Below are positions 1-64,000 of a stretch of 64,000 nucleotides of DNA, piece by piece. The position numbers and the translations under genes were made by a program. A model generated the notes under the pieces. The model did not search any database and had not been told where the DNA came from. It saw only the letters and a program-made list of their open reading frames with translations. This DNA is from Giardia intestinalis (lineage: Eukaryota), in NCBI GenBank assembly GCA_000002435.2, contig CM018793.1; one strand, written 5' to 3'. How positions within the stretch are numbered: position 1 is the stretch's first letter; every line of letters begins with the position of its first letter.

Positions 1-3000
1 CTTCTCATCTGTCATGTAAGCCTCTGAGTTCTGCCGGAGATAGCGATCAAAATAATAGACATGGGGATCTGGATAAAGCGGGTCATAGCCTCCTTGTTCA
101 AGAGCTAGGCCCTTCTCCATTGCAATGGAAAGGGACCCTGCCAATCTATCAAGGGTCTGGAATGTGAAAGCACTTGCATTTTGAGGAGGTGTGCTGTGCA
201 TTAGGTTCTCGACATCAAGGCATGCAGAGGTGAGATGCTTACTCTTAAGAGCTATATCTAAGATCCAGTTGCGTATAGAGACTGCTGGTGTGATAACTGC
301 CACAAATCTATTAAAGTTAGTGAGATCTCGCGTTGATGCTACCTTCACTATCAAATAGATAAATGATACTATCAGTAAAAATAATGATAATCCCAACAAT
401 ACTAAGCTGAATATTAAAAACTTTTTGAACTTGATCTGATAGAGATATTTGAAAATAAGAAAAAATGAGCAGTAAGAGATGCATGCTATCGCAATGAATA
501 TCGTTATATAGATCATGAACTGGCGAATGATGTATGTGTCTATATTACCAGAAGAATCTTCGACGTCAACAAGCTTCATAGATAATATCTTTTGAAGAGC
601 AGTGTCTGTTGAACCATCTGTTAAATTAAAATGAACAAATGGTTGTAAAATTATTCGTTGATAAGAGTCTGTATGGTGCTTAGAGATATATTTGTGCGTT
701 AGGGAAACAGGATTGACAAACGTGTTCCCATGATAAAAGATGTTCATAAACACGTTACGCTGACCCAGATTGGATATAATAGAGGACTTAATAAATCTTT
801 TGAAGTAAAGAAGATAAAAGTCTCTTCCATCTACTGTCTCGTCGAGGAAGCTTATGGTTTGAAGTCGAAGCATTTCAAGCATCAGCGCGCGCGAGAGCTT
901 TCTAACAGCGTATACGACCTTGTAGTAGTATAGAGAATTGAACGTTCCCAAGGACATAGCCCTTCGCATATCAGCGTCTGAATTGATCACATCGGACATA
1001 AGGTTTGTGTAAGACGGCTGAGTCTGGTTCAGAATATTATACCCATAGATCTGTTCCTCAAAATCTGCATCCATCACTGCCTTGGATAATTGAGAACGAA
1101 TAGAGTCTGGATCCGATAGTTCTGCGCTCATATTATAATTGTTATAAAGGTACACATAGTCCGTGAGAAAATCATGTGGCTTGAAGCGTGGATTCGTTGG
1201 CTGAACTAGGTCCACCAGCTCGTCGGACTTATACTGAGAGAGATGTGCCAAGAACACACCAATGGTATTTAGCCGTCTGAGCTCAGAAACAGCAGCTTCT
1301 ATCTCTCGTAGCAGTGTAGAGAAAAGCCAAGAGCGTGCTTGCATCAACTCTGTATCGATGAAAATTTCAGATATCATATCGTGCACCGTTGGTCCTGCGA
1401 GTAGGGTAGAGTACTGTGAGTAGAGTCTGTCATCCAAAGTGATGGCATAATTATGAGCTATGTGTCCGTGGAGTTCATCAAGGGACAAGGCACTCAGCTT
1501 CTCTGCCAAGTATCCACTTTTCAAGTTAGCCCTTTGCATGGAATATAGTACAGATGAAAATGACTGAATGTATATGCAGCCCAATATCTGCATTATGGAG
1601 AATAAACAGAAAATTAAGATCCCTATAAAGACAAGCAACAAATGTCGCTTGCGCCAAGTGGACCAGTCGAGAGCATCTTTAGAGGAGAGCTTCCACCGAG
1701 ATGTCTTCTCTTCTTTAAGACAACGGTGCTTTTTCTTACACACTAGAAGACTCCAACACCTATCCTTTGGATCCTCGGGGCGTGTATGGACCTGTGAGTC
1801 GAGAAGCCCTCTGTCATGAGCAAGAGAGTCGTAGCAGGGTGTCTTGGTCTTATGCATTGTAAGTTGTGTGGATTGCAGTGTTCTATCCTTTATTTTGTTG
1901 GAAAGTGAATTTGGGTTTGCTAGCTCTTTAGATTTAATGCTAAACATCGAAGTAGGCCCACACATAGGCTCTAGATGCAAATCTTGAGGGGAACCATCAG
2001 CGACATCATCTCTAATTGCCTGTAAATATGAATCAGAAGTATCACTAGTTTCTGTAACGTGCGTCATATCGTCTTTATTAACCATCGTGTGATGAAGACG
2101 AGAGTTCTGGGCGTAACCTAGTTCGCTCTGACGCATACGTCTGTCCCTTCTCTTTTGGCGGCTCAAAGGTTCCAAAAAAGGTTGACACTCAAAGGAGGAT
2201 GAACGTGCAGACATTCTAGTGTAGAGATAATATAGCTCAGTGTTACACTTTTTGAACTCACGAGAGAGAAAGCTTTTTCGCAAAACCATAGGCCTCCATA
2301 TATCGTACAGTATCACATTCCACTTGTTCTCCTGGGAAACCCTGGGCCACTGCGTTTTCGTAGCCGAGTTCCTAGTGAGAGGTGCTTTGGTGGTAGATGA
2401 GTATTTTGACGACTCTGTTTGCGAACAAGTAGCTAATCTCTGCGTAGGTAAAAAGTTTGGCAGCTTACTACCAGTGCCGACTTGCGTAGTAGACAGATGT
2501 GTGCCAACTTCCAGGTCAGTTGGAGCCACTGTGCCATCATCAAGACGCTCTTCTGGTCGATTGTCTTGTTGAGCTATAGCAATATCTAATATTTGCTTAT
2601 GCCGTTGCTGAATCCGGATGTACTTAGCAATCGTTGCACTCATCTGTGCCGTGTCGTTGACCTCATCGTCCATCGTGGAGATGTACTTCTTGAGAAGCAT
2701 CTGCATGCGCCGGCTGTACCGATCAGAATTGGTGCGGGTACCTTGTAGAACCTCTAGATCTAACTTGCTGGGGTTTGTTTCGACGTTGTTCAGCCGTTTT
2801 ATATCTCTGAGAAGACCTTCGCAATACGCTGGCAAGTTACGATGAAAAATGTCGGCTAGGCGCAGGCGCGAAATGTTATGAGATATCCAATAGGAAGCAA
2901 CTTCTTTCCTGATCTCAACCGGGAGCTTAATAAAAAGGTGAAGCAATATGGTATAGTCGCGTCGCATCTGGTTAAAGGTTACTTGCATTCTATAGGCAAA

Positions 3001-6000
3001 GACAATGACAAGAATAGCAAGAAGCCACATAATAAGTTGAACGCGGACGCTTGCGTTTAGCCGCGTGGTGTCCAAAGGAAGTAGTGGATCGGAGTGCTTG
3101 AGGAAGTAGTCCGAATACTGATGGAGAGGCTCCATAAGCTTGGAGAACTCACCCTTGTAGTATGAAAGATTCTGCCCATGTGATGGATAGGCTTTAATCA
3201 GGTCAAAAATTTGCTTCTGGATGTACACAGGCAGGGTAGAGGCTGTCCAGGTATCCATGTAGCGCGGAACCCGCGTGTAGACGTGAGTATTATACATTGG
3301 CACAGAAGGGTTCCAATGGGGATAGTAAGCATTGACATTATTGATTGCATCCTTGAGTTCTTTAAAAAAGCTATTGAGGGGTCTGATGTAATTATCAGGA
3401 AGATGGGATATACCAACAAGCATGCTATGAATCTTGTCAATAGTTTTAATGTGTCTGTCGAGGTTTCCAAGAAATGTAGCGAGCCCGTCCAGCTGCCTTA
3501 GTGGGGTAATAAATATCAACGAAAAAAAGATAGTAATAACCATTAGGTAAATAAGCCCCTCGATCACCTTCCAAGGGATAAACGAGCGTTTCTGAGTTAT
3601 TAGCTTGATGGCGCCCCTTGCCTTGTTGCCCCATGTGTTGACCAAGGCATCTAGATATTCAACCCGCGTGACACTAAGATATATAGCATTAGTAACAGGG
3701 TTCTTCTTGATGAAGCGTGAATTCTGTACTGTTGTAATTGTTCTCAGTCGTTTCATCTCATTCAGCTGATCTATATTTGATGCGTATTTCTTGATCTTAC
3801 CTCGCTCTTTGTCTAGGCCAGCGAGAACTCTCTTGCAGACAGTACCTGGCACGTTGAATATAAACTGTGCATCCTTCCCCACCAGAGGCCTTGTCTCGGC
3901 TGTTCCTATGCGCAGGCTAGATTCAACAATGAATCTATCGTCATAGACTGTCCGATCGTTCGCGAAGAGTGGATAGAGGATACGAGAGAACTTCTTTAAA
4001 GAACAAAACTTGGCCAGTACCTCATAAGAACGATATATCGTTACCTTGTTGACGTTATGCTTTATATAAAACGGAGTCCCGTCGTTTGATATAACTAGAT
4101 TGGTGTTTTTATACTTGTCTAGGAGGCGCCGATAATGGTATGAGTCTAGGGGAACGAGGGGCAAGAAGACTAGAAGCATTAGATGGAGAATGGTATGAAT
4201 TGGGTCATGCTTGTGCCGCTTCTGAATGTTTCTAAAAGAGCTGATTACTCCGTCAAATGAAGAGTGAAATTGGCATAGCGAAAGGAAGGCAAAATTGATA
4301 TCATTGTGCTGTTCCTTATAGATCTCTATGAAAAGTTGAACTATTGTTTGCGTCATAGCTAGCTCGCTTAGCTGTATGTCGCTGGTGATCTCGTTGGTAG
4401 ACCCAAGGATACTGCGCATGTGTATCTTTGCCAAGTGGAACATGGCAAGCGCTGAAGTGCGTGGAACTGAGCTGACAGTCTTTATGGCGTTTGTAAAAAG
4501 CTTCTGCAACTCGAGGGATTTGGCTCCTGGGATACTTGAAGATCTAGGATCTTTGGACACCCTCTGCCTACGTAGAAGATTCTGCTCGGGGTTCAGTTTG
4601 CCGCGGAGAAGCCTCATGTTGTTCGTCCAGGTAGCTATGACTGATGAGCCTGGCATAAGCTTTTCGTCTACCGAGATCGCTGTCACATGGGATTCTAGAA
4701 TGCGAAGATGAAGCTTTTCAATTGTCGCATCAAAGCTAGCAGCGGCTTCCTCGTCAAGGCCTCTGTCGTTGCCATTTTTCTTCATAAAAGGGTGGAGTTT
4801 GTCAAAATATTCGTCCAGCCTCGTTTGCATGTGACTCATGAGTGAATCCTTGTTTTCCAAAACGAACTTCACAAACTCCTCCTGGCTCTCACGCTTAAAG
4901 CAGATATCTTGCTGAAAGAGATTCTCAGCATCAGTGGATGTAATCCCAAAATTTAATAGATCCCCTGTTTCCTTTGCCACTGTTGCTCTATTGTTACATA
5001 TGCTTAGCAGTAGAGAGTAATATAAAAGAGCAATCACATAGGGATTCGACCAGTGAGCCTCCAGGACAAAACATATCTCTCTGATGAAACAATACTGGAG
5101 CACATTTGAAGAGCTAAAAACCTTTTGGCCTGAGAAAGTAGTGTGCAGAATCTTGTATTTGTAAAAGTTACTAATATATGCGCAGACTACTAGGACATCC
5201 TCAAGTCGACGAAAGTAGAGTCCAGGGTTTTTAGTGGGAGAAAGACCCCTTCTATTGTTGTGATCGCGCATATATGATTTGATCAAGATCTTGTCTAGAA
5301 ATGTTAAGCGATTGAAGTCAGCAAGCATTTTGAGAAACGAGAGCACAGGGACGTTTCTGGCTGCATTGAGCCCTTGGAAGTCACGGATATACTGCTCAGA
5401 ATTGTGTAGCCTTCTAGTTTTTTCAAATATTCGCCACTCCTTGGCGACCTGCTTCTCGTGAAGAAGCTCTGTAAACTTCAGGTCCACATAGTTGCCATGT
5501 TCATCGTATTCAGTCCTCGGGAGTAACGGTACAGATATTACTTCAGTTCCACGTGTGAAGTGGAACTGCAAAGGAGCAGACTGACTGTTGTCTCCTTTAG
5601 CTTGTGACATCTGGTATGCCCCAGTGTTGCCCACTCGTTTGAAGTTGGTAACGGATATTACTGGGGAAAAGGCATCAGCTCTCGAGTGTGCATGACGCGA
5701 CCACTGATCTGACTGGATAAGCCTGTCTCGGTGCGACCGCGAGTTCAGATACGCTCTTCCTGAAATGCGCATAAACGGATAGCTGACTAAAATCCAAAGA
5801 AAGTAGAGCAAGGTTGTCAAAGAAAGAACCAGTTTTGAAGAGCTGCTCAACGGAGCCATAATTTCCACCACCGGAAAAGGCTCAGAGTTCGCCAGTTGTA
5901 AGTCCTCGCTTCTATGGGTATATCCGTGGCTATTGGCCTCATAGCTATTCTCATCTGCAGCTCCTGTACCATGGGGAACCACCTGCGTGCTTGCACGAAC

Positions 6001-7026
6001 GTTCATACCACCTACGGCCAAGAATCGGATAGTGCGCTCGATCAAGTGCCTGAATTGAAAGTTGGTAAAAAGAAACGACGCCTCTATTAAACTGAAGATT
6101 ATGAGTATTTGTACCGGAATTGATGGTATCGGCCAGTTTGCACCGTAGGCAAGATGCAGAAAGCACACAAATGTAATGATGACGGAGAAGAAGATGGACG
6201 CGAGATTCTGAAAGAGGGAGAGGAAAATAGATGTACTTATGCAGTAAAGACAAAAGAACGTGGACACGAGACACAAAAGTACAGACATGAGGATCTCAGA
6301 ATGTCCATAGTAGTATGGATAGTGAAGAATTTCAAACAACTTAATGAAAACACAGAGAAACAGGTGTGGTAGAAGCAAGTAGCCGTTGGTTATAATGACA
6401 GGACTCTTTATATCATAGTCAGACCAGTGTAGATGCACGATACTTAGAATTGCTAGCGCGAAAAAGCCCAACAGCGGAACAGAGACGTAGATCCAAAAAG
6501 GAACGAGGTATTGGTACACATTTGAAAAGTTTCCATCTATCTTCAGCGTAAGTGAGTTCTGGAGTTTGCTGAGTAAGAGTGGTGGAAGCGTAACAAGGTT
6601 TCTACTACCTATACGACTAAGAATGAGAAAGGATGGATAGAAGAGATTGAGTACGGGTATAATCAAAGGAAACGAAGCAAACGCAAAGAAGAACTGGATA
6701 TTTGAGATAACTGAGTGATTGGTCCTTTTATAGAATAGCAAGACTAAAAAGCATACCAAAAGTATATTTCCGAGAGTAGCTGCAATAAGGGCTATAACTA
6801 AATAGACATCCCATCGCTGCACATATATGAATGATATTGGATTGTTGATTTCGGCCGCGAGGAGAAAGTTCATCTGAAAAGCCGAGCAGGGTAGATTTGT
6901 GAGGCACGTTAGAAGCTGCATGGTAAGGATGACACTCAGTATAACAGTGAGAAAGGAGTTCTGGATGCGAGAAACAGCGTGTAGCTGGCTTGTCTTGTAC
7001 TCATGCCCCCGCCAAATCTTTCTCAT
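1..7026 (-). CDS. Giant polytopic membrane protein, partial (N-terminus at 7026, C-terminus beyond window start; >2340 aa in window). Hypothetical.
   Basis: Manual translation of the minus strand from the ATG at 7024-7026 reads open to position 1 with no stop. A complete ORF is absent from the track because no stop falls in the window. There are about 8 hydrophobic TM segments in the first 300 aa. Further TM clusters lie at aa ~1000-1200, ~1790 and ~2130-2200, separated by large soluble regions. It is divergently paired with the 7116 gene across an 89-bp spacer. Confidence 0.6.
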   Translation of the reverse strand, partial: MRKIWRGHEYKTSQLHAVSRIQNSFLTVILSVILTMQLLTCLTNLPCSAFQMNFLLAAEINNPISFIYVQRWDVYLVIALIAATLGNILLVCFLVLLFYKRTNHSVISNIQFFFAFASFPLIIPVLNLFYPSFLILSRIGSRNLVTLPPLLLSKLQNSLTLKIDGNFSNVYQYLVPFWIYVSVPLLGFFALAILSIVHLHWSDYDIKSPVIITNGYLLLPHLFLCVFIKLFEILHYPYYYGHSEILMSVLLCLVSTFFCLYCISTSIFLSLFQNLASIFFSVIITFVCFLHLAYGANWPIPSIPVQILIIFSLIEASFLFTNFQFRHLIERTIRFLAVGGMNVRASTQVVPHGTGAADENSYEANSHGYTHRSEDLQLANSEPFPVVEIMAPLSSSSKLVLSLTTLLYFLWILVSYPFMRISGRAYLNSRSHRDRLIQSDQWSRHAHSRADAFSPVISVTNFKRVGNTGAYQMSQAKGDNSQSAPLQFHFTRGTEVISVPLLPRTEYDEHGNYVDLKFTELLHEKQVAKEWRIFEKTRRLHNSEQYIRDFQGLNAARNVPVLSFLKMLADFNRLTFLDKILIKSYMRDHNNRRGLSPTKNPGLYFRRLEDVLVVCAYISNFYKYKILHTTFSGQKVFSSSNVLQYCFIREICFVLEAHWSNPYVIALLYYSLLLSICNNRATVAKETGDLLNFGITSTDAENLFQQDICFKRESQEEFVKFVLENKDSLMSHMQTRLDEYFDKLHPFMKKNGNDRGLDEEAAASFDATIEKLHLRILESHVTAISVDEKLMPGSSVIATWTNNMRLLRGKLNPEQNLLRRQRVSKDPRSSSIPGAKSLELQKLFTNAIKTVSSVPRTSALAMFHLAKIHMRSILGSTNEITSDIQLSELAMTQTIVQLFIEIYKEQHNDINFAFLSLCQFHSSFDGVISSFRNIQKRHKHDPIHTILHLMLLVFLPLVPLDSYHYRRLLDKYKNTNLVISNDGTPFYIKHNVNKVTIYRSYEVLAKFCSLKKFSRILYPLFANDRTVYDDRFIVESSLRIGTAETRPLVGKDAQFIFNVPGTVCKRVLAGLDKERGKIKKYASNIDQLNEMKRLRTITTVQNSRFIKKNPVTNAIYLSVTRVEYLDALVNTWGNKARGAIKLITQKRSFIPWKVIEGLIYLMVITIFFSLIFITPLRQLDGLATFLGNLDRHIKTIDKIHSMLVGISHLPDNYIRPLNSFFKELKDAINNVNAYYPHWNPSVPMYNTHVYTRVPRYMDTWTASTLPVYIQKQIFDLIKAYPSHGQNLSYYKGEFSKLMEPLHQYSDYFLKHSDPLLPLDTTRLNASVRVQLIMWLLAILVIVFAYRMQVTFNQMRRDYTILLHLFIKLPVEIRKEVASYWISHNISRLRLADIFHRNLPAYCEGLLRDIKRLNNVETNPSKLDLEVLQGTRTNSDRYSRRMQMLLKKYISTMDDEVNDTAQMSATIAKYIRIQQRHKQILDIAIAQQDNRPEERLDDGTVAPTDLEVGTHLSTTQVGTGSKLPNFLPTQRLATCSQTESSKYSSTTKAPLTRNSATKTQWPRVSQENKWNVILYDIWRPMVLRKSFLSREFKKCNTELYYLYTRMSARSSSFECQPFLEPLSRQKRRDRRMRQSELGYAQNSRLHHTMVNKDDMTHVTETSDTSDSYLQAIRDDVADGSPQDLHLEPMCGPTSMFSIKSKELANPNSLSNKIKDRTLQSTQLTMHKTKTPCYDSLAHDRGLLDSQVHTRPEDPKDRCWSLLVCKKKHRCLKEEKTSRWKLSSKDALDWSTWRKRHLLLVFIGILIFCLFSIMQILGCIYIQSFSSVLYSMQRANLKSGYLAEKLSALSLDELHGHIAHNYAITLDDRLYSQYSTLLAGPTVHDMISEIFIDTELMQARSWLFSTLLREIEAAVSELRRLNTIGVFLAHLSQYKSDELVDLVQPTNPRFKPHDFLTDYVYLYNNYNMSAELSDPDSIRSQLSKAVMDADFEEQIYGYNILNQTQPSYTNLMSDVINSDADMRRAMSLGTFNSLYYYKVVYAVRKLSRALMLEMLRLQTISFLDETVDGRDFYLLYFKRFIKSSIISNLGQRNVFMNIFYHGNTFVNPVSLTHKYISKHHTDSYQRIILQPFVHFNLTDGSTDTALQKILSMKLVDVEDSSGNIDTYIIRQFMIYITIFIAIACISYCSFFLIFKYLYQIKFKKFLIFSLVLLGLSLFLLIVSFIYLIVKVASTRDLTNFNRFVAVITPAVSIRNWILDIALKSKHLTSACLDVENLMHSTPPQNASAFTFQTLDRLAGSLSIAMEKGLALEQGGYDPLYPDPHVYYFDRYLRQNSEAYMTDEK

Positions 7027-7115
7027 TCAAATAATTTTTTGAAAATGTACTGATGTGAAACGAAAAGAAAAAGGAACGCCATTGACCCAGCGCTAAGGGT
7101 GTTCAGCTAGACACC

Positions 7116-10100
7116 ATGGTATCTCAGATAGTTGCTTGGCCGCCAGAGGCAATGGCTGTCATAGATGATTTGTCCAGAAAGTGTCTCTTCCAAAGGAAAT
7201 TGATAATTCAGATTTCTGACAAGCACGCTGCGGAAAGGGAGCTTTTCGTGGAGAAGTTTAGGCAGTACAGGGAGCAGGTTGAAGAGTACATCAAAAAGTT
7301 GCAGACTTCTTACGCTGAAACTCTTATCGATTTGATTTCAAATAGAGAAAACATTTTATCGCAGCTGCAATGTGATGACGAGACCGATCCACAACGGAAT
7401 CAAACATCAGAACAGCAGCCATCTCTCCTTCTAGAGGATGATCATCAGGCAGCAAACTCGAGCTCCTACAGGCAACTATTAGCTAAGTTGCGTGCTGAGC
7501 TAGACCCAAGTGTTTCCAAGGATGTGGATCTCTCCTCATCCGTAGATGTTGTTGGCTCGTTGGCTTTACAGCAGCACTTGGACACACCACTCTCCAAGCT
7601 CCAAGAACAGTTTGTGACATCGCTTCTACAGCATGATTTTAATGATCAGGTTCGGTGCATTGCTGAAGAATACCGCCTGTTGCTACGTGAGTCTACGGAA
7701 AAGTACACAGAGGCAAAGCTCTCTTTAGAACAAGTCCAACTTGCGTTAAGAGCAAAGGAATCCGAAAACACTGTTCTCCGCGCTAAGCTAAAAAAGTACA
7801 TTATGATGGACGGAGGTCTAAGGAAGATTGGCAACGAGGTGGTCAATTTCAACTCCATCGTCTCAAACGCCCTTTCCGGCGCTCCAATACGAACCTCAAT
7901 TAGCACAGAAAAGAAGAACTCCTCCAAGTCGCGCATTACAAGAAGATCAGTTTCCTTAGCTGCTATGGGGCGGTCTGCAACGGTGGGCTCCCTGCGGTTT
8001 TCTGACCCTGATATCATTCTCTCTCATGCCACGATGATAGCAGAAAAGTGCGATAATGGACTAGATGGAAGGACACTAGATGAGCCTATGGGTCCTAAGC
8101 CCGAGTACCACTTTCGAAAGACGCGACACAGGAAGCTTATAGAGCACCCGGATAGTCAGGAATTCCGAGGAACACCTATTGCTCCAACTAATAGTATAGT
8201 AATCAATGTGCCATGTTCTTCGGCCACCCAATTAGATATGACAGCAGAACTCCGGAGAAGCGTAGAGCACAATGCCCCTTGTAGCCTCTCTGCTACCGAT
8301 TATTCACAGGCAAATGCAAATACGACAGTAGTTAGATGTACGCTATCCGATGCTCACTCGGGAATCATGCTTGAAGACCTTCAATCACTCACCGACGCAG
8401 AGAGAGATACAGCTTCTCTCAGATTAGCAACAGTTGCGGTGGGTGATGAGATTCCCTACCAGAGTATCTCAATCACTACAACCCATGATTTTGAGATTCG
8501 TGGGGAGCAAGTTGTACTGACACAATATAATGATCCTCTTTTAACTTGTCCTAACCCAGATCTCAAGTCGTCTATGGACAGCCTTTCCAGCTTGTCCACG
8601 TGTCCCGAAAATAGTCAGTCAATCTTCCAGTCTATCGGAGACACCCTTAAGTCTCTCTTAGTTAGGGCAGACTCCACATCCAAGACACCCAAATCTTATC
8701 CAGTCCGCTCTACCATAGATTCCTGCGAGACTGCCAAAGAAACTGACGACAAGCTCACTGACTTCTGTACCGCACAAATCTCGTTAGCGGACGCAAAGGC
8801 TCAACGACTACGCATGTATCATCTGATGCGATCTGCTGTCAATAAACAGACCTCTGCCGATGAGGATGTTCTCTCTCAATCGGCAGTAAAGCTACTCAAA
8901 GACTTTTCTGCACCACCTAACTTTTCTGTGGAGATACCTAAACCATGCGCATCCAATACCAATAACTTGCAAACAGGCCTTTTATTGCAGGTAGATAAGT
9001 GCGCACTAAAGGTAGAAAATGAAGCTGGGGAAATAGAAACGCAGGTGTTCTACGACAAAAAGATTCATACATCAGTGCTACCATTTTTGATGTCAACCAA
9101 TATTACGCACCGGCAATTGATCGAAAGACTTAGTCTTCTCGAAAAACGACGCAAAGAGCATGATAGCGAGCTTGTTAATTCACATGCCCTTATGAGCGCC
9201 GCAATAGCAGAGCGCAGAGAGGCCGTTTTGGGAAAAGAACGCCTTGAACGCCAGATGCTTGCAGTCATCAAGGAACGTGACGTTCTCATGCAGAGCTATG
9301 AAAACCGATTGAACAGCCTGCAATTCAACCTTAAGGACTCTACTGAGCGTGCTACCGTACTCCACCGGGAATGCGCCGAACTAGGTGCCAATCTCCAAGC
9401 AGAAAAGGAACGATATTTTCTTCTAGAGGAGAAGTACGATAGGCTGGCCACCACAGTGCGAGAAGATGTCTTAAGCGAAATGAAGCAAATCGAGAACGCA
9501 ACCATTGGTCGCTTACAAGCAGATATTGTGTTCTATAAAGACAATCTTCAATTGTCGGAAGCACGAATCATTGAGTTAGCAAGGATAAACACTCGCCTGG
9601 AGCAGACAAATAGTGAGCTCAAGGTGGATGTACTTAAGCAGACCTTGCACAAGGACCAGCTGAAGCAAAGGCTGCGTGACGAGCTGATTATTGAATATGG
9701 TAGGCGCATACACACTCTCGAGGAACAAATTGAGCAAGATGAGAAAAGATACAACGAAAAACTGAAGGAGGTCGGAGAACTTACAGATGCCATTTACAGA
9801 TTGAGGGCTGACCTGGACTTCCTAACTGAAGAGAACGCACACATGCATGTCAGTATGCATTCTCTTAGCACAGAAATGGCTGACATGGTTCAAAAGCATC
9901 ATACAAGTGAGTCTGATAGAAGGGCTCTTTATGTAAAATATTCTAATCTGCAGCAAGAGGCCACTGCCCTAAGAACAGAGAGAGATGCATTAGCAACAGA
10001 GCTCACAACAGTAACAACCACGCGCGAGGAACAGACAGCCGCGCTTCAACAGATAATAGATGCATATCGAGTTAAGTATCTTTTGGCCTTAAAGCGCACG

Positions 10101-13100
10101 ACTTCTTCTGGTAAAGACGCAGATTCGTTGTGTCTTATGGTAGAAAAGGTGCACAACCACGCTAATTCCGTGTTATTAGAAAATGCTAAGGAGCTGGAAG
10201 AACTCAATGACTATTCTTCTAGGCTCAAAGAGCTTCAGAATGATACTAGGCAACAGAGTAGGTGCTCTTATGATAGCTTCTCATTTTCTCGCGACAATAG
10301 ATCTGCCTCAGGCCTGTTTTGCAACAAGCATGTCACAATTAATCTGGACCAACTGACGGAAATAAAGGAAACACCTCTTTCTAGAAAGGTGTTCAAAAGC
10401 GAAAATTTAAATGGAAGCGATGTGGAGGATGTATTTCAATCTCCAGATGGGAGTACAATATCTGATGTGTCTACCTTATGTGACAAGGACCTTTCCATTG
10501 GTACTAGTAAGCAAGATGTTAGCGCACACCAAGCACTCCTTCAACACAGGCGCAGAAAAAGCGTGACTGTCAACAGCGGCATTGTAGTCACCAACCAAAC
10601 TATCGGCTTAACGTACTCTGGTCTTAAGGTTGAGTCTGCCGTAGGCGTGTCCGGTGTTGCAGCACTAGGAGTTGCAGTACAAACAGAGGCACAGAGCCTT
10701 CTAGTCACTCGAGGCGTTAATTGTCGTGTTGAAAATTCTATGGAAACAATAGGAATTCAAGTTGCATTGCCCTTAGTTTCCGTGTTAAGTGACTCTGACC
10801 TTCTGGCGGAAGCGTATGATCAAGTCGAGAGGCTACGCATGGAGAAGCGGGTGGAGGCAGATTCTCACGGTGCAGTCATGAAGACTGCGCGTGACCGAAT
10901 GCAGTCTTTAGAAACAGAGCTACTCTCTCAGGTTCATACTAAGGAGACCCTTGCAGCTACAGTAGCAGATTTAAAGCAGCAGCTTGACACACTGAACAGA
11001 GAATATTCTAGCTACCGGCAGCAACACGAATCAGCTTCGATGTTTGCCTTGCAAACATCTCCTTCTGGTGCTGCACAGACAGTATCCATAGCGATGATTG
11101 AGAAACTCTCACACGACATCATTGACGCCATTGCCAATCAAGAGCAAGAATTACTGCGTAAGATCTCTCTGCTTAGTAATCATCTTTCTTCACTCCTGGA
11201 TTCCAGAATAGCTAATATTACAATATCGGCAGGTGTCCTCAATTCACCTCAACTCCAAGGTGCAATGCTAGATAGTCCCAGGACATCTACTTTAGCAGAA
11301 CCTCTATCGAATAAAGCCACTGAAACTAGCATATTCATCGTAGCTGCACGTGTATCTTGTGGAACCCAGACTACGCTATATTCCAATGTGGTGTCAGACA
11401 ACTCTAACTGCAAGAAGATAGAAGAGTGTGGCTTGACTCGATTAGCTCCTCCCAGTACAGCAGACCCTCAAATTGATGTGCATGCGTCTCAGCTAGATAT
11501 AAATTACGAGCTATTCGACTCAGCTACAGATTTACCTGCTTCAGAAGGTTCAGGGAATGGTTGCAATATCTTGCTGTCCTTCGATGCAGATCAGCGAGCG
11601 CCTATTCCAAATCATGAATGTCCTCTAAAGGGAATGGACCCCCCTGCAAATACCCTTCTCTCGACAATCACAGATACAAATGAGGATGATTCTGCCGCAT
11701 TTGTTAAGCCTCGCATCCACGAGCAAGACCTATCTGCAAAATCTCCAGGTGCTCCTGCAGCAGTCACATTCGTGCATCGAGCTGGCGAACTTTCGCATCT
11801 AATGACAAACTGGGCAAATGAAGAACAGGATACTCTAAGAGATCAAGAGCATGATACAATCTCCACTACTTCTAGGTGTACACTACCATCTCAGTCCTTC
11901 TTTGATGGTTCAGTTAGACAATATGAAGCCGATTCTAATTACCCTACAAGCAACGATCCACCCTGTTTGCTGGGCAGTGTCCTGCACACATCTGTTCCGC
12001 AAGATAACCATTCGCTGTACTCCTCGCAATCAAGTAGCTCCTCTGTAATGCAGTTTTCTTTCAAGACAGAAGAGCTCCTAGTGGCAACAACTAACTTAGA
12101 TGAAGATCCGGTCGAGGCAAGACAACATTCTATTGAAGAGTACTATTACGCCAACGAGTCAAGGTTCAATCATGCGCTAGTGAAGATCAATGCTACCAAC
12201 CACGCTCACACTGACCTTGCTACGTCTAATACGCGCTGCAAAGCGGTGGTAACGATTGATATAGAACTTAACATGTTACGATTAGCGTGTAGCGGAGACC
12301 TAATTTTGCCTGAGTCACATGACGACTTCTGTATTGAAAATGATGAGCTTTCACCGATAGCTCTTTTAGAATCTCTCGGCATCTTTGAACAAGAGAACAT
12401 TTGCAAATATTGCGGAGCGTATAAGGACCTGGATCGATATTCTTCCATGAACATAGAAAGATATGCGGTTGCTATGCAACAAGCTCATGAACGCAAAGAG
12501 ACTGAAGTGCTATCTCTGCCTGAAAAACCCAACTACGTCGATGCCTTAGAGGAGTTGGAGACTTTCAGCAACGAGCAGAAGATTGGAATGAAACTTCAGC
12601 CGATTTCGGCACCACAAAATCCTATTCTTCTCGATAAGTATGCACACTATCCCCTGATGACCTCGTCGCTGCTTCTCAAGCGTCATCTATGCAATGAAAA
12701 AGGAGGCGTTCCCGGCAAGCGCCTATGTATTGGCTGCCCTATCATTACCACTAACAAGGTTGAGTACATTGACTCTTTAAACGCATATGCATTCGCCCAT
12801 GACTATGAGCGGGAACGTGATAAGTTAACTCTTGAAGATTGGTATTGCTCATCAATTCGCCGAGAGCAGTTACATCAAGAGATTTTGTCCAAGTATGATA
12901 ACCTTCCCATTCCTAGGCGCGATTCTGCCGCTGGGCTGATGCCAAGCAAAGGTCTTGCTTACGCTGACATACCATATTCTGCCAGCAAACTTCAAGTAGC
13001 CACGATCATCGAGGTCCTCCACCAACGCCTAGACGAGTTACAGCGGCTAAATGGAATCCTCTTGTTTGATAATAAAGCATTGCAGGTCAAGCTTTGCGAG

Positions 13101-13910
13101 GACGAGAAGATGCTTTCAATCATTTTTGGCCGTAGCTATAACGGAACAATTACTTCTGCCGATATATTGCTTGGTCGTCCAGCAGATACTACCGGATACA
13201 CAAGGGAAGATTTCGAGCGATATCGCCTTGTCCTGAGAGAGACGCTGCACCGTCAGGCTCGCCCAAAGACGGCAGGAACTATCTCAGAGATTAAGAAATC
13301 GATAAAGAGGCCTATTAGTGCATATCCCTCAGGCTCATCTTCAGTGTTGCAGAAAGAACTCAGTACCCATTATGGGCTGTCCGTCACCGATAGCGCTGTG
13401 CACACAGTCAGGGACCTTGTGGAAATGAGACGGCCTACCTCACTGAGCTCTCCAGTCCGAGATGCTATGAGTTTTTCCCATCGAATCGCGCCCATTTCAC
13501 ACCACCCCGCTCATCAGCGTTCTTTTGCGATTCTTCGAAGACCCTGTGACACACCTATCGATAAGGACACTCCATCCACCCATGTCTCCAAGACTTCAAA
13601 GTTAACAATTGTAAGTACTTTGCCGACAATCTCGAGAGAAGCAGTAGCATTAGATCCTCCACCAATTTATGAGGATGGTCTAATATCAAGGGTATCGCAT
13701 GCTTTTACTAGACGTCCCTCACCGTCTAGAGGTTGTTCTACCTCCATACAGAATATCCCACCTATAAAGCCACCTTCTAACCATCAGACTCCAAGGCGAA
13801 GCAGATCGAAACCAGTCGCCTCTCTGTCCATATACTATCGTGATCTTTCTCCCTCCACTAGCGGTCCCGTTGACAAGCAATATAGATCCTATGTCTCTCC
13901 TGTAGATTAG
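7116..13910 (+). CDS. Large coiled-coil protein (2264 aa), hypothetical
   Basis: Single uninterrupted 6.8 kb ORF starting at a true ATG. It has extended heptad-like Glu/Leu/Lys/Arg-rich stretches (aa ~50-250 and ~600-1000). The tail is Ser/Pro-rich. No recognisable enzymatic motif was found. Confidence 0.7.
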   Translation: MVSQIVAWPPEAMAVIDDLSRKCLFQRKLIIQISDKHAAERELFVEKFRQYREQVEEYIKKLQTSYAETLIDLISNRENILSQLQCDDETDPQRNQTSEQQPSLLLEDDHQAANSSSYRQLLAKLRAELDPSVSKDVDLSSSVDVVGSLALQQHLDTPLSKLQEQFVTSLLQHDFNDQVRCIAEEYRLLLRESTEKYTEAKLSLEQVQLALRAKESENTVLRAKLKKYIMMDGGLRKIGNEVVNFNSIVSNALSGAPIRTSISTEKKNSSKSRITRRSVSLAAMGRSATVGSLRFSDPDIILSHATMIAEKCDNGLDGRTLDEPMGPKPEYHFRKTRHRKLIEHPDSQEFRGTPIAPTNSIVINVPCSSATQLDMTAELRRSVEHNAPCSLSATDYSQANANTTVVRCTLSDAHSGIMLEDLQSLTDAERDTASLRLATVAVGDEIPYQSISITTTHDFEIRGEQVVLTQYNDPLLTCPNPDLKSSMDSLSSLSTCPENSQSIFQSIGDTLKSLLVRADSTSKTPKSYPVRSTIDSCETAKETDDKLTDFCTAQISLADAKAQRLRMYHLMRSAVNKQTSADEDVLSQSAVKLLKDFSAPPNFSVEIPKPCASNTNNLQTGLLLQVDKCALKVENEAGEIETQVFYDKKIHTSVLPFLMSTNITHRQLIERLSLLEKRRKEHDSELVNSHALMSAAIAERREAVLGKERLERQMLAVIKERDVLMQSYENRLNSLQFNLKDSTERATVLHRECAELGANLQAEKERYFLLEEKYDRLATTVREDVLSEMKQIENATIGRLQADIVFYKDNLQLSEARIIELARINTRLEQTNSELKVDVLKQTLHKDQLKQRLRDELIIEYGRRIHTLEEQIEQDEKRYNEKLKEVGELTDAIYRLRADLDFLTEENAHMHVSMHSLSTEMADMVQKHHTSESDRRALYVKYSNLQQEATALRTERDALATELTTVTTTREEQTAALQQIIDAYRVKYLLALKRTTSSGKDADSLCLMVEKVHNHANSVLLENAKELEELNDYSSRLKELQNDTRQQSRCSYDSFSFSRDNRSASGLFCNKHVTINLDQLTEIKETPLSRKVFKSENLNGSDVEDVFQSPDGSTISDVSTLCDKDLSIGTSKQDVSAHQALLQHRRRKSVTVNSGIVVTNQTIGLTYSGLKVESAVGVSGVAALGVAVQTEAQSLLVTRGVNCRVENSMETIGIQVALPLVSVLSDSDLLAEAYDQVERLRMEKRVEADSHGAVMKTARDRMQSLETELLSQVHTKETLAATVADLKQQLDTLNREYSSYRQQHESASMFALQTSPSGAAQTVSIAMIEKLSHDIIDAIANQEQELLRKISLLSNHLSSLLDSRIANITISAGVLNSPQLQGAMLDSPRTSTLAEPLSNKATETSIFIVAARVSCGTQTTLYSNVVSDNSNCKKIEECGLTRLAPPSTADPQIDVHASQLDINYELFDSATDLPASEGSGNGCNILLSFDADQRAPIPNHECPLKGMDPPANTLLSTITDTNEDDSAAFVKPRIHEQDLSAKSPGAPAAVTFVHRAGELSHLMTNWANEEQDTLRDQEHDTISTTSRCTLPSQSFFDGSVRQYEADSNYPTSNDPPCLLGSVLHTSVPQDNHSLYSSQSSSSSVMQFSFKTEELLVATTNLDEDPVEARQHSIEEYYYANESRFNHALVKINATNHAHTDLATSNTRCKAVVTIDIELNMLRLACSGDLILPESHDDFCIENDELSPIALLESLGIFEQENICKYCGAYKDLDRYSSMNIERYAVAMQQAHERKETEVLSLPEKPNYVDALEELETFSNEQKIGMKLQPISAPQNPILLDKYAHYPLMTSSLLLKRHLCNEKGGVPGKRLCIGCPIITTNKVEYIDSLNAYAFAHDYERERDKLTLEDWYCSSIRREQLHQEILSKYDNLPIPRRDSAAGLMPSKGLAYADIPYSASKLQVATIIEVLHQRLDELQRLNGILLFDNKALQVKLCEDEKMLSIIFGRSYNGTITSADILLGRPADTTGYTREDFERYRLVLRETLHRQARPKTAGTISEIKKSIKRPISAYPSGSSSVLQKELSTHYGLSVTDSAVHTVRDLVEMRRPTSLSSPVRDAMSFSHRIAPISHHPAHQRSFAILRRPCDTPIDKDTPSTHVSKTSKLTIVSTLPTISREAVALDPPPIYEDGLISRVSHAFTRRPSPSRGCSTSIQNIPPIKPPSNHQTPRRSRSKPVASLSIYYRDLSPSTSGPVDKQYRSYVSPVD

Positions 13911-13934
13911 CTACTGTAGACTGTCTCTGCAAAA

Positions 13935-14891
13935 ATGTCCACCGTGTGCTGTCTGGCCTTGAGTCTGGCAATCCTGCTCTGCTTATGGCTCTGTAAGATA
14001 TTTATCATCCCATTATTTACTCTATCTGACAGAAAAGCGTCCAAACGCATCCGTTCATACATGCAAGATTCCTTAGAGCCTACATCCACGGGGACTGCAC
14101 GTCCGTTTGCCCTTATCACAGGAGCTACTGGATCTGTGGGGTCGGCATTTGCTGAATATCTCGCTAAAGAAGGTTATTCACTCGTCCTAACCGGAAGGTC
14201 TGAAGATCTACTTGAATCAGCTGCTAAAACCCTATCGGCAAAATTCCCTGCGGTAACTGTATTGACTAGAACATGTGATCTGGGTTCTCGTGCATCCATC
14301 TGTGACTTAGTTGAATCGCTTAATGAAATAAATGTTGCAGTGCTTATTAATAATGCAGGAGCCATCAACATCCTTCCTGACGATACGTTAGACATCTCAC
14401 CGGAAACTCTAGAGAGTATTGTCGCGGTAAATGTTCAAGGTACTACCCTTCTCACCCGTCTTATACTCCCAAAGCTGAAGACACGGAAAAATAGCTTGAT
14501 TGTTTTCATGGGCAGCATCAATGGCACCCTGCCTTGTCCGATGGTAGCGTGCTATAGTGCATCCAAAGCATATACACACGCATTTGGCATTGCTTTACAA
14601 GAGGAGCTTAGGCCTGCCGCCATAACCGTGCTTGTGGCGGCTCCGGCGTGGATTGCATCCAATATGACGCTCACTAAGCGAACAGGCCTATTATTTATAT
14701 CTCCAGATCACTTCGTCCGTTGTCTCTTCAAGGCGAGATGGAGCTCCACGGTTGTTAATCCATACTATTTTCATCGTATTATGACGAGTGTCCTGGGTAC
14801 ACTTCCAGAAAGGCTGCGTGTGAAGATTCAGTATCTTCAGCTTACTGACATACGCTCTAGGATCCAGCGAAAATTGGAAAAAGACAAGTGA
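13935..14891 (+). CDS. Short-chain dehydrogenase/reductase (SDR) family oxidoreductase with N-terminal TM anchor
   Basis: Rossmann motif ITGATGSVGSAF is present. The NNAG motif and the catalytic YSASK (YxxxK) motif are also present. An N-terminal hydrophobic segment (LALSLAILLCLWLC) is present. This resembles membrane-anchored ketoacyl/ketosphinganine/17beta-HSD-type reductases. Confidence 0.8.
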   Translation: MSTVCCLALSLAILLCLWLCKIFIIPLFTLSDRKASKRIRSYMQDSLEPTSTGTARPFALITGATGSVGSAFAEYLAKEGYSLVLTGRSEDLLESAAKTLSAKFPAVTVLTRTCDLGSRASICDLVESLNEINVAVLINNAGAINILPDDTLDISPETLESIVAVNVQGTTLLTRLILPKLKTRKNSLIVFMGSINGTLPCPMVACYSASKAYTHAFGIALQEELRPAAITVLVAAPAWIASNMTLTKRTGLLFISPDHFVRCLFKARWSSTVVNPYYFHRIMTSVLGTLPERLRVKIQYLQLTDIRSRIQRKLEKDK

Positions 14892-14908
14892 ACTTACAAT
14901 GCAGCAAG

Positions 14909-17900
14909 CTATTCTTCTATCAGATCCATGAACGCTTGCTCGAAGCGGCAAGATTCAATAGTCCAGTAGTGTGAAGAGAGAATTTCAATGCGATCTAGAT
15001 CTAGCAGTACATCTGCAAGTAAGGAATTGGCTCCAAACATATATGTTACACAGCCGGTAGACTCTGACAACGTATGTCCGATAAGGCACGCGCCGCTTGG
15101 GGTTGCGTAGATCTTTTCGGTGTAACAAGATGCTAAAGATGCCAACTCTATGCCTGTCAGGAGAGAATGTACAGGCTCTATAGCCGAGCTGCTTGGCTGC
15201 AAAGCCACGGTCACGGAAAACTTTACCTTGCTACGACTACAGATTTCTGCCATGGTTCCTAGTGCGACAATCTCTCCTGATTTCATGATGCAGCACCTAT
15301 CTGCAAGGGCTTCTACTTCCTGCATGTCGTGCGTTGTCAGCATCATCGTGCGGCAGACACCGCGGCTTGCGATAATAGCCTTCCAAATGTCTGTCTTCAT
15401 GCGACTAGAGAGACCTGTGGTGATCTCATCAAGGCAAACCAAAGAGGGGGATGACACTATGACCATTGCAAGTGTAAGCCGGCGCTGCATACCTCCCGAA
15501 AGCTCCCTAGCGCGTTTGTGCATGTGGTCATACAATTCAACTGTCTGCAATACAACATGAATGCTCTTGATGTTTGGCCTCAAGTTCTTAGATGTTATAC
15601 CGGCCATGATAATCATGTGATCGAGTACAGTGAATTCTGGGTAGAGCAAGTCGTCCTGAGGAATGATTGTGAGGAGCTCTCCGTGACGCGTGGTCGGGTT
15701 GAATAGATTGACTTTGTGGGAGTCCTTATCGTTACGAATACACATTGCAGTCCCCCTAGTTGGGACGTGAAGCCCTGTGAGTGCGTGCATAAGCGTTGAC
15801 TTTCCTGCCCCATTCCCACCTAGAAGAGCGAAAACCTCTCCGTCGGCAATGCTAAAAGATATATCCTTTATCGCCACATTGCCACTTGGGTACTTATGAA
15901 AAACATTTTTGATATCCAAATGCGCTCTCTTGGCTGTGCTTTCGTTTAAGGAATAAGTAGACAAAGTACTAAACACACTTTGCATGGGCGTGCGAGTAAG
16001 TGCAAAGTCGTCTGCTGATCTTTCCAAAAATGTGGAGGTATGCATGGTGGATACGGAGGCAAAGGTATCTGGAAGTGTCGTGAAACTGGTGTATATCCTC
16101 GGGTCCTGAACATCTTGTTTGTGTACTGTAGAGCTGGACTTACATGCAGTGCACGTAGCACAACCATCGATGAAATATATAGCAACGAAGCAGAATCCTA
16201 GATGCACAAGGAAAATAGCAACACATGTAATAATCGGGCCTACATTAATGAATCCAAAAGAGACAGTATAGGTCAGCTCCCAAAAGACACCCAGCGACGG
16301 CAAAACAAGACTTAGCGCTAGAGATATAGGTTCATTCATTTTGATAATAGAACAGTAGATGATATTGATAAAGACTACAATAGAGATAAGAAGGATTGCC
16401 AACCGTACCTGTTTCACTAAGAGGGCAATAAGAATAGAATAAGTCGTACAATTGAAGCTGGCTAGTAAGTACAGAAATAGCAGGCACAAAATGGTTGTGG
16501 GAGGATTGCTCCACAAGAAGGCGGGTATAGACACAGAGAGAATCAGAATGCAGAGAAATGATGCTACAAAGGACCAGAGGGTGTAGTAGAGAATATGCGA
16601 TCCCAAGAATAGATGCTTGGAGATATTATGAAGTAGGAAGACCCGCAGTAATCGGTCTTCAATCTCGCGTGCCACCCGAATGCCTACTATTATCATTGGA
16701 ACAAGGAATACAAAAGGCATGACATAAGAAGTAAGAAGCTCCATCTGGCGCAGAAGCATAATGTGGTCACTTGGAAATGCAAATCTCGGATTTGAGAAAT
16801 ATGGCATCACTTGAACCTTGGCAGTATAGGTGAAGCTATACGCTACTGTCAGCGCTTGGTCATAAGAGGTGCCTCTCCCTAACTCAGCCTTCATGATGTC
16901 ACGCCGAAAGATAGAGCCAACAAATCTCACAACTTGATCAAGCATTGGAACAGCAAGGGAAGGGTCGATACGAAGGGGGTTCTGAAGCATATTGTATCCC
17001 AACGCACCAACACCACCGAAATACGGGAAGGCAGGCATGTTTGCACGATGGTTTGTGTTGTTGAATCTTAGATTGATATAGGTATTGGAGAAGCCGCGAT
17101 TTTGAGTCCCCATAGGAGGCAGGGGCCCATATAGTGTAAAGCTAAGCGCGTTCGGCGCAGATGATGAATGGATAGCAATCACTGCAGTGGGCATCCGCAT
17201 GAAGGCATCTCGGACAATAGAGATCCGCTTGGAAACATTCAGCGCCTCTGTTTGATCGGCATAGTTAACGGTCTTAGCCTGACCGTCATAGAACTCACGC
17301 ATCATACTCCGTACTGTTGAGAAATACACTATCCCTTCGTCTCTATAGATGCAGCTTTTTGCTTGGGTATCACTGGGACAGTCTCCAGAGGCCAACACCT
17401 TATATTCCGAGCCAGAGGGAATAAGACACTCGTACCTAGCTACAGATAAAATTGTCTTCGGAAAGTAATAGCTAAAGACGTTGTCTTCGTCCGTAGCCGG
17501 GGTCCTAAACTCCATTACACTATTAAGGCCATAAAATGGTGTGATAGTATCGTATGTGCTTAAGGGAATAATCCACTCCTGCGGCAATTTCATCTTGCTT
17601 AAAAGCAAAGTGAAGTCATCGCCCGGCCCTGTGTCTGTCTTCAGGCTGCGTAGCTCCACGCCACCCAGGTGAGGGTACCCAGCACTTCCAACCATTTTGC
17701 CCAACCAAGTTGGTGGCGCCTCCTCTGTTATCACTCCAAGATAGGCCCAATCGGCAATAGAAGAGTCCAGACCTTGCTGGGGCTGAATGTAAGCTCCGTC
17801 GCCAAGGACGTAGTATGAGGTGTTTGCTATGTCTAAGCCAAGAAACTTTGCATAGCTCTGACATACGGGAAGAGAACCCATATATTGGTAAAATGGCGCA

Positions 17901-20900
17901 AATAATGCAGAACTACGATCAGAAAAGCAGGTCTCGATAACCTCCTTCAATGGCTTATTGCCTGCTGTAGACCTACACGCAGAAATGCACCCCTCCGCAT
18001 AGGTTGCAGTCAGTGGTCTGAAAAGCTGCGCAGCAGACTCGGTTATTGTCTTAACTGAATTTGAAAGCATTGAAACAACGAGGGCAGTGGCTGCCACGTT
18101 AACTACAAGAACACCAATGAACTTCACAAAGTACTCGCGACAATCCGCTAACCAATTTTTATAAAACATATACTTCAATGGATTGGGACGTATGGGACGA
18201 ACAATCTTTTTGTGCATAGCAGCCGAGACTTGAGGTCCGCAAGTCTGTGAAGTGATTTCAGAAGGCTTATTGTCAACAAGTTTAACAAATACATCATCGA
18301 GACTAGCCTTGGAAAGCATATAATCGATTCCACAGTCTTTGCAAAATAACTCAATCCCTTGTGTAATAGGTATCACTAACGAGGAGTGGTCCAGAAAGAT
18401 GGATGGAATGGATATTTTGATAACATGTGGAAATACAGAGACTATCCTTATTTCGTCCAGACTCCCACTAGATGTAGAGTTCGGGGTAATATTGATAAGT
18501 GTCCTTCGCAGAAGGTCCACTGCCTTGTTTGCAGTAAACTCTGGTAATTCTGATAACAAGCTCAGGTCACCAAAGATGAGAGACAGCGTGTAGTCGCCGT
18601 GGCGGCGGCATAGTTCTAAGGGAGTGGATGCATGTATCGTTTTGCCATCTCGGAAGATGAGCACGTTGGTGGAGAGCTCTGCGACTTCGCCAGCATCATG
18701 AGTGGTAAGAATAGCCGACGCATCTCCCAGCTCGACTAAGTCCTTAACGAAGGCCCAGATCTGTCTCTTCAACAACGGATCAACCCCAGACGTGATTTCA
18801 TCAAAGAAGAAGATTGCAGGGTATCCAGCAGTAGCGTTGGCCAGTGCCAAGCGGCGCAGCATGCCGCCTGACAAGTCTTTCGCCAGCCTGGTCTGCACCG
18901 AAGAACTGGAAAGGTGGATCTTACGCAAGAGGAACTGGACATAATTATCCACGCTGCCATGCACTCCTAAGATTTTGCTGTCGTACGTTCCCAAGCTCTT
19001 GCTGCGGAAAATTGTGGAATAGTATACGTTTTCGTAAACAGACATTGCCATCCACACGTTAGTACGGTCTTGCGGACAGTACCCGATATTCGGCTTGAGG
19101 TAATAGGCATCATAAGGCGATCTTAGATCATAACGTTCCAGTACTTTAAATACTGGCTTCTGCATAGAATCCTCTAAGTCATCCGATGTGCTTTCAAACT
19201 TCAGTTCTCCGCTAAGGATATTCAAAAGCGTTGACTTTCCCCCTCCACTAGCTGCCACAAGGCCCAGAATTTCTTTTTTATGAAGTGTGAAGCTGAAATC
19301 ACGTAATGTGGTGTTCTGGCGCCTGCACGTCTTGTATGTCTTTCTCAAGCCACGTATTTCCAAAGTTGTTTTGCAGCTTTCTACTTCCAGTAAAAGTTTG
19401 CTTTGGTTGCGGCGGTGATCCTTTTGCACTGCCCAGAAGCGCTTTGAAACAAGAAAGTACCACGGTATTCCTCTCCAACTGAACTCTGGTTTGGAGTGCG
19501 TTAGCAAGAGAAGAAGAAGTGGAATAACCACCAGGCTTTGTAGCAGAGATACCAATACAAGCCACCACACCATGGGAAATTGAAAGACGCAATCACTGGA
19601 GCTTGTAGAGCTAATGCAAATACGTAAGGTTGAGTGGTAGTTATTCCAATCGCTTGTAATGAAGGAGATCGGAATTTTCGTGTAGTCAAGAGAGTTGAAT
19701 GAATAATTAAATCCACCTTCTGTCATCATTAAGAGCATATCAACTAGGGAAAAGCTACAAAACAGCGGAATCAAAACGATGAAGATCCATGTCACTTCCT
19801 TTGGGACTACAATGGGTTGCCAAAGACTAACCTTGGTATCAGAATGACTTAGAATTAAAAAGGGAATGATAACAAAGCACAGAACGCTGAATGCAGAAAG
19901 CACAAGGGACAGTGCAGGTGAATAAAAAAGGTATGCAAGCAAAAGCGCAAAGCCAGTGTTACCTAAGGCAAAAATAATTGCAAAGACAATAACAACAGGA
20001 TATTCAAACTCAGCAAATGGGTATGCCTTGATAAGGAAGTTGAGAGAGCAAAATACAATCATGGATATGAGGTTCAAAACGAGCAGACAGAGGGCGTTAG
20101 TGCATAGTAGGTGTATTTCTTTGACTCCTAAGCGCCGCAGACTGGTGTGGGTTCTACCACGGAAGGTACCCGCAACCACAGTCGATAAAATTAAATTCAG
20201 TCCCAGCGCAATACCCATGAAGCAGTATGTTCTGTTAATGAGATAGACAGTCGTATCTGACCGTTTTACATACATAGCAAGGTCGTATGTGTAGTCCATT
20301 CCGCGATAGTACTTTAGAATTGCTCCATCGACGAGTCTGTTGACAGTATAGCTGAGCGTAGTCCAGAAATTTGGATTCCAAAGGTCTCCTATAGAAAATG
20401 TTATATTATCCTTAGTTTGATAGACATATCGTGAAAGCATAGTTTGATTGTAATAGAGCACGTAACTAATAGAGCTGGGGATTGACTTCCCTGTTGGTGT
20501 AGAAATTGTTTGCTGGGATATAGAAAAGTCAAGTGCCAGGAAGATGTTGTGATAGGTATTAAGCGCATAGTCATATGCTGGTCGATAGTCATCGTAATTA
20601 ATTCCATAGATTGTAGAGATCATCTGCTGCGCACTTGGAATATCTAGTATATGAGTATTCGGGTCTATTTCATCATAGAGCGTCTTATTGCCATACTGTA
20701 AGTGTTCGCGCATAATAGTTTGCACATTGATGGAACTGATAAACTTGGCAGGATCTGGCCCCAGACCCAAGAGGGACATGTTTTTGATCATCTGATCACT
20801 AGAGTCAAAGCCCACAGTCCTGGTATTTGAAGTGGATAGATTAGAATTGTTGATGATTAGCTTTACCAGCTCCTGGGTCTCTTGAGTATTGGGAGAGTAT

Positions 20901-21124
20901 GCTAAATAGATAGTATTCTCTGTACAATAAAAACTCTGGTCACATGCCGGTAAAGAAGGCAGCTTCATAGCGGCTGGCATCCGGAGAGGAAATGGGAGAT
21001 TAGTGATGATTTCAAAGATCCCAAAGAGTGCCAAGAACACTAAAGTTGGAGACAGGACCAGTGCTGAAACGAGAAGTGCCCTCCTCCTGTATAGAAGCAA
21101 GGTAAATTCTAGGAGGGAAGGCAT
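14909..21124 (-). CDS. ABC transporter, ABCA-like full transporter (TMD-NBD-TMD-NBD), 2071 aa
   Basis: Two nucleotide-binding domains are present. Walker A motifs are GGNGAGKST and ASGGGKST. ABC signature motifs are LSGGMQRRL and LSGGMLRRL. Walker B motifs are LDEITTGL and FDEITSGVD. Each NBD is preceded by a multi-span hydrophobic domain. The start is a true ATG with an AT-rich upstream region. Confidence 0.9.
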   Translation of the reverse strand: MPSLLEFTLLLYRRRALLVSALVLSPTLVFLALFGIFEIITNLPFPLRMPAAMKLPSLPACDQSFYCTENTIYLAYSPNTQETQELVKLIINNSNLSTSNTRTVGFDSSDQMIKNMSLLGLGPDPAKFISSINVQTIMREHLQYGNKTLYDEIDPNTHILDIPSAQQMISTIYGINYDDYRPAYDYALNTYHNIFLALDFSISQQTISTPTGKSIPSSISYVLYYNQTMLSRYVYQTKDNITFSIGDLWNPNFWTTLSYTVNRLVDGAILKYYRGMDYTYDLAMYVKRSDTTVYLINRTYCFMGIALGLNLILSTVVAGTFRGRTHTSLRRLGVKEIHLLCTNALCLLVLNLISMIVFCSLNFLIKAYPFAEFEYPVVIVFAIIFALGNTGFALLLAYLFYSPALSLVLSAFSVLCFVIIPFLILSHSDTKVSLWQPIVVPKEVTWIFIVLIPLFCSFSLVDMLLMMTEGGFNYSFNSLDYTKIPISFITSDWNNYHSTLRICISSTSSSDCVFQFPMVWWLVLVSLLQSLVVIPLLLLLLTHSKPEFSWRGIPWYFLVSKRFWAVQKDHRRNQSKLLLEVESCKTTLEIRGLRKTYKTCRRQNTTLRDFSFTLHKKEILGLVAASGGGKSTLLNILSGELKFESTSDDLEDSMQKPVFKVLERYDLRSPYDAYYLKPNIGYCPQDRTNVWMAMSVYENVYYSTIFRSKSLGTYDSKILGVHGSVDNYVQFLLRKIHLSSSSVQTRLAKDLSGGMLRRLALANATAGYPAIFFFDEITSGVDPLLKRQIWAFVKDLVELGDASAILTTHDAGEVAELSTNVLIFRDGKTIHASTPLELCRRHGDYTLSLIFGDLSLLSELPEFTANKAVDLLRRTLINITPNSTSSGSLDEIRIVSVFPHVIKISIPSIFLDHSSLVIPITQGIELFCKDCGIDYMLSKASLDDVFVKLVDNKPSEITSQTCGPQVSAAMHKKIVRPIRPNPLKYMFYKNWLADCREYFVKFIGVLVVNVAATALVVSMLSNSVKTITESAAQLFRPLTATYAEGCISACRSTAGNKPLKEVIETCFSDRSSALFAPFYQYMGSLPVCQSYAKFLGLDIANTSYYVLGDGAYIQPQQGLDSSIADWAYLGVITEEAPPTWLGKMVGSAGYPHLGGVELRSLKTDTGPGDDFTLLLSKMKLPQEWIIPLSTYDTITPFYGLNSVMEFRTPATDEDNVFSYYFPKTILSVARYECLIPSGSEYKVLASGDCPSDTQAKSCIYRDEGIVYFSTVRSMMREFYDGQAKTVNYADQTEALNVSKRISIVRDAFMRMPTAVIAIHSSSAPNALSFTLYGPLPPMGTQNRGFSNTYINLRFNNTNHRANMPAFPYFGGVGALGYNMLQNPLRIDPSLAVPMLDQVVRFVGSIFRRDIMKAELGRGTSYDQALTVAYSFTYTAKVQVMPYFSNPRFAFPSDHIMLLRQMELLTSYVMPFVFLVPMIIVGIRVAREIEDRLLRVFLLHNISKHLFLGSHILYYTLWSFVASFLCILILSVSIPAFLWSNPPTTILCLLFLYLLASFNCTTYSILIALLVKQVRLAILLISIVVFINIIYCSIIKMNEPISLALSLVLPSLGVFWELTYTVSFGFINVGPIITCVAIFLVHLGFCFVAIYFIDGCATCTACKSSSTVHKQDVQDPRIYTSFTTLPDTFASVSTMHTSTFLERSADDFALTRTPMQSVFSTLSTYSLNESTAKRAHLDIKNVFHKYPSGNVAIKDISFSIADGEVFALLGGNGAGKSTLMHALTGLHVPTRGTAMCIRNDKDSHKVNLFNPTTRHGELLTIIPQDDLLYPEFTVLDHMIIMAGITSKNLRPNIKSIHVVLQTVELYDHMHKRARELSGGMQRRLTLAMVIVSSPSLVCLDEITTGLSSRMKTDIWKAIIASRGVCRTMMLTTHDMQEVEALADRCCIMKSGEIVALGTMAEICSRSKVKFSVTVALQPSSSAIEPVHSLLTGIELASLASCYTEKIYATPSGACLIGHTLSESTGCVTYMFGANSLLADVLLDLDRIEILSSHYWTIESCRFEQAFMDLIEE

Positions 21125-23036
21125 AGCCTGTAAAAATTAAATCGACAGGTGCTCAACCCTACAAACCAGGGTTTTATCCACAATTATAGTTGTTTCTCAA
21201 TTGGTGGAGGTACTAGGTCTGAGCCAAACTTGCGGCTCATACTTAGCACCCAAACTAAAAACGGAAGCCAATCTATAGGTATCGTAGCTAAATAACTTTC
21301 TTCACACAAGGATCATAAGCACACCGCTATTCGGTAGTTTATATAGACCTCGAAGCCCTGTGACTATTTGTAAAGTGAGACTCTATTCTATTACTCTATT
21401 TCATTTTTAGATATCATTTTGGGCTTCAGAATGCGGGACGATGACATAGAATTAGAGTTACGTGGTAAAGTTACAGACATATGAATTACGAGTGTCGCCA
21501 GGCCTCACGACCAGGCTGGTCTGACGAGCTTGCACAGAACAGGAGCCGGGACTCCTCTGTGTCTGCCTAGACCGCACTAGCCGGCGGAGAACCCAGTAAG
21601 GGGCAGATGCATTGAGGCCCCAGTGTTTGAGCCGTAAGGGACTAGGGCATCCAAAGGAGCTGCAGAGCACGCTTACCCCAGCGAGTCCTTGTCGTAGCTC
21701 TTCTCGTGTCCGATGCTCCCGCCCATAATTAGGTAGCGGATGTGTGGAACAGTGACCAGTCCAGCAGGACGTGACTGGCGGACGACCCCGCCTCATCGAC
21801 AACTGTGCACACTGGTGAGTCTCAAAGACAGACAGGGGCCATCCAGTTCGTAACGATCATCGGTAGGTGTCCTTTACGGCAGAGGAGAATGCGACCAACA
21901 GGCCACAGAGCTGCTTGCACAAAGTCCTTCCACCACTGACGCAGACCGACCCCTCGCAAGATCCTTAGCGGAGTTGCATCCGAGATGTGTGCCTGCGTTG
22001 CTGTCCAGGTGCATGTGCCGGCCTCGGTGCTTCCCACAAGCTTGCGAGCATCGAGCTGGCCTCTACCGAACCGTATCAGAAGTTAACGTCAAGACGTGGC
22101 CCCCTCAGTTAGCTTCTGCAGGCTCCCAGAGCTACGCACCAAGAGGCCGTTCTTCTTTGGTTGTGCAGCGTGGGGAGATACATCGAACTACCACACCCTC
22201 TCTGTGTGGCGTGGTTTACGACGGGGGACGGGATCCCTGTGCTCATGTCTATCTGCCCAGGGCCAGCCACAGCCCGGGTTGACGATGACAAGCGAACATC
22301 GCCCAGCTCCTTGTTAGCAGGTGGGAGATCTCGCCACCCTAGTACCCACAACAAAGGGTGCTGATCACTGGCAGAGAGACACGACACTCAGGCTCCCGCT
22401 CCTTCCACTGATGGTAGCCCACTATGAGGAGCCCTTTGCCGCCTGCACCAACAACCTCAGGCACCATGGGTCCGAATGCTTCTACGGTGGACAGCGGTAG
22501 CACTATGATGATCTGGGGTGACAGGAGTCCTGGCTCACTGGCTCAGGAGACAGCACGCTTTGGGCAATGCTTCCCTCCTGTCCAGATCTTGGAGGGCTGG
22601 CTGCCTTCCGGGCCCCATCTGGCACCTTGTTATGCGGTGGGAACTTTAGTAGCATTTAGTACACAAGATCAGAGCTATGCACACACCAGGCGAGAGCGTC
22701 TCATGGGCTTACCTCTGTTGGTCCACACTTCTACGGACCCGGTATCTCCCCAGGGACTGCAAGGATCCGCTTTCAGGTGCTATCCGCCAGGCAACCGGGC
22801 TGGCAAGGGTCGTCTGGGGGACGCCACAGGGACAGAGAGAGCACTGGCAGACGGAGGTCCGCAAGGGGTCGCCTCGCGCAGGGAAGGCACAAGGCCCAGC
22901 TCTCCGAGGATGTAGGGACACCGGAAGAGAGGTTGGCAGAGAGGCTGCAGGCATGTGGGTGGTCCCGTGCATATTCGTGGACTTTCTGTTTCCCTGCGCA
23001 GTGGGCTGAGTATCATAGGCTACACGTAGTGGATGC

Positions 23037-23043
23037 GTTTACT
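23037..23043 (-). terminator. Giardia polyadenylation signal AGTAAAC (AGTRAAY) downstream of the VSP stop
   Basis: The minus-strand sequence after the VSP reads TAG ATACTTAG GTAGTAAAC. This matches the established Giardia poly(A) signal consensus placed a few nt after the stop. Confidence 0.6.
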
Positions 23044-23053
23044 ACCTAAGTAT

Positions 23054-24805
23054 CTATGCCTTTCCGCGGCACAGGAACCACCAACACAAGAAGCCCACAA
23101 GACCACCAACAACAACAATCACAGCAACAGAGATGCCCGCGATCGCGCCGGTAGAAAGGCCACTCTTGTTGACGCTTCCGCCGTTGTCAGTGCCATCCAT
23201 CTTCACATAGCAGGTGACAGAACCGCTATCACCAGATGGTGGAGCACAACTCACGCAATTGGTCACGCCAGTAATTTGGCTGTCACTAGCATCACACTTC
23301 ACACACTTTGTTCCAGACTTATAGTACCCAGAGAAGCAAGTTTGACACTGCTGTGTCTGTCCTGCTGCGCACGTCTTGCAGGTGGAGTCGCACAGCGGGC
23401 ACACTCCGGTCCCGCTGTTTGGGTTTTGTCCATTCGCACATGTTTGGCATTTCCCTCCACTGTCAGTCGTGCAGATGCTTTTCCCGGGGAGCCTCGTCGT
23501 CTGGTAGCACCCGCCCTCCTGGATGAAGTATCCGGCGGCGCAGGCCGTGCAGGCACCGTCAGCGGCAGTGGTGCAGAACCGAGTCCTGGCCGCATTGCTC
23601 GTGCAGACGCCATTGAGCGGCACGTTGCTCCCCTTGCACTTCGAGCAGTACTTGGTACCTCCAATTGTTAGGCCGCACGTCTCGCACTCTGGACCCTCCA
23701 CGCATTGCTCCACGCACGTGCCGTCTGTAGGATTGCTCTCGTCGGCGTACCTCAGCATCTTCCCGGCGGGACAGGCCGTGCACTTGGAAGCGCCGGCCCC
23801 GCTGCACTCCGCACAGGAGGGGTCGCAGGGCCCGCACGTTTGCCCAACCGCGTACGACCCGGCCGGACAAGACGCCAAGCAAGCGTTCTTCTCTGGAGTG
23901 AGGAAGTAGTTACCTTGGCACTTTGTGCACGTCTGCTTGTCATCCGAGCACACCTCGCAGTTGGGGAGATTGCAATCAGGGGCGGGGACTCCGTCGCATG
24001 TGTTAGTCTCAGAGTTTGGTGTTCCCTGAGGGCACGCGGTGTAGCATCCTCCGCTGTAGAGGTAGGTGCTCCCCTGGCACGCCTTGCAGGTCCCGTCGGG
24101 GGCGTCCTGCGGCGTGCACTTGTCCTGCCCGTCCTTCGCCTGGCACGCCCCCTCGACCGGGACGTGGGTGGCCTGGCACTTCACACAGCGGGTGCCTGCG
24201 TCCTTCTTCTCACACTTTACGCAGGAGGCTTCACAGGGTTGGCAGACCCCGGCATCTGCATAGGTCCCGTCGGGGCACGCGGCGTAGCATCCTCCGCTGT
24301 AGAGGTAGGTGCTCCCCTGGCACGCCTTGCAGGTCCCGTCGGGGGCGTCCTGCGGCGTGCACTTGTCCTGCCCGTCCTTCGCCTGGCACGCCCCCTCGAC
24401 CGGGACGTGGGTGGCCTGGCACTTCACACAGCGGGTGCCTGCGTCCTTCTTCTCACACTTTACGCAGGAGGCTTCACAGGGTTGGCAGACCCCGGCATCT
24501 GCATAGGTCCCGTCGGGGCACGCGGCGTAGCATCCTCCGCTGTAGAGGTAGGTGCTCCCCTGGCACGCCTTGCAGGTCCCGTCGGGGGCGTCCTGCGGCG
24601 TGCACTTGTCCTGCCCGTCCTTCGCCTGGCACGCCCCCTCGACCGGGACGTGGGTGGCCTCGCATTTTGTGCAAACCTCTTTTTGCTGGCCATTTATATT
24701 GACATCTAGACAGTTATTTCCAGATGCACAATTTTGAGAGTTGGTGCACGATTTTGGATCTGCAAGCGCCAAGTAAGCGAATGCTAAACCTGCCAAGTAC
24801 AACAT
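23054..24805 (-). CDS. Variant-specific surface protein (VSP), 583 aa from first ATG
   Basis: The track ORF 23054..24826 begins with GTG. The first ATG gives MLYLAGLAFAYLALA, a signal peptide. The mature protein is rich in CxxC motifs and contains a GGCY motif. It ends with a TM helix and the invariant Giardia VSP tail ...FLCRGKA followed by a stop. AGTAAAC lies 8-9 nt after the TAG. Confidence 0.9.
   Translation of the reverse strand: MLYLAGLAFAYLALADPKSCTNSQNCASGNNCLDVNINGQQKEVCTKCEATHVPVEGACQAKDGQDKCTPQDAPDGTCKACQGSTYLYSGGCYAACPDGTYADAGVCQPCEASCVKCEKKDAGTRCVKCQATHVPVEGACQAKDGQDKCTPQDAPDGTCKACQGSTYLYSGGCYAACPDGTYADAGVCQPCEASCVKCEKKDAGTRCVKCQATHVPVEGACQAKDGQDKCTPQDAPDGTCKACQGSTYLYSGGCYTACPQGTPNSETNTCDGVPAPDCNLPNCEVCSDDKQTCTKCQGNYFLTPEKNACLASCPAGSYAVGQTCGPCDPSCAECSGAGASKCTACPAGKMLRYADESNPTDGTCVEQCVEGPECETCGLTIGGTKYCSKCKGSNVPLNGVCTSNAARTRFCTTAADGACTACAAGYFIQEGGCYQTTRLPGKSICTTDSGGKCQTCANGQNPNSGTGVCPLCDSTCKTCAAGQTQQCQTCFSGYYKSGTKCVKCDASDSQITGVTNCVSCAPPSGDSGSVTCYVKMDGTDNGGSVNKSGLSTGAIAGISVAVIVVVGGLVGFLCWWFLCRGKA
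24005..24700. repeat. 243-bp (81-codon) tandem repeat, ~2.7 copies, inside the VSP coding region; copies 2 and 3 are identical
   Basis: Track ORFs at 24066, 24309 and 24552 (+) and at 24231/24474 (-) give identical peptides spaced exactly 243 nt apart. On the coding strand the unit ATHVPVEGACQAKDGQDKCTPQDAPDGTCKACQGSTYLYSGGCYAACPDGTYADAGVCQPCEASCVKCEKKDAGTRCVKCQ is repeated. Confidence 0.85.
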
Positions 24806-26777
24806 TGCCCGCCGAATCACGCTCACACTAAGGGGCGATCAGATAGCAGTGGAAGCCGCCTCCACCGGGCCGCATGCATCCTTCAGCGTATCGCTGTGAG
24901 CACGCCGCAGTGTAGAACAAGAAGGCATTGGTGCTTTTCTGCGGTACCCAAGGACTGACAGCTGACTGGTGCCCTACTCAAGAGCATCCTATCGAGGCCA
25001 TCTGTTGCAGGCGGGCGTGGCTTGTGTATCGTTAAAGCCGCCATAATGTCGTGCCCTACAAGCTTTGGAAAAGTGTATAGCCCGCATGTGCATCATCCGT
25101 CAATTTGCTCTGCTAGGAGGTAGACAGCACTCATAAAGCGGGCTCCACTACCAAGGACCCTCTTCGAGAAAGGCATAGACGAACTTGAGGAGGCCTTCCA
25201 AGATAGCCAGGTTCTGCACTAATAGGCAGCGATGACGTTGGCACAGGAGATGCAGAATGTGACATGGCCTCACGACATGGCACATGAACATTTTAACACT
25301 GCCCACAAGGAAAGTCCATTGCGATAGTATGCATTGATATGTAAATGTTGTTGCTAGGCTCTTTGGTCGTGAGAAGATATTAGCCTCCTTTCTCAGTGAC
25401 GCGACTGTTCGATGCAGATCCTACACGAACAGCTTCTTCACTTTCGGGCGACACTCACTGAGTCCGCTTAGACGCTCTAACATCTCTGCCCGCCTGGGCA
25501 GGCGAAATACATGGATCCTTGGCCGTTCTAGGCAGGTGCCGCTGTGCCTCACCCCATTCGGCTGCTCGCTCCTCACGCCTTAGCATATTTGGCTGCAGCG
25601 CTGTAGGATCTGGGATACACCTTTGAGCGGCGCACAGCGTGCCGGGCACCTGGCCAAGCTTCACAAAAGACCCATGACAGCCAAAATGCGCAGCTCCGGA
25701 TCTATTCTCCTACGGACTCGGCGCACTCAGAGGGAAGGCTGCCGCAAGGTAGCTGGCCACGCCTCTTTATCTCCAGTGTCTTGTGGCTGATACATTGCTG
25801 CATCTTCTATCCAAGCAGCCAGCACGTGTCCGGAGTAACAAAGCATTCTATTGAGGAAACTTCTGTGTCAGGTAGCACCGCCATAGTAGCTTTTTTCATA
25901 TAGAAGAGCATCAAAGGTATCCCTGATAACCACAGACCCACATAGGCTTCAGCGTCATCATGGCCAGCAGCCAGTGCATCGTACCCTGTTTTTAACACGG
26001 CTAAACGTGTCAGAATGCTTACCGTACATCCATGAGCGGGTTGCATAGATAAAGTTCCTCTGACTTACGACTATAATTCTAAGTGGTGCACCGCGCTGCA
26101 AAGGTCGTCTGAGGACGGTGTGCCTCAAACGTCCTAACTCACTATACAGTTGCACCTAATCCCCCTGACCATTAAGTCGATAGGTCTGAACCGCTGGTCA
26201 CGTACTCCAAGATTAGGCGGCAGACGGCTTGAACTTCTATGACATCTCGCAGCTGGACTTACTGATTCAGACTTTCCATTCTGAGCTGGCGTGCTGCACT
26301 TAGTCCTGCACGCGTAAGATCCTCCGGTCACAAGTTCGCAGACAGTGAGAACCAGCCAAAAAGCCACGGGAAAAGAGAGTGAGGACTCAATGGTTCTAAT
26401 CCTTCCAAGGTACAACCGCTGAGTTACAGTTGTCTTGTAATAAAACCTGCATATACTCGCTGCACTGTATCAAATACTAGCGATCGTTGGATAACCACAA
26501 TTCTTCCACCCTTTGAGGTCTTAGTCCAGCTTATCTTTGTCCAATGTCCAGTGACCGGACGTGTTGTTCGACAGTGCTTTCTGGTCACGCTATTCACTTA
26601 ATAAGTTATTTCGTCGCGGAGAAACGTACTCAGTAACACAAAAAAGGTCATACAATGCGTACTGAAGTCAGGATCAATTGCATATATGCAAAGCTTATCT
26701 CTAAGCTCACATGATGATTGAAAAAAAGCTCACTAGCACTGGCACGGAAATAATATAGGAAAAGCAGCAAAGGCATA

Positions 26778-27542
26778 CTATAGGGTGAAGATTTTTGCTT
26801 TCGTGAAAAAATCATCGGCTTCACTTTGGCTTATGTCGTGCTGATATGAATCAAAGTTCTCGCCGTCATATGGCTCATCGAAATCACATCCGAGGCTCAG
26901 CTCGCTCATGTTTTCCTCACAGGACTCAGCTGGAGATGCTTTTATTATGAAGAGCAGAACAGTCGAGCGCTCTGCAGAGTAGAATATGAAGTTGTGACTC
27001 CACACTCCATCTGTGTCTTCAAATGGGTAGTAAGGCGAAGGATCTACCGTGTAGACAGAGGAAGCGTCGGCAGGTGCAATATCTGTTAGTGCGAGCCACA
27101 GCGACGGACGTATTGCGCTGTAGTCTGACAGAGTACTGATCAATGTGCTGTCAATTACTGTTTGACAGACGCTATAGGGAACCCAAAAGAACCGAGACGG
27201 CTGAATCAATGTGAAATCAAAGTGAGGATATGCCTGAGAAAGTGCCCGAATAACCTGTAAATATATCTGCCGCGTAGCTGGATTGTTAAGATTTTCTTCT
27301 GTAAATGCTGATGTAATCGAAGAGTTAAGAGATCCAAACGGCGATTGGGACTCTACGCTGCTTCCATAACTTCGTGCCATCTGTATTTGAAATTCTGCGT
27401 CTCTGTCTTGTTCAGAAGACGTAGCCTGAGACACTCGAAACCCATACAGCTCTATCCGTGTTGTGATAACAAGCCCATTACATGATAAGCGCGAGATGCT
27501 CTCCGACAGCACCTTAAGATCTGGTGCATCTATATACCGCAT
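26778..27542 (-). CDS. MAF1: Maf1-like RNA polymerase III repressor (254 aa)
   Basis: The N-terminal box LSCNGLVITTRIELYGFRV resembles the Maf1 A-box (IIGRIESYSCK). PHFDFTLIQPSRF resembles the Maf1 PDYDFS box. WSHNFIFYSAE resembles the Maf1 C-box WSFNYFFYNKK. There is an acidic C-terminal tail. The length matches Maf1 (~250 aa). Confidence 0.6.
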   Translation of the reverse strand: MRYIDAPDLKVLSESISRLSCNGLVITTRIELYGFRVSQATSSEQDRDAEFQIQMARSYGSSVESQSPFGSLNSSITSAFTEENLNNPATRQIYLQVIRALSQAYPHFDFTLIQPSRFFWVPYSVCQTVIDSTLISTLSDYSAIRPSLWLALTDIAPADASSVYTVDPSPYYPFEDTDGVWSHNFIFYSAERSTVLLFIIKASPAESCEENMSELSLGCDFDEPYDGENFDSYQHDISQSEADDFFTKAKIFTL

Positions 27543-27604
27543 TAGTCGATGCTGCAGGATGCTTGTAGTTTTTTGAGGGTTGCTAATTTTAATCCTAAAC
27601 CCTA

Positions 27605-28231
27605 ATGGAGCAAGAGCAGCGCCTTCTCGAGGTCTGCAGAACCCTAGATGTTAATTTTAACCGTCTCATAGAGCTGCCTAGAGGCGAGCAGGAATTTGAG
27701 TGGATTGCCTATCACATGTCATTATTCTTTAAGCACACCAAGCGGCTGTCTGCCATTACCTCATCCTTCTGTACATCCAATACATGCCCATCCATGTCTA
27801 TTTCTGAAACTCAAGACGTGATTGTATGTGTCGTTGAGACAGACGAGGGAAATTGCGATGATCTAGATAGCAGTGACATGGCTTCACCTGCCCACAAAAA
27901 TGGGCGCAGCATGTCTGCCCTTGAATACACAAACTCCGTACTATCATGGTACATCAACAAGCTGAGAGACCCGGAGCTTTTTCCCGTCGATTCTGCAAAC
28001 CAGTACCCCGAAGATTTCAAGAATAGATGTCGCCACATGCTACGCCGCCTTCTACACATTTACTTCCATGTGTACTTCAACCACTTTGGGATAGTTTTCA
28101 GGCATTTCCTCTTGTACTATAACACTTCCTTTCGCTATATGGTGGAATTTGGAGTACGCTATGACATCTTACGTGATGCAGACCTGCTTCCTATGGCCGC
28201 GGCTATTAACCACTGGAAATCTATGGCCTGA
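27605..28231 (+). CDS. MOB1: MOB kinase activator (Mob1/phocein family), 208 aa
   Basis: LPRGEQEFEWIAYHMSLFFKHTKRLSAITSSFCTSNTCPSMS aligns with human MOB1 [42 protein letters not shown]. The downstream LFP...F...HIYFHVYFNHF Zn/His cluster is also present. Start is a true ATG. It is divergent from MAF1 across a 62-bp spacer. Confidence 0.85.
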   Translation: MEQEQRLLEVCRTLDVNFNRLIELPRGEQEFEWIAYHMSLFFKHTKRLSAITSSFCTSNTCPSMSISETQDVIVCVVETDEGNCDDLDSSDMASPAHKNGRSMSALEYTNSVLSWYINKLRDPELFPVDSANQYPEDFKNRCRHMLRRLLHIYFHVYFNHFGIVFRHFLLYYNTSFRYMVEFGVRYDILRDADLLPMAAAINHWKSMA

Positions 28232-28349
28232 GTGAGCCCACCTCGTCGAGATTTAACCCACTGAAAGGAAAAATAAAGAAGAACATAGGGATTTTTTCGC
28301 ATCTTTGCTACTCTATTTCCTCTTTGAATCCTGCGTCTCTTTCGACGTC

Positions 28350-29189
28350 ATGGATCATATCGTGGCCCTCTTTGACGCAAATTTGACTTCGTACACCTCA
28401 GAAGACTTTACTGAATCGCAGGTGTTGGACTTGGTAGATGCAACCGTGTCTTGGTTGAGTGCCCACAGACAGTCTTCTCCTTATGCCATTTGGAACTTGT
28501 ATGGCTTCTCGACCAATGTCCTGCACTCTTGTTCTAGCTATAGCATTATTAACGAGAAGCTTGCTGGGGAACTCCAGGCCCCAGAAGCAGTCAGGCGCTC
28601 GTTGGGAGAAGCCCTTCGCTACTGCCCCCAAGCCACATCAGTGACCGGGCTTGCGCTTCTCTCGGCTATTGCTGCTGTGGCGCGTGTTCAAAGTATTGTG
28701 AGTTCCCTTTCCGAATCTAGCGGCATCAACATGATGTACCATGGGCGCATTCTTATTATAACAGCGTCTGGTGTACAAGATTCTGAAGTCGTTAATTCAG
28801 CACTCTTTTCAGCGAAGCGGTTTAATGTCAAGATAGATATCGTCTCACTGACCACCATCCCCGACGTTAACATCTTCTTGAGGCAGGTCGCCTACCTAAC
28901 GGCCAGCAAGTTTTCCAATGTGCCGAAGCCCAAGGCTTCCGGTAGTAGTGTCTCCTACTTCACTACGCACATCTTCAAGGCTTCTCCTGCTGCTGAGTGG
29001 AGGTCGCTACAGCTCAATGATGGTGCTAGCGCCGGAATGTACCATCGGGAAAAGCGGCTTGACTTCATGGGAGAGTGCAGTGTTTGTCATGCTAACATAA
29101 GCCATGGGATTGCCTGTGCTGTCTGCTTCACTCTTCAGTGTGATACTTGCTTCAACGGCTCTTGCCCCACTTGTCCTGCTACAGTGTAA
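28350..29189 (+). CDS. TFIIH subunit p34/Tfb4-like (VWA-like domain plus C-terminal zinc finger), 279 aa from first ATG
   Basis: The track ORF starts at TTG 28305; the first ATG is at 28350 (MDHIVALFDANLTSY). IVALFDANLTSY resembles p34 LVIVVDANPIWW. RILIITASGVQDSEV resembles SRILVIKAAEDS. FNVKIDIVSL and LRQVAYLTASKFSNVPKP resemble NILIDACVL...LQQACDITGGLYLKVPQ. The C-terminal CSVCHANISHGIACAVCFTLQCDTCFNGSCPTCP zinc cluster resembles the p34 C4 finger. Confidence 0.7.
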   Translation: MDHIVALFDANLTSYTSEDFTESQVLDLVDATVSWLSAHRQSSPYAIWNLYGFSTNVLHSCSSYSIINEKLAGELQAPEAVRRSLGEALRYCPQATSVTGLALLSAIAAVARVQSIVSSLSESSGINMMYHGRILIITASGVQDSEVVNSALFSAKRFNVKIDIVSLTTIPDVNIFLRQVAYLTASKFSNVPKPKASGSSVSYFTTHIFKASPAAEWRSLQLNDGASAGMYHREKRLDFMGECSVCHANISHGIACAVCFTLQCDTCFNGSCPTCPATV

Positions 29190-29224
29190 ATAGAGCCTTA
29201 TTATCCCTTTCAGTAAAAAGCCCG

Positions 29225-32200
29225 ATGCCCAAACAGTTAACCCTGGATTTCTTTGTTCGTAAACATCCTCAGTCTTCGGGGAGAACTGTCATAGATTCAG
29301 AATCTGCAGAGCCTATACCTGTGCCGGTAAAGACAGAAGATGAGGCAACCATGAAATCTGTCGCATCTTTCGCTGACAGACAAAAGCCTTCCACTCCGCA
29401 ATGCCAAACACAGGTATTCATAGCAGAGCCTTTAATCAGACGTGTTAGGCCCGGCCTAGAAGCATTTCGAGCCCAGCCAACCGCCAGTTTAACTAGTGCC
29501 AGCGCCAGTCCCAGTCCTAGAGGCTTCAGCACTCCAGGAGCAAGTCCACAACAAGGTCATCTGAAAGCAAGCGCATCTCCTCTTCACTCTTCTATTCCTC
29601 AGAAAAACCTCTCTTCTAAAAGGCGAGCAGCGTCGACCAGTGAAGAAAGCCATGATGACATTAGAAGCCCCAACCAAGGCAAGCAAGCTCCAACTACAGG
29701 ATTCACTAGACAGTACGCGTCTATCCGCAAAAGACTTGATAGTAATACCGTGCTATACATCCGGAAGGGTCGCTTCTTTGAACTTTACGAACAAGACAGT
29801 ATCTTTGGCAATGTTACCATGGGGCTAAAGCTAACCAGGCACGCCTCGTCTATGAGTATGTGCGGCGTTCCCGACTATATGTTGGACAAATATATCAAAC
29901 TGACCTTAGATTCTGGGAAGCGGGCAGCTATAGCTGACGAAATGCCAGAAATGGATAAAGTAGAGAAGGTGCAGAAACGACAAGTCATTGCAGTATATTC
30001 ACCTGGAAGCGTATCATCTGCATTGCTACTTGGAACTCAGTATGGAATACTTTACATTGAGGATAGAGGATCGGCAGACTCCGACTCAAAATATCTGCAA
30101 TTTTACGACCCGCTACGTCGCCTCATTTTAGTTAAGTCAGAGCCCTGCACGATGGGGGAGGTAATAGCTTTGATACAGCGTCTTTCTCCTGCTGAGATAG
30201 TTATCAGCTCGTGTGTCTATGAGCTAGTTCGTGCTCAGCTTTCGGTATATTTTCTAGGGCCAATCTACGCGTACAATAATCTTTATGCCACTGTTTGCTC
30301 TACCAATCTCTTGTGGGACATCTCTTTGGATGCGCTTGAATCTTGTGCTAACATTTCTTCAGCCTTTCGGTATTATCTAAATTATTTATTGGCAACTGAT
30401 AAGCGGTTAACGCCCATACAGCAAGGAGACATCGCCGAGTATCTCACTAACATCACGTTGAGTGGCATATTCCGGCTGCCTCAAAACTCGTCGCCCATAG
30501 CAACATTACCCATGCTCACCCTGTCATCTCTAGGTATCCTACCTCTCTGTTCTGCAGATAGCCTTGCTAGATTCGAAGCCGTCGACTCTAGTGTTTTTGA
30601 AGTCTATAACAATTGCGTAACACGAGATGGCTCCCAAATGCTGAAGATGTGGCTAATGAACCCGTTATATGACGTAGAAACAATCCAGTTGAGACAAAAT
30701 GCTATTAAACTTTTTGCCGACAGCGTGAACCACAAGCATGTAGAGGCAGTTCTCACTTCTCTCAAAGCAGTAGGAACTAGTCTATATTACCTTGTGCTAG
30801 GGTGTCGATCCAACTGTCACTTTAACTCCTTCAATGTTCTAGAGCAATCCACTCTCAGCAACAGGCTATTTGTGCAGCTGCTTGTGACCATTATTCGAAC
30901 GTGTTCGGCAGCAGAAGCTTTACACACGCTTCTAGGCTCCAACGAAAAGAATGTGCAGTCAAATGAGATGCTGAGGCATTTCTCGTCATCCAACAGTTGT
31001 TGGAAGTTTCTTGAAACATTGTACAATAAAGTCGCAAGCATGTTTGAGGTAGATACTCCCCAGACAATGCTCAGAAAAGATTTTAAGTTGAGTGCCAACA
31101 GTAACGAGCCTAACCTTCAAATAGTAGACGCATTACTGGACAGAATAGAGCAGCGATATGTGGAATATCTCAATACGCTGGCTCAAACACATAGGCTATC
31201 TCCCAGCCTCAAGGACTACCCACTGACTGCCCTCACTCCAGCAACCAGCACCGCTAAGGTGTACACATTTAGCCCCTTTCCTGACCGGCACCTAGTCATT
31301 GGAGACTCTCTAATTCCCCTTGCTAAGCAATCACATTTTGCTAGGATAGAAGGAATAACACAGATCAGCAGCACTAAGACAGCTGGCCGCTTTTCTGTCC
31401 TTGACCCGCTCCCGAATGAAACGATAGCTGCTGCAAATCTTGCCACAAGAGCCACCGAAAGTCAGTCGCAATACAACCAACAGGCGTTGTGCCGTCTCCT
31501 TGGTGTGGATGTTACCGTTGATGGTGCTACACAAGGCACAAGAGCCAAAGTAAAACTTCTCATCCAGGCTCTCGACAAGGTGGCTTTCAGAAGACTCTTG
31601 GAGCTTGAGAGCTTCTTGCTGCGACGGAAGAATTCCATTCTCAATACACTGAAGCTAGATCTTCTGGTTTTTCTTTTCGAGCATGAGGACATGATTCGGG
31701 AAATGTGCTCTATCTTCTCCCAGGTGGATGTTTTGTGCTGCTTTTCTAAGTTGTCTCGAATATACGCACATGTACCATGGTCCTACCCACTCTTTCAGCC
31801 ACCAGTCCACGAACAAGAGCATATACTAGACATTAGCAAGGCCTATCATCCAATTGCACTTAAACTCAGCCAAGCACGTCTCAAGGCATGGGTGCCTCTC
31901 GATTGCAACTTCCAGAATAACAAAATGCTTGTCCTCACCGGGTGTAACATGTCTGGAAAGTCCACTGCGATGAGATTGATCGGGATTGCTGTTCTATTGG
32001 CACAGATTGGTGCACCCTTGCCTTGCTCCGGTATGGTCTTAACGCCATATAACACAATCCTCGCCAAGATAGGAAATGAAGAAGATATCCGCTCCACTTT
32101 TCAAAAGGAAACCGCCGACTGTGCAGAGCTACTCCAAGAGGCCTTACGTCCCGATGCCCGATCCCTTTTTCTTCTCGATGAATTTGGACGTGGCACCGAT

Positions 32201-32545
32201 TCGACCACGGGTGACGCGCTTGCGGAAGCTGTCTGCAGGCAGCTGACTCAGCTGAATCTTCGGGCCGTTGTATCCACACATAGTCCGCTAATGGCCCTCA
32301 AGCTTGAACAAGACAAACAGGTCCGACTTTGTCACATGAGTTATGAAATAACGGCCTCAGGAATCCAGTTTAAGCATACTCTTTGTCACGGTCTTTGCAC
32401 TCGCTCATTTGGTTCGCAAGTGGCAAGGTTGGCAGGCTTCCCCACAGAGCTACTTGAGCAGTGCGACAAGCATACACGAGGGTTCATTTACTCTTGTATC
32501 CTTTCTACAATGGAAGCTGTCGAGGATATGTTGGGGCAGAAGTAG
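29225..32545 (+). CDS. MutS homolog, MSH6-like mismatch-repair ATPase with N-terminal PIP box (1106 aa from first ATG)
   Basis: The track ORF starts at TTG 29147; the first ATG is at 29225. A PIP-like motif QLTLDFF lies at residues 4-10. Mismatch-binding domain I is present (GFTRQYASIRKRLDSNTVLYIRKGRFFELYEQD, with a Phe-x-Glu-like GRFFE). Walker A TGCNMSGKST is present. The region LLDEFGRGTDSTTGDALAEAV...STHSPL holds Walker B, the ST motif and the conserved His. Confidence 0.85.
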   Translation: MPKQLTLDFFVRKHPQSSGRTVIDSESAEPIPVPVKTEDEATMKSVASFADRQKPSTPQCQTQVFIAEPLIRRVRPGLEAFRAQPTASLTSASASPSPRGFSTPGASPQQGHLKASASPLHSSIPQKNLSSKRRAASTSEESHDDIRSPNQGKQAPTTGFTRQYASIRKRLDSNTVLYIRKGRFFELYEQDSIFGNVTMGLKLTRHASSMSMCGVPDYMLDKYIKLTLDSGKRAAIADEMPEMDKVEKVQKRQVIAVYSPGSVSSALLLGTQYGILYIEDRGSADSDSKYLQFYDPLRRLILVKSEPCTMGEVIALIQRLSPAEIVISSCVYELVRAQLSVYFLGPIYAYNNLYATVCSTNLLWDISLDALESCANISSAFRYYLNYLLATDKRLTPIQQGDIAEYLTNITLSGIFRLPQNSSPIATLPMLTLSSLGILPLCSADSLARFEAVDSSVFEVYNNCVTRDGSQMLKMWLMNPLYDVETIQLRQNAIKLFADSVNHKHVEAVLTSLKAVGTSLYYLVLGCRSNCHFNSFNVLEQSTLSNRLFVQLLVTIIRTCSAAEALHTLLGSNEKNVQSNEMLRHFSSSNSCWKFLETLYNKVASMFEVDTPQTMLRKDFKLSANSNEPNLQIVDALLDRIEQRYVEYLNTLAQTHRLSPSLKDYPLTALTPATSTAKVYTFSPFPDRHLVIGDSLIPLAKQSHFARIEGITQISSTKTAGRFSVLDPLPNETIAAANLATRATESQSQYNQQALCRLLGVDVTVDGATQGTRAKVKLLIQALDKVAFRRLLELESFLLRRKNSILNTLKLDLLVFLFEHEDMIREMCSIFSQVDVLCCFSKLSRIYAHVPWSYPLFQPPVHEQEHILDISKAYHPIALKLSQARLKAWVPLDCNFQNNKMLVLTGCNMSGKSTAMRLIGIAVLLAQIGAPLPCSGMVLTPYNTILAKIGNEEDIRSTFQKETADCAELLQEALRPDARSLFLLDEFGRGTDSTTGDALAEAVCRQLTQLNLRAVVSTHSPLMALKLEQDKQVRLCHMSYEITASGIQFKHTLCHGLCTRSFGSQVARLAGFPTELLEQCDKHTRGFIYSCILSTMEAVEDMLGQK

Positions 32546-32555
32546 GATGTTCAAG

Positions 32556-33326
32556 CTAATAGTATATGCCTTTCGTTGAGGACTTTTTCGTAAGCACTTT
32601 TTGTAGCACTGATAGCCGTCTGCTAAGCTGATCGTTCAATATCAAGAACCCTTCTGTAATGTTCAAGTAGCTGTCATATATGTCATTTATCCGTGTGCAG
32701 TCCATGTAAATCATTGCAAAGTAGGTGTCCAAGACGGGGGTCTTGCGAAGGTGCTTGATAAGAGCCCCTCGCGCCGTGTGATATGTGAGTACCTCAGAGG
32801 TAGCGTTCTTCACATCTCCGATAAGCTCGTCGATCGTTTCGATAAGCTCATCAAGTGCCTCCTTTAGGTCGTGGTCTTCTGCAAGACGATTCTTCAGGAC
32901 AAGGGTGTTCAGCCATCTCATGATTCGCATTAAGGCTCTATTCAAAACCGGTAACTCTTGATCCAATCGCTGCTGAAGTTCAACAATCTCTGGAACCTGC
33001 ATGCATACCTTCTGGATATTTAGGTGAGACGTTGGATCGAATGCCTCCAAGAGTTCCCGAGTTATCGCCAACTCTGGATCGGTGGTTGAGGAGTCCTCGC
33101 CAATAAGCAAGTTTGTCTCGAGGCGAACACAAAGCTGCTCGGAAAAGTGAGGTTGGAAGTAGGGGCAAGAAATCAAAAAGTCGTGAATGTCGATAGTCAG
33201 TGCAGGGAGAGCATACACGACAATGTCCAGAGCATCCTCCTTATTAGCCTTCCCGAGCGACTGATACTCCTTTTTCAGTTCTCGGGCCCGCTCAGAGGCT
33301 CGGATTGCCCCCGGCTTATGGTCCAT
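32556..33326 (-). CDS. Hypothetical protein (256 aa), acidic helical
   Basis: Complete ORF with a true ATG. It is tightly spaced from flanking genes. No family motif was recognised. Confidence 0.5.
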   Translation of the reverse strand: MDHKPGAIRASERARELKKEYQSLGKANKEDALDIVVYALPALTIDIHDFLISCPYFQPHFSEQLCVRLETNLLIGEDSSTTDPELAITRELLEAFDPTSHLNIQKVCMQVPEIVELQQRLDQELPVLNRALMRIMRWLNTLVLKNRLAEDHDLKEALDELIETIDELIGDVKNATSEVLTYHTARGALIKHLRKTPVLDTYFAMIYMDCTRINDIYDSYLNITEGFLILNDQLSRRLSVLQKVLTKKSSTKGIYY

Positions 33327-33337
33327 CTGTTTATTTA

Positions 33338-33976
33338 CTAGCGTTTTAAAAGGCCCACAATAATAACGGTTAATGTCCCAACCCCCAACACAGATAAAAG
33401 AGTGGTCATAATGATACGATGCTTGTCAACCGTACGCTTAATCCGCTTAGCTGCCAGGATGCCCTCAAAGAAGGCTTCTTCTGCTCGCTCTCCGCCTGCC
33501 CGTGCGTGCTCAATCGTCTCTTTCTGTGCATTGAGGTTGTCAAGCAGATCTGCGCCAGTCTCTAGAGCGGCATGAGCCTGAGCCTTGGCCCGTTTAAGCT
33601 CATCCTCTTGTCTGCAGAGACTACTCATAAGTGCGGGGTGGTACTCCCGCTGACCATGCGTTGCGGGCGCCGGACTAAACCCAGTGGGCTTCGAAGCAAC
33701 CTTTGACACATCTATTAGGTTTCCAAGTTCCTCCAGCTCTGTCTTGACCTTGAGTTGATCTGACAGTAGAGTGTCTTTCGCAGCTTGAGTGGTGACCCTA
33801 CTAATCTGCGCTCCAAGCCGATTGTATACAGTCCAGGCTGTACGAAGACTCCTAGAGGCATATTGCAGCGTATCATCCCGCGTGAATGGATCTTCATCCT
33901 CGGCTTGGGAAAGGTAGCGACGTGCATCTTCTAAAAGCGTTCTTATCTCTTGAAGAAAGCCAATAGCAACCTCCAT
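33338..33976 (-). CDS. Tail-anchored Q-SNARE-like protein (212 aa)
   Basis: There is an N-terminal helical region and a heptad SNARE-like segment (LLDNLNAQKETIEHARAGGERAEEAFFEGILAAKRIKRTVDKHR). A single C-terminal TM follows (IIMTTLLSVLGVGTLTVIIVGLL), with only 2 residues after it. This is a typical Qb/Qc SNARE topology. Confidence 0.5.
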   Translation of the reverse strand: MEVAIGFLQEIRTLLEDARRYLSQAEDEDPFTRDDTLQYASRSLRTAWTVYNRLGAQISRVTTQAAKDTLLSDQLKVKTELEELGNLIDVSKVASKPTGFSPAPATHGQREYHPALMSSLCRQEDELKRAKAQAHAALETGADLLDNLNAQKETIEHARAGGERAEEAFFEGILAAKRIKRTVDKHRIIMTTLLSVLGVGTLTVIIVGLLKR

Positions 33977-34001
33977 AATTGCCAGTTTTTTGAATTTTAT
34001 G

Positions 34002-34805
34002 CTAGAAAACCAGTTCCTCCATGGCAGACGACTCCTCTGTCGCCTTGATGCATGCCTCCGTTAGCATAGCATCCTTTTCGCGCTCAAGCTCTGGAATAAG
34101 AGTCTGCAGCTCGCGGTGGTACGCTAGAAGTTGGCGATAAGTGTCCTCCTGGGACTCGAGTCTCTGGGACATGCGCTGGTGCTTGGCCAGAAATATTTCT
34201 GTGTTCCTGTATTGGTCTTCTATGTCATCTATCGCTAGCTCTTCCTTGAGCGCCCGGATTTTGTACTTTATCTGCGAGATGCTATCTGCTAGGCTCTTTG
34301 CCTTTTTCTCCAAACGAACGGTGTCAGGTATGTGGAATGACGGAGAATCTTTTGTGACATTTCTAGCGTCATCTTGATGTGAGACTTCTGCAGCCAAGCC
34401 GTGACGAGCGCTGCGTGGCCTCTCAGAGATTACGTTATGAAATGGCGAAGAAGGGCGCCGCTGAGTACCTATATTTCTAGGCGGTACTGATGTTCCACGA
34501 AGTGGCTCTGTAAACCCGCCTTCGGGGGCTGTAGAGGCCTTGGAGAGCTTATCCACCGTCAAGCGGAGGCGGGATATAAACGCAACGTTGGCCTTAAAGT
34601 CTCCGGTAGGATCGCACACAACTGGGCCGGAATAATGCTCCTGGTAAGAGAGAGATGGATCGAGAGAGTGGAGCAGCTCTGCGGCCTGGTGCCGGATGTC
34701 GTCTCTAATTTTAAAGTAAGAGTCTGGGGAACAGTTCTTCTTGAGACTAAGCACTTGGAGATCTATGACTTGTTTGCGTAGACTTGCCAAAACATCAACG
34801 GACAT
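34002..34805 (-). CDS. Hypothetical coiled-coil protein (267 aa)
   Basis: Complete ORF with a true ATG. The C-terminal half is heptad-rich (KAKSLADSISQIKYKIRALKEELAIDDIEDQYRNTEIFLAKHQRM...). Confidence 0.5.
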   Translation of the reverse strand: MSVDVLASLRKQVIDLQVLSLKKNCSPDSYFKIRDDIRHQAAELLHSLDPSLSYQEHYSGPVVCDPTGDFKANVAFISRLRLTVDKLSKASTAPEGGFTEPLRGTSVPPRNIGTQRRPSSPFHNVISERPRSARHGLAAEVSHQDDARNVTKDSPSFHIPDTVRLEKKAKSLADSISQIKYKIRALKEELAIDDIEDQYRNTEIFLAKHQRMSQRLESQEDTYRQLLAYHRELQTLIPELEREKDAMLTEACIKATEESSAMEELVF

Positions 34806-34923
34806 GCCCCAGATCCCAATGCCCTCGGCAGTTCAGCTCCAAAAATTGAAGTTTGAATTTTTAAATGTGAAAACTCTCTAAAATATATGAAAAATAAGCA
34901 ATCCGCGAAGATTCATTGACACT

Positions 34924-36132
34924 CTAAGTGGATGCCCTGTAAGACATGCCAACTTTGGGGCTGACGCTACGACCGAGGTCAAATAAGTCGGAGTACCTTC
35001 GATTCTCATATGTCGAGGAGGAATCGCGAAGATAGCTTTTGCTGGAATCCACCAGTGAGTTGGTAGATCTGTAAACTGGGCTAGATGTTAAACTATCCAC
35101 TCTTCGCTGCATTGACTTCAGCTGTTCTAACTCCTCCACAAGAGATTCAAGCCGCTTGTGCATATACAGTATATTTGCATTGACTGTTTCGCAAGCAGCC
35201 CCTGTCACCTCCTCATTTGGATAGGTGTGCTTGAATAATGATGAACTACATATTTCTTTATATCTATTTTTGTAAAAGCAAAGCTCTGCTGCCAACGCTG
35301 TTGTATCTGTCCTGGCGAGGATATCTCTTTCTATGTTTTGCTCGTGTTGATGCAGCCTCGTAACATAGTGTTTTCGGAGAGCTGCCAGCTCTGCCTCACG
35401 ATCTAAAAGACTTATCTGGAGCTTCTTGATCTCCTCACGCTTGAGGTTTGCGATAGAGACTAGATCTTTGTCATCAGAGTAGTCTGCTCCCAAGAGAAGC
35501 GAAAGAGCACCCTTCATCCGCTCAGCTTTTCCGCAGAGAGAATTGTACTTGAGCATGACCTCTGCAGTATCTACGGCCTCTCCAGACTGCGCTCTTGACA
35601 TGAGGACCAAGACGGATGCCGTTCGGTCGGACGCCCGGTTAGAAGAGGCAAGCACCTGTTCTGGTGAATGCTTACCTGAGCCAGCCAAGAGAACAGCAGA
35701 CTCGTAGGAGTTTGTCCGCGCTGCATAGTCGAGAGCAGTCATTCCATCCTCGTCCTGGGCTCCGTCATAGTAAGGGAGTAAATGGAACAGCGCGCCGGCA
35801 GCATTGTTTTCTGCAGCTATCATCATAGCGTTGACCTTCCTCCGTGCAAGAAGCTTTGCCTCATATGGCGCCAAGATTGCAGTGATGTCGGCCATATTCC
35901 GGGCTGCAGCCTGCATCAGGGCTGTCGATCCATTCTTTCCATGGAAACATCCTGCCTCTTGCGGGGCAAGAACAGAGACAAGGGCCGTGTCGCTGTTTTT
36001 GATGGCGCACATCAGGGCTGTTTCTCCATATTCATTCATGGTCTTTGCATTGCGCTGGAGCATATGAATAACAGTGTTTATATCCCCCGCGTTAACTGCA
36101 CGGAACCAGGTCTCTCGTGGGGGAAAAAGCAT
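34924..36132 (-). CDS. Ankyrin-repeat protein, Giardia Protein 21.1 family (402 aa)
   Basis: Multiple ANK repeats are present (GETALMCAIKNSDTALVSVL, GSTALMQAAARNMADITAIL, VNAMMIAAENNAAGALFHLL, GMTALDYAARTNSYESAVLL). A coiled-coil tail follows. The true ATG is at 36132. Confidence 0.8.
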   Translation of the reverse strand: MLFPPRETWFRAVNAGDINTVIHMLQRNAKTMNEYGETALMCAIKNSDTALVSVLAPQEAGCFHGKNGSTALMQAAARNMADITAILAPYEAKLLARRKVNAMMIAAENNAAGALFHLLPYYDGAQDEDGMTALDYAARTNSYESAVLLAGSGKHSPEQVLASSNRASDRTASVLVLMSRAQSGEAVDTAEVMLKYNSLCGKAERMKGALSLLLGADYSDDKDLVSIANLKREEIKKLQISLLDREAELAALRKHYVTRLHQHEQNIERDILARTDTTALAAELCFYKNRYKEICSSSLFKHTYPNEEVTGAACETVNANILYMHKRLESLVEELEQLKSMQRRVDSLTSSPVYRSTNSLVDSSKSYLRDSSSTYENRRYSDLFDLGRSVSPKVGMSYRAST

Positions 36133-36162
36133 GGGTCCAAAATTACTTTTTGCTCTTATGAA

Positions 36163-39100
36163 ATGGCTCTTTTCGACGGCTCACGCCCCGTATCTGTCCA
36201 TGACATAAGGCAGTTTACCGCTCGGGAGACTAGTAATGCTAGAAGGGTCGTTGCTGCCACAAAGCTCGTGCATTGGTACCGAAATGCACAGCTCAGAAAG
36301 TACGCACGGATCCGTCTCTCCCTTCAAAAGGCCTACTATAGAGGCCTGGTAAGAATGACATTTACGCGTTGGATTCGGTATTTTAGAATTTTGAAGACCT
36401 CTAGGACACGGATTTATCGCTACATTTTTGACCAATGGAGAGAGTCTATAAAGGAGACAATTACATCTGTGCGTTACTATGAAATGAAGCTGCTTGCACG
36501 TGTCTTTTTTCTCTGGCGGATGGATTCAGGGAGTCGTATTTGCTATATGGAATTATTGACAAAGGACAGAGGGCTTGATCCACACGTGAGGCAGCGCCTT
36601 GAAATGTTAAAGCTTCGTAGTATCTTGCTGTTCTGGCGTGCCCGGCAGGTGCTATCAAAGTGTCTCAACATCGGTTTGGAGCTGACTGTGAGCATAGGTG
36701 TAGTCGCCAGCAAGGTACCTCAAAGCTCTTCCAGCCCCATCTGGAAAGGGTATCTATATTATCTCAACTCTTTTGGGGTCATAGAATCAACGATATCTTC
36801 TAAGCTATCTGCAAGGCTCTTGTGGGATTCGTTTGCTAGCTGGAAGCATAAGGCTGTTACTATCTTGCGGAGAAAAAAGTTGGAGGTGGGGGTGCGTGAA
36901 CTGGAACTGAGATGGCTTCGGCCATTCTTCAAATCATGGGTTCTACTCCACCGGACTCGCCTCTACATTCTTGATCACGCAATTGTTCGGTGGCAGCTAG
37001 TTCTTTCTGTACACATTAGGCATGCAGAGGCAGTACGGGCTGCACTTGAGCTTCGCAAATATGCGCTCAAAAGGAGCCACTTCAATAGCTGGACAAGGTA
37101 TCTCTTTGCCCGTGAGCTGCATGCCCGTCACCATTGTTTAGAGAAGGTTTATGGCATGGCAGATAACGGTCACGAGAGGAGCTTTGTGTGCTCTGGCTGG
37201 TTAAAGTATGCTCTGTTCTTTGTCCACAGTCTCTTAAAAGATTATTGCCTGCAAGCAACTGCATTCAGATGCCTGCACAAGCTTAGATGTGCCATTGACG
37301 CCCCTAGGTGCTGGCGGAGGTTGACCGTGCTTGCTTGCGGGACCTATTATATTAGTCGCTTGCGCCTTTATCTACGGGCGTGGGCCTTTGTTGCTTTTAA
37401 GATGAAGACAATAGAGAAGAGACAGCGATCGTTTTGTGCCATCGACGACATTGTTTTCCAGCCTGCAGATATAAAGCTGTTGCATGACAAGCACAATGCT
37501 GAGCTCGCATGTCCTGAGAGTCTCTTTCTCATGGGGCTGATCTCCAAAAACAGTAGGATCCAGCCTCATCGTCTGGCGGTTCTGTGCAAAGGGGACAAGC
37601 ATAATTGCTTATTACTAATGAAGCTACGCAGGTATATCTCCTATCAGCCAACTGGAACTATACACTGTTTGTATAGGGGGCTGGATGATAGTGACGCGAT
37701 GGCAAGCGTAGATCGACTTTTATTTAAGTTTGCCATTGTGGCCATGACACGCCTTGGTAGCTATAATACCTGTTACATAGAAGCATATCGGAGTGAGTCC
37801 ACACTCAAACTAGAGAACCCTGCACAACATCGTCAAGCTATGGCACTGGTCCAGCGGAACCTAGCAATACGATATCATGAATTTTTAGCCGCAACCGATC
37901 TACTCTATGCTGATCTCTACACTAATGGACCCCAATCCCCTTCTGAAAAGAGGATTGGTGCATACATCTCTGGAAAATTTCCTCATATTAGAAAGGCGCT
38001 GGACACAGAGTCGGTTACTCTATTGACGACGGCCTTTCTGCTAGAGACACCAGCTATCATGTTTACAGATAGAAGAAGTGTGATCTCCTCTAGCTTCTTA
38101 CTACAGACGTGGATGGGACACAGGCAATCCTACGCCTCGCAACAAAAAGACAGGCCGCACCATGAGGACTTTCTTCAGTCTATTACCGCAGATTCTATCT
38201 CTATTGTTGATAATGTATATTTTACGGGGCTAAGTCGCGACTTTAATGCAAAAGGAGTGACTACGCTACTAGGCCCCAATGTTTTCCCTGTTGACAACTC
38301 TATTACCGCAGCAGAACGTGCTTCTTTATGTATGCAGCTCGAAGTGATAAAGAACAAACGCTTTTCTGTTTCGTCAGAGGCAGAGTGCTGGCTTCTGGGC
38401 GCTATTGCCAGTGCATCAGAGCGTGAGCTCCAGCTGTCGGCTATTTATAGAAGAAGACTTTATCTAAGACAAGCATCTCGTCTCCTAGCCTCGCCAATCC
38501 GCCAAGTTCCCTCGCAGCTCGCCCCTCTCGACGCTCTCGATAATGATGTTAGCAACGTCTCTGTTGCACCAGACGAAGAGCCTCTAGGCGTCACACATCT
38601 GTTTCAGCGTGCTCGAACCATCCAGGTGGATCGCTTTACAACAACATTGATTTCGACGGATGCAACACGTGTCACAGTGGACGAGATGAAGCATCTCGTT
38701 GAAACTGTGCGAACATCTGTTGTACATCCGTCTCTACTTACATACATAAATGCAAAAGCGCCGGAAGGTGAAGCAGCAACCACAATGGAGATTGCCGTTC
38801 CGGTCGAGTTAGAACCTCCAACCAGATCATTTGATGAACTCCTGAAGCTAGAAAGGAAGATCACTAGTACCGCCGTGAGAATTATAGAGAGATCATTCAG
38901 TATTGCTCCCCTTAGCCAAATCAACACAGGGTCGTTTTGTATGCTCCCAGATGAGCAATTGGTTAATTCATCTGATTTAAGCTTTCTGCAATCTTCGCAA
39001 CTACTTAGTAGGCAGAATTCTTATGTATCTCCATCTTTTGAGCAATACTCCCGTCCAACGGGACAGCACTTAAAGCCACGAAATTCTACCAAGAATTCCA

Positions 39101-42100
39101 CACAGGTGGACAAGTCTCGGCGCTTATCGTCGAAGAAGAAGTCTAAGCGTAAGTCAGGGAGCCTTTCTGCACACCCTGTTGCCAAGCAAAAGAAGTCTAA
39201 GCCAACTCATGGCATTCGCAAGTTAGAGCAAGGGAGGGTGTGTAGGACAGCAAGCTCTCCCAATAAACGGAAAGAAAAGGCCTATACAGCTATTGAGAGA
39301 GAGTGCTCGTTTTATTCTCATGATTCTAGTACTTCCTATCAAACTATAAGCACGGGTTCCTTCCATATACATGCCTCTGATGATACTCATGATGATGCAT
39401 CTCATGAAGCCGTCAATATACACGGACAAGCACATATGCCATCTGACAGCGACGCGTCTAAGCCAACAGTGAGCCTTCGTCCATACCCCTCCTACTACTC
39501 CTCTATTGCAGATGGGAGGCTGTCCTCTGGGCGTGCATTTTTGGGGAAATTGTCTAGCAGGCCTCAAACAACGGCTCCTTACTTAACTAGGCGCATAAAT
39601 AACAGTCAACGTAGCAGCGATACAGAGAGTTCTGACGATATCAAGTTCCAAAAGCAGCACAGGGTAGCGTCTGCAATAAGCTATGGAGCTCATACCAAGA
39701 AAAAGCATGAACTAGGTGGGCACAGTGCTGGCTCTAGTATAACAACTGTCGCCCCTACCACTGCGTATGTTGACGCAGCCTTGCCAACTAAGCAATTCAT
39801 TGAGGCACGGCTGACCTCTGGTCAGTTCACTTTAGATCTCTTGACACGCTACCAAAGGACACTTCTATCCCTTCGTATTTGGAAGAAATCGTTCCAGTGT
39901 TCAACGTATATCTTGCCAGAGTCTATCACATTCTTCCCAGAGATGGATCTCAAGTTCTATGCTCTCTCATCTGGACGAGCAGTTTTGTCACTGGATACAA
40001 TCATTGACACAATTCTCTATGACAACATTATGTTTTTGTATGACAACGAAGACCCGGATGAAGTGTTCCGAGAGATCTGGCTGACAGATCCTCAATTTGT
40101 TGACGTGAACACGCAGGACAATGCTATCTCCGTACCTTCAATTGTTCACCTGCACTTCACTAGGTTCTGGGACTACATAAAAATGCTATCGGATGAATAC
40201 ACATATGAGATAGCGTATGAAGGTGATTGTGCACTAGGAGACAAAGTTCTGCGCCCTACACGTTCTGCACCGATCCTCTATGGCAGAATGCTGTGCTGCT
40301 CGATGGCTGAGGCAGCTAACATGGCTAACAGTCTTGCAGAAGCAGCAGTCTCGTCCTTATTATATAAAGCATCCTTCCCATCTAGTGCACGATCCCGCAG
40401 CGGAACGGCTGCCTTTTCACAGCTGACCCTTGATGACCTGAGCGCTGAACTTGCATTTAGACAGAGTGCCCGTTATAACCATTTTCTTGAGAAACTAACC
40501 ACAGCCCCGTCATGCACTTCTCTACCAACAACGCAGAGAAAACGCCTCTCAGAGTTAGCTACTCCACAGATGAGCAGTTCACGACCTTCACCTAGACCAA
40601 TATACTCCGTTGTTAATATGTCTCTGTGTGACGATAATGTAGTCGCTGTTAGCATTTCCTCCCCCCACCTTTGGTCACGAGAAGGATCATGCCCTCCTGC
40701 TGATTCATTTGCAGAGGTGGCAAGCCCTCGTCCGGACTCCCAGTCCCACAATCGGGCGTACAGGGGTCACCTTTCATACACCCCCAAGATGGCCCGTTTA
40801 GCAGTAGATACAGACATGATAACAATGCCGAGTGCTTCGCATTACCTCCGGTCAAGCTCAACGCCTTCTAAAATGACAATCCCCCAGCCTCTTAGTCATT
40901 TGACAATCGATGAATCCTTGCTTACGGTCAAAGCAGAGCCAGAGCTACCTATAGTTGCTCCGGAAATTAAGCCGTTTCTTATATCCAATAGCGTAACAGA
41001 AAGGTTCACGAGCACAATCCATAAGACAAAAGAGATCTCACCTTCTGGCATTAGAAAAATGCAAAGTGGAAAGATTGGGGCTCTGGCTTATTCTGAATCA
41101 CGAGAGGTCCTGTTGTCACGACCGGCGTCTAAAAGCATACTCGACAAAACTCCGTCACTGACTGGCATTCTCTCAGATAACAGGGCCGACTCACTGACTC
41201 CGCTGGACGACGCTCTTGATAGAGAGCTGAGATCGGCGACGTGTAGCACAAAGAACAAGTTATGTGGTGTGATAGAAGAAGGCACAGAGCCCTCCCCTAA
41301 TCATAAAGAGCAGGGTTCCTTTGAGTCCCTTCGCGATCTTCGTGATAGTCTCATGGTACATAAGTGGGGAGATATGCGTCTTCTTGGGCAGAAGGACACT
41401 AGAATATGCAGCGCTTCTGAGTGTACACGTGCTACTAGCAGCCCACAGTTAGGCCACCGTGGAGAGTCTCTAGACTGCACTAAAAAGAGAACTGTAAAGA
41501 TTGGTGACAACTACTCCTCGATAGCTTCGCTCGCAGAAGCTTCGCCTACACTCACGTGTCTTAGCATGGTCCAAGCAGACGACCAACCTCACACCCATGA
41601 ACAGGTTGGGGTGTACCAACCACGGATCAGCAAATCAGTTCAGCGAGATCGTTCTCCCAATAGGCCGTCCTCTGGTCTAAAGGTATTCTGCTCATCATTA
41701 CAGGCACCAGAACACAAGGTTGATGAGGTAAAGCATATGCAGAGGCAAAATAGGATATTGATAGAACGCATCACTCCCTTGCCATCCACTGATCAACTGA
41801 TTGAAAAGATGGGTCCAGCAATACCTTCACTAATGGCGCCAGTGAGCAACCAAGAAGACTTTGGGAGCCTGAAGTTTCCTCTGGGAGACATTGGGGAAAC
41901 CTGCAAACACGTTGCCCACCACAACAATCCAATTAACCTCCAGTTCAGCCTTGATGATGCAGCAGGTACACCCCATAAAGATACATATAAAAACACAGCA
42001 TTAAGCCATGGTTTGGAGGTAGTATCTATAACAAATGGCAAAGTAGCGGAAACTCCCGCAACTGAAGACCTTCCATCTAGATGCCCACGAATAAAAACCC

Positions 42101-42549
42101 AAATACAGGGAGTCCTTTTCAAAGGTAACCGGGAGTCGGCTCATCACACGATAAATGCATTGAAGAAAGATCAGGTTGTGCTGAGTGCAAAGCAGAACTA
42201 CAGGCAATGCCTCTTCAACAAATCCGTCAACTTCGAACAAAAGACTTTTAACAGCATCCTCCGTCCGCATGAGATAGATAACAAATATAAGGAACTGCGA
42301 GAAAAGGTAACGTCAAGAGTTGGATCGCGTGCACCCTCAAGGCTAAGCTCTAGAGGGGACTTTGACTCCAGTAAGGGCTCACCTCCACTTCGACCACTTC
42401 TTACTAGTCCGGGTCGTCGCCGTGAAAACCTTCTTGTGATAACCATGGACCCCCCTACGCAAGCTGAGACGACAACAGATGAGATGGAGTCAACCGACGT
42501 TGGAATTAGAATCAACGAACGGTTGTTTGGGATTGGTTATGTATACTGA
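36163..42549 (+). CDS. Sfi1-repeat (centrin-binding-like) giant protein, 2128 aa from first non-overlapping ATG
   Basis: The track ORF (35782) overlaps the ankyrin gene on the other strand. ATG 36163 (MALFDGS) lies 31 bp from the divergent ankyrin start, with an AT-rich spacer. About 12 repeats of ~33 aa each have a conserved Trp and basic residue (TFTRWIRYF, IFDQWRESI, FFLWRMDS, LLFWRARQ, FASWKHKA, FKSWVLL, HFNSWTRYL). They match the Sfi1 repeat pattern. A long low-complexity Ser/Thr-rich tail follows. Confidence 0.6.
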   Translation: MALFDGSRPVSVHDIRQFTARETSNARRVVAATKLVHWYRNAQLRKYARIRLSLQKAYYRGLVRMTFTRWIRYFRILKTSRTRIYRYIFDQWRESIKETITSVRYYEMKLLARVFFLWRMDSGSRICYMELLTKDRGLDPHVRQRLEMLKLRSILLFWRARQVLSKCLNIGLELTVSIGVVASKVPQSSSSPIWKGYLYYLNSFGVIESTISSKLSARLLWDSFASWKHKAVTILRRKKLEVGVRELELRWLRPFFKSWVLLHRTRLYILDHAIVRWQLVLSVHIRHAEAVRAALELRKYALKRSHFNSWTRYLFARELHARHHCLEKVYGMADNGHERSFVCSGWLKYALFFVHSLLKDYCLQATAFRCLHKLRCAIDAPRCWRRLTVLACGTYYISRLRLYLRAWAFVAFKMKTIEKRQRSFCAIDDIVFQPADIKLLHDKHNAELACPESLFLMGLISKNSRIQPHRLAVLCKGDKHNCLLLMKLRRYISYQPTGTIHCLYRGLDDSDAMASVDRLLFKFAIVAMTRLGSYNTCYIEAYRSESTLKLENPAQHRQAMALVQRNLAIRYHEFLAATDLLYADLYTNGPQSPSEKRIGAYISGKFPHIRKALDTESVTLLTTAFLLETPAIMFTDRRSVISSSFLLQTWMGHRQSYASQQKDRPHHEDFLQSITADSISIVDNVYFTGLSRDFNAKGVTTLLGPNVFPVDNSITAAERASLCMQLEVIKNKRFSVSSEAECWLLGAIASASERELQLSAIYRRRLYLRQASRLLASPIRQVPSQLAPLDALDNDVSNVSVAPDEEPLGVTHLFQRARTIQVDRFTTTLISTDATRVTVDEMKHLVETVRTSVVHPSLLTYINAKAPEGEAATTMEIAVPVELEPPTRSFDELLKLERKITSTAVRIIERSFSIAPLSQINTGSFCMLPDEQLVNSSDLSFLQSSQLLSRQNSYVSPSFEQYSRPTGQHLKPRNSTKNSTQVDKSRRLSSKKKSKRKSGSLSAHPVAKQKKSKPTHGIRKLEQGRVCRTASSPNKRKEKAYTAIERECSFYSHDSSTSYQTISTGSFHIHASDDTHDDASHEAVNIHGQAHMPSDSDASKPTVSLRPYPSYYSSIADGRLSSGRAFLGKLSSRPQTTAPYLTRRINNSQRSSDTESSDDIKFQKQHRVASAISYGAHTKKKHELGGHSAGSSITTVAPTTAYVDAALPTKQFIEARLTSGQFTLDLLTRYQRTLLSLRIWKKSFQCSTYILPESITFFPEMDLKFYALSSGRAVLSLDTIIDTILYDNIMFLYDNEDPDEVFREIWLTDPQFVDVNTQDNAISVPSIVHLHFTRFWDYIKMLSDEYTYEIAYEGDCALGDKVLRPTRSAPILYGRMLCCSMAEAANMANSLAEAAVSSLLYKASFPSSARSRSGTAAFSQLTLDDLSAELAFRQSARYNHFLEKLTTAPSCTSLPTTQRKRLSELATPQMSSSRPSPRPIYSVVNMSLCDDNVVAVSISSPHLWSREGSCPPADSFAEVASPRPDSQSHNRAYRGHLSYTPKMARLAVDTDMITMPSASHYLRSSSTPSKMTIPQPLSHLTIDESLLTVKAEPELPIVAPEIKPFLISNSVTERFTSTIHKTKEISPSGIRKMQSGKIGALAYSESREVLLSRPASKSILDKTPSLTGILSDNRADSLTPLDDALDRELRSATCSTKNKLCGVIEEGTEPSPNHKEQGSFESLRDLRDSLMVHKWGDMRLLGQKDTRICSASECTRATSSPQLGHRGESLDCTKKRTVKIGDNYSSIASLAEASPTLTCLSMVQADDQPHTHEQVGVYQPRISKSVQRDRSPNRPSSGLKVFCSSLQAPEHKVDEVKHMQRQNRILIERITPLPSTDQLIEKMGPAIPSLMAPVSNQEDFGSLKFPLGDIGETCKHVAHHNNPINLQFSLDDAAGTPHKDTYKNTALSHGLEVVSITNGKVAETPATEDLPSRCPRIKTQIQGVLFKGNRESAHHTINALKKDQVVLSAKQNYRQCLFNKSVNFEQKTFNSILRPHEIDNKYKELREKVTSRVGSRAPSRLSSRGDFDSSKGSPPLRPLLTSPGRRRENLLVITMDPPTQAETTTDEMESTDVGIRINERLFGIGYVY

Positions 42550-43304
42550 CTCTCCGTTAATGTCTCTCGGATTGTTATTTTGTCTTCACTAGGGGAATTC
42601 TTAGGAACTTCGGCACGGGACTCCGTCGTCTTGTCGAGTGTTAATGTCAAATTGATTCCTGCTGACTTCTCTATGGCTGTTAGCCTGCTTTCTAGATCCA
42701 CGCGCTCTTGTCTCTCTATCAGCAACTGTTCCTCAAGCTTTTTGAGCTGACTCTCTAGGACTGTGTTTTCTGCTTGCAAAGATGCAATGCTAACTTCCAG
42801 CTTTCTGTTGTGTTGTGAAGATGTACTCCTGCACTCCGCACTTTTAGCCCGACGTTTTGGCGTTTTCAATGCACTGGTGGTTAGCGTTGCACTGGCAGAA
42901 ATAGGGGTTTGAACAGTGCTTTTCGATGGACGTCGACCTCGTTGTTGCATCGGTTTCGATTTCGGCCTTTTATGAGATGACTGTGCAGTGCGGGAGCGTA
43001 TAGGCGCCCTTCGAGCAGGTGCATTGACCAATTCAATTGTCTCCCTTTCTGATTCATAATCGTCTCCTGTACTCTTCAGTAAATGGCTTCTGTTTTCTAG
43101 CTCCATTTTGTGAATCGCCTCCCTGAGAATGGACAAAATGTGGGCCCGCGCGCGCTCTGATGCTCGATCCTTCACGACTGAGGCAATCGAAGATTTACGT
43201 GAGGCATCGTCTTGCAGTACGCGCTGGTGCTCTGTTTCAGGGGTCTTTCTCGACTCTGATCTCGATTCTGGTCGCCCCAGCCGTTTCTCTGCGCCATTTT
43301 GCAT
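42537..43304 (-). CDS. Hypothetical basic/coiled-coil protein (255 aa)
   Basis: Complete ORF with a true ATG at 43304. It is Arg/Lys/Ser-rich with a C-terminal coiled coil (LEVSIASLQAENTVLESQLKKLEEQLLIERQERVDLESRLTAIEKS). Its 3' end overlaps the 3' end of the 36163 gene by 13 nt. Confidence 0.5.
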   Translation of the reverse strand: MQNGAEKRLGRPESRSESRKTPETEHQRVLQDDASRKSSIASVVKDRASERARAHILSILREAIHKMELENRSHLLKSTGDDYESERETIELVNAPARRAPIRSRTAQSSHKRPKSKPMQQRGRRPSKSTVQTPISASATLTTSALKTPKRRAKSAECRSTSSQHNRKLEVSIASLQAENTVLESQLKKLEEQLLIERQERVDLESRLTAIEKSAGINLTLTLDKTTESRAEVPKNSPSEDKITIRETLTESQYT

Positions 43305-43328
43305 TTGAAAAGATTTTAATCTCTGCCC

Positions 43329-43700
43329 ATGTACCTATCTGCCCTGGGCGTACTGGCTTGCCCACACTGTAGAGCCCCGTTCATCCTTTCATGCACAGCT
43401 CTTCAGAGGGACGAGTTTACTGACCTCCATAAGCGAGCAAAGGTGTCTGCCATTCTCACTCGAGCGTGCTGGAAACGAATTTTGAACTCGTGCATTGCTG
43501 GAAAGATAGCTGTCCCAGAGAAATACGCACTACATGATAGCGACGTCGTTGATCCAGAAGCCCTCACCGATGAAGAGGTCGACCAATTTTACGAGCTCCT
43601 TTTTCTGCAGGCCGTTGTGGAGGGGGAGCTCATCTGCAGCGGCTGCAATAAGGCTTATGAAATTCGGAATCGCATCCCCAGACTTACCCTGCTTTCTTGA
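43329..43700 (+). CDS. TRM112: Trm112-like methyltransferase activator subunit (123 aa)
   Basis: An N-terminal LACPHC...PF segment and the C-terminal EGELICSGCNKAYEIRNRIPRLTL resemble the TRM112 zinc-knuckle ends ([23 protein letters not shown]). The size is typical. It is divergent from the 43304 gene across a 24-bp spacer. Confidence 0.55.
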   Translation: MYLSALGVLACPHCRAPFILSCTALQRDEFTDLHKRAKVSAILTRACWKRILNSCIAGKIAVPEKYALHDSDVVDPEALTDEEVDQFYELLFLQAVVEGELICSGCNKAYEIRNRIPRLTLLS

Positions 43701-43712
43701 TGGATATTTTGC

Positions 43713-44765
43713 TCACTCCTCTGCATCACAGACACCCTGCTCTCCAACGGCGAATGTCGCCTCTGCTTCGGGTAATGATGGGGAGTCATATATCTTAGCC
43801 ACGCGATTATTTCCGCGGCCCTTGCGGAGGTACAAACGGGTGGTGCTGGCGTGGGCGAGGATGTGACCCCCAATCGGCTTCTTGGGATCGGCAGTGAACA
43901 TCGCTGCACCGTCAACCTGCGCCATGACCTGGTTGGTGACGAAGATCGCGATGTTGAATTCGTCTGCAAGCTTTGCCAGACTAGCAAGGTGTTGCCCAAG
44001 TTTCTGCTGCCTGTCTGCAAGTTCTCCCCTGCCTGTGAAGTCCACCCTGAACAGCGCTGTGAGTGAGTCTATAATCAATAGCGCAAACTTTTTTTCTGAC
44101 ATCTGCTCTGCCGCTGCTGCAAGAAGCTCTATCTGCTGCTCGTGTGTGTACGCGCGAGCATATGCTATCCTAGACAGCGTTGTGGTGGGATCTAACTTGT
44201 ACCGCTCAGCAATGGGCCCAATTTTCTCAGGCCTGAAGGTGCCTTCTGTGTCTAAGTAGGCAACCCTACTGCCATCCAGCTGAGCAGTGACAGCGATGGT
44301 GTGGCAGAGCTGGGTTTTGCCTGATCGAAATTCTCCAAACACTTCTGTTATTGCCATGGATTCTATGCCGCCTCCTAGCAAAGCGTCCAAATCACTACAA
44401 CCAGTAGATATTCTTCTGATTCGCTGGCGACGCTCCAGTGCAACAACCCCGCTCATGAAGCCTGGTTGCGAATGCTTACGAGCGGCGTCTAAGATCTTAT
44501 CCACTTTTGCCTCTGACAGCCCCTTTATCTGCCCTAGATCTTTATGCGTTTGCATCAGTACTCCTTGAATGGAGAAAATGCCTGATTCACGAAGCCTCTT
44601 GGTGTCTGCGGCCGCTATTCCAAGTGCGTGCAGCTCCTCAATTGGCGCCCAAGTTTCCTTAGCCTCGTCTCCGGCTACAACCGGGGTCTCCGTGTCCGAT
44701 TGGGTGCATGACACGCTTGTCGAGAGGACATACTGTTCTTGGGCCTTCTTCACTGATCGGGACAT
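43713..44765 (-). CDS. DMC1: Rad51/Dmc1-family recombinase (meiotic recombinase DMC1-like), 351 aa from ATG 44765
   Basis: An HhH N-domain is present (GIFSIQGVLMQTHKDLGQIKGLSEAKVDKIL). Walker A GEFRSGKTQL is present. Walker B is in ALLIIDSLTALFRVDF. The region NQVMAQVDGAAMFTADPKKPIGGHILAHASTTRLYLRKGRG is near-identical to Rad51/Dmc1 L2 and C-terminal motifs. The track ORF starts at GTG 44936. ATG 44765 is chosen because its upstream is AT-rich and it is 32 bp from the divergent 44798 gene. The alternatives are ATG 44810 and 44834. Confidence 0.9.
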   Translation of the reverse strand: MSRSVKKAQEQYVLSTSVSCTQSDTETPVVAGDEAKETWAPIEELHALGIAAADTKRLRESGIFSIQGVLMQTHKDLGQIKGLSEAKVDKILDAARKHSQPGFMSGVVALERRQRIRRISTGCSDLDALLGGGIESMAITEVFGEFRSGKTQLCHTIAVTAQLDGSRVAYLDTEGTFRPEKIGPIAERYKLDPTTTLSRIAYARAYTHEQQIELLAAAAEQMSEKKFALLIIDSLTALFRVDFTGRGELADRQQKLGQHLASLAKLADEFNIAIFVTNQVMAQVDGAAMFTADPKKPIGGHILAHASTTRLYLRKGRGNNRVAKIYDSPSLPEAEATFAVGEQGVCDAEE

Positions 44766-44797
44766 TGCTCTCACTAATTTGTTGGTAATGTAAACAG

Positions 44798-45292
44798 ATG
44801 ATACATACATTCGCAGGCCGCGTATGCGTCGCATTAGCGAAAATGCCGCCCCCGCGTATAGCCCTTGTGAATCCGATTGCATCACGTGCTCCTCCTGTTT
44901 CAGTGGAATGCGCACACAAGATGCTTGAGGACACACCTATTACGAGGTTACGAATAGGTATGAAGGAAGTTTTGCGCTTAACCCGGACGCGTTCAACTAG
45001 CCTGGTAGCCATCTTCTCCACGCTTCCTCTGCGTAACTTGCCGCTTCTTTTGGCTATGACAGCTCTGCATAAAGGAGTGCCATATACAGTGCTCCCTCCT
45101 AGTGACGAGTTTCGAAAACGAGCAATCAAGGAGTTCAAGATTGCCGGCGCTCCGATTGCTGTGGCCATCGTCGGTGCTCCAAACAATGACACCACTGTAG
45201 TAAGCACCGCATCTAAAAACGGGGTGCTTCTCAAAGAGCAAGGCTGTGTTTACACCTATGTGACCAATAATAATAACACACGAAAAGCATAG
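44798..45292 (+). CDS. L7Ae-fold RNA-binding protein, NHP2/Snu13-like (164 aa)
   Basis: RIALVNPIASRAPP resembles NHP2 LVNQNPIAQPLA. IGMKEVLRLTRTRSTSLVAIFSTLPLRNLPLLLAMTALHKGVPYTVLPPSDEFRKRAIKE resembles NHP2 RGVKEVQKFVNKGEKGIMVLAGDTLPIEVYCHLPVMCEDRNLPYVYIPSKTDLGAAAG. Start is a true ATG with an AT-rich upstream region. Confidence 0.55.
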   Translation: MIHTFAGRVCVALAKMPPPRIALVNPIASRAPPVSVECAHKMLEDTPITRLRIGMKEVLRLTRTRSTSLVAIFSTLPLRNLPLLLAMTALHKGVPYTVLPPSDEFRKRAIKEFKIAGAPIAVAIVGAPNNDTTVVSTASKNGVLLKEQGCVYTYVTNNNNTRKA

Positions 45293-45299
45293 ACTCCAA

Positions 45300-45986
45300 T
45301 CAGATATCGTCCTCAGAACGCGGCTCTGATATTTGAGAAGCAATCTCCTGGTCGTCATCCAGAATATCAGAGCTGGAGCTTTCCTTGCGGTGGGAGCTGT
45401 CACCTCTGTTCCTCGGCCGTTTCTTAGAAGCATCACCCTTATAGTCGTTGTAGTCGTTCACGGGCGCCTCCGGTGAGACCAATCTAGCGTCATAATTGTC
45501 GTCGTTTTCCCTCTTTCTTCTTTCGTCACGTCCACGAGCATGTTCTTGTTCCATACGCTTCTTAAATTCAGCCTTGGTTTCGTTGGTATAGAGGGGCCTG
45601 ATAGACGTGCCACACTCTCCACAAGTGAGCCTAGCATAGTAGTTTTCGATTCCTGTGCCCTCGTCTCTCTCTGTAAAAAAGTCTATGATAGCGATACCCT
45701 TGAAGTTGCACTTACAGTCTCCAAAGCCAGGACAAGGGACGCCGTACTTCTTTTTCTTGTAAATGAAGTCGCCCCAGCTCCGGTGGGCCTCGTTCGGCGT
45801 GTCTAAGAGACCATACTTGTAAGTGTATCTCTCCTTGCACATCTTGCAGGTCAAAACGAACACCCCCTCCTTCGATATCCTCTCAGACCCTACACTCTCA
45901 ATTGTGTTACAGACCGGGCATGGGAAGAACTTGCTACGGCCGGCTTTCTTAGGGGGCGCCGCCCTTGTCCTCTTCTTCTTTCCCAT
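45300..45986 (-). CDS. ELF1: Transcription elongation factor Elf1-like zinc-ribbon protein with a second Cys cluster and acidic tail (228 aa from ATG 45986)
   Basis: MGKKKRTRAAPPKKAGRSKFFPCPVCN...LTCKMCKERY...PNEAHRSWGDFI matches the Elf1/ELOF1 architecture (MGRRKSKRKPPPKKK...FTCPFCNHE...CTVC...PVDVYSDWID). An extra CPGFGDCKC...CGEC cluster follows, then a basic/acidic Ser-rich tail. The track ORF extends upstream to 46172 with no support. Confidence 0.75.
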   Translation of the reverse strand: MGKKKRTRAAPPKKAGRSKFFPCPVCNTIESVGSERISKEGVFVLTCKMCKERYTYKYGLLDTPNEAHRSWGDFIYKKKKYGVPCPGFGDCKCNFKGIAIIDFFTERDEGTGIENYYARLTCGECGTSIRPLYTNETKAEFKKRMEQEHARGRDERRKRENDDNYDARLVSPEAPVNDYNDYKGDASKKRPRNRGDSSHRKESSSSDILDDDQEIASQISEPRSEDDI

Positions 45987-46065
45987 CCTCCTGTCCTCTT
46001 TTTGTGACTGTTTGTGACTAGACGCCGTTTCTAACAAAATTGCCAAGCATGTATGCAAAATTAAA

Positions 46066-46881
46066 ATGGAAAGATACCCCAGACAACGGTTAGACGACGG
46101 CAGGTGGCAGTGCGTGGCACGGCCGCAGTACAGATACTCCTGCGCCATCTCATGCCTTGTGAGCATATTCAATCATCTCTTCAACAGAGACATGACCCTG
46201 GACGAGTGTATTGCTATTCTCTTTCCAGACCTGAAAGAAGACCCACGACACTATGATTTTGGACCTCAAGCTTCTAACAGTGCTGTTCAAAGCTGGTTCA
46301 AGACCCTCTGCATGCACTATGGCCTTTCTGGCACCTCTTGCACGATATACAAGGAGCAGGGCAGAACGAGAACTGCGTGTAGCAAGCAAGAGGCACTTAA
46401 GAATATCATCTCTGCTTTGAATACGCCAAGATGTGCGTTACTGTATCACTGCTTGAACCATTACTGCATAATCGTAGGCTATATAATAAGTCCATCTACG
46501 CCTAATAGACCAAGTAATCATTGCGTCTTCAGCGGGGATGATGGATGCACCCTCAAGCTCCTGTGTGCAGACGGCACAGAAGCCGAGGACGTGGACGATA
46601 GTAATATTTGGTTAATAGTGGCAGACTGTGGGAAAGGAACTGCTCCCCTTAGGTCACTGACCTGGGAATTTGTACATAAAGATATATCTACCCGACCTCC
46701 GTATGCATATAACGCTAGGTGCCCTGAGAGAGGACTGCTAAGGAAAACAGAATCAAAGGGATATATACCAGTTGAGATAGACTCAGTGCTTGTTAACAGC
46801 ACGGGAGTATCCACCTGTGTTAGATCTGGTGGCGTCATCAAGGGATCGTCGCACTGCATCATTGGATTTGTTAGTGACTAG
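46066..46881 (+). CDS. Papain-fold cysteine peptidase-like protein, resembles the phytochelatin-synthase (C83) catalytic core (271 aa)
   Basis: QYRYSCAISCLVSIFNHL aligns with the PCS active-site block PAYCGLASLSVVLNAL (Cys, Leu, Asn and Leu conserved). CLNHYCIIVGY resembles the PCS His block GHFSPIGGY. This is an assignment by motif only. Start is a true ATG; the gene is divergent from ELF1 across a 79-bp spacer. Confidence 0.35.
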   Translation: MERYPRQRLDDGRWQCVARPQYRYSCAISCLVSIFNHLFNRDMTLDECIAILFPDLKEDPRHYDFGPQASNSAVQSWFKTLCMHYGLSGTSCTIYKEQGRTRTACSKQEALKNIISALNTPRCALLYHCLNHYCIIVGYIISPSTPNRPSNHCVFSGDDGCTLKLLCADGTEAEDVDDSNIWLIVADCGKGTAPLRSLTWEFVHKDISTRPPYAYNARCPERGLLRKTESKGYIPVEIDSVLVNSTGVSTCVRSGGVIKGSSHCIIGFVSD

Positions 46882-48619
46882 AGCCCCGTTTATTACTCCC
46901 GGACGAAAGTATAACTATTAACACCACAAGCACAACGATAGCTCCAGTAGAGCAGAGCCGAAGCACTTGAGGCAGCGAGGCCTCCAAATACCCACATAGA
47001 ACGTCACAGATGATAGCTGTCCATGTCGCAATGACAAGGATAACGGGAAGGTTGAGACAGGCGAGGGCGTCCATCTGGTACGTTGTACTTTGGTTGTTGA
47101 ATATTGAACTGTTGTAAGTGTTGATTTGCTGGGTATATCTATTGCTTATGTACCGAAAAAGGGCATTGCAAACGTCATATATTGCATCTATCTGATGAAC
47201 ACAGACCCCAGTTTTTTGAAGATTTGCAAGTCTTCTTTGTGGTGGGGCATTCATATATGAATAAGAGCAGACTTCTCCGCAGGCAAAGGACATGGACTGA
47301 ATGGCATGCTCGTAACCAGTTAGGTCCAGTGCTTTGGTTCGTGCATAGTATTTAAAGACCTTCTGAAGAAGGATGGTTTGAAATAGGGTCGTCCTGTCCA
47401 CACAGTCCAGGCAGTTTATCCGCGGATAGCACTTCTGAACAAAGTCAGGAAGAGCAACTCCGACATCACCGCTAGGAACTAGAACTGTGCTTGTGGCTAT
47501 GTCATCTGCTAACTGGTGATACTCTGTGTTGCTGTGTCTACGTATGTTGTAGTTCATCAACTTAACGTTGAGGGAGTTCTTGCGGCGAGAATCAGCAGTT
47601 TTTCTCATAGACTCGGTAAAGAACGCCGTCAGAGCCCGCTCATCGGCGGTCTCAAGGCTTTTCTTTTCACTGGCAGCAATGGAGTCATCCAAAAGATCGA
47701 CTTCATTTTTGAGGAGGTTGACGATAAGTATCTCTGCGTCTGCAGTCACTAAGTTACCCAATAGAAGGCTTATATGCCTTTGCAAGAGACTACTAAACTG
47801 AGCGAGGCCCTGCTCTTCATGAGCCCCATCTGGGAAGCGTATGGCAGGAGTGAACTTGTAAGTTGGTGGCTGACTGAAGATAAGCGGGAGGGAGCCCCTA
47901 AACAGGGTGTAGACAAGAGTAGCGTTATAGTAAAGACGAAGCCTTGCTGTGTTGGCTGTGTACCCTGCCGAACTAATGCCCCGGTTGAAATACCTATGCC
48001 CTGCATTATCGATGCATCGCTCCATCCGAAGCGATATGTAAGAGGAAGGGCCAATCATCCACTGCTCATAGAAGCCGCTGAAAATATATGCCATGCATTC
48101 CCCGACGATAGTCTCTAGTCGCAGCCTGGGGAGTTGCTCTGTGCTTGTAATTTGTGATGGATAGAGATGCCTGTTCCAGCAGTATGAGTCGTCCGGTGAA
48201 AAATGTCGGGAAGTATCGATGTAGCATTGACGACAAACATCTGCGACTGCATTGCATAAGAGGAAGTGGACGTACTTATCTATCGCATTTGCATGCAGCA
48301 CTATTATGTTATCGACCCGTAATGGATAGCAAGGTGTTCCGTCTTCAAGGGGCGGATGAGGAGAGATGCGCTGAGCAGTTGAAGAATGGGCTTCGATGAA
48401 ACTGATGGCTGGCACTGCGGGTTTGCACACTAGTGGAAAATTATAGCCAAAGATGCGAATAACGCCCAGGAAGAATACATAATTGTCTACAAGAGTGGCC
48501 TTCTTTAGTACATCCAAAGGAGGAGGCCCGTACACTAGTGAGGAATCCGATCGTGAAAAGGAAATGCAATGGTGAGCACGGCGCAGATAAATGTGCGTCG
48601 GGGTCGAGAGAAGTTCCAT
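46871..48619 (-). CDS. SAC1: Sac1-like phosphoinositide phosphatase with C-terminal TM helices (582 aa)
   Basis: The Sac-domain motif HRYFNRGI (RxGxRYxxRG) is present. The catalytic CX5R(T/S) motif RINCLDCVDRTT resembles RTNCMDCLDRTN. Two C-terminal hydrophobic segments are present (LNLPVILVIATWTAIICDVLCGYL and GAIVVLVVLIVILS), as in Sac1. Its 3' end overlaps the 46066 gene by 11 nt. Confidence 0.85.
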   Translation of the reverse strand: MELLSTPTHIYLRRAHHCISFSRSDSSLVYGPPPLDVLKKATLVDNYVFFLGVIRIFGYNFPLVCKPAVPAISFIEAHSSTAQRISPHPPLEDGTPCYPLRVDNIIVLHANAIDKYVHFLLCNAVADVCRQCYIDTSRHFSPDDSYCWNRHLYPSQITSTEQLPRLRLETIVGECMAYIFSGFYEQWMIGPSSYISLRMERCIDNAGHRYFNRGISSAGYTANTARLRLYYNATLVYTLFRGSLPLIFSQPPTYKFTPAIRFPDGAHEEQGLAQFSSLLQRHISLLLGNLVTADAEILIVNLLKNEVDLLDDSIAASEKKSLETADERALTAFFTESMRKTADSRRKNSLNVKLMNYNIRRHSNTEYHQLADDIATSTVLVPSGDVGVALPDFVQKCYPRINCLDCVDRTTLFQTILLQKVFKYYARTKALDLTGYEHAIQSMSFACGEVCSYSYMNAPPQRRLANLQKTGVCVHQIDAIYDVCNALFRYISNRYTQQINTYNSSIFNNQSTTYQMDALACLNLPVILVIATWTAIICDVLCGYLEASLPQVLRLCSTGAIVVLVVLIVILSSGSNKRGSSH

Positions 48620-48741
48620 GAGCAGCTACACTTCAATTTTATAGGCTTTTTTCTTCAGAATTAATTTTGAACCTGCAATCTTACTAAGGTCGCAGTTCGC
48701 AACCTTCGCAGTGGTGCGCACCTATGTAGAAAGAAAAGTAT

Positions 48742-50541
48742 ATGGGAAAAGATCCCCTTTTCATCGTCACAAGACTGAATAATGCCCAGCTTCTTGTAGA
48801 GCAAGGAACGTTGAACGTCGGGCCAGACTTCTCTGTTGAAAGTAACTGGCACTCCATTGACTGGTTCAAAACTCAAAGCGAGCGGCTCTTAGAAGTTATC
48901 CCCCTTAATAAGAAGAACCTCATATGTTGTATTCTATCAACTCAGATTACTTGTATAGATATCACTACAAGTGGACGGCCCTGCTCTCTTTCGCTGCAGT
49001 CGCCTATCTCTCATTATTGTTATTATGAGTACCTTCCAATGTGCCTCTTTCTGGCAATCCAGACGTCTGATGCTCTCAGAGTTTATAAACTCGTTTACGA
49101 AGGCCAGCAGCCATACTTCCAGACCATATATGAGTTCCCCAGTGATCTCCTTTTAGGCTTGGGAAAGATCATGACCATGTCGATGTGTCCTGACTTCCTC
49201 GCTATCTGCACATGCGTTTACCCACACGGGAAGCGTAGCGCCCTTACAACCATCAACGTGTTCCATATTTTGGATGATAGGTGGTCTTCCAACGCAGAAG
49301 ATAGCAGAGAAACTAAGGATGACGGCGAGTCAAACCCCGGCCCTGGGTCTGTCTCGACCACTGCCTTCCAGCTTCTAGGCCGCCCTAAGACAATTCAATT
49401 TGATAAGGCGTCTCAGCTCATAATCGTCCTCAAGCGGAGCGAAACATACTACTTCTTCAGATACAAGTTTTTCTCTGAGCTCACAAGCGAAGGGGCACCT
49501 GTTGTCCGCGGAGAGCTTCTCTCTGAACCGGCCACTGGCATGCAGTATCAATTCCGCTCATGCATTAGCAAGCACTCAATTCTATATGCAGGCCGTTATC
49601 CCAACTATGTCTGTATAGAGTGTCGCCGGAATCCTCGGAGCTTCACCTTTGCTGCTCATTGTGAGTTCTCCAGCGAACGCGAAGTAGTTGGCGTGTCTAA
49701 TACCCCTAACGGATCTTTTGTTGCGGCTGTTGACCCTAACAGAACCCACATCGACCTTTACTACAACTTCTGCTTTTGCGCAAGCATTCAACTTGTTGGA
49801 AAGGGTGGGCCCATACAAAAGGGCTCAAAGCTTCTGGGGTGCTGCATCCTCCCGGAGTCCTACTATCTCTTAGCCTACACATCTACGGGCCTCATGGCCT
49901 TGTACTGTATCCAGAACTGCTCATATGGCTTATTCCAGGTCAACAGGACATATACTCTTCCCCTGGCATCGTATGCCATTGAACGCACGCGTCGCTCACT
50001 CCTTGTTCTTTATGATACGCACTATCTCTACCTCTACATAAAGCCTACCGATGATATGGACTCTCTAACCTCGGCCACGGCGTGGTGTCCTAACCCCGCT
50101 CACGTCGCCGCTTACCAAAAGATCTTTACGGATGAGCGGGGGGCCATGGAAATCGCTGGCTTCACAACAGGAGTTGCTGGCGATAAGTCCATCATAAATA
50201 TCACCCTCAAATTTAAGACGGACGAGTCGTTTGTGGTAACGCTAGATCTAGAAGATGGAGACTTCGTGCCCGATAGCCTTACCGCAGCTATTGCCAGCAC
50301 TACTGCGCGCATAGAGAGCACAGGAGCCCAGACGGCGGTCCATAATCTCAGTCCACAGAGTCCAGATACAACCGCAGCCCCTACCAGTACTAGCATACCT
50401 GCTCCTGATTCTCGAATCTGCAATACTACTAACCCAAACACTTATTTAGAAGACGAGCGAGAGCAAGTCCAGAGCGTTCTATCTTCGATACCCACATCAG
50501 AGCAACCACCAGCTGACAACACTGACACCCAAGTAGCATAG
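48742..50541 (+). CDS. Hypothetical protein (599 aa) containing a 2A-like DGESNPGP motif
   Basis: Complete ORF with a true ATG and an AT-rich upstream region; divergent from SAC1 across a 122-bp spacer. No family motif was recognised. The C-terminus is Thr/Ser/Pro-rich. Confidence 0.6.
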   Translation: MGKDPLFIVTRLNNAQLLVEQGTLNVGPDFSVESNWHSIDWFKTQSERLLEVIPLNKKNLICCILSTQITCIDITTSGRPCSLSLQSPISHYCYYEYLPMCLFLAIQTSDALRVYKLVYEGQQPYFQTIYEFPSDLLLGLGKIMTMSMCPDFLAICTCVYPHGKRSALTTINVFHILDDRWSSNAEDSRETKDDGESNPGPGSVSTTAFQLLGRPKTIQFDKASQLIIVLKRSETYYFFRYKFFSELTSEGAPVVRGELLSEPATGMQYQFRSCISKHSILYAGRYPNYVCIECRRNPRSFTFAAHCEFSSEREVVGVSNTPNGSFVAAVDPNRTHIDLYYNFCFCASIQLVGKGGPIQKGSKLLGCCILPESYYLLAYTSTGLMALYCIQNCSYGLFQVNRTYTLPLASYAIERTRRSLLVLYDTHYLYLYIKPTDDMDSLTSATAWCPNPAHVAAYQKIFTDERGAMEIAGFTTGVAGDKSIINITLKFKTDESFVVTLDLEDGDFVPDSLTAAIASTTARIESTGAQTAVHNLSPQSPDTTAAPTSTSIPAPDSRICNTTNPNTYLEDEREQVQSVLSSIPTSEQPPADNTDTQVA

Positions 50542-50654
50542 ACCAGCTATCAGACACACCACCACCTGTAGGAGACAGAAGAAGACCGAATGAGAAGTCT
50601 TATCTCTAGGATCCAGAATTAAAGGTAGTTCACTCATTGCAGGGACTAGTGCAT

Positions 50655-50843
50655 CTAGTCAGCCTTAGCACACGGGCAATTCGGCCCGCACTTGCAGTCA
50701 GCAGACGGATTCCCAGGCTTGCACTTGCAGCTAGGCCCACATTTGCACCCACCATTGTCACAGCAGCCACCACTAGGGTTTGCAGCCACCGGTGCCTTGT
50801 TACCACAGCCGCAGCCACCACAGCACGCTCCAGGAGTAGACAT
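50655..50843 (-). CDS. Metallothionein-like small cysteine-rich protein (62 aa, 14 Cys)
   Basis: MSTPGACCGGCGCGNKAPVAANPSGGCCDNGGCKCGPSCKCKPGNPSADCKCGPNCPCAKAD. It has CC, CxC and CxxC motifs, is Lys/Gly/Pro-rich and has no aromatic or His residues. The track ORF starts at GTG 50891; the first ATG, 50843, is preceded by AAATAAAATG. Confidence 0.55.
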   Translation of the reverse strand: MSTPGACCGGCGCGNKAPVAANPSGGCCDNGGCKCGPSCKCKPGNPSADCKCGPNCPCAKAD

Positions 50844-51425
50844 TTTATTTGCCGAAGTTTCTAAAAAATAGTTTAAACTATTTTGCAACACGTTGTGCGG
50901 GGGCTTACGGGGCCAAGAGGTGCGAATTCAAAGTTGGCAAGGCCATCTGTGAGAGTAGACAGGTTAAGATGCCTAGGAGTGTATTTTCCCCAGAAGTCCT
51001 GGTTAGAGTAGAGCCTAAATGAACACGGAAAGCCTTATTGTTGTCGTTAGCCAAGGTAGCTCTTGCTTATTTCAGCATTTTGGGATGCGGTAGTACATTG
51101 AAGCCCGTTGGTTCGGCCTGCTAGAACGAAAAAGGGCTGCGCTGTCCAAAAGATTTTATGGTCAGCAAGAAAAAATATTCGATTCCGAGTATCTGTAGTC
51201 TGCAGGAAGCTCAGCACCTAGACTTTGACCTGAAAGAAGCGCCCGCTGAGTTCTAGAGGCCCTCTCGTGGCGTTCTTGGTCTACCTAGCATTGTCAATAC
51301 CAGGCGACAGCTAAAGCTTTAGCGCCCTGATTCTTTACCTGGGTGCCTATCTGTGATATAGTTAACCGTTTCTGAGCATTTCCCACACCTGTAGTAAATT
51401 GCTTTTTTATCTGACTGGCCACGGA

Positions 51426-54400
51426 ATGGAACCAATGGAGACGTCTCAATCACAAGGCACAGACAGCAGTAACTTGGACCGGTGGTTTACAGCAGTTGCC
51501 GAGCGGCAGTACAACTTTATCATAGCAGAGCTGCCGACTTTCAAGTGCTCCAAGAATGCTCACGGTAACACAGCACTAATAGAGGCAGTCTTCCTTGCAG
51601 ACGAACCTGCAGTTCAAATTCTTGCTGCACATGAGTTTGGCTGTAGAAGCGATAATGGAAAGACCGCTCTTGAAGTTGCTTATGAGGTCGGCTTTGTAAG
51701 AGCGTGCGACATTCTTGCTCAGTTTGAGATGGAAGCCCTACATGCGCGTGGAATTTTCCTTTGCCACAGAGCTGTATCTGATGGAAACCTTCCTATGGTG
51801 AGATCTCTTTCACCTTTTTCCATCAACATCGTCCAGCCTACTACGAACCAAACCGCACTGGACTTAGCAATTCGCTTGCCAAGCTCTGACGCAATTATTG
51901 AGGAACTGGTGAATATCTCTGCCATAAGCCTAGAGACGCTTGATCAGGCTTGTAAAACAGCCAGCGAGACTCGAAAAGTCCATGGAGATCGATCAATATT
52001 AGAGCTCCTGCTCATATTTCGCAACAAAAAGGAAGCGAATGCATGCCAACGCTGCGGATGTTTACGAAAGCAACTTATTTATTTGTCATCCCAGTTTCAT
52101 AGGCTCTATTCCAATTTCAGTAACCCATCGAAGGGCGCACAGTCAAGGAGTAACAATAGCTCTCGAAGTTCAAGCGTAGAAGAAGACCTTGCAGGACGGC
52201 AACGGAAGCCACAAAGACATCGGGGCAAAGGGCTTGGTGCAAAGCTTAGTAATCAGGTTTCTGGTGATGCAAAAGAGCACAGCACATCAGACGGCTCAGA
52301 GCATGGAGCGGTTCTGTCCTTTTCTTTGACGCGAGGCTTTGAAAAGCTACGCAGCATGCTTCCCAACGCTTCATTTGACCTAAACATTGACGATAAAGTG
52401 CTCACTGAACTGCTACACTTGTCTAGAACCATGAGAAGGGAGATCTCCTCATTGCGAGAAGACATAGCTCGTAAAAACGAGACTATAGCACAGCTACAGA
52501 GAGAGCTAGGGACTGACAAAACCGACAAACCCGAGTCGTATACTGATGGAAAGGAGGAAGAAGAGATAGAAATTATTCTTAGACCTCACAGTGGGCGCAG
52601 CTGCGCATGCAGTGGAGAGACCAGGGGAGCAACTCCGAAGGAAATTGTGGACACACTAGAATCCAAAGGTTCAAAGAAGTCAGCGGGAAATACAACCAGT
52701 TCTGTGACTGAGTCCAATAATAAGCTTTTAGAAGAAGCCATTGCAGCTATAAAAGCGAAGGATTTGTATATAAATTCTCTTCTCGATGAAAACGACAGTT
52801 TGAAGAAAGGTGCTGCTGAACTAGATACTAGTTCCTATCAAGAGATGATCACGTCTCAGCAGGAACAGATAACCCATCTTATAGATTTGCTATACCAATC
52901 CAAGGCAGCGCTCGAGAAAATGAGTGAGGTCGAGGTGCGTTGTAGCACACTGGAAGACGACAATTCTCTCCTCCGTCAACGGATACAATGTTTGGAAAAA
53001 GCACCACAACAAGACGTGCATCGGGCCTCTGTTGTTCATAAAGGGGTATCTGCTATAGAATCAAGTTCCAGCTCTCGACACACTAACTCTTTGAATAATC
53101 CGGCAGCAGAGCGCATACAGCATTTAGAAGCTACCATAAGGTCTCTGTGTACTGAACTGGACCGTCAAAAGCTGCGTGCACGGGAGTTCGAGAATGATAT
53201 GCAGACACTGGCTGCTGCTAGATCCCACACAGAGATGCTTAAGGAAAAAGTGCTGTGCCAACAGGACGAGATTAAGCGTCTTAACGAGGTGATTGGGGTA
53301 CAGCAGAATTACTTGGAACTAAAAGAGATAGAACTTACGAAGATGACCAAAAGCCTCGAAGAGTTGGCTTTGAGCACAGAGAAGAATAACGAGAGTAAGG
53401 AGCGCTCGGTCTGTGAATCTAGCGCAGATCCAAGGCGTGCTTTTGGATGTGAAGACTTGAAGGCAGCCATACCAAGTGATTCGCCGAGTGCTCCGCGCAG
53501 ACTTTTACGGCGTGCAAACTCCTCACGTCCAGCAACGAGTAACGCAGGAGAGTCCAGACAAAGGCGTGAAGAATCGATACACGTAGCCGTGGACGGTTCT
53601 ACTCGAAGTGGACGTGCACTAAGCGCCTCTGTGGGCCATCGACAGACGAGCTCAGACATGACACTCTATGACCTGGAGTCTACTCCGACCCCAGTCCAGC
53701 GCCTACATAACCAGGAAGTGTCGAGTGAGCTTGTCAAGGAAATGGTGCACTCAGTGATGCAGAGTAGCCCTAGTCTCAAGATACAGCACCCAGGAAACCA
53801 GAGCTCCCTACTCCCCACTCCCTCGTCTGCTAGCCACGCGAAGCCTCCATCACTTGTGCGAGGAGCCCCAGAACTACAACGAAGCAGCTTACAAACACCA
53901 CGCCAACGAAGAATCAGCAACAAGCAACAAGTGGTGGCAATAGCGGCGTCTAGCGCGGCAAACATTGCTGCAGCGCGTCAGGCACTCGGTATGTCAACGC
54001 CGACCACCATTGTCACTGATGCTGCACGCCCTCCCAGTCAGGGTGTGAGTCGATCTACTGGTTCAATTAATCGTGGAGGATTAACCAAACTTATGTCTGC
54101 AGCTATAAGAGGCGACCTAGTGACAGCTAAAGCCTATTTGAAGCAGGACGTTGGGCTCCAAGATGTTGAAGGAAGGTCAGCTTTGTTTTACGCTACGCTC
54201 CACAACCATCCGAGCATTGTCAGAGAACTTGTTTCACGAGAGGCTCTTCTGTCAACAAATAGAAAATACAAGGATGGAGCAGGCGTCACGGCTTTAATGG
54301 TTGCTGCCCAGGAAGGCCACAAGGAGTGCATCAAATTGCTGTATCGTGCTGAGAAAGATTGCAGAACAGTAAGAGGAAAAGGTTGCATTGATTTTGCCAA

Positions 54401-54455
54401 GAATGATCTCGTCGTCAGGTTCATCCAGGGATTGGCAGTAAAGCAAAAATACTGA
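51426..54455 (+). CDS. Ankyrin-repeat plus coiled-coil protein, Protein 21.1 family (1009 aa from first ATG)
   Basis: The track start 51399 is TTG; the first ATG is at 51426 (MEPMETSQ). There are N-terminal ANK repeats (GNTALIEAVFLADEPAVQIL, GKTALEVAYEVGFVRACDIL). The central coiled coil is long and Gln/Glu/Leu-rich. C-terminal ANK repeats follow (GRSALFYATLHNHPSIVREL, GVTALMVAAQEGHKECIKLL). Confidence 0.8.
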   Translation: MEPMETSQSQGTDSSNLDRWFTAVAERQYNFIIAELPTFKCSKNAHGNTALIEAVFLADEPAVQILAAHEFGCRSDNGKTALEVAYEVGFVRACDILAQFEMEALHARGIFLCHRAVSDGNLPMVRSLSPFSINIVQPTTNQTALDLAIRLPSSDAIIEELVNISAISLETLDQACKTASETRKVHGDRSILELLLIFRNKKEANACQRCGCLRKQLIYLSSQFHRLYSNFSNPSKGAQSRSNNSSRSSSVEEDLAGRQRKPQRHRGKGLGAKLSNQVSGDAKEHSTSDGSEHGAVLSFSLTRGFEKLRSMLPNASFDLNIDDKVLTELLHLSRTMRREISSLREDIARKNETIAQLQRELGTDKTDKPESYTDGKEEEEIEIILRPHSGRSCACSGETRGATPKEIVDTLESKGSKKSAGNTTSSVTESNNKLLEEAIAAIKAKDLYINSLLDENDSLKKGAAELDTSSYQEMITSQQEQITHLIDLLYQSKAALEKMSEVEVRCSTLEDDNSLLRQRIQCLEKAPQQDVHRASVVHKGVSAIESSSSSRHTNSLNNPAAERIQHLEATIRSLCTELDRQKLRAREFENDMQTLAAARSHTEMLKEKVLCQQDEIKRLNEVIGVQQNYLELKEIELTKMTKSLEELALSTEKNNESKERSVCESSADPRRAFGCEDLKAAIPSDSPSAPRRLLRRANSSRPATSNAGESRQRREESIHVAVDGSTRSGRALSASVGHRQTSSDMTLYDLESTPTPVQRLHNQEVSSELVKEMVHSVMQSSPSLKIQHPGNQSSLLPTPSSASHAKPPSLVRGAPELQRSSLQTPRQRRISNKQQVVAIAASSAANIAAARQALGMSTPTTIVTDAARPPSQGVSRSTGSINRGGLTKLMSAAIRGDLVTAKAYLKQDVGLQDVEGRSALFYATLHNHPSIVRELVSREALLSTNRKYKDGAGVTALMVAAQEGHKECIKLLYRAEKDCRTVRGKGCIDFAKNDLVVRFIQGLAVKQKY

Positions 54456-54475
54456 TTCGGCAGCGTTTTCAAAAA

Positions 54476-56632
54476 ATGGAGTCCGCCGACAGCTCTATTT
54501 CCTCTTGGTTCGAGCTTGTGGAGCGGCAAGACACGATAGCAATTGCTCACCAGTTGAAGAAGTACGCCGGCCAGCGGAATAGCGAGGGACTCACAGCTCT
54601 CATGTTTGCTGCCCGTCATAACCTCCATGACTCAATCAAGGCTCTCCTAAAGGCCGAAGCAACCCTGACCACTGCAGAGGGGTACACAGCTCTTATGTTC
54701 GCAGCGTCGCTCGGGAACTACGTCGCTTGTGAGCTACTGCTGCATGCAGAAGGGGCAATTGGGCTCGAAGACGGACGAACAGCGCTTTTTCTCGCAGCGA
54801 GCGAGAATCATGACACATGTATTTTTCTCTTGGCTCAATACTTAGGGAGTACGCGCGATATATACGGGCGCACAGCGCTGGATTATTGCGTTTATGCGGA
54901 TGCTTTCCAGGCGGCCGAAGCGTACGTCAAAAGTGTCTTTGTTCGTAATATCTACTTGCCAGGAAGCTCCTACGGAGACTCCATGACCAGGTCTACCGCG
55001 AAGCTTGAGCGTGGTGGAAAACATGATCCGGAATTGGAGTCTTTGCACGATCCAACCGTTCATCGCTACACAAGTCTGTTGCTAGATGAATTAATGCAGG
55101 CCTGTAGGCTTGCAAGTGAGCAGAACAAGGATGAGATGTGTGGCTTTCTACGCTATGTTCAGGAGGCCGTCAAGACTGACCACTTTTTTCGCTTCAGAGG
55201 ACTATATGCAGAATACACCCTTCAGTGCCTACGCAAGGAGCAGAGGGAAATCACAGTCAAATATTGTGAGCAAATGGCGATAAATGAGACAAATGCAAAG
55301 CTAATAGATGAGTTAAAAGCAGATCTAAAGTCAGCAAAAATGCATAAAGAAGGAGCACAGCTTAGCATAGCCCGTTCTATTCAAACTCATGAACTGGCGC
55401 TGGAGCATGGATCATGCAAGGCTGCGTCACCGACACATTCATCCACCGCAAATGTGTCTGCACTTCATAGAAAGATCAGTGAGCAGGAAGCAACAATTCA
55501 GTCTCTTCGAAAGGCGATGAATACCCTCTCAGCTGAAAAACTCTCCCTCTTATCGTCCACAGGTAGGACTGCTTCAGAGCTCGAGAAGGAGAACGAGCTT
55601 CTCCTCAGCTCCATTCAGTCTGGTAAGGCACGCTCCCAATCGTGCAGCATTTCTTTTAAATCACGCACAAAAAGATGTCCTGACGAACAACCCGGCGCTG
55701 TACAAGCAAACAGATCTTCCATTGATCAGAGGAAGGCATTAGTAGATACATCAGACAATCACTCGCTCTTACAGCATACTCCATCACCTCCAGAGCCATC
55801 TGTAACTCGGAGAAGCATAGGATCGCAGCTCAACTCCCTGTCTCCTGAGGCCAGCCCGCCCTCTCCAGGAGTGCGGATTGTTCCTATTTCTCCGTCAAGT
55901 TCTAGCATCAACCAGAATGTGGTTCCCAGGCCTCAGTTGACCTGTTCTCCACCATCACCGCCCTCTCCCGTGCACCAGCCTAGTGTCCCGGTGTATGTGC
56001 CACTACACACAGAACTGCACACAGAGCTACCTGTCGAGACAGACATAGACAAGTGTCTTGCACAGTTTGTCCCTAACATATCCGTCCCAAAGAATGAGGC
56101 TTATTATCGCAACTTGGTCGCTGTTGACCGTAACACGTACTCTCGTCTCATGAGAGCTGTCGAGCAAGGCAATAAAACGCTCATCGTTTCCACTCTGGGG
56201 GAGTCTGTTCAGACAAGTCAGCTCGGGGTCTCTGCCATGATGCTCGCGGTTAAGATGCGAAGCATTGAGGTTGTACGCATTTTGAAGCTGAAGTCACTTC
56301 GGATAGCAATGAGATGCGGTTACACAGCTCTTATGGAGTGTTGCAAGAATGGGTACTCTGAGATGATATGCCACCTAATATCTGAGGCTGGTATGCAAAC
56401 AGGAAATGACTTCCAGTGGGGTGCAGGGTGCACGGCCCTAATGATTGCGTGCTACTACGGCCACTCTGACTGCGTTCGGCAGCTGCTAGACATAGAGGGA
56501 AAGATCTACACCCCCTCGGGAATTCGGCCCAGAGACTTCTGCTCAAGCCCAGAGCTTCTTGATATTATTGGAGAGCGTACTCTTGGTGGGCCGTGTCTCT
56601 CTCAGTTGGAGCCACTTTTCCCATTATTTTAG
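54476..56632 (+). CDS. Ankyrin-repeat protein, Protein 21.1 family (718 aa)
   Basis: N-terminal ANK repeats are present (GLTALMFAARHNLHDSIKALL, GYTALMFAASLGNYVACELL, GRTALFLAASENHDTCIFLL). A central coiled coil and C-terminal ANK repeats follow. It has the same architecture as the upstream gene 20 bp away. Confidence 0.8.
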   Translation: MESADSSISSWFELVERQDTIAIAHQLKKYAGQRNSEGLTALMFAARHNLHDSIKALLKAEATLTTAEGYTALMFAASLGNYVACELLLHAEGAIGLEDGRTALFLAASENHDTCIFLLAQYLGSTRDIYGRTALDYCVYADAFQAAEAYVKSVFVRNIYLPGSSYGDSMTRSTAKLERGGKHDPELESLHDPTVHRYTSLLLDELMQACRLASEQNKDEMCGFLRYVQEAVKTDHFFRFRGLYAEYTLQCLRKEQREITVKYCEQMAINETNAKLIDELKADLKSAKMHKEGAQLSIARSIQTHELALEHGSCKAASPTHSSTANVSALHRKISEQEATIQSLRKAMNTLSAEKLSLLSSTGRTASELEKENELLLSSIQSGKARSQSCSISFKSRTKRCPDEQPGAVQANRSSIDQRKALVDTSDNHSLLQHTPSPPEPSVTRRSIGSQLNSLSPEASPPSPGVRIVPISPSSSSINQNVVPRPQLTCSPPSPPSPVHQPSVPVYVPLHTELHTELPVETDIDKCLAQFVPNISVPKNEAYYRNLVAVDRNTYSRLMRAVEQGNKTLIVSTLGESVQTSQLGVSAMMLAVKMRSIEVVRILKLKSLRIAMRCGYTALMECCKNGYSEMICHLISEAGMQTGNDFQWGAGCTALMIACYYGHSDCVRQLLDIEGKIYTPSGIRPRDFCSSPELLDIIGERTLGGPCLSQLEPLFPLF

Positions 56633-56819
56633 ACGCATACAAAGTAGCGTGTATGTCTTTGAAGCGTATTTATTTTTTGTAAACAAATTACCTCTCCTAC
56701 TGTTACTACCGTTCATCAACTGTACTGACCTTGCGAATTGTGCATCCATATTTTCGAAATAAATAATTGACGATCAATCAATCACTAAACGCCAAGCCTT
56801 TGTCTTGAAAAGTGATAAA

Positions 56820-57206
56820 ATGACTAGCTCATCCTGTCGTAACATCCTTGTTTTTCTGGAGGAAAAAATGTATCTGTTTGCAAACTACCCACTGGAAAGG
56901 AGTCTTCAAGATTTCCGAAAAGATGTCTTGGGGCAAATCAGAGAAAAGAAGCATTCGTCCATTTTGTTGGGGCTTATCCACGATGGAAGCATACTCAAGG
57001 ACTCTGAAGCGCCAATGAGTGCGCTGCTTCTTGGCAGCGAACCGATTATACACGCCACTGTAGTCCCGGTCACGCCTCCACTGAAGCCTGTTACTATTTT
57101 TCCCGGGTCCCTGAGCGACCTTTATCGAATATTGCAAGAAACTCTTGTCCAGGCTCCTCTAGGGGAACAGACAGGGTCGTCGTCTAATACGCCCAGTGCA
57201 ACTTAG
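56820..57206 (+). CDS. Small hypothetical protein (128 aa from first ATG), possible beta-grasp/ubiquitin-like fold
   Basis: The track start 56805 is TTG; the first ATG is 56820. An alternating hydrophobic pattern (NILVFLEEKMYLFANYPLERSLQDFRKDVLGQI...ILLGLIHDGSILKD) is suggestive of a beta-grasp fold but not diagnostic. Confidence 0.4.
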   Translation: MTSSSCRNILVFLEEKMYLFANYPLERSLQDFRKDVLGQIREKKHSSILLGLIHDGSILKDSEAPMSALLLGSEPIIHATVVPVTPPLKPVTIFPGSLSDLYRILQETLVQAPLGEQTGSSSNTPSAT

Positions 57207-57425
57207 TCATTTAAGTCTAAATTGTAGATTAGATGAATTGGGTTGAAGATGTAGTGTCACTCCAAGAGCCAGTTTTGAATGTTTTAGGCCGTCTTCCAAG
57301 CACACGAGTAACGCAATTGATAATGCCCACCATCCAAACTACTTTCTGTTGAGAACGCTTTTGTTTCTTAGGTTGAAAAAAATTACTGCCGGTTATAATT
57401 TTAACATTTTTTGACCCTGAATACC

Positions 57426-58886
57426 ATGTTTACAATGGACAAGGGGCTATCGGGAAATGCTATCATGACGGAAACTGCAGGTGCATTAGGCAATATTTTC
57501 TCTGACAACCACCAGCTTGCCAGAGATAGATATAATCTGCTCGAGGCCCTGCTCAGGGACATCCTTCTCCTCGCAGAAACCTTCGCGCTCACACGCGGAG
57601 GCTCTTATATATCGGTCAGAGACCTGGTCGATGCCTACAAGGTCGTGAGGCGTCCTTTTTCCCCCGTCGCAGCCCGCCTCTACACTCGAGATGTATTCTT
57701 AACGTCGACAGACCAAAGTTACATAAGTGTGTCTGACTCGTCAGCAAAGTTCTTTTCCCCACCAAAGCTTTCTATCGACACGTTCTATTCGTTCTATAAA
57801 GGCCGACAACCTCTTATACCTCAGAATCCACCGATAGCAGACATAATCAGCACATATGGTCAGTTCACTGATGGGGCAGGTGCATCGAAAGAGGCCACCG
57901 AAGAAGGACCCTCTCACAATGTGAGGCAGTCTAACCAAGAAGGCGTATCGTTAGTCCCCACTATTACCCCAGAGCTTTCGTTTTTGGTTAAGGAGGTCTT
58001 GTACCATGCAGAAAACAGTACTAATGATAACAAGTCATACATGCTACGGCGAATATCAAATGCACAGTTTGAGAAAGTGTCCAATGCCTTGCCCCAACAT
58101 TTGATACTTCTCATCGAAAGCTCCTATGAACAAGGGGACCTCACCAAGCTGCTATCTAACCTCAAAGTCCTGCTGACGCTGATTCTTCCCTATGGAACGC
58201 ACTTCATTTCTTATCTTAATATCCTCATACCGCTCATGATCAAACTGTCCGCTGTTAACAATTTGACAAGCGACTTGAACGTGAGCCCATCAGACACCGA
58301 CTTTAGTGCCGTCCTAAGCGCATGCGAAATGTTTGAACCGTCAGATATTGCCAAGTTGAAGGCACTTGCATTGAATGCACAGACAACAGAATCTAGCTCG
58401 GAAAAAAGCAAACTAAATCCCGGTGTTTTGTCAGCACACAAGCGTAGCATCATGATCCGACAACTATCTGCATCTATCCTCAGTCACCTAGCAATGCTTG
58501 CACTAACATTTGACCCCCACATTAACGAGAAGATAGGGTCTGTTCTTATCAACACATTCATTAAGAATTCTCATGGCATCTGCTCTTGGGGGCTTATCAG
58601 CGCACTCACAGCTGTTTCAAGTAACAACTGCATCGGATTATTTATGGACAAGCTCCTCTCTTGCTCTGAAAGGGACACGCTCGTTGAGATCTTGAGGAAG
58701 CCATCTTTACAATACAGTGTGCTGGGTCTTGACGGAGGCTGGACCCTTTTGAAAGAAAGCGTACGCTCAAGGATAGAGACAATTCAGGACCTCACCGGGG
58801 GCGAGTTTGTAGACGGCACTGTTAAGCTTTTTAAGATCCCTCTCAGTGCGCTTGTCGATTTTCTAGGCCCCGATCTCCTATCATAA
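57426..58886 (+). CDS. TAF6-like protein (histone-fold N-terminus plus HEAT/ARM C-terminal region), 486 aa from first ATG
   Basis: The track start 57411 is TTG; the first ATG is 57426. [36 protein letters not shown] resembles the TAF6 histone fold [93 protein letters not shown] resembles the TAF6 middle domain LPRFSTFISEGV...[33 protein letters not shown]. Confidence 0.5.
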   Translation: [486 protein letters not shown]

Positions 58887-59303
58887 GTCATGCATCTTGG
58901 TTTATTGCTGGATCCTGTCAACTTGGCTGGCCTCCCCGATAGTTTCACAATCGTAATGTAATCCCTCAAATAATGCCGTGGGAACATGACAGGTTATTAC
59001 CGCGGCACTCTTCTCCATGGCTATCTTGCAGATCTTTGGCTTTTCGAGCGATAAAGATGGCAAGTTGATATCTACAAACTTTTTGGCTGCTCCAAGGATG
59101 TAATTGTAGGCGTGCGTCATAGTTTCTGGTCGTGGATCGCCCGTGCTTTGGGTTTTTCCGGGTGAAGGCATTTTGGATAGGATCACTGACTTTTCTCGCG
59201 AAGGATGTAATGCGAAATTCTCATCTACCCTGATGGGACGCCTCAGTATCTGGAGTGGGCCTGTCCCCTTCCTCTTTTCAACAGAGGTAGTACTGCTTAA
59301 AAA

Positions 59304-59774
59304 ATGAATAGACCTATCTACCCCACTACCATTCAATACTTCAACACCATCTCTGTGACTGGGCGAAGAAGCACTACGCTTACTTCGGAGTCGCCAGCTC
59401 GCATTCTTCTTGCCGGGCAGGTCCGTAAAATTTCTGAAGACAGGACTACTATTACCCTTTATGACGGTACAGGGTCTGTCGCCCTCAGCATTCATGGTGG
59501 CGAGACCTTCCCTTTTAGCCAAAGTGATATCGCCCGTGTGCATCTCCTCATGCCGACCAACACTACTACAAGCCCCAAAATCTTGTTCTATGAAAAGCTT
59601 CCGAACGCCGAAGCCCTTCTTGTTCATTTTCTATCTGCTATGAACGCACTCCGCCTTACCGATGACAGAACCAGGGGCGATGGTGTGGGTGACGGTCAAG
59701 GGCTTCCCGTTGTCAAGGATGCTGGAGACGATTTTTTGAATAACTTTGAAGGTGGGCAGGCTGTGTTCTATTAG
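59304..59774 (+). CDS. RPA2 (RPA32)/Stn1-like OB-fold protein (156 aa)
   Basis: [30 protein letters not shown] resembles the RPA32 OB core [70 protein letters not shown] resembles [42 protein letters not shown]. Start is a true ATG in an AT-rich context (TTAAAAAATG). Confidence 0.5.
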   Translation: [156 protein letters not shown]

Positions 59775-59820
59775 TAGGGCTCGACTGTTCTCCGCTAGAC
59801 TTGATTCACTCAGTAAATTC

Positions 59821-62097
59821 TTATTTAGAGTTTTGCCTATCAAATGATTGAAGCTCCTCCCACATGCTTGCAATCTCCGTAGCATAGCGCTTCGCAAAGA
59901 AGCGATGCTGCTTCTTCATAGACGGGGTCATGAGCTCCTGGTCCGTGCTCCAGTCAATGTCAAAGAGCCACCTGAAACACTTGGGGACACAGTAGCCTTT
60001 CAAGCCTGCACGCTTAACGAAGATGTTAGCTTCATTAGCCAGGAGAGACTTAATGGTATCTGTGTGTTCCGGTCTCTCCACATCATCAGTGCTACACTTC
60101 AGACGGTGAGCAAGCGCAGTCTTGTCCAGGACAGCGACGCAAATCGGGAACGACTTGTCACTCTGAGCATGCACGAAGACGCTTGCAAAGAGTGGGCTCT
60201 TCTCCATGGCGTCCTCAACTGCGCATATGTCAATGAATTCGCCCATGAGAGACTTCACAACCATGTTTATGCGGCGGACAAATGTGAGGGAACCGTCATC
60301 GTTGAGCCTCATCAGATCTCCCGTGTGGAAGTAGCCGTCCGCGTCCCGTAGAGGGCTCTCTGGCATCTTGTAGTACTCCTTCGCAATCCCGGGACCTTTC
60401 AAGAGAAGCTCCCCAACGCGGTGAGTCTTCAGCGAGAGCTCGCAGGTGTCGCTCTTGTCAATGAGCTTGGCTTGCATGAACGAAACGAGCTTTCCAGCGG
60501 GACTGTACTCAATTGGATCGTGTGGCAGTACACGTAGACCCACAAGACATGTCTCTGTCAAACCATACCCACATGTAATCCGAGCACCGGTGCAGAGACG
60601 CATGAATCGCCACACCTCCTGGGGGAGAGCAGAGGATCCGCTAACGATGAGCTCGAGGTGGCCCCCGAGGGCGGCTTTAATGTCCTTGAAGACGACGTTG
60701 TCGAGCCAGGGTAGTGTTCCCGTCTTAATCCAGGACCCCTCCGTGTACTCCTTCACCTTGCATGCTAGACAGAAGACAGCCTTCTTGACAAGCGACGCTT
60801 CAACCTTCACCATCACGGCGTTGTAGATCTTCTGGAGCACCCGCGGAACGGCCAGTAGGATCGTCGGCTTGGCCAGCTTGATGTCTGTGGTTAAGTTCTT
60901 TGTGTTACCAGCATAGTATGCTATCTTGCAGCCTCTGATGCTGCAGTAATGCTCGATCTCTCGCTCATAGATATGTCCTAGCGGAAGATAGGAGAGTATT
61001 GTGGTGATTCTACCAGTGATATGACTCAGCCTGTAGGGGAAAAAGGCACGCCCCATGCAGTATCCTCCCAGAATAGTCTTTTGTGTGTGAACAACGCCCT
61101 TCGGATTCCCCGAGGTTCCTGAAGTGTAGAGAATGGTATGGAGATCATCCATAGATAAAGGACAGTCCCCTACGTAGTCCAGCCCCTGTACACTGGAAAG
61201 CTCACAAGACAAAAATAGAAGCTTGTCGGTAGTGGCAGACTTCAAGGTGTCATCGGTACAAGACTGGAGGTCAAGACACTGTAGAAGCTTTTCGAGTACG
61301 GCAGCAACGGCAGTATTCTCCTCACTCACATTCGCCGTCTTCATGCGGAGGTCAGTGTTGTCAGAAAGGTTGCTAGCTGCGTCACCAGTAGAACTGTGGC
61401 TGTCAAGAAGAAAGTGAAAGGTCTTCTTTGCTTTGTAGAACGAATTACTGTTGATTCCCAATTCTGCGTCAGTGAGCTTCTCCACCTCTGCATAGAACTG
61501 TACTGCTTTACGAAGCTGTGAACCCAACTTGATATCCTCCAGAGAAGAAGTGGTCATATCAAGTAAGACAACGCGCTGTAGACTTGGACACGATGGCCAT
61601 ATTCCGAGAACCAGTGGGAGTAGCTCTGTCTGAGTGACCAGAAGGCGAACCTCTGCGTGGTTGATGCAGTACGATGTCTTGGCGGCCCCAAGGGTGTCGT
61701 AGATAGGGACGACCACTGCGCCCACGGCCGTGCACGCGAAGTCGAAAAGCAGCCAGAGGGGGGAGTTGCGTGCAAAGATGCCAACGCGGTCGCCTTTCCC
61801 AATACCAAGCTTTGTCAGGACCTTGGCGAGCTCGGTCACGTAGGAGTCTGCCTCGCCATAGGTCATGTAGGTATACTTATCGGTTACCTCCTTGACGCAC
61901 GTGGCCAGGCCAGCACGATACCCGAGGTAAGGCTCGTTTGGATAGCGTTTCATGGTTGCACGTACATTCTGTAGAATCGTTTTAGTTGTGTCTGTTTCGG
62001 CATCTTCCTGGACCGGCATGTGACTTTTTGTTGTAATAGGACACTCGTAGATGTGATACTCTCCGTTGATCAGTTCCGGCTTGCGGGGCTCACTCAT
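59821..62097 (-). CDS. Long-chain acyl-CoA synthetase (AMP-binding enzyme), 758 aa
   Basis: AMP-binding motif I is LYTSGTSGNPKGVVHTQKT. Motif II is GYGLTET. The Gly-rich adenylation region and C-terminal lid resemble ACSL enzymes. Start is a true ATG. Confidence 0.9.
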   Translation of the reverse strand: MSEPRKPELINGEYHIYECPITTKSHMPVQEDAETDTTKTILQNVRATMKRYPNEPYLGYRAGLATCVKEVTDKYTYMTYGEADSYVTELAKVLTKLGIGKGDRVGIFARNSPLWLLFDFACTAVGAVVVPIYDTLGAAKTSYCINHAEVRLLVTQTELLPLVLGIWPSCPSLQRVVLLDMTTSSLEDIKLGSQLRKAVQFYAEVEKLTDAELGINSNSFYKAKKTFHFLLDSHSSTGDAASNLSDNTDLRMKTANVSEENTAVAAVLEKLLQCLDLQSCTDDTLKSATTDKLLFLSCELSSVQGLDYVGDCPLSMDDLHTILYTSGTSGNPKGVVHTQKTILGGYCMGRAFFPYRLSHITGRITTILSYLPLGHIYEREIEHYCSIRGCKIAYYAGNTKNLTTDIKLAKPTILLAVPRVLQKIYNAVMVKVEASLVKKAVFCLACKVKEYTEGSWIKTGTLPWLDNVVFKDIKAALGGHLELIVSGSSALPQEVWRFMRLCTGARITCGYGLTETCLVGLRVLPHDPIEYSPAGKLVSFMQAKLIDKSDTCELSLKTHRVGELLLKGPGIAKEYYKMPESPLRDADGYFHTGDLMRLNDDGSLTFVRRINMVVKSLMGEFIDICAVEDAMEKSPLFASVFVHAQSDKSFPICVAVLDKTALAHRLKCSTDDVERPEHTDTIKSLLANEANIFVKRAGLKGYCVPKCFRWLFDIDWSTDQELMTPSMKKQHRFFAKRYATEIASMWEELQSFDRQNSK

Positions 62098-62135
62098 ATG
62101 ATAGATTTTTTTTTCGCGTAAGGCAAGTATCGTGT

Positions 62136-64000
62136 TTACTTCTTTATCAAGTAGACGATTAAAACGGCCGCAAATGCAAGTGCAACAATAGGAAGCATGC
62201 TTCCTCCTTGAGAAACCTGGGGGGTGGCCGGCTGCTGTGCGACAGGAGCAGCTGGCACAGGAGAGGCAGCTCTGGGGGCTGGGGCAGCGACAACAGAAGG
62301 CTGAGGCTCCACGACAGGTGCGGGTGGCTGGATGGTGACTACCGGCTGAGGAACTGGAGGCGTCGTTATGGGTTGCACAGACTCTGGAAGAGGCTCTTGT
62401 AGAGGAGGTTCATCAACCACAGAGGATGGAGCAGCCGGGAGTACAGGTTCCGGCGCTATGTTATGGACGACAGTAGGCGTAGCCTTCAGAACTGGCTTGG
62501 GGACAGGAGACTCACGCGTGACGGGCTGGTACTCCGGCTCAGGCGAAGCAACTCCATCCAGCTCCTCCTCGTTATAGTCATCGAGACGCTGCTGCTGAAT
62601 AGCCCCTTCCTCATAATGGCGCATAATCTCCAGTTTGTCGTTCTTAATTTCTTCATTAATAGCATCTGCTGTGTTCCCATCAATACATATGCTGTGCGTC
62701 GTGTAACGAGTGGACGAGGCGTGACCTGTGGCGTGGTTGAGCGATAGCTCTGCCGCCTTTTGGCTTTTGCTGGGGTCGAAGACGCTGAAATCGATGCCCT
62801 CCTCTTCCGCGAGTAGAGCCCTGGCTCTTTCAGGGTCAAAGTCATTGCCATAGAGAGGGAGAAGGATGGTTGTGTCCTCGGTGTCCATGTCCTCCTCTAT
62901 TATGGTAATGGTTAGATTTAGTTGATAACCTGTTTCTGCGTTGCCTGTGTGCGAGTACGACTTCACCTTATGACGCTCAGAAGAGTCGGTAAAATGCCAG
63001 TGGTCCTTGGAGTACTCCGAAAAGATGTCTTCATAACGAGGATGGAAAGACCAATACTTTGTGGGAAGATCTGAGTGGATGTACTCTATGCGATCGCGCA
63101 TCAAGAGGACGATGGATCGCTTTGAGCGATCGATCATATAGCGATTTATTGGGTACTGATAGGTCTTATCGATTAAAATAAACCGATCCTTAGGGACGTC
63201 CATAGACCCAAAGGCCCAGAGTCCGGCATTATTCTTATTCTTAGACTTGACTACTATGAGAATGATATAGGTGGTGGAGAATGCCACTGAAACGATCTCC
63301 GTATCCCCACCCTGCAGCTTTTGTGGCAGGTGGATAGCACGCTCCAGCCCGCCCATGTAATATAGATTAACGCACTTCGCGTCTTTTGTTTTTGCCTTGC
63401 TGTTGGTAGCTGTTACAAAGTAGAGCAGGTCTGGCGACGAGTCAAACACAGGGTACGTCCTGGCTTCTGTGGCTATGAAATTTGTCTGCAGAAGGCTGGC
63501 GTTGTCTCGTTCCAGACCAGCAACTCGTGGGCGCTGATGAAGGCTCAAATTGGTTATTGCTGCGGCAGGCCCATTCCCCTCGTAGACGAAGGAGCTATAA
63601 AAATCGAAGTAATCTCTGTACGAATAGCGCTCTATTTTGTTGATAAAGAGGGGACTCGGTGTGATATCACCAAGCTTCAGTTTGTATTCAATCAGTGTGA
63701 AGGGGGCTGCAGAGGAAGAGGAGCTCTTGAATATAGCTCTGAGGATGTTGAAGCTCAGCTGGAACCCAGATGATGTGTTCTCATAAATATTTGAGGTAGT
63801 AGGGTCAACTCCGTGGATCGTGTCGGTATTGTGAGAAGTCAGAGACTCTGGCTCGCTGATGGTAAGGCTCAAGGGGGCACCCTGCACTTGTAGGATGCCC
63901 TGCTTGTCTGCGCGGCTCAGGTTCGTCACGGAAAGAAAGATTCCCTTCTTGGTTGCGTAAGCAAAAACAACAAAGGCTGAGGAAACGGCCAACTTCAGGA
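62136..64000 (-). CDS. Type-I membrane protein with Pro/Val/Gln-rich stalk and C-terminal TM anchor, partial (N-terminus probably beyond window end)
   Basis: The ORF runs to the window edge. The track start 63992 is TTG, not ATG. The N-terminal segment AVSSAFVVFAYA is signal-peptide-like. The C-terminus is PVPQPVVTIQPPAPVVEPQPSVVAAPAP...MLPIVALAFAAVLIVYLIKK, a TM helix with a 2-4 residue tail. Confidence 0.6.
   Translation of the reverse strand, partial: LKLAVSSAFVVFAYATKKGIFLSVTNLSRADKQGILQVQGAPLSLTISEPESLTSHNTDTIHGVDPTTSNIYENTSSGFQLSFNILRAIFKSSSSSAAPFTLIEYKLKLGDITPSPLFINKIERYSYRDYFDFYSSFVYEGNGPAAAITNLSLHQRPRVAGLERDNASLLQTNFIATEARTYPVFDSSPDLLYFVTATNSKAKTKDAKCVNLYYMGGLERAIHLPQKLQGGDTEIVSVAFSTTYIILIVVKSKNKNNAGLWAFGSMDVPKDRFILIDKTYQYPINRYMIDRSKRSIVLLMRDRIEYIHSDLPTKYWSFHPRYEDIFSEYSKDHWHFTDSSERHKVKSYSHTGNAETGYQLNLTITIIEEDMDTEDTTILLPLYGNDFDPERARALLAEEEGIDFSVFDPSKSQKAAELSLNHATGHASSTRYTTHSICIDGNTADAINEEIKNDKLEIMRHYEEGAIQQQRLDDYNEEELDGVASPEPEYQPVTRESPVPKPVLKATPTVVHNIAPEPVLPAAPSSVVDEPPLQEPLPESVQPITTPPVPQPVVTIQPPAPVVEPQPSVVAAPAPRAASPVPAAPVAQQPATPQVSQGGSMLPIVALAFAAVLIVYLIKK

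What the first reader, a model, noticed from the sequence alone, without database searches (positions are those of the whole stretch)
21125..23053. GC-rich, ORF-free ~1.9 kb tract between the ABC transporter start and the VSP 3' end
Elsewhere in the window genes are separated by 7-120 bp. Here nearly 2 kb has no credible ORF. The only ORFs are short ones that overlap on both strands, as GC-rich non-coding DNA does. The tract is visibly GC-richer than flanking coding DNA. It is not similar to Giardia rRNA, which is far more GC-rich. No tRNA-like ends or RT/endonuclease motifs were seen. Candidates are a decayed gene or retroelement, a long non-coding or antisense RNA locus, or a VSP-locus-associated regulatory or recombination substrate.
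Basis: seen in the sequence. Interest (0 to 1): 0.5.

Follow-up and report, generated by a model that had tools for sequence, protein, structure and literature searches.

The report
GC-rich non-coding spacer beside Giardia VSP
The 1.9-kb gene-free stretch is real but ordinary for Giardia: it is the fast-evolving, GC-rich non-coding DNA that follows a variant-surface-protein (VSP) gene, plus the normal AT-rich upstream region of the next gene, and it belongs to the GC-rich, polymorphic "VSP islands" already described for this genome.

Summary
Window 21125-23053 lies between the ABC-transporter ATG and the VSP stop codon of Giardia intestinalis WB and has no credible gene. Every coding test was negative. 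These were six-frame Pfam, codon usage, substitution periodicity between isolates, frame-breaking indels, a search of the longest ORF against 1.84 billion proteins, and VSP-remnant searches against shuffles. No Rfam family, tRNA, repeat or excess RNA folding was found.

The tract has three parts:
- 21125-21480: ordinary AT-rich upstream DNA of the ABC gene, 80% identical in assemblage E.
- 21481-22673: a 58% GC block. It diverges 7.4% between sub-assemblages AI and AII, against about 2% at third codon positions nearby, and is essentially unalignable with assemblage E.
- 22674-23036: a VSP-proximal piece that is replaced between AI and AII.

The same layout recurs at this locus in assemblages A and E and at an unrelated P15 locus: VSP stop, poly(A) motif, a 1.2-1.55 kb block of 58-77% GC, then about 350-400 nt of AT-rich DNA before the next gene. 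Assemblage B shows the GC-rich flank but a shorter one, and the ABC gene is not its neighbour.

The sequences are not similar to one another. Published work already describes VSP-associated high-GC, gene-poor, SNP-dense islands. The most likely cause is a by-product of VSP-centred recombination and GC-biased repair. A composition-defined function is not excluded.

The parts
14909..21124 (-). ABC transporter gene (2071 aa; KAE8304990.1 / XP_001709441.1). It is the downstream neighbour whose ATG bounds the tract.
   Evidence: ORF. Pfam ABC_tran x2. Exact match to the WB protein. The P15 ortholog is 88% identical at the nucleotide level.
21125..21480 (-). AT-rich (38-42% GC) upstream/promoter region of the ABC gene. 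It is ordinary Giardia intergenic DNA, with an AT-rich initiator-like motif directly before the ATG.
   Evidence: GC profile. Only 4 substitutions against DH in 356 nt, about 1.1%. It is 80% identical to P15, against 75% at ABC third codon positions. The AT-to-GC boundary falls at the same alignment column in WB, DH and P15.
21481..22673 (.). GC-rich (about 58%) non-coding core of the VSP 3' flank. It is homologous between AI (WB) and AII (DH) but diverges several times faster than neighbouring near-neutral sites.
   Evidence: 91 substitutions in 21450-22673 (7.4%), spread 34/29/28 over the three phases, with indels of 1, 1, 1 and 2 nt. Third-codon divergence in flanking genes is 1.5-4.4%. Codon-usage score is <=0.02 bits/codon with changing frames. 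No Pfam, Rfam or structure signal. Homology to P15 fades at 21603.
22674..23036 (.). VSP-proximal hypervariable flank. It is not alignable between WB and DH (about 320 nt in WB against about 420 nt in DH), so it is replaced together with the divergent VSP allele.
   Evidence: Searches give the breakpoint at 22673/22674. The 163-aa ORF has a counterpart of only 83 aa (P0123) that ends exactly at this breakpoint.
23037..23053 (-). Conserved motif ATACTTAGGTAGTAAAC immediately after the VSP stop codon. It contains AGTAAAC, the Giardia poly(A) signal type AGTRAAY; that identification rests on my own background knowledge.
   Evidence: ACTTAGGTAGTAAAC (CTTAGGTAGTAAAC in the DH extract as cut) follows the stop codon in five VSP flanks: WB, DH, and P15 L036, L029 and L030 (first 60 nt of each flank).
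23054..24805 (-). VSP gene (583 aa, CRGKA tail, three copies of a 243-nt repeat, CAATGTT initiator at the ATG).
   Evidence: Translation. Pfam VSP at 1e-115. Repeats. 99% identical to XP_001709440.1.
24806..26777 (.). VSP 5' flank, the second ORF-free gap (50% GC, patchy). Divergence against DH falls from 9% next to the VSP to about 1% by 25750.
   Evidence: It is alignable with P15 at 69-70% over 25497-26492.

Best explanation
The tract is non-coding DNA made of two different things.

Positions 21125-21480 are the ordinary AT-rich upstream region of the ABC-transporter gene.

Positions 21481-23053 are the 3' flank of the VSP gene. They form part of a roughly 5-kb VSP island that sits between conserved core genes (Maf1 and ABC) and has held a VSP since before assemblages A, B and E split.

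The flank encodes no protein and no recognisable or structured RNA. Its position and its high G+C are conserved, but its sequence is not.

My inference on how it got this way is as follows. VSP genes recombine and convert ectopically, using their conserved 3' end as homology. Repeated repair and heteroduplex tracts running into the 3' flank raise the substitution rate and push base composition towards G+C (GC-biased gene conversion). What remains is a GC-rich, hypervariable halo that stops where the next gene's AT-rich upstream region begins.

Shown here: the non-coding status, the composition, the divergence profile, the recurrence at other loci, and VSP exchange in front of the same flank.

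Inferred: recombination and biased repair as the cause, and the absence of a sequence-specific function.
For: Identity of the locus: the window is G. intestinalis WB. ABC, VSP and Maf1 match KAE8304990.1 / XP_001709441.1, XP_001709440.1 and KAE8304992.1. No gene is annotated in the gap in DH or in the P15 gaps.

Non-coding status:
- Six-frame Pfam gave 0 hits at E<=10.
- Codon-usage scores are at or below zero with inconsistent frames, against +0.1 to +0.25 in real genes.
- The 91 AI/AII substitutions show no 3-periodicity, and the indels of 1-2 nt break frames.
- For the longest ORF, the only significant hits among 1.84 billion representative proteins were its own truncated 83-aa counterpart and two repetitive proteins that I read as compositional.
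- The longest open frame is within shuffle expectation.
- VSP tblastn scores are no better than dinucleotide shuffles.
- No Rfam family, tRNA or ncRNA 3' motif was found. Folding z is about 0. There are no repeats.

Fast evolution: AI/AII divergence is 7.4%, against about 1% overall and 1.5-4.4% at third codon positions in flanking genes. It rises towards the VSP on both sides. A third haplotype exists. Assemblage E aligns only up to 21603, although third codon positions of ABC are 75% identical and the AT-rich part is 80% identical. Only faint residual similarity lies beyond.

A force that raises GC: four-fold degenerate sites of core genes are 43% GC, the tract is 58%, and the P15 counterpart is 68-77% even though the adjacent P15 VSP is only 48.5% GC.

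Recurrence: the layout of GC-rich 3' block followed by about 350-400 nt of AT-rich DNA and then the next gene is seen in WB, DH, P15 L036 and the unrelated P15 locus L029, with no sequence similarity between loci. A GC-rich 3' flank is also seen in GS L031, where the AT-rich step is weaker, and in P15 L030, where the contig ends inside the block.

Link to recombination: in P15, two different VSPs (194 aa and 654 aa) sit in front of the same flank. The flank differs at 11 of 704 nt, while the VSP 3' coding ends differ at 15 of 123 nt. In WB against DH, the VSP and about 360 nt of its flank are replaced.

Literature: VSP regions form high-GC islands (PMC2723961; PMC3091692). SNP- and heterozygosity-dense, low-coding regions coincide with VSPs (PMC4570179). 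VSPs have extended non-coding surroundings, and duplicated flanks run 139-729 bp (PMC2996952).
Against: - GC-biased conversion was not demonstrated. AI/AII differences could not be polarised; strong-to-weak and weak-to-strong differences are 46 against 37.
- A conversion-tract model predicts a gradient. The AT-to-GC boundary is sharp and sits at the same position in A and E. That fits a bounded unit or selection on composition at least as well.
- The 5' flanks of the same VSPs are not consistently GC-rich, so the process must be polar.
- Only four independent locus/lineage cases were examined.
- Transcription and chromatin state could not be examined at all.
Confidence: 0.6

Rival explanations
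1. The block is a composition-defined functional spacer. It would be kept GC-rich by selection and would act through composition rather than sequence. One possibility is an insulator or terminator zone free of the AT-rich, bidirectional Giardia initiators, separating the on/off VSP from the housekeeping gene downstream. Another is a flank that favours VSP cassette exchange.
For: Position, length (about 1.2-1.55 kb in three loci) and high GC are maintained in A and E and at an unrelated locus while the sequence is free to change. The AT-to-GC boundary is sharp and falls at the orthologous position in A and E. In P15 the block is far more GC-rich than its VSP. [quoted passage not shown]
Against: No motif, structure or conserved element was found. 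There are no G-quadruplex motifs in the WB and DH tracts, and GC skew is about 0. GC content differs widely between lineages (58% against 72%). There are no functional data of any kind. Elevated divergence is what relaxed or absent constraint predicts.
Confidence: 0.15
2. The tract is a locus for a long non-coding, antisense or small RNA. Examples would be an antisense VSP transcript starting in the flank and feeding the RNAi-type VSP silencing pathway, or VSP read-through RNA.
For: Not excluded. Giardia transcribes promiscuously and VSP control has been linked to RNAi; this rests on background knowledge and is summarised in PMC8957917. One 1362-nt Logan contig (L028, SRR9222558) spans 21869-23220 across the VSP 3' end, but the library type of that run is unknown.
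Against: No Rfam family was found. Folding energies are indistinguishable from shuffles over the GC-rich part. The Giardia ncRNA 3' motif is absent. There is rapid sequence turnover between AI and AII and almost no similarity to assemblage E. L028 has no poly(A) or poly(T) end.
Confidence: 0.1
3. The tract is a decayed gene, either a former VSP or other cysteine-rich gene of a tandem array or a dead retroelement, eroded beyond recognition.
For: VSP arrays and VSP pseudogenes exist in this genome (PMC2996952). The tract's GC content resembles that of the WB VSP. The L029 flank gave a marginal VSP-like score of 28.1 bits. That was above all ten shuffles in the first control (maximum 26.6) but below the shuffle maximum of 28.9 in the second.
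Against: No Pfam match in six frames at E<=10. VSP tblastn is not above shuffles for WB, DH, P15 L036 or GS. A VSP codon model scores negative in all frames. There is no tblastx similarity to the adjacent VSP. The P15 counterpart is far more GC-rich than its VSP and than any VSP examined. There are no terminal or internal repeats.
Confidence: 0.08
4. The tract holds an unannotated protein-coding gene, possibly with an intron or an unusual start, or it is an assembly artefact.
For: A 163-aa ATG ORF exists at 22424-22915.
Against: That ORF is cut to 83 aa in other assemblage-A haplotypes, exactly at the homology break. There is no periodicity, and the indels break frames. There is no codon bias. 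ORF length is within chance. The tract is present in independent assemblies.
Confidence: 0.02

Closest known systems
VSP-associated high-G+C islands of Giardia chromosomes (Franzen et al. 2009, PMC2723961; Jerlstrom-Hultqvist et al. 2010, PMC3091692)
   Same: The tract is next to a VSP, has higher G+C than the surrounding core genes, and has an atypical nucleotide signature. The phenomenon was described on WB scaffolds, the same genome as this window.
   Different: The published description is coarse (5-kb windows) and attributes the islands largely to the VSP and HCMP genes themselves. Here the GC-rich signal is shown to lie in about 1.5 kb of non-coding 3' flank, with a sharp boundary. In P15 the flank is much more GC-rich than the VSP.
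SNP-dense and heterozygosity-dense, low-coding regions around VSP/HCMP genes in assemblage A (Ankarklev et al. 2015, PMC4570179)
   Same: AI-versus-AII divergence rises several-fold in the gene-poor DNA around the VSP.
   Different: That study used 15-kb windows. Here the profile is resolved to about 100 nt. It shows a step at 21480 and a replaced segment at 22674-23036.
Extended non-coding regions and 2.2-3.8-kb spacers of vsp genes, with flanks duplicated for 139-729 bp (Adam et al. 2010, PMC2996952)
   Same: There are kilobase-scale ORF-free regions beside a VSP in an otherwise compact genome. Several hundred bp of flank travel with the VSP.
   Different: That paper emphasises upstream regions and inverted pairs. 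This VSP is a single gene, and the tract in question lies downstream of it.
GC-biased gene conversion at recombination-prone loci (invoked for Giardia rDNA in PMC10123126)
   Same: High G+C relative to neutral sites, combined with evidence of exchange.
   Different: Not demonstrated here, because no polarised substitution spectrum could be obtained. There is no similarity to rRNA.
GC-rich non-coding RUF6 elements interspersed with Plasmodium var genes (reviewed in PMC8957917)
   Same: GC-rich non-coding DNA beside antigenic-variation genes, standing out from the genome's base composition.
   Different: RUF6 is a conserved, transcribed, multi-copy sequence family. The Giardia flanks share no sequence between loci, and their transcription is unknown.

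Membership tests
VSP-associated high-GC, gene-poor, polymorphic island (Giardia) | Immediately adjacent to a bona fide VSP gene | tested here: met
   VSP with CRGKA tail, Pfam VSP at 1e-115. The tract starts at its stop codon.
VSP-associated high-GC, gene-poor, polymorphic island (Giardia) | G+C above the surrounding core genome | tested here: met
   About 58% GC in 21481-23053, against 47% in core coding DNA, 43% at four-fold sites and 34-42% in most short intergenic gaps.
VSP-associated high-GC, gene-poor, polymorphic island (Giardia) | Low coding content | tested here: met
   All coding tests were negative. No gene is annotated in DH or P15.
VSP-associated high-GC, gene-poor, polymorphic island (Giardia) | Elevated AI/AII SNP density | tested here: met
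   7.4% against about 1% in flanking genes.
Protein-coding gene or recognisable pseudogene | Conserved reading frame, with substitutions concentrated at third codon positions and indels in multiples of 3 | tested here: not met
   Substitutions fall 34/29/28 across the three phases. Indels are 1, 1, 1 and 2 nt. The ORF is truncated in other haplotypes.
Protein-coding gene or recognisable pseudogene | Homology to a known protein family | tested here: not met
   Six-frame Pfam gave 0 hits at E<=10. For the 163-aa ORF, phmmer against 1.84 billion proteins returned three hits at E<=0.001: its own haplotype variant and two repetitive proteins read as compositional. VSP tblastn scores equal those of shuffles.
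Giardia retroelement (GilM/GilT/GilD) | Reverse-transcriptase or endonuclease coding remnants | tested here: not met
   No RT or endonuclease Pfam match in six frames.
Giardia retroelement (GilM/GilT/GilD) | Nucleotide similarity to the reference elements, and multiple genomic copies | not testable with these tools
   The Gil sequences and the rest of the WB genome could not be searched. There is no second copy in the window or in the 36 fetched loci.
Structured or known non-coding RNA | Match to a curated RNA family | tested here: not met
   Rfam 15 gave 0 matches at E<=1 for 20500-27500. The P15 counterparts also gave 0. No tRNA was found.
Structured or known non-coding RNA | Thermodynamic stability beyond composition, and conservation across assemblages | tested here: not met
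   Folding z-scores range from -2.0 to +1.8 over the GC-rich part, with means of -0.27 and -0.09 for the two strands over the whole tract. It is unalignable with P15 beyond 21603.
Structured or known non-coding RNA | Discrete transcript | not testable with these tools
   No expression data were available. The library type of contig L028 is unknown.
GC-biased gene-conversion tract | Excess of weak-to-strong fixations, or high-frequency weak-to-strong alleles | tested here: inconclusive
   Unpolarised counts are 46 against 37. No outgroup is alignable within the block.
GC-biased gene-conversion tract | Evidence of recombination or exchange at the site | tested here: met
   In P15, two different VSPs are joined to the same flank. 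In WB against DH, a segment is replaced at 22674-23036 and the VSP is mosaic.

The most novel reading that the evidence does not exclude
Giardia VSP genes carry a 0.6-1.5-kb non-coding block directly after their poly(A) signal. Its high G+C (58-77%, against about 43% at nearby neutral sites), its position and its sharp distal boundary are maintained across assemblages A, B and E and at unrelated loci, while its sequence turns over freely. On this reading it is a composition-defined cis element. It might be an initiator-free insulator or terminator that isolates the switching VSP from its neighbour, or a flank that promotes VSP cassette exchange. It would then not be a passive by-product.
Probability: 0.15. 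Interest if true: 0.6.

Novelty: already known. Interest (0 to 1): 0.25.

Why it matters
As it stands, this explains an apparent anomaly as a local instance of a documented feature of Giardia chromosomes, so no new gene, RNA or mobile element needs to be proposed.

The fine-scale picture is modestly useful. The GC-rich signal of VSP islands resides in non-coding DNA on the 3' side. It has a sharp boundary that is positionally conserved, and it evolves several times faster than neighbouring near-neutral sites. That gives a concrete, testable handle on how VSP loci recombine. It also allows a test of whether base composition around VSPs plays any part in their regulation.

Tried and rejected
- Self-comparison of the tract with the other VSP flank and the whole window by blastn and tblastx found nothing.
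- Direct, inverted and tandem repeats: only the VSP's own 243-nt repeat is real. A 27-nt imperfect repeat at 21490/25255 was judged to be chance.
- Rfam on the tract and on two P15 counterparts found nothing. ARAGORN found nothing.
- The Giardia ncRNA 3' motif CCTTYNHTHAA is absent from the tract.
- Exact look-ups of the window's ABC and VSP proteins, and of the WB paralogue P0006, failed because WB gene positions are not on record.
- Protein searches with Maf1 and the ABC N-terminus returned almost no Giardia orthologues. Orthologues were reached through cluster membership instead.
- P0004, the closest P15 VSP, turned out to lie at a different locus. It was still useful as an independent example.
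- A look-up through the SDR gene gave only contigs that end inside the ABC gene.
- A literature search for run SRR9222558 found nothing.
- A global alignment with free end gaps was uninformative and was replaced by local alignment against shuffles.
- G-quadruplex motifs and GC skew showed no signal in WB or DH.
- ORFs of the very GC-rich P15 blocks, up to 331 aa, have no meaningful Pfam domains; the only hit was far below threshold at E 0.35.
Full report
**What the window is.** Pfam identifies the flanking ORFs. There is an ABC transporter at 14909-21124 (minus strand). There is a Giardia variant-specific surface protein at 23054-24805 (minus strand; CRGKA tail, E 1e-115). Maf1 is at 26778-27542 (minus strand) and Mob1 at 27605-28231 (translation). 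Exact-sequence look-ups match the ABC protein to KAE8304990.1 / XP_001709441.1 and Maf1 to KAE8304992.1 of G. intestinalis WB, on a 4.02-Mb chromosome. The VSP is 99% identical to XP_001709440.1. ABC and Maf1 carry accessions KAE8304990 and KAE8304992. That numbering leaves room for only one gene between them, so I infer that the reference annotation has no gene in either VSP flank.

**The observation.** The coordinates are exact.
- The longest ORF inside 21125-23053 is 163 aa. The longest open frame is 165 codons, and 11% of 300 dinucleotide shuffles reach that length.
- This gap (1929 nt) and the other VSP flank (1972 nt) are the two largest gaps in the window.
- Composition is not uniform. 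21125-21480 is 38-42% GC. GC jumps to about 60% at about 21480 and stays at 53-69% up to the VSP.
- For comparison, core coding DNA of the window is 47% GC, four-fold degenerate sites are 43%, most short intergenic gaps are 34-42%, and the VSP is 61%.
- The tract is present in isolate DH (assemblage AII, GCA_000498715.1) and in an independent short contig at 99.9% identity. It is therefore not an assembly artefact.

**Is anything encoded?** Every test I could run says no.
- Six-frame translations with stops masked match no Pfam family even at E<=10, so there are no VSP, reverse-transcriptase or endonuclease remnants.
- A codon-usage log-odds model trained on the window's genes gives <=0.02 bits per codon with changing best frames. 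Real genes give +0.1 to +0.25 in a constant frame. A VSP-trained model is negative throughout.
- Against DH, 21450-22673 carries 91 substitutions distributed 34/29/28 over the three phases, plus indels of 1, 1, 1 and 2 nt.
- The 163-aa ORF, searched against 1.84 billion representative proteins, finds two repetitive proteins, which I read as compositional matches, and an 83-aa ORF. The 83-aa ORF is the same stretch from another assemblage-A haplotype, and it ends exactly where WB and DH lose homology at 22673.
- tblastn with 120 VSP proteins scores no better on the tract than on dinucleotide shuffles.
- Rfam (E<=1), ARAGORN and the Giardia ncRNA 3' motif give nothing.
- RNA folding z-scores over the GC-rich part scatter around zero, as in a coding control.
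- There are no repeats and no similarity to the other VSP flank or the rest of the window.

**Comparative anatomy within assemblage A.** Aligned to DH, divergence is about 1% in the flanking genes (1.5-4.4% at third codon positions) and about 1.1% in 21125-21480. It steps up at 21483 to 4-8% through 22500. WB and DH cannot be aligned over 22674-22996. The VSP is 81% identical. On the other side, divergence falls from 9% near the VSP to about 1% by 25750. The compositional step and the divergence step coincide. Transition bias is high but equally so elsewhere. A third haplotype exists.

**Other assemblages.** Orthologues were reached through cluster membership.
- In P15 (assemblage E), the ABC orthologue is again preceded by a VSP in the same orientation, at a gap of 1647 nt. 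That gap consists of about 1.2 kb at 68-77% GC followed by about 400 nt at 30-42% GC.
- Homology with WB runs from the ABC gene (88% identity, 75% at third positions) through the AT-rich segment (80%). It fades over the first 120 nt of the GC-rich part (68-71%) and stops at 21603. Only faint residual similarity lies beyond.
- Near-neutral sites are still 75-80% identical between A and E. Ordinary neutral drift would therefore have left the block alignable. It must either evolve several-fold faster, consistent with the AI/AII result, or have been replaced.
- The AT-to-GC boundary falls at the same alignment column in WB, DH and P15.
- The P15 Maf1 contig carries the positional orthologue of the WB VSP (194 aa), followed by 679 nt at 70-74% GC, where the contig ends.
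- That end is the same sequence as the first 704 nt of the ABC-side block (11 substitutions). The last 123 nt of the two VSP genes differ at 15 positions. Two different VSPs are therefore joined to one flank, with the junction at the conserved VSP 3' end.
- In GS (assemblage B), an unannotated VSP-like sequence lies 3.9 kb downstream of Maf1. It is followed by about 600-770 nt at 56-71% GC. The ABC gene is not adjacent there.
- An unrelated P15 VSP locus (L029) shows the same layout: stop codon, ACTTAGGTAGTAAAC motif, 1.2 kb at 61-71% GC, about 350 nt AT-rich, then the next gene.
- None of these blocks resembles another in sequence, and none has Pfam or Rfam matches.
- The 5' flanks of the same VSPs are not consistently GC-rich.

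**Interpretation.** The tract is the ordinary AT-rich upstream region of the ABC gene (21125-21480) plus the non-coding 3' flank of the VSP (21481-23053).
- The flank's high G+C cannot be a neutral equilibrium, given 43% at four-fold sites.
- It is also not a spill-over of VSP composition. In P15 the flank is 72% GC beside a VSP of 48.5%.
- Some GC-raising process acts there persistently, together with an elevated substitution rate and episodic replacement.
- The explanation that fits best is recombination and gene conversion centred on the VSP, seeded in the conserved 3' end that all VSPs share, with GC-biased repair of tracts running into the flank. The P15 junction and the WB/DH replaced segment show that exchange happens at exactly this place.
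- The biased-repair step is inferred, not shown, because the substitutions could not be polarised.
- The sharp and positionally stable distal boundary and the 3'-side polarity are not obviously predicted by a simple conversion gradient.
- For that reason I keep a composition-selected spacer or insulator as the main rival (0.15). An RNA-producing locus is at 0.10 and a fully eroded gene or element at 0.08. A real coding gene or an artefact is effectively excluded.

**Comparison with the literature.**
- Franzen et al. 2009 reported that WB regions where VSPs localise have higher GC than their surroundings. [quoted passage not shown]
- Jerlstrom-Hultqvist et al. 2010 described islands of above-average G+C and atypical signature created by VSP and HCMP genes, and the mobility of VSPs (PMC3091692).
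- Ankarklev et al. 2015 found that SNP-dense and heterozygosity-dense regions coincide with low coding content and VSP/HCMP genes (PMC4570179).
- Adam et al. 2010 noted extended non-coding regions at vsp genes, 2.2-3.8-kb spacers between paired vsps, and flanks duplicated for 139-729 bp (PMC2996952).
- The finding is therefore an instance of a known feature of this very genome.
- I did not find the fine structure described in the papers searched. By fine structure I mean the 3'-side non-coding location of the GC signal, the sharp conserved boundary, the several-fold rate excess, and the recurrence without sequence similarity. The library is incomplete, and my sample is only four locus/lineage cases.

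**Verdict.** Novelty is low and interest is 0.25. There is a 0.15 chance that the block is a composition-defined functional element of VSP loci, which would be considerably more interesting.

Noticed in passing
window 24021-24749 (inside the VSP gene): The 243-nt tandem repeat is present in three copies here, giving a VSP of 583 aa. The older WB model XP_001709440.1 is 421 aa, and the DH allele is 500 aa. Repeat copy number therefore differs between assemblies and isolates.
   Followed up: partly
window ~25307-25425 and ~15309: Short-read (Logan) contigs from many different isolates all end at about 25307-25425 in the VSP 5' flank, and at about 15309 inside the 3' part of the ABC gene. The cause is unknown. 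It could be a repeat elsewhere in the genome, heterozygosity or a coverage drop.
   Followed up: no
L030:13646-14450 and L036:8231-9057 (P15 contigs ACVC01000188.1 / ACVC01000189.1): Two different P15 VSP genes (194 aa and 654 aa) are followed by the same GC-rich flank. The flank differs at 11 of 704 nt, while the conserved 3' coding ends differ at 15 of 123 nt. This could be allelic VSP replacement, a recent duplication or an assembly fork.
   Followed up: partly
L031:14656-15810 (GS, ACGJ01002272.1): There is an unannotated VSP-like sequence, with N-terminal and C-terminal matches, 3.9 kb downstream of Maf1 in assemblage B. The ABC gene is not adjacent there. In GS_B (L032) the same place holds a 1559-aa product on the opposite strand whose only Pfam record is a faint EGF_2 hit.
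   Followed up: partly
window 21125-21480: The AT-rich segment upstream of the ABC gene is long for a Giardia promoter region. It is 80% identical between assemblages A and E, against 75% at third codon positions. Only 21125-21275 shows a folding z of -2.9 (plus strand) and -2.2 (minus strand). The obvious hairpin at about 21220-21240 is not maintained in P15.
   Followed up: partly
window 21490-21516 and 25255-25281: There is a 27-nt imperfect direct repeat (74% identity, 11-nt exact core GGCCTCACGAC). Its first copy lies exactly on the AT-to-GC boundary of the tract, and its second lies in the VSP 5' flank. Given the number of such pairs in 6 kb, it is probably chance.
   Followed up: partly
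L036:1-5372: In P15 a second ABC-transporter gene (1979 aa) lies upstream of the VSP that precedes the ABC orthologue. The gene order around the VSP therefore differs from WB and DH, where Maf1 is the upstream neighbour.
   Followed up: no

Follow-up and report, generated by a model that had tools for sequence, protein, structure and literature searches.

Metallothioneins are classically proteins of under 10 kDa that contain no histidine. The domains of the mammalian proteins correspond to M(II)3Cys9 and M(II)4Cys11, and the plant type 1/2 metallothioneins (PF01439) have cysteine-rich ends separated by a cysteine-free spacer, with a CC-xx-C-x-C arrangement at the N-terminus and a CKCGxNCxC-like string at the C-terminus. 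In any cytosol, proteins so dense in thiolates are avid binders of Zn and Cu. As a formal definition, a metallothionein is a small protein (at most 300 aa) with 15–35% Cys and less than 10% aromatic residues (quoted in PMC7216689). Among the protist proteins, Tetrahymena subfamily 7b is characterized by a CKCXXCKC motif, by essentially no CC pairs and by a strong majority of its Lys residues lying beside Cys (PMC1808422 Table 1). A 2019 survey of GenBank listed Trichomonas, Naegleria, Trypanosoma and Entamoeba among the protist genera with proteins annotated as metallothioneins; Giardia was absent (PMC7216689).

In Giardia, which lacks glutathione, the main thiol is free cysteine (PMC3916229), a point that an earlier note on this DNA had raised in drawing attention to a small cysteine-rich open reading frame. 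That note had also held that no metallothionein belongs to the usual description of the Giardia genome, and in the literature we searched we found neither a Giardia metallothionein nor any paper naming the gene in question, GL50803_0028477. Where Giardia and metallothionein do appear together in that literature, the subject is host metallothionein, EM tags or analogies. The gene model itself was already known; what is new here is the metallothionein reading, which is in no paper that we found.

Composition, layout and homology of the GL50803_0028477 product

The open reading frame lies on the minus strand of the window, by which we mean the whole 64,000-nucleotide stretch analyzed (Table 1), and encodes the 62-residue protein MSTPGACCGGCGCGNKAPVAANPSGGCCDNGGCKCGPSCKCKPGNPSADCKCGPNCPCAKAD. 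It is identical to XP_001709416.1 / KAE8305009.1 / UniProt A8B698 of Giardia intestinalis WB C6, a "hypothetical protein". The earlier note had presented it as a gene that would be notable if expressed: it is indeed real, conserved and transcribed, but it was not undiscovered, being annotated both in WB and, as GLP15_4449, in assemblage E isolate P15. Five lineages of G. duodenalis (A, E, B and two others, the latter being assemblies of the SRA runs ERR3333380 and ERR3333381/SRR17450160) have syntenic orthologues of 62 codons with no indels, and these sit between the orthologue of GL50803_0014677 and the ankyrin gene. B-like metagenome contigs also carry a 62-codon orthologue, and in the NCBI record of assemblage B isolate GS_B the site of the orthologue carries no annotation. 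Automated gene callers choose the wrong frame at this locus in the SRA assemblies. We rejected a 78-aa version of the protein starting at GTG 50891, which is a product of a bacterial start-codon rule; when lineages are compared, what precedes the ATG shows no conservation at the protein level.

Table 1. Positions of GL50803_0028477, its parts and its surroundings in the window
Feature	Position	Strand	Remarks
GL50803_0028477 CDS	50655..50843	(-)	62 codons + TAG; 14 Cys; A8B698 identical
Start codon ATG	50843-50841	(-)
Stop codon TAG	50657-50655	(-)	position invariant across five lineages
N-terminal Cys block CCGGCGC, residues 7-13	50805..50825	(-)	4 Cys; these and the Gly pair between C8 and C11 invariant in five lineages
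Cys-free linker GNKAPVAANPSGG, residues 14-26	50766..50804	(-)	most variable part, with 8 of the 17 variable columns
C-terminal 10-Cys block, residues 27-58	50670..50765	(-)	CC-x4-CKCGPSCKC-KPGNPSAD-CKCGPNCPC
Putative proximal promoter	50844..50886	(-)	AAATAAA against the ATG; T6 run 50863-50868; CAAAATAGTTT block 50875-50885
Polyadenylation signal AGTGAAC	50628..50634	(-)	begins 21 nt past the stop; AGTGAA invariant in five lineages
Antisense open frame, 75 codons	50637..50864	(+)	TTG start, no ATG; pN/pS 1.4-2.6
GL50803_0014677	48742-50541	(+)	convergent downstream neighbor
'Suppressor of actin 1', SacI domain	46871-48619	(-)	next gene beyond GL50803_0014677
Ankyrin-repeat protein gene	ends 54455	(+)	divergent upstream neighbor
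VSP gene	23054-24805	(-)	Pfam VSP (PF03302), E = 1e-115

The composition of the predicted protein (5786 Da, pI 8.2) is extreme. Cysteine makes up 22.6% of the residues (14/62), followed by Gly (12), Pro (8), Ala (7), Lys (6) and Asn (5), and there is no Phe, Trp, Tyr, His, Leu or Ile; Phe, Trp, Tyr and His are likewise missing from every orthologue. An ORF of 62 codons is not rare in itself, as the window holds 150 ATG-initiated ORFs of at least 50 aa, but none of these has a higher Cys content (median 2.9%, 95th percentile 7.3%), and next in order, with 13%, comes an authentic VSP. The cysteines fall at residues 7, 8, 11 and 13, then at 27, 28, 33, 35, 39 and 41, and finally at 50, 52, 56 and 58, which gives two CC motifs (residues 7 and 27), five CxC motifs (11, 33, 39, 50 and 56), one CxxC (8) and two CxxxC (35 and 52); four of the six lysines adjoin a cysteine. 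These counts agree with the description in the earlier note of a Lys/Gly/Pro-rich chain with CC, CxC and CxxC arrangements and no aromatic residues or His. Compared with composition-preserving shuffles, five CxC motifs represent a marginal excess (P = 0.06), so the case made here rests on composition and on conservation across lineages rather than on motif arrangement. Because the chain has no Leu, Ile, Phe, Trp or Tyr, it can form neither a signal peptide nor a membrane segment, and a protein with no hydrophobic segment would by default be cytosolic.

The pattern of conservation suggests a three-part layout in which a 4-Cys block and a 10-Cys block flank the linker. All 14 cysteines are invariant in the five lineages although 17 of the 62 columns vary (hypergeometric P = 0.006), and in the 10-Cys block the CKC lysines and the KPGNPS string are invariant as well. 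This block contains two CKCGPxCxC units that are identical to each other at 19 of 27 nucleotides, a likeness compatible with duplication inside the gene. Among the predicted tryptic peptides are the N-terminal MSTPGACCGGCGCGNK, APVAANPSGGCCDNGGCK, CKPGNPSADCK and CGPNCPCAK.

Set against the formal definition, the GL50803_0028477 product is compositionally a metallothionein: its length and mass are within the size limits, its Cys content lies between 15 and 35%, aromatic residues and His are at zero in WB and in all orthologues, and CC, CxC and CxxC motifs are present and conserved, with the marginal CxC excess noted above. Homology searches gave a different answer. The WB, P15 and B-type proteins had no match to any Pfam family, metallothionein models included, at E values up to 10, and a profile search of PDB chains at the same cutoff returned no metallothionein, only a spurious alpha-amylase. 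As the composition filters of HMMER disfavor Cys-rich matches, these negatives are to be read as no detectable homology. The metallothionein signature that had been claimed for this ORF thus holds for composition and motifs, with no kinship detectable to any curated family or solved member; the assignment is by composition only, and the protein would found a new family. AlphaFold2 predicts no fold with confidence (pLDDT 53.8), which is weakly compatible with an apo-thionein and not diagnostic of one.

The Giardia protein resembles metallothioneins at large in size, in percentage of Cys, in motifs, in having Cys blocks around a Cys-free linker and in carrying no targeting signal; it differs in that it matches none of the curated or solved members. 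Like the copper-thioneins of Tetrahymena subfamily 7b (MTT2, MTT4 and TpigMT-2), it has CKC doublets and lysines that lie mostly beside cysteines. However, its spacing is CKCxxxC[KP]C rather than CKCxxCKC (the units being CKCGPSCKC and CKCGPNCPC), it has two CC pairs, it is far shorter, and no homology is detectable, so that resemblance to subfamily 7b does not amount to membership. The two-ended distribution of cysteines, the CC-xx-C-x-C arrangement and the CKCGxNCxC-like string are also reminiscent of plant type 1/2 metallothioneins, but the number and distribution of cysteines differ, the Giardia spacer has 13 residues where that of the plant proteins has about 40, and there is no match to the Pfam model at E values up to 10.

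Transcription and distribution of the gene

Conserved elements on both sides of the coding sequence would be suited to expression from the minus strand. Immediately before the ATG lies the AT-rich initiator to which the earlier note had pointed (aaataaaATG): AAATAAAATG and TTTTTT are invariant in the five lineages, and CAAAATAgTTT is nearly so, within a flank that is otherwise only 59–79% identical. Given this conservation and what is generally known about initiators in Giardia, we infer that positions 50844..50886 work as a promoter. Downstream, the element AGTGAAC corresponds to AGUGAA, the most frequent poly(A) signal hexamer of Giardia, and to GUGAAC, which has been reported too (PMC3610916).

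The gene is abundantly transcribed. In poly(A)-selected RNA-seq of WB trophozoites, primed with random hexamers and not strand-specific (Ansell et al. 2015; PMC4670223 Table S2), GL50803_28477 reached mean TPM values of 890, 845 and 966 at 48, 60 and 96 h, which correspond to ranks 206, 229 and 171 among about 9,800 gene models, and it was not differentially transcribed between these time points. In this one non-strand-specific data set, transcription is therefore constitutive and independent of growth phase. The convergent neighbor 14677 was not among the rows listed down to average rank 2,059 (about 70–80 TPM, with 7,750 rows lower). At under about 75 TPM it would be more than ten-fold lower, so that read-through from 14677 fails to explain the signal. 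Because the library was not strand-specific, we assign the transcript to the minus strand from the initiator, the stop and the AGTGAA element. In other resources, the gene ID was not among the entries listed from a deep proteomics supplement (Emery 2018), nor was the gene among the supplementary entries listed from strand-specific RNA-seq (Franzén 2013), structural annotation (Ansell 2019) or TSS-seq (Tolba 2013); the entries listed from the supplement of Einarsson 2016 gave a coordinate match only and not the gene itself.

Outside the G. duodenalis lineages, relatives are exceedingly few. When 1.84 billion representative proteins were searched exhaustively with a HMMER profile, only the Giardia cluster and one further protein, P0031 (E = 9e-8), came up; the matches included no annotated protein from G. 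muris, from Spironucleus or Trichomonas, or from any other organism in that set. In G. muris, the neighborhood has been kept (Elf1, Sac, the 14677 orthologue and two ankyrin genes), with just 4 bp from the 14677 orthologue to the ankyrin gene, and tblastn found no homologue in the 17.7-kb syntenic locus. The gene is thus absent from that locus, which implies that it was either acquired by the G. duodenalis lineage or lost in G. muris. Of the relatives that the earlier note had proposed to search, the other Giardia assemblages carry the gene and the G. muris locus lacks it; in these searches the gene is specific to the Giardia duodenalis species complex. Within the 64-kb window, tblastn found no paralogue (nothing better than E = 0.02). 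A scan of IMG/VR gave no relative, a scan of JGI metagenomes returned P0031 again and nothing else, and a word-indexed homology search with a motif profile added no new relatives.

P0031 is an uncharacterised protein of 254 aa encoded on contigs (L004, L013) from three metagenomes, k141_4104311 and Ga0210389_10000561 among them. It has an N-terminal signal peptide, two tandem modules of the form C[KA]CGxxCKCKPGxxSxDCKCGxxCPCxK and a Pro/Arg-rich C-terminal half. Both copies align without gaps to Giardia residues 27–61, with 24/34 (71%) and 21/32 (66%) identities (BLASTP E = 2e-12 and 2e-10). The 10-Cys-type module is what the two proteins share; P0031 has neither the Giardia N-terminal block nor its CC pairs. 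The contigs look phage-like: numerous small ORFs lie on one strand, and the encoded proteins, some with PHROG matches, include a sigma factor, a dCMP deaminase and a metallophosphoesterase. At the DNA level, P0031 and the Giardia gene are about 64–69% identical with saturated third codon positions, so that the similarity is due neither to contamination nor to a recent transfer. The module may plausibly have come from a common ancestor or have been transferred; convergence within low-complexity Cys/Lys/Gly/Pro sequence might also produce such a likeness. Given the signal peptide of P0031, the shared module would operate there in a non-cytosolic setting, perhaps as a domain rich in disulfides.

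Proposed function and alternative explanations

Based on composition, motifs and conservation, we lean toward the view that GL50803_0028477 probably encodes a cytosolic metallothionein-type protein. We propose that the 62-residue chain would be largely unstructured in the reducing cytosol of this microaerophile and that its 14 invariant cysteine thiolates would enclose soft metal ions as metal-thiolate clusters. The likely ions would be Zn(II) and/or Cu(I), with Cd(II) if present. The cysteines fall into a 4-Cys N-terminal and a 10-Cys C-terminal block with the variable Cys-free linker between them and, by analogy with known metallothioneins, all 14 together could hold roughly 4–5 divalent ions, or a larger number of Cu(I). 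The CKC-rich pattern, when compared with Tetrahymena subfamily 7b, gives a weak hint of copper. Such a protein would be expected to act in the buffering or detoxification of metals, and it may double as a sacrificial thiol or redox sink, Giardia having no glutathione. Counting against the metallothionein reading are the lack of detectable similarity to Pfam metallothionein families and solved metallothioneins, a motif arrangement not significantly beyond what composition gives, the gene ID that did not turn up among the proteomic entries listed, RNA-seq that was not strand-specific, the flat transcription across growth phases, the signal peptide of P0031 and the missing gene at the G. muris locus.

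It is also quite possible, though we would stop short of calling it probable, that this is a real small Cys-rich protein whose main job is something other than metal storage or detoxification. It could be a thiol or redox buffer, a reservoir of cysteine, a zinc or Fe-S-type module with a structural role, docked on a partner, or a membrane-associated peptide held by palmitoylation of its N-terminal CC/CxxC cysteines. The evidence that the gene is real fits such roles equally well, known metallothioneins show no detectable homology to the protein, and expression in the one data set is constitutive and not stress-linked. Moreover, the KPGNPS string, the GP pairs and the CKC lysines are conserved more tightly than seems necessary for a generic chelator, a 34-residue module recurs in the secreted phage-like protein P0031, and a protein thiol pool is plausible because Giardia has no glutathione. 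On the other hand, the composition and motifs match the metallothionein definition point by point, and on general chemical grounds a chain with this density of thiolates would bind metal along with whatever other role it had.

Far less probable is the explanation that the ORF is not translated at all, the locus giving rise instead to a non-coding or antisense transcript or to a plus-strand product, with the Cys-rich frame as a by-product of GC/TGC-rich sequence. Three more frames are open across the same stretch, the antisense frame that shares wobble positions with the gene also has a low pN/pS (0.17–0.30), the RNA-seq reads carry no strand, and the proteomic entries listed include no peptide. 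However, in a six-frame test the annotated frame had the lowest pN/pS in both the WB–P15 and the WB–B comparisons, and it is the sole frame with an ATG; the wobble-sharing frame has none in the lineages translated. The long plus-strand frame, which the earlier note had already put down to Cys-codon-rich sequence, has pN/pS above 1 and is an artefact of composition rather than a gene. The initiator, the stop position and AGTGAA are all invariant on the minus strand, and no Rfam family matched over 50300-51450.

The substitution pattern is that of a coding sequence. Pairwise dN/dS among the five lineages is 0.06–0.29, and no indel has accumulated at dS values of up to 1.3. Variable nucleotide sites number 12, 13 and 37 at codon positions 1, 2 and 3, respectively, and WB and P15 differ by 12 synonymous and 3 non-synonymous changes (Fisher P = 9e-7). 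The coding sequence is 92% identical to that of P15 and 86% to the B-like sequence, against 71–79% and 59–64% for the respective flanks. Synonymous switches between TGC and TGT have occurred at 9 of the 14 Cys codons while every cysteine has been kept. GL50803_0028477 is a real protein-coding gene under purifying selection, and both the preserved frame with its Cys codons and the transcript signal of about 900 TPM are what the earlier note had named as the evidence to look for. Finally, although Cys-rich surface protein genes are abundant in Giardia and one VSP gene lies in the window, the idea that the ORF is a decayed fragment of a VSP or high-cysteine membrane protein gene is the least probable of all and is effectively refuted, as the ORF has no match to the Pfam VSP model at E values up to 10, is built on CxC and CC motifs rather than repeated CxxC, lacks a signal peptide, a membrane segment and the tail of a VSP, and is single-copy (best tblastn hit in the window, E = 0.02), syntenic and under purifying selection.

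Implications for Giardia biology

These data also hold a lesson for annotation, since a small gene that is conserved across the G. duodenalis lineages is missing from the GS_B record and is mis-framed by automated callers. In the literature we searched there is no description of how Giardia buffers zinc or copper in the duodenum, and the combination of abundant transcription, strict conservation, restriction to G. duodenalis and a metallothionein-like appearance makes GL50803_0028477 a concrete candidate for this function. If metal binding goes unconfirmed, the product would be an ordinary lineage-specific small hypothetical protein. If it is confirmed, the protein would represent a new lineage-restricted metallothionein family, which would be no surprise of principle.

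Tentatively, and in the knowledge that so broad a reading is rather unlikely, one could go further and regard GL50803_0028477 as the first diplomonad metallothionein and the founder of a new family confined to the G. duodenalis complex, one that shares its 10-Cys module, by horizontal transfer in either direction, with a secreted Cys-rich protein of an uncultured phage-like element and that serves, in a parasite devoid of glutathione, as a major and highly expressed thiol and metal buffer. If true, this would bear on how the parasite handles zinc and copper in the gut and on drugs that are thiol-reactive or metal-dependent. The gene could also bear on tolerance of oxidative and nitrosative stress and on the responses of Giardia to thiol-reactive or metal-linked drugs.

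Annotation and strand of the metallothionein-like gene

Most orthologues of the metallothionein-like gene (GL50803_0028477) are missed by protein-database searches, because the gene is absent from the annotation of the assemblage B GS_B genome and because it has been miscalled in SRA (Logan) assemblies, where the automated caller chose an overlapping +1 frame over the Cys-rich frame, yielding a 63-aa product that begins "MAAVAVV...". The antisense frame that shares its wobble positions remains open in all lineages with a pN/pS of 0.17-0.30, and it contains no ATG. The strand of a short ORF rich in Cys and Gly codons is not assignable from dN/dS alone.

Coordinates of the features discussed
Feature	Location	Strand	Remarks
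VSP ORF	window 23054-24805	-	583 aa, 13% Cys, signal peptide
Antisense frame sharing third-codon positions with GL50803_0028477	window 50692-50871	+	low pN/pS, no ATG
Divergent intergenic region, GL50803_0028477 to ankyrin-repeat gene	window 50844-51398		~0.55 kb
GL50803_0028477 orthologue, assemblage B	L005 4911-5099	-	unannotated in NCBI GS_B record
Automated gene calls over orthologue, Giardia loci	L006-L008, L010, ~4886-5077 / 4900-5091	-	wrong frame
Junction of 14677 orthologue and ankyrin gene, G. muris	L009 9698-9703 (CM016926.1)		4-bp gap, TAG CAAA ATG
P0031 gene	L004 1237-2001	+	phage-like metagenomic contig
P0031 gene	L013 2911-3675	+	phage-like metagenomic contig

Genomic setting

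The divergent region upstream of the gene is probably long by Giardia standards; its ORFs, called under the bacterial start rule, are all short and unconserved, and an Rfam scan of the region gave no match. The order Elf1, Sac, orthologue of the convergent neighbour GL50803_0014677, ankyrin, ankyrin is kept in G. muris. Because the GL50803_0014677 orthologue lies only 4 bp from the ankyrin gene, neither the metallothionein-like gene nor its ~0.9-kb intergenic setting is present at this syntenic site.

A VSP ORF elsewhere in the window

With a match to Pfam PF03302 (E = 1e-115), the 583-aa ORF is a bona fide VSP. Weak tblastn matches fall within it at 24025-24123, 24304-24366 and 24547-24609, and their 243-bp spacing suggests an internal tandem repeat of 81 codons.

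P0031, a possible relative outside Giardia

Among 1.84 billion proteins searched, the sole match outside Giardia is P0031, which is 254 aa long and has a signal peptide. Its gene sits on phage-like metagenomic contigs, together with genes for a sigma factor, a metallophosphoesterase and a dCMP deaminase and with numerous small ORFs. P0031 contains two tandem modules of the 10-Cys type, each aligning without gaps to residues 27-61 of the Giardia protein at 66-71% identity. This likeness may reflect homology or transfer or, alternatively, convergence.
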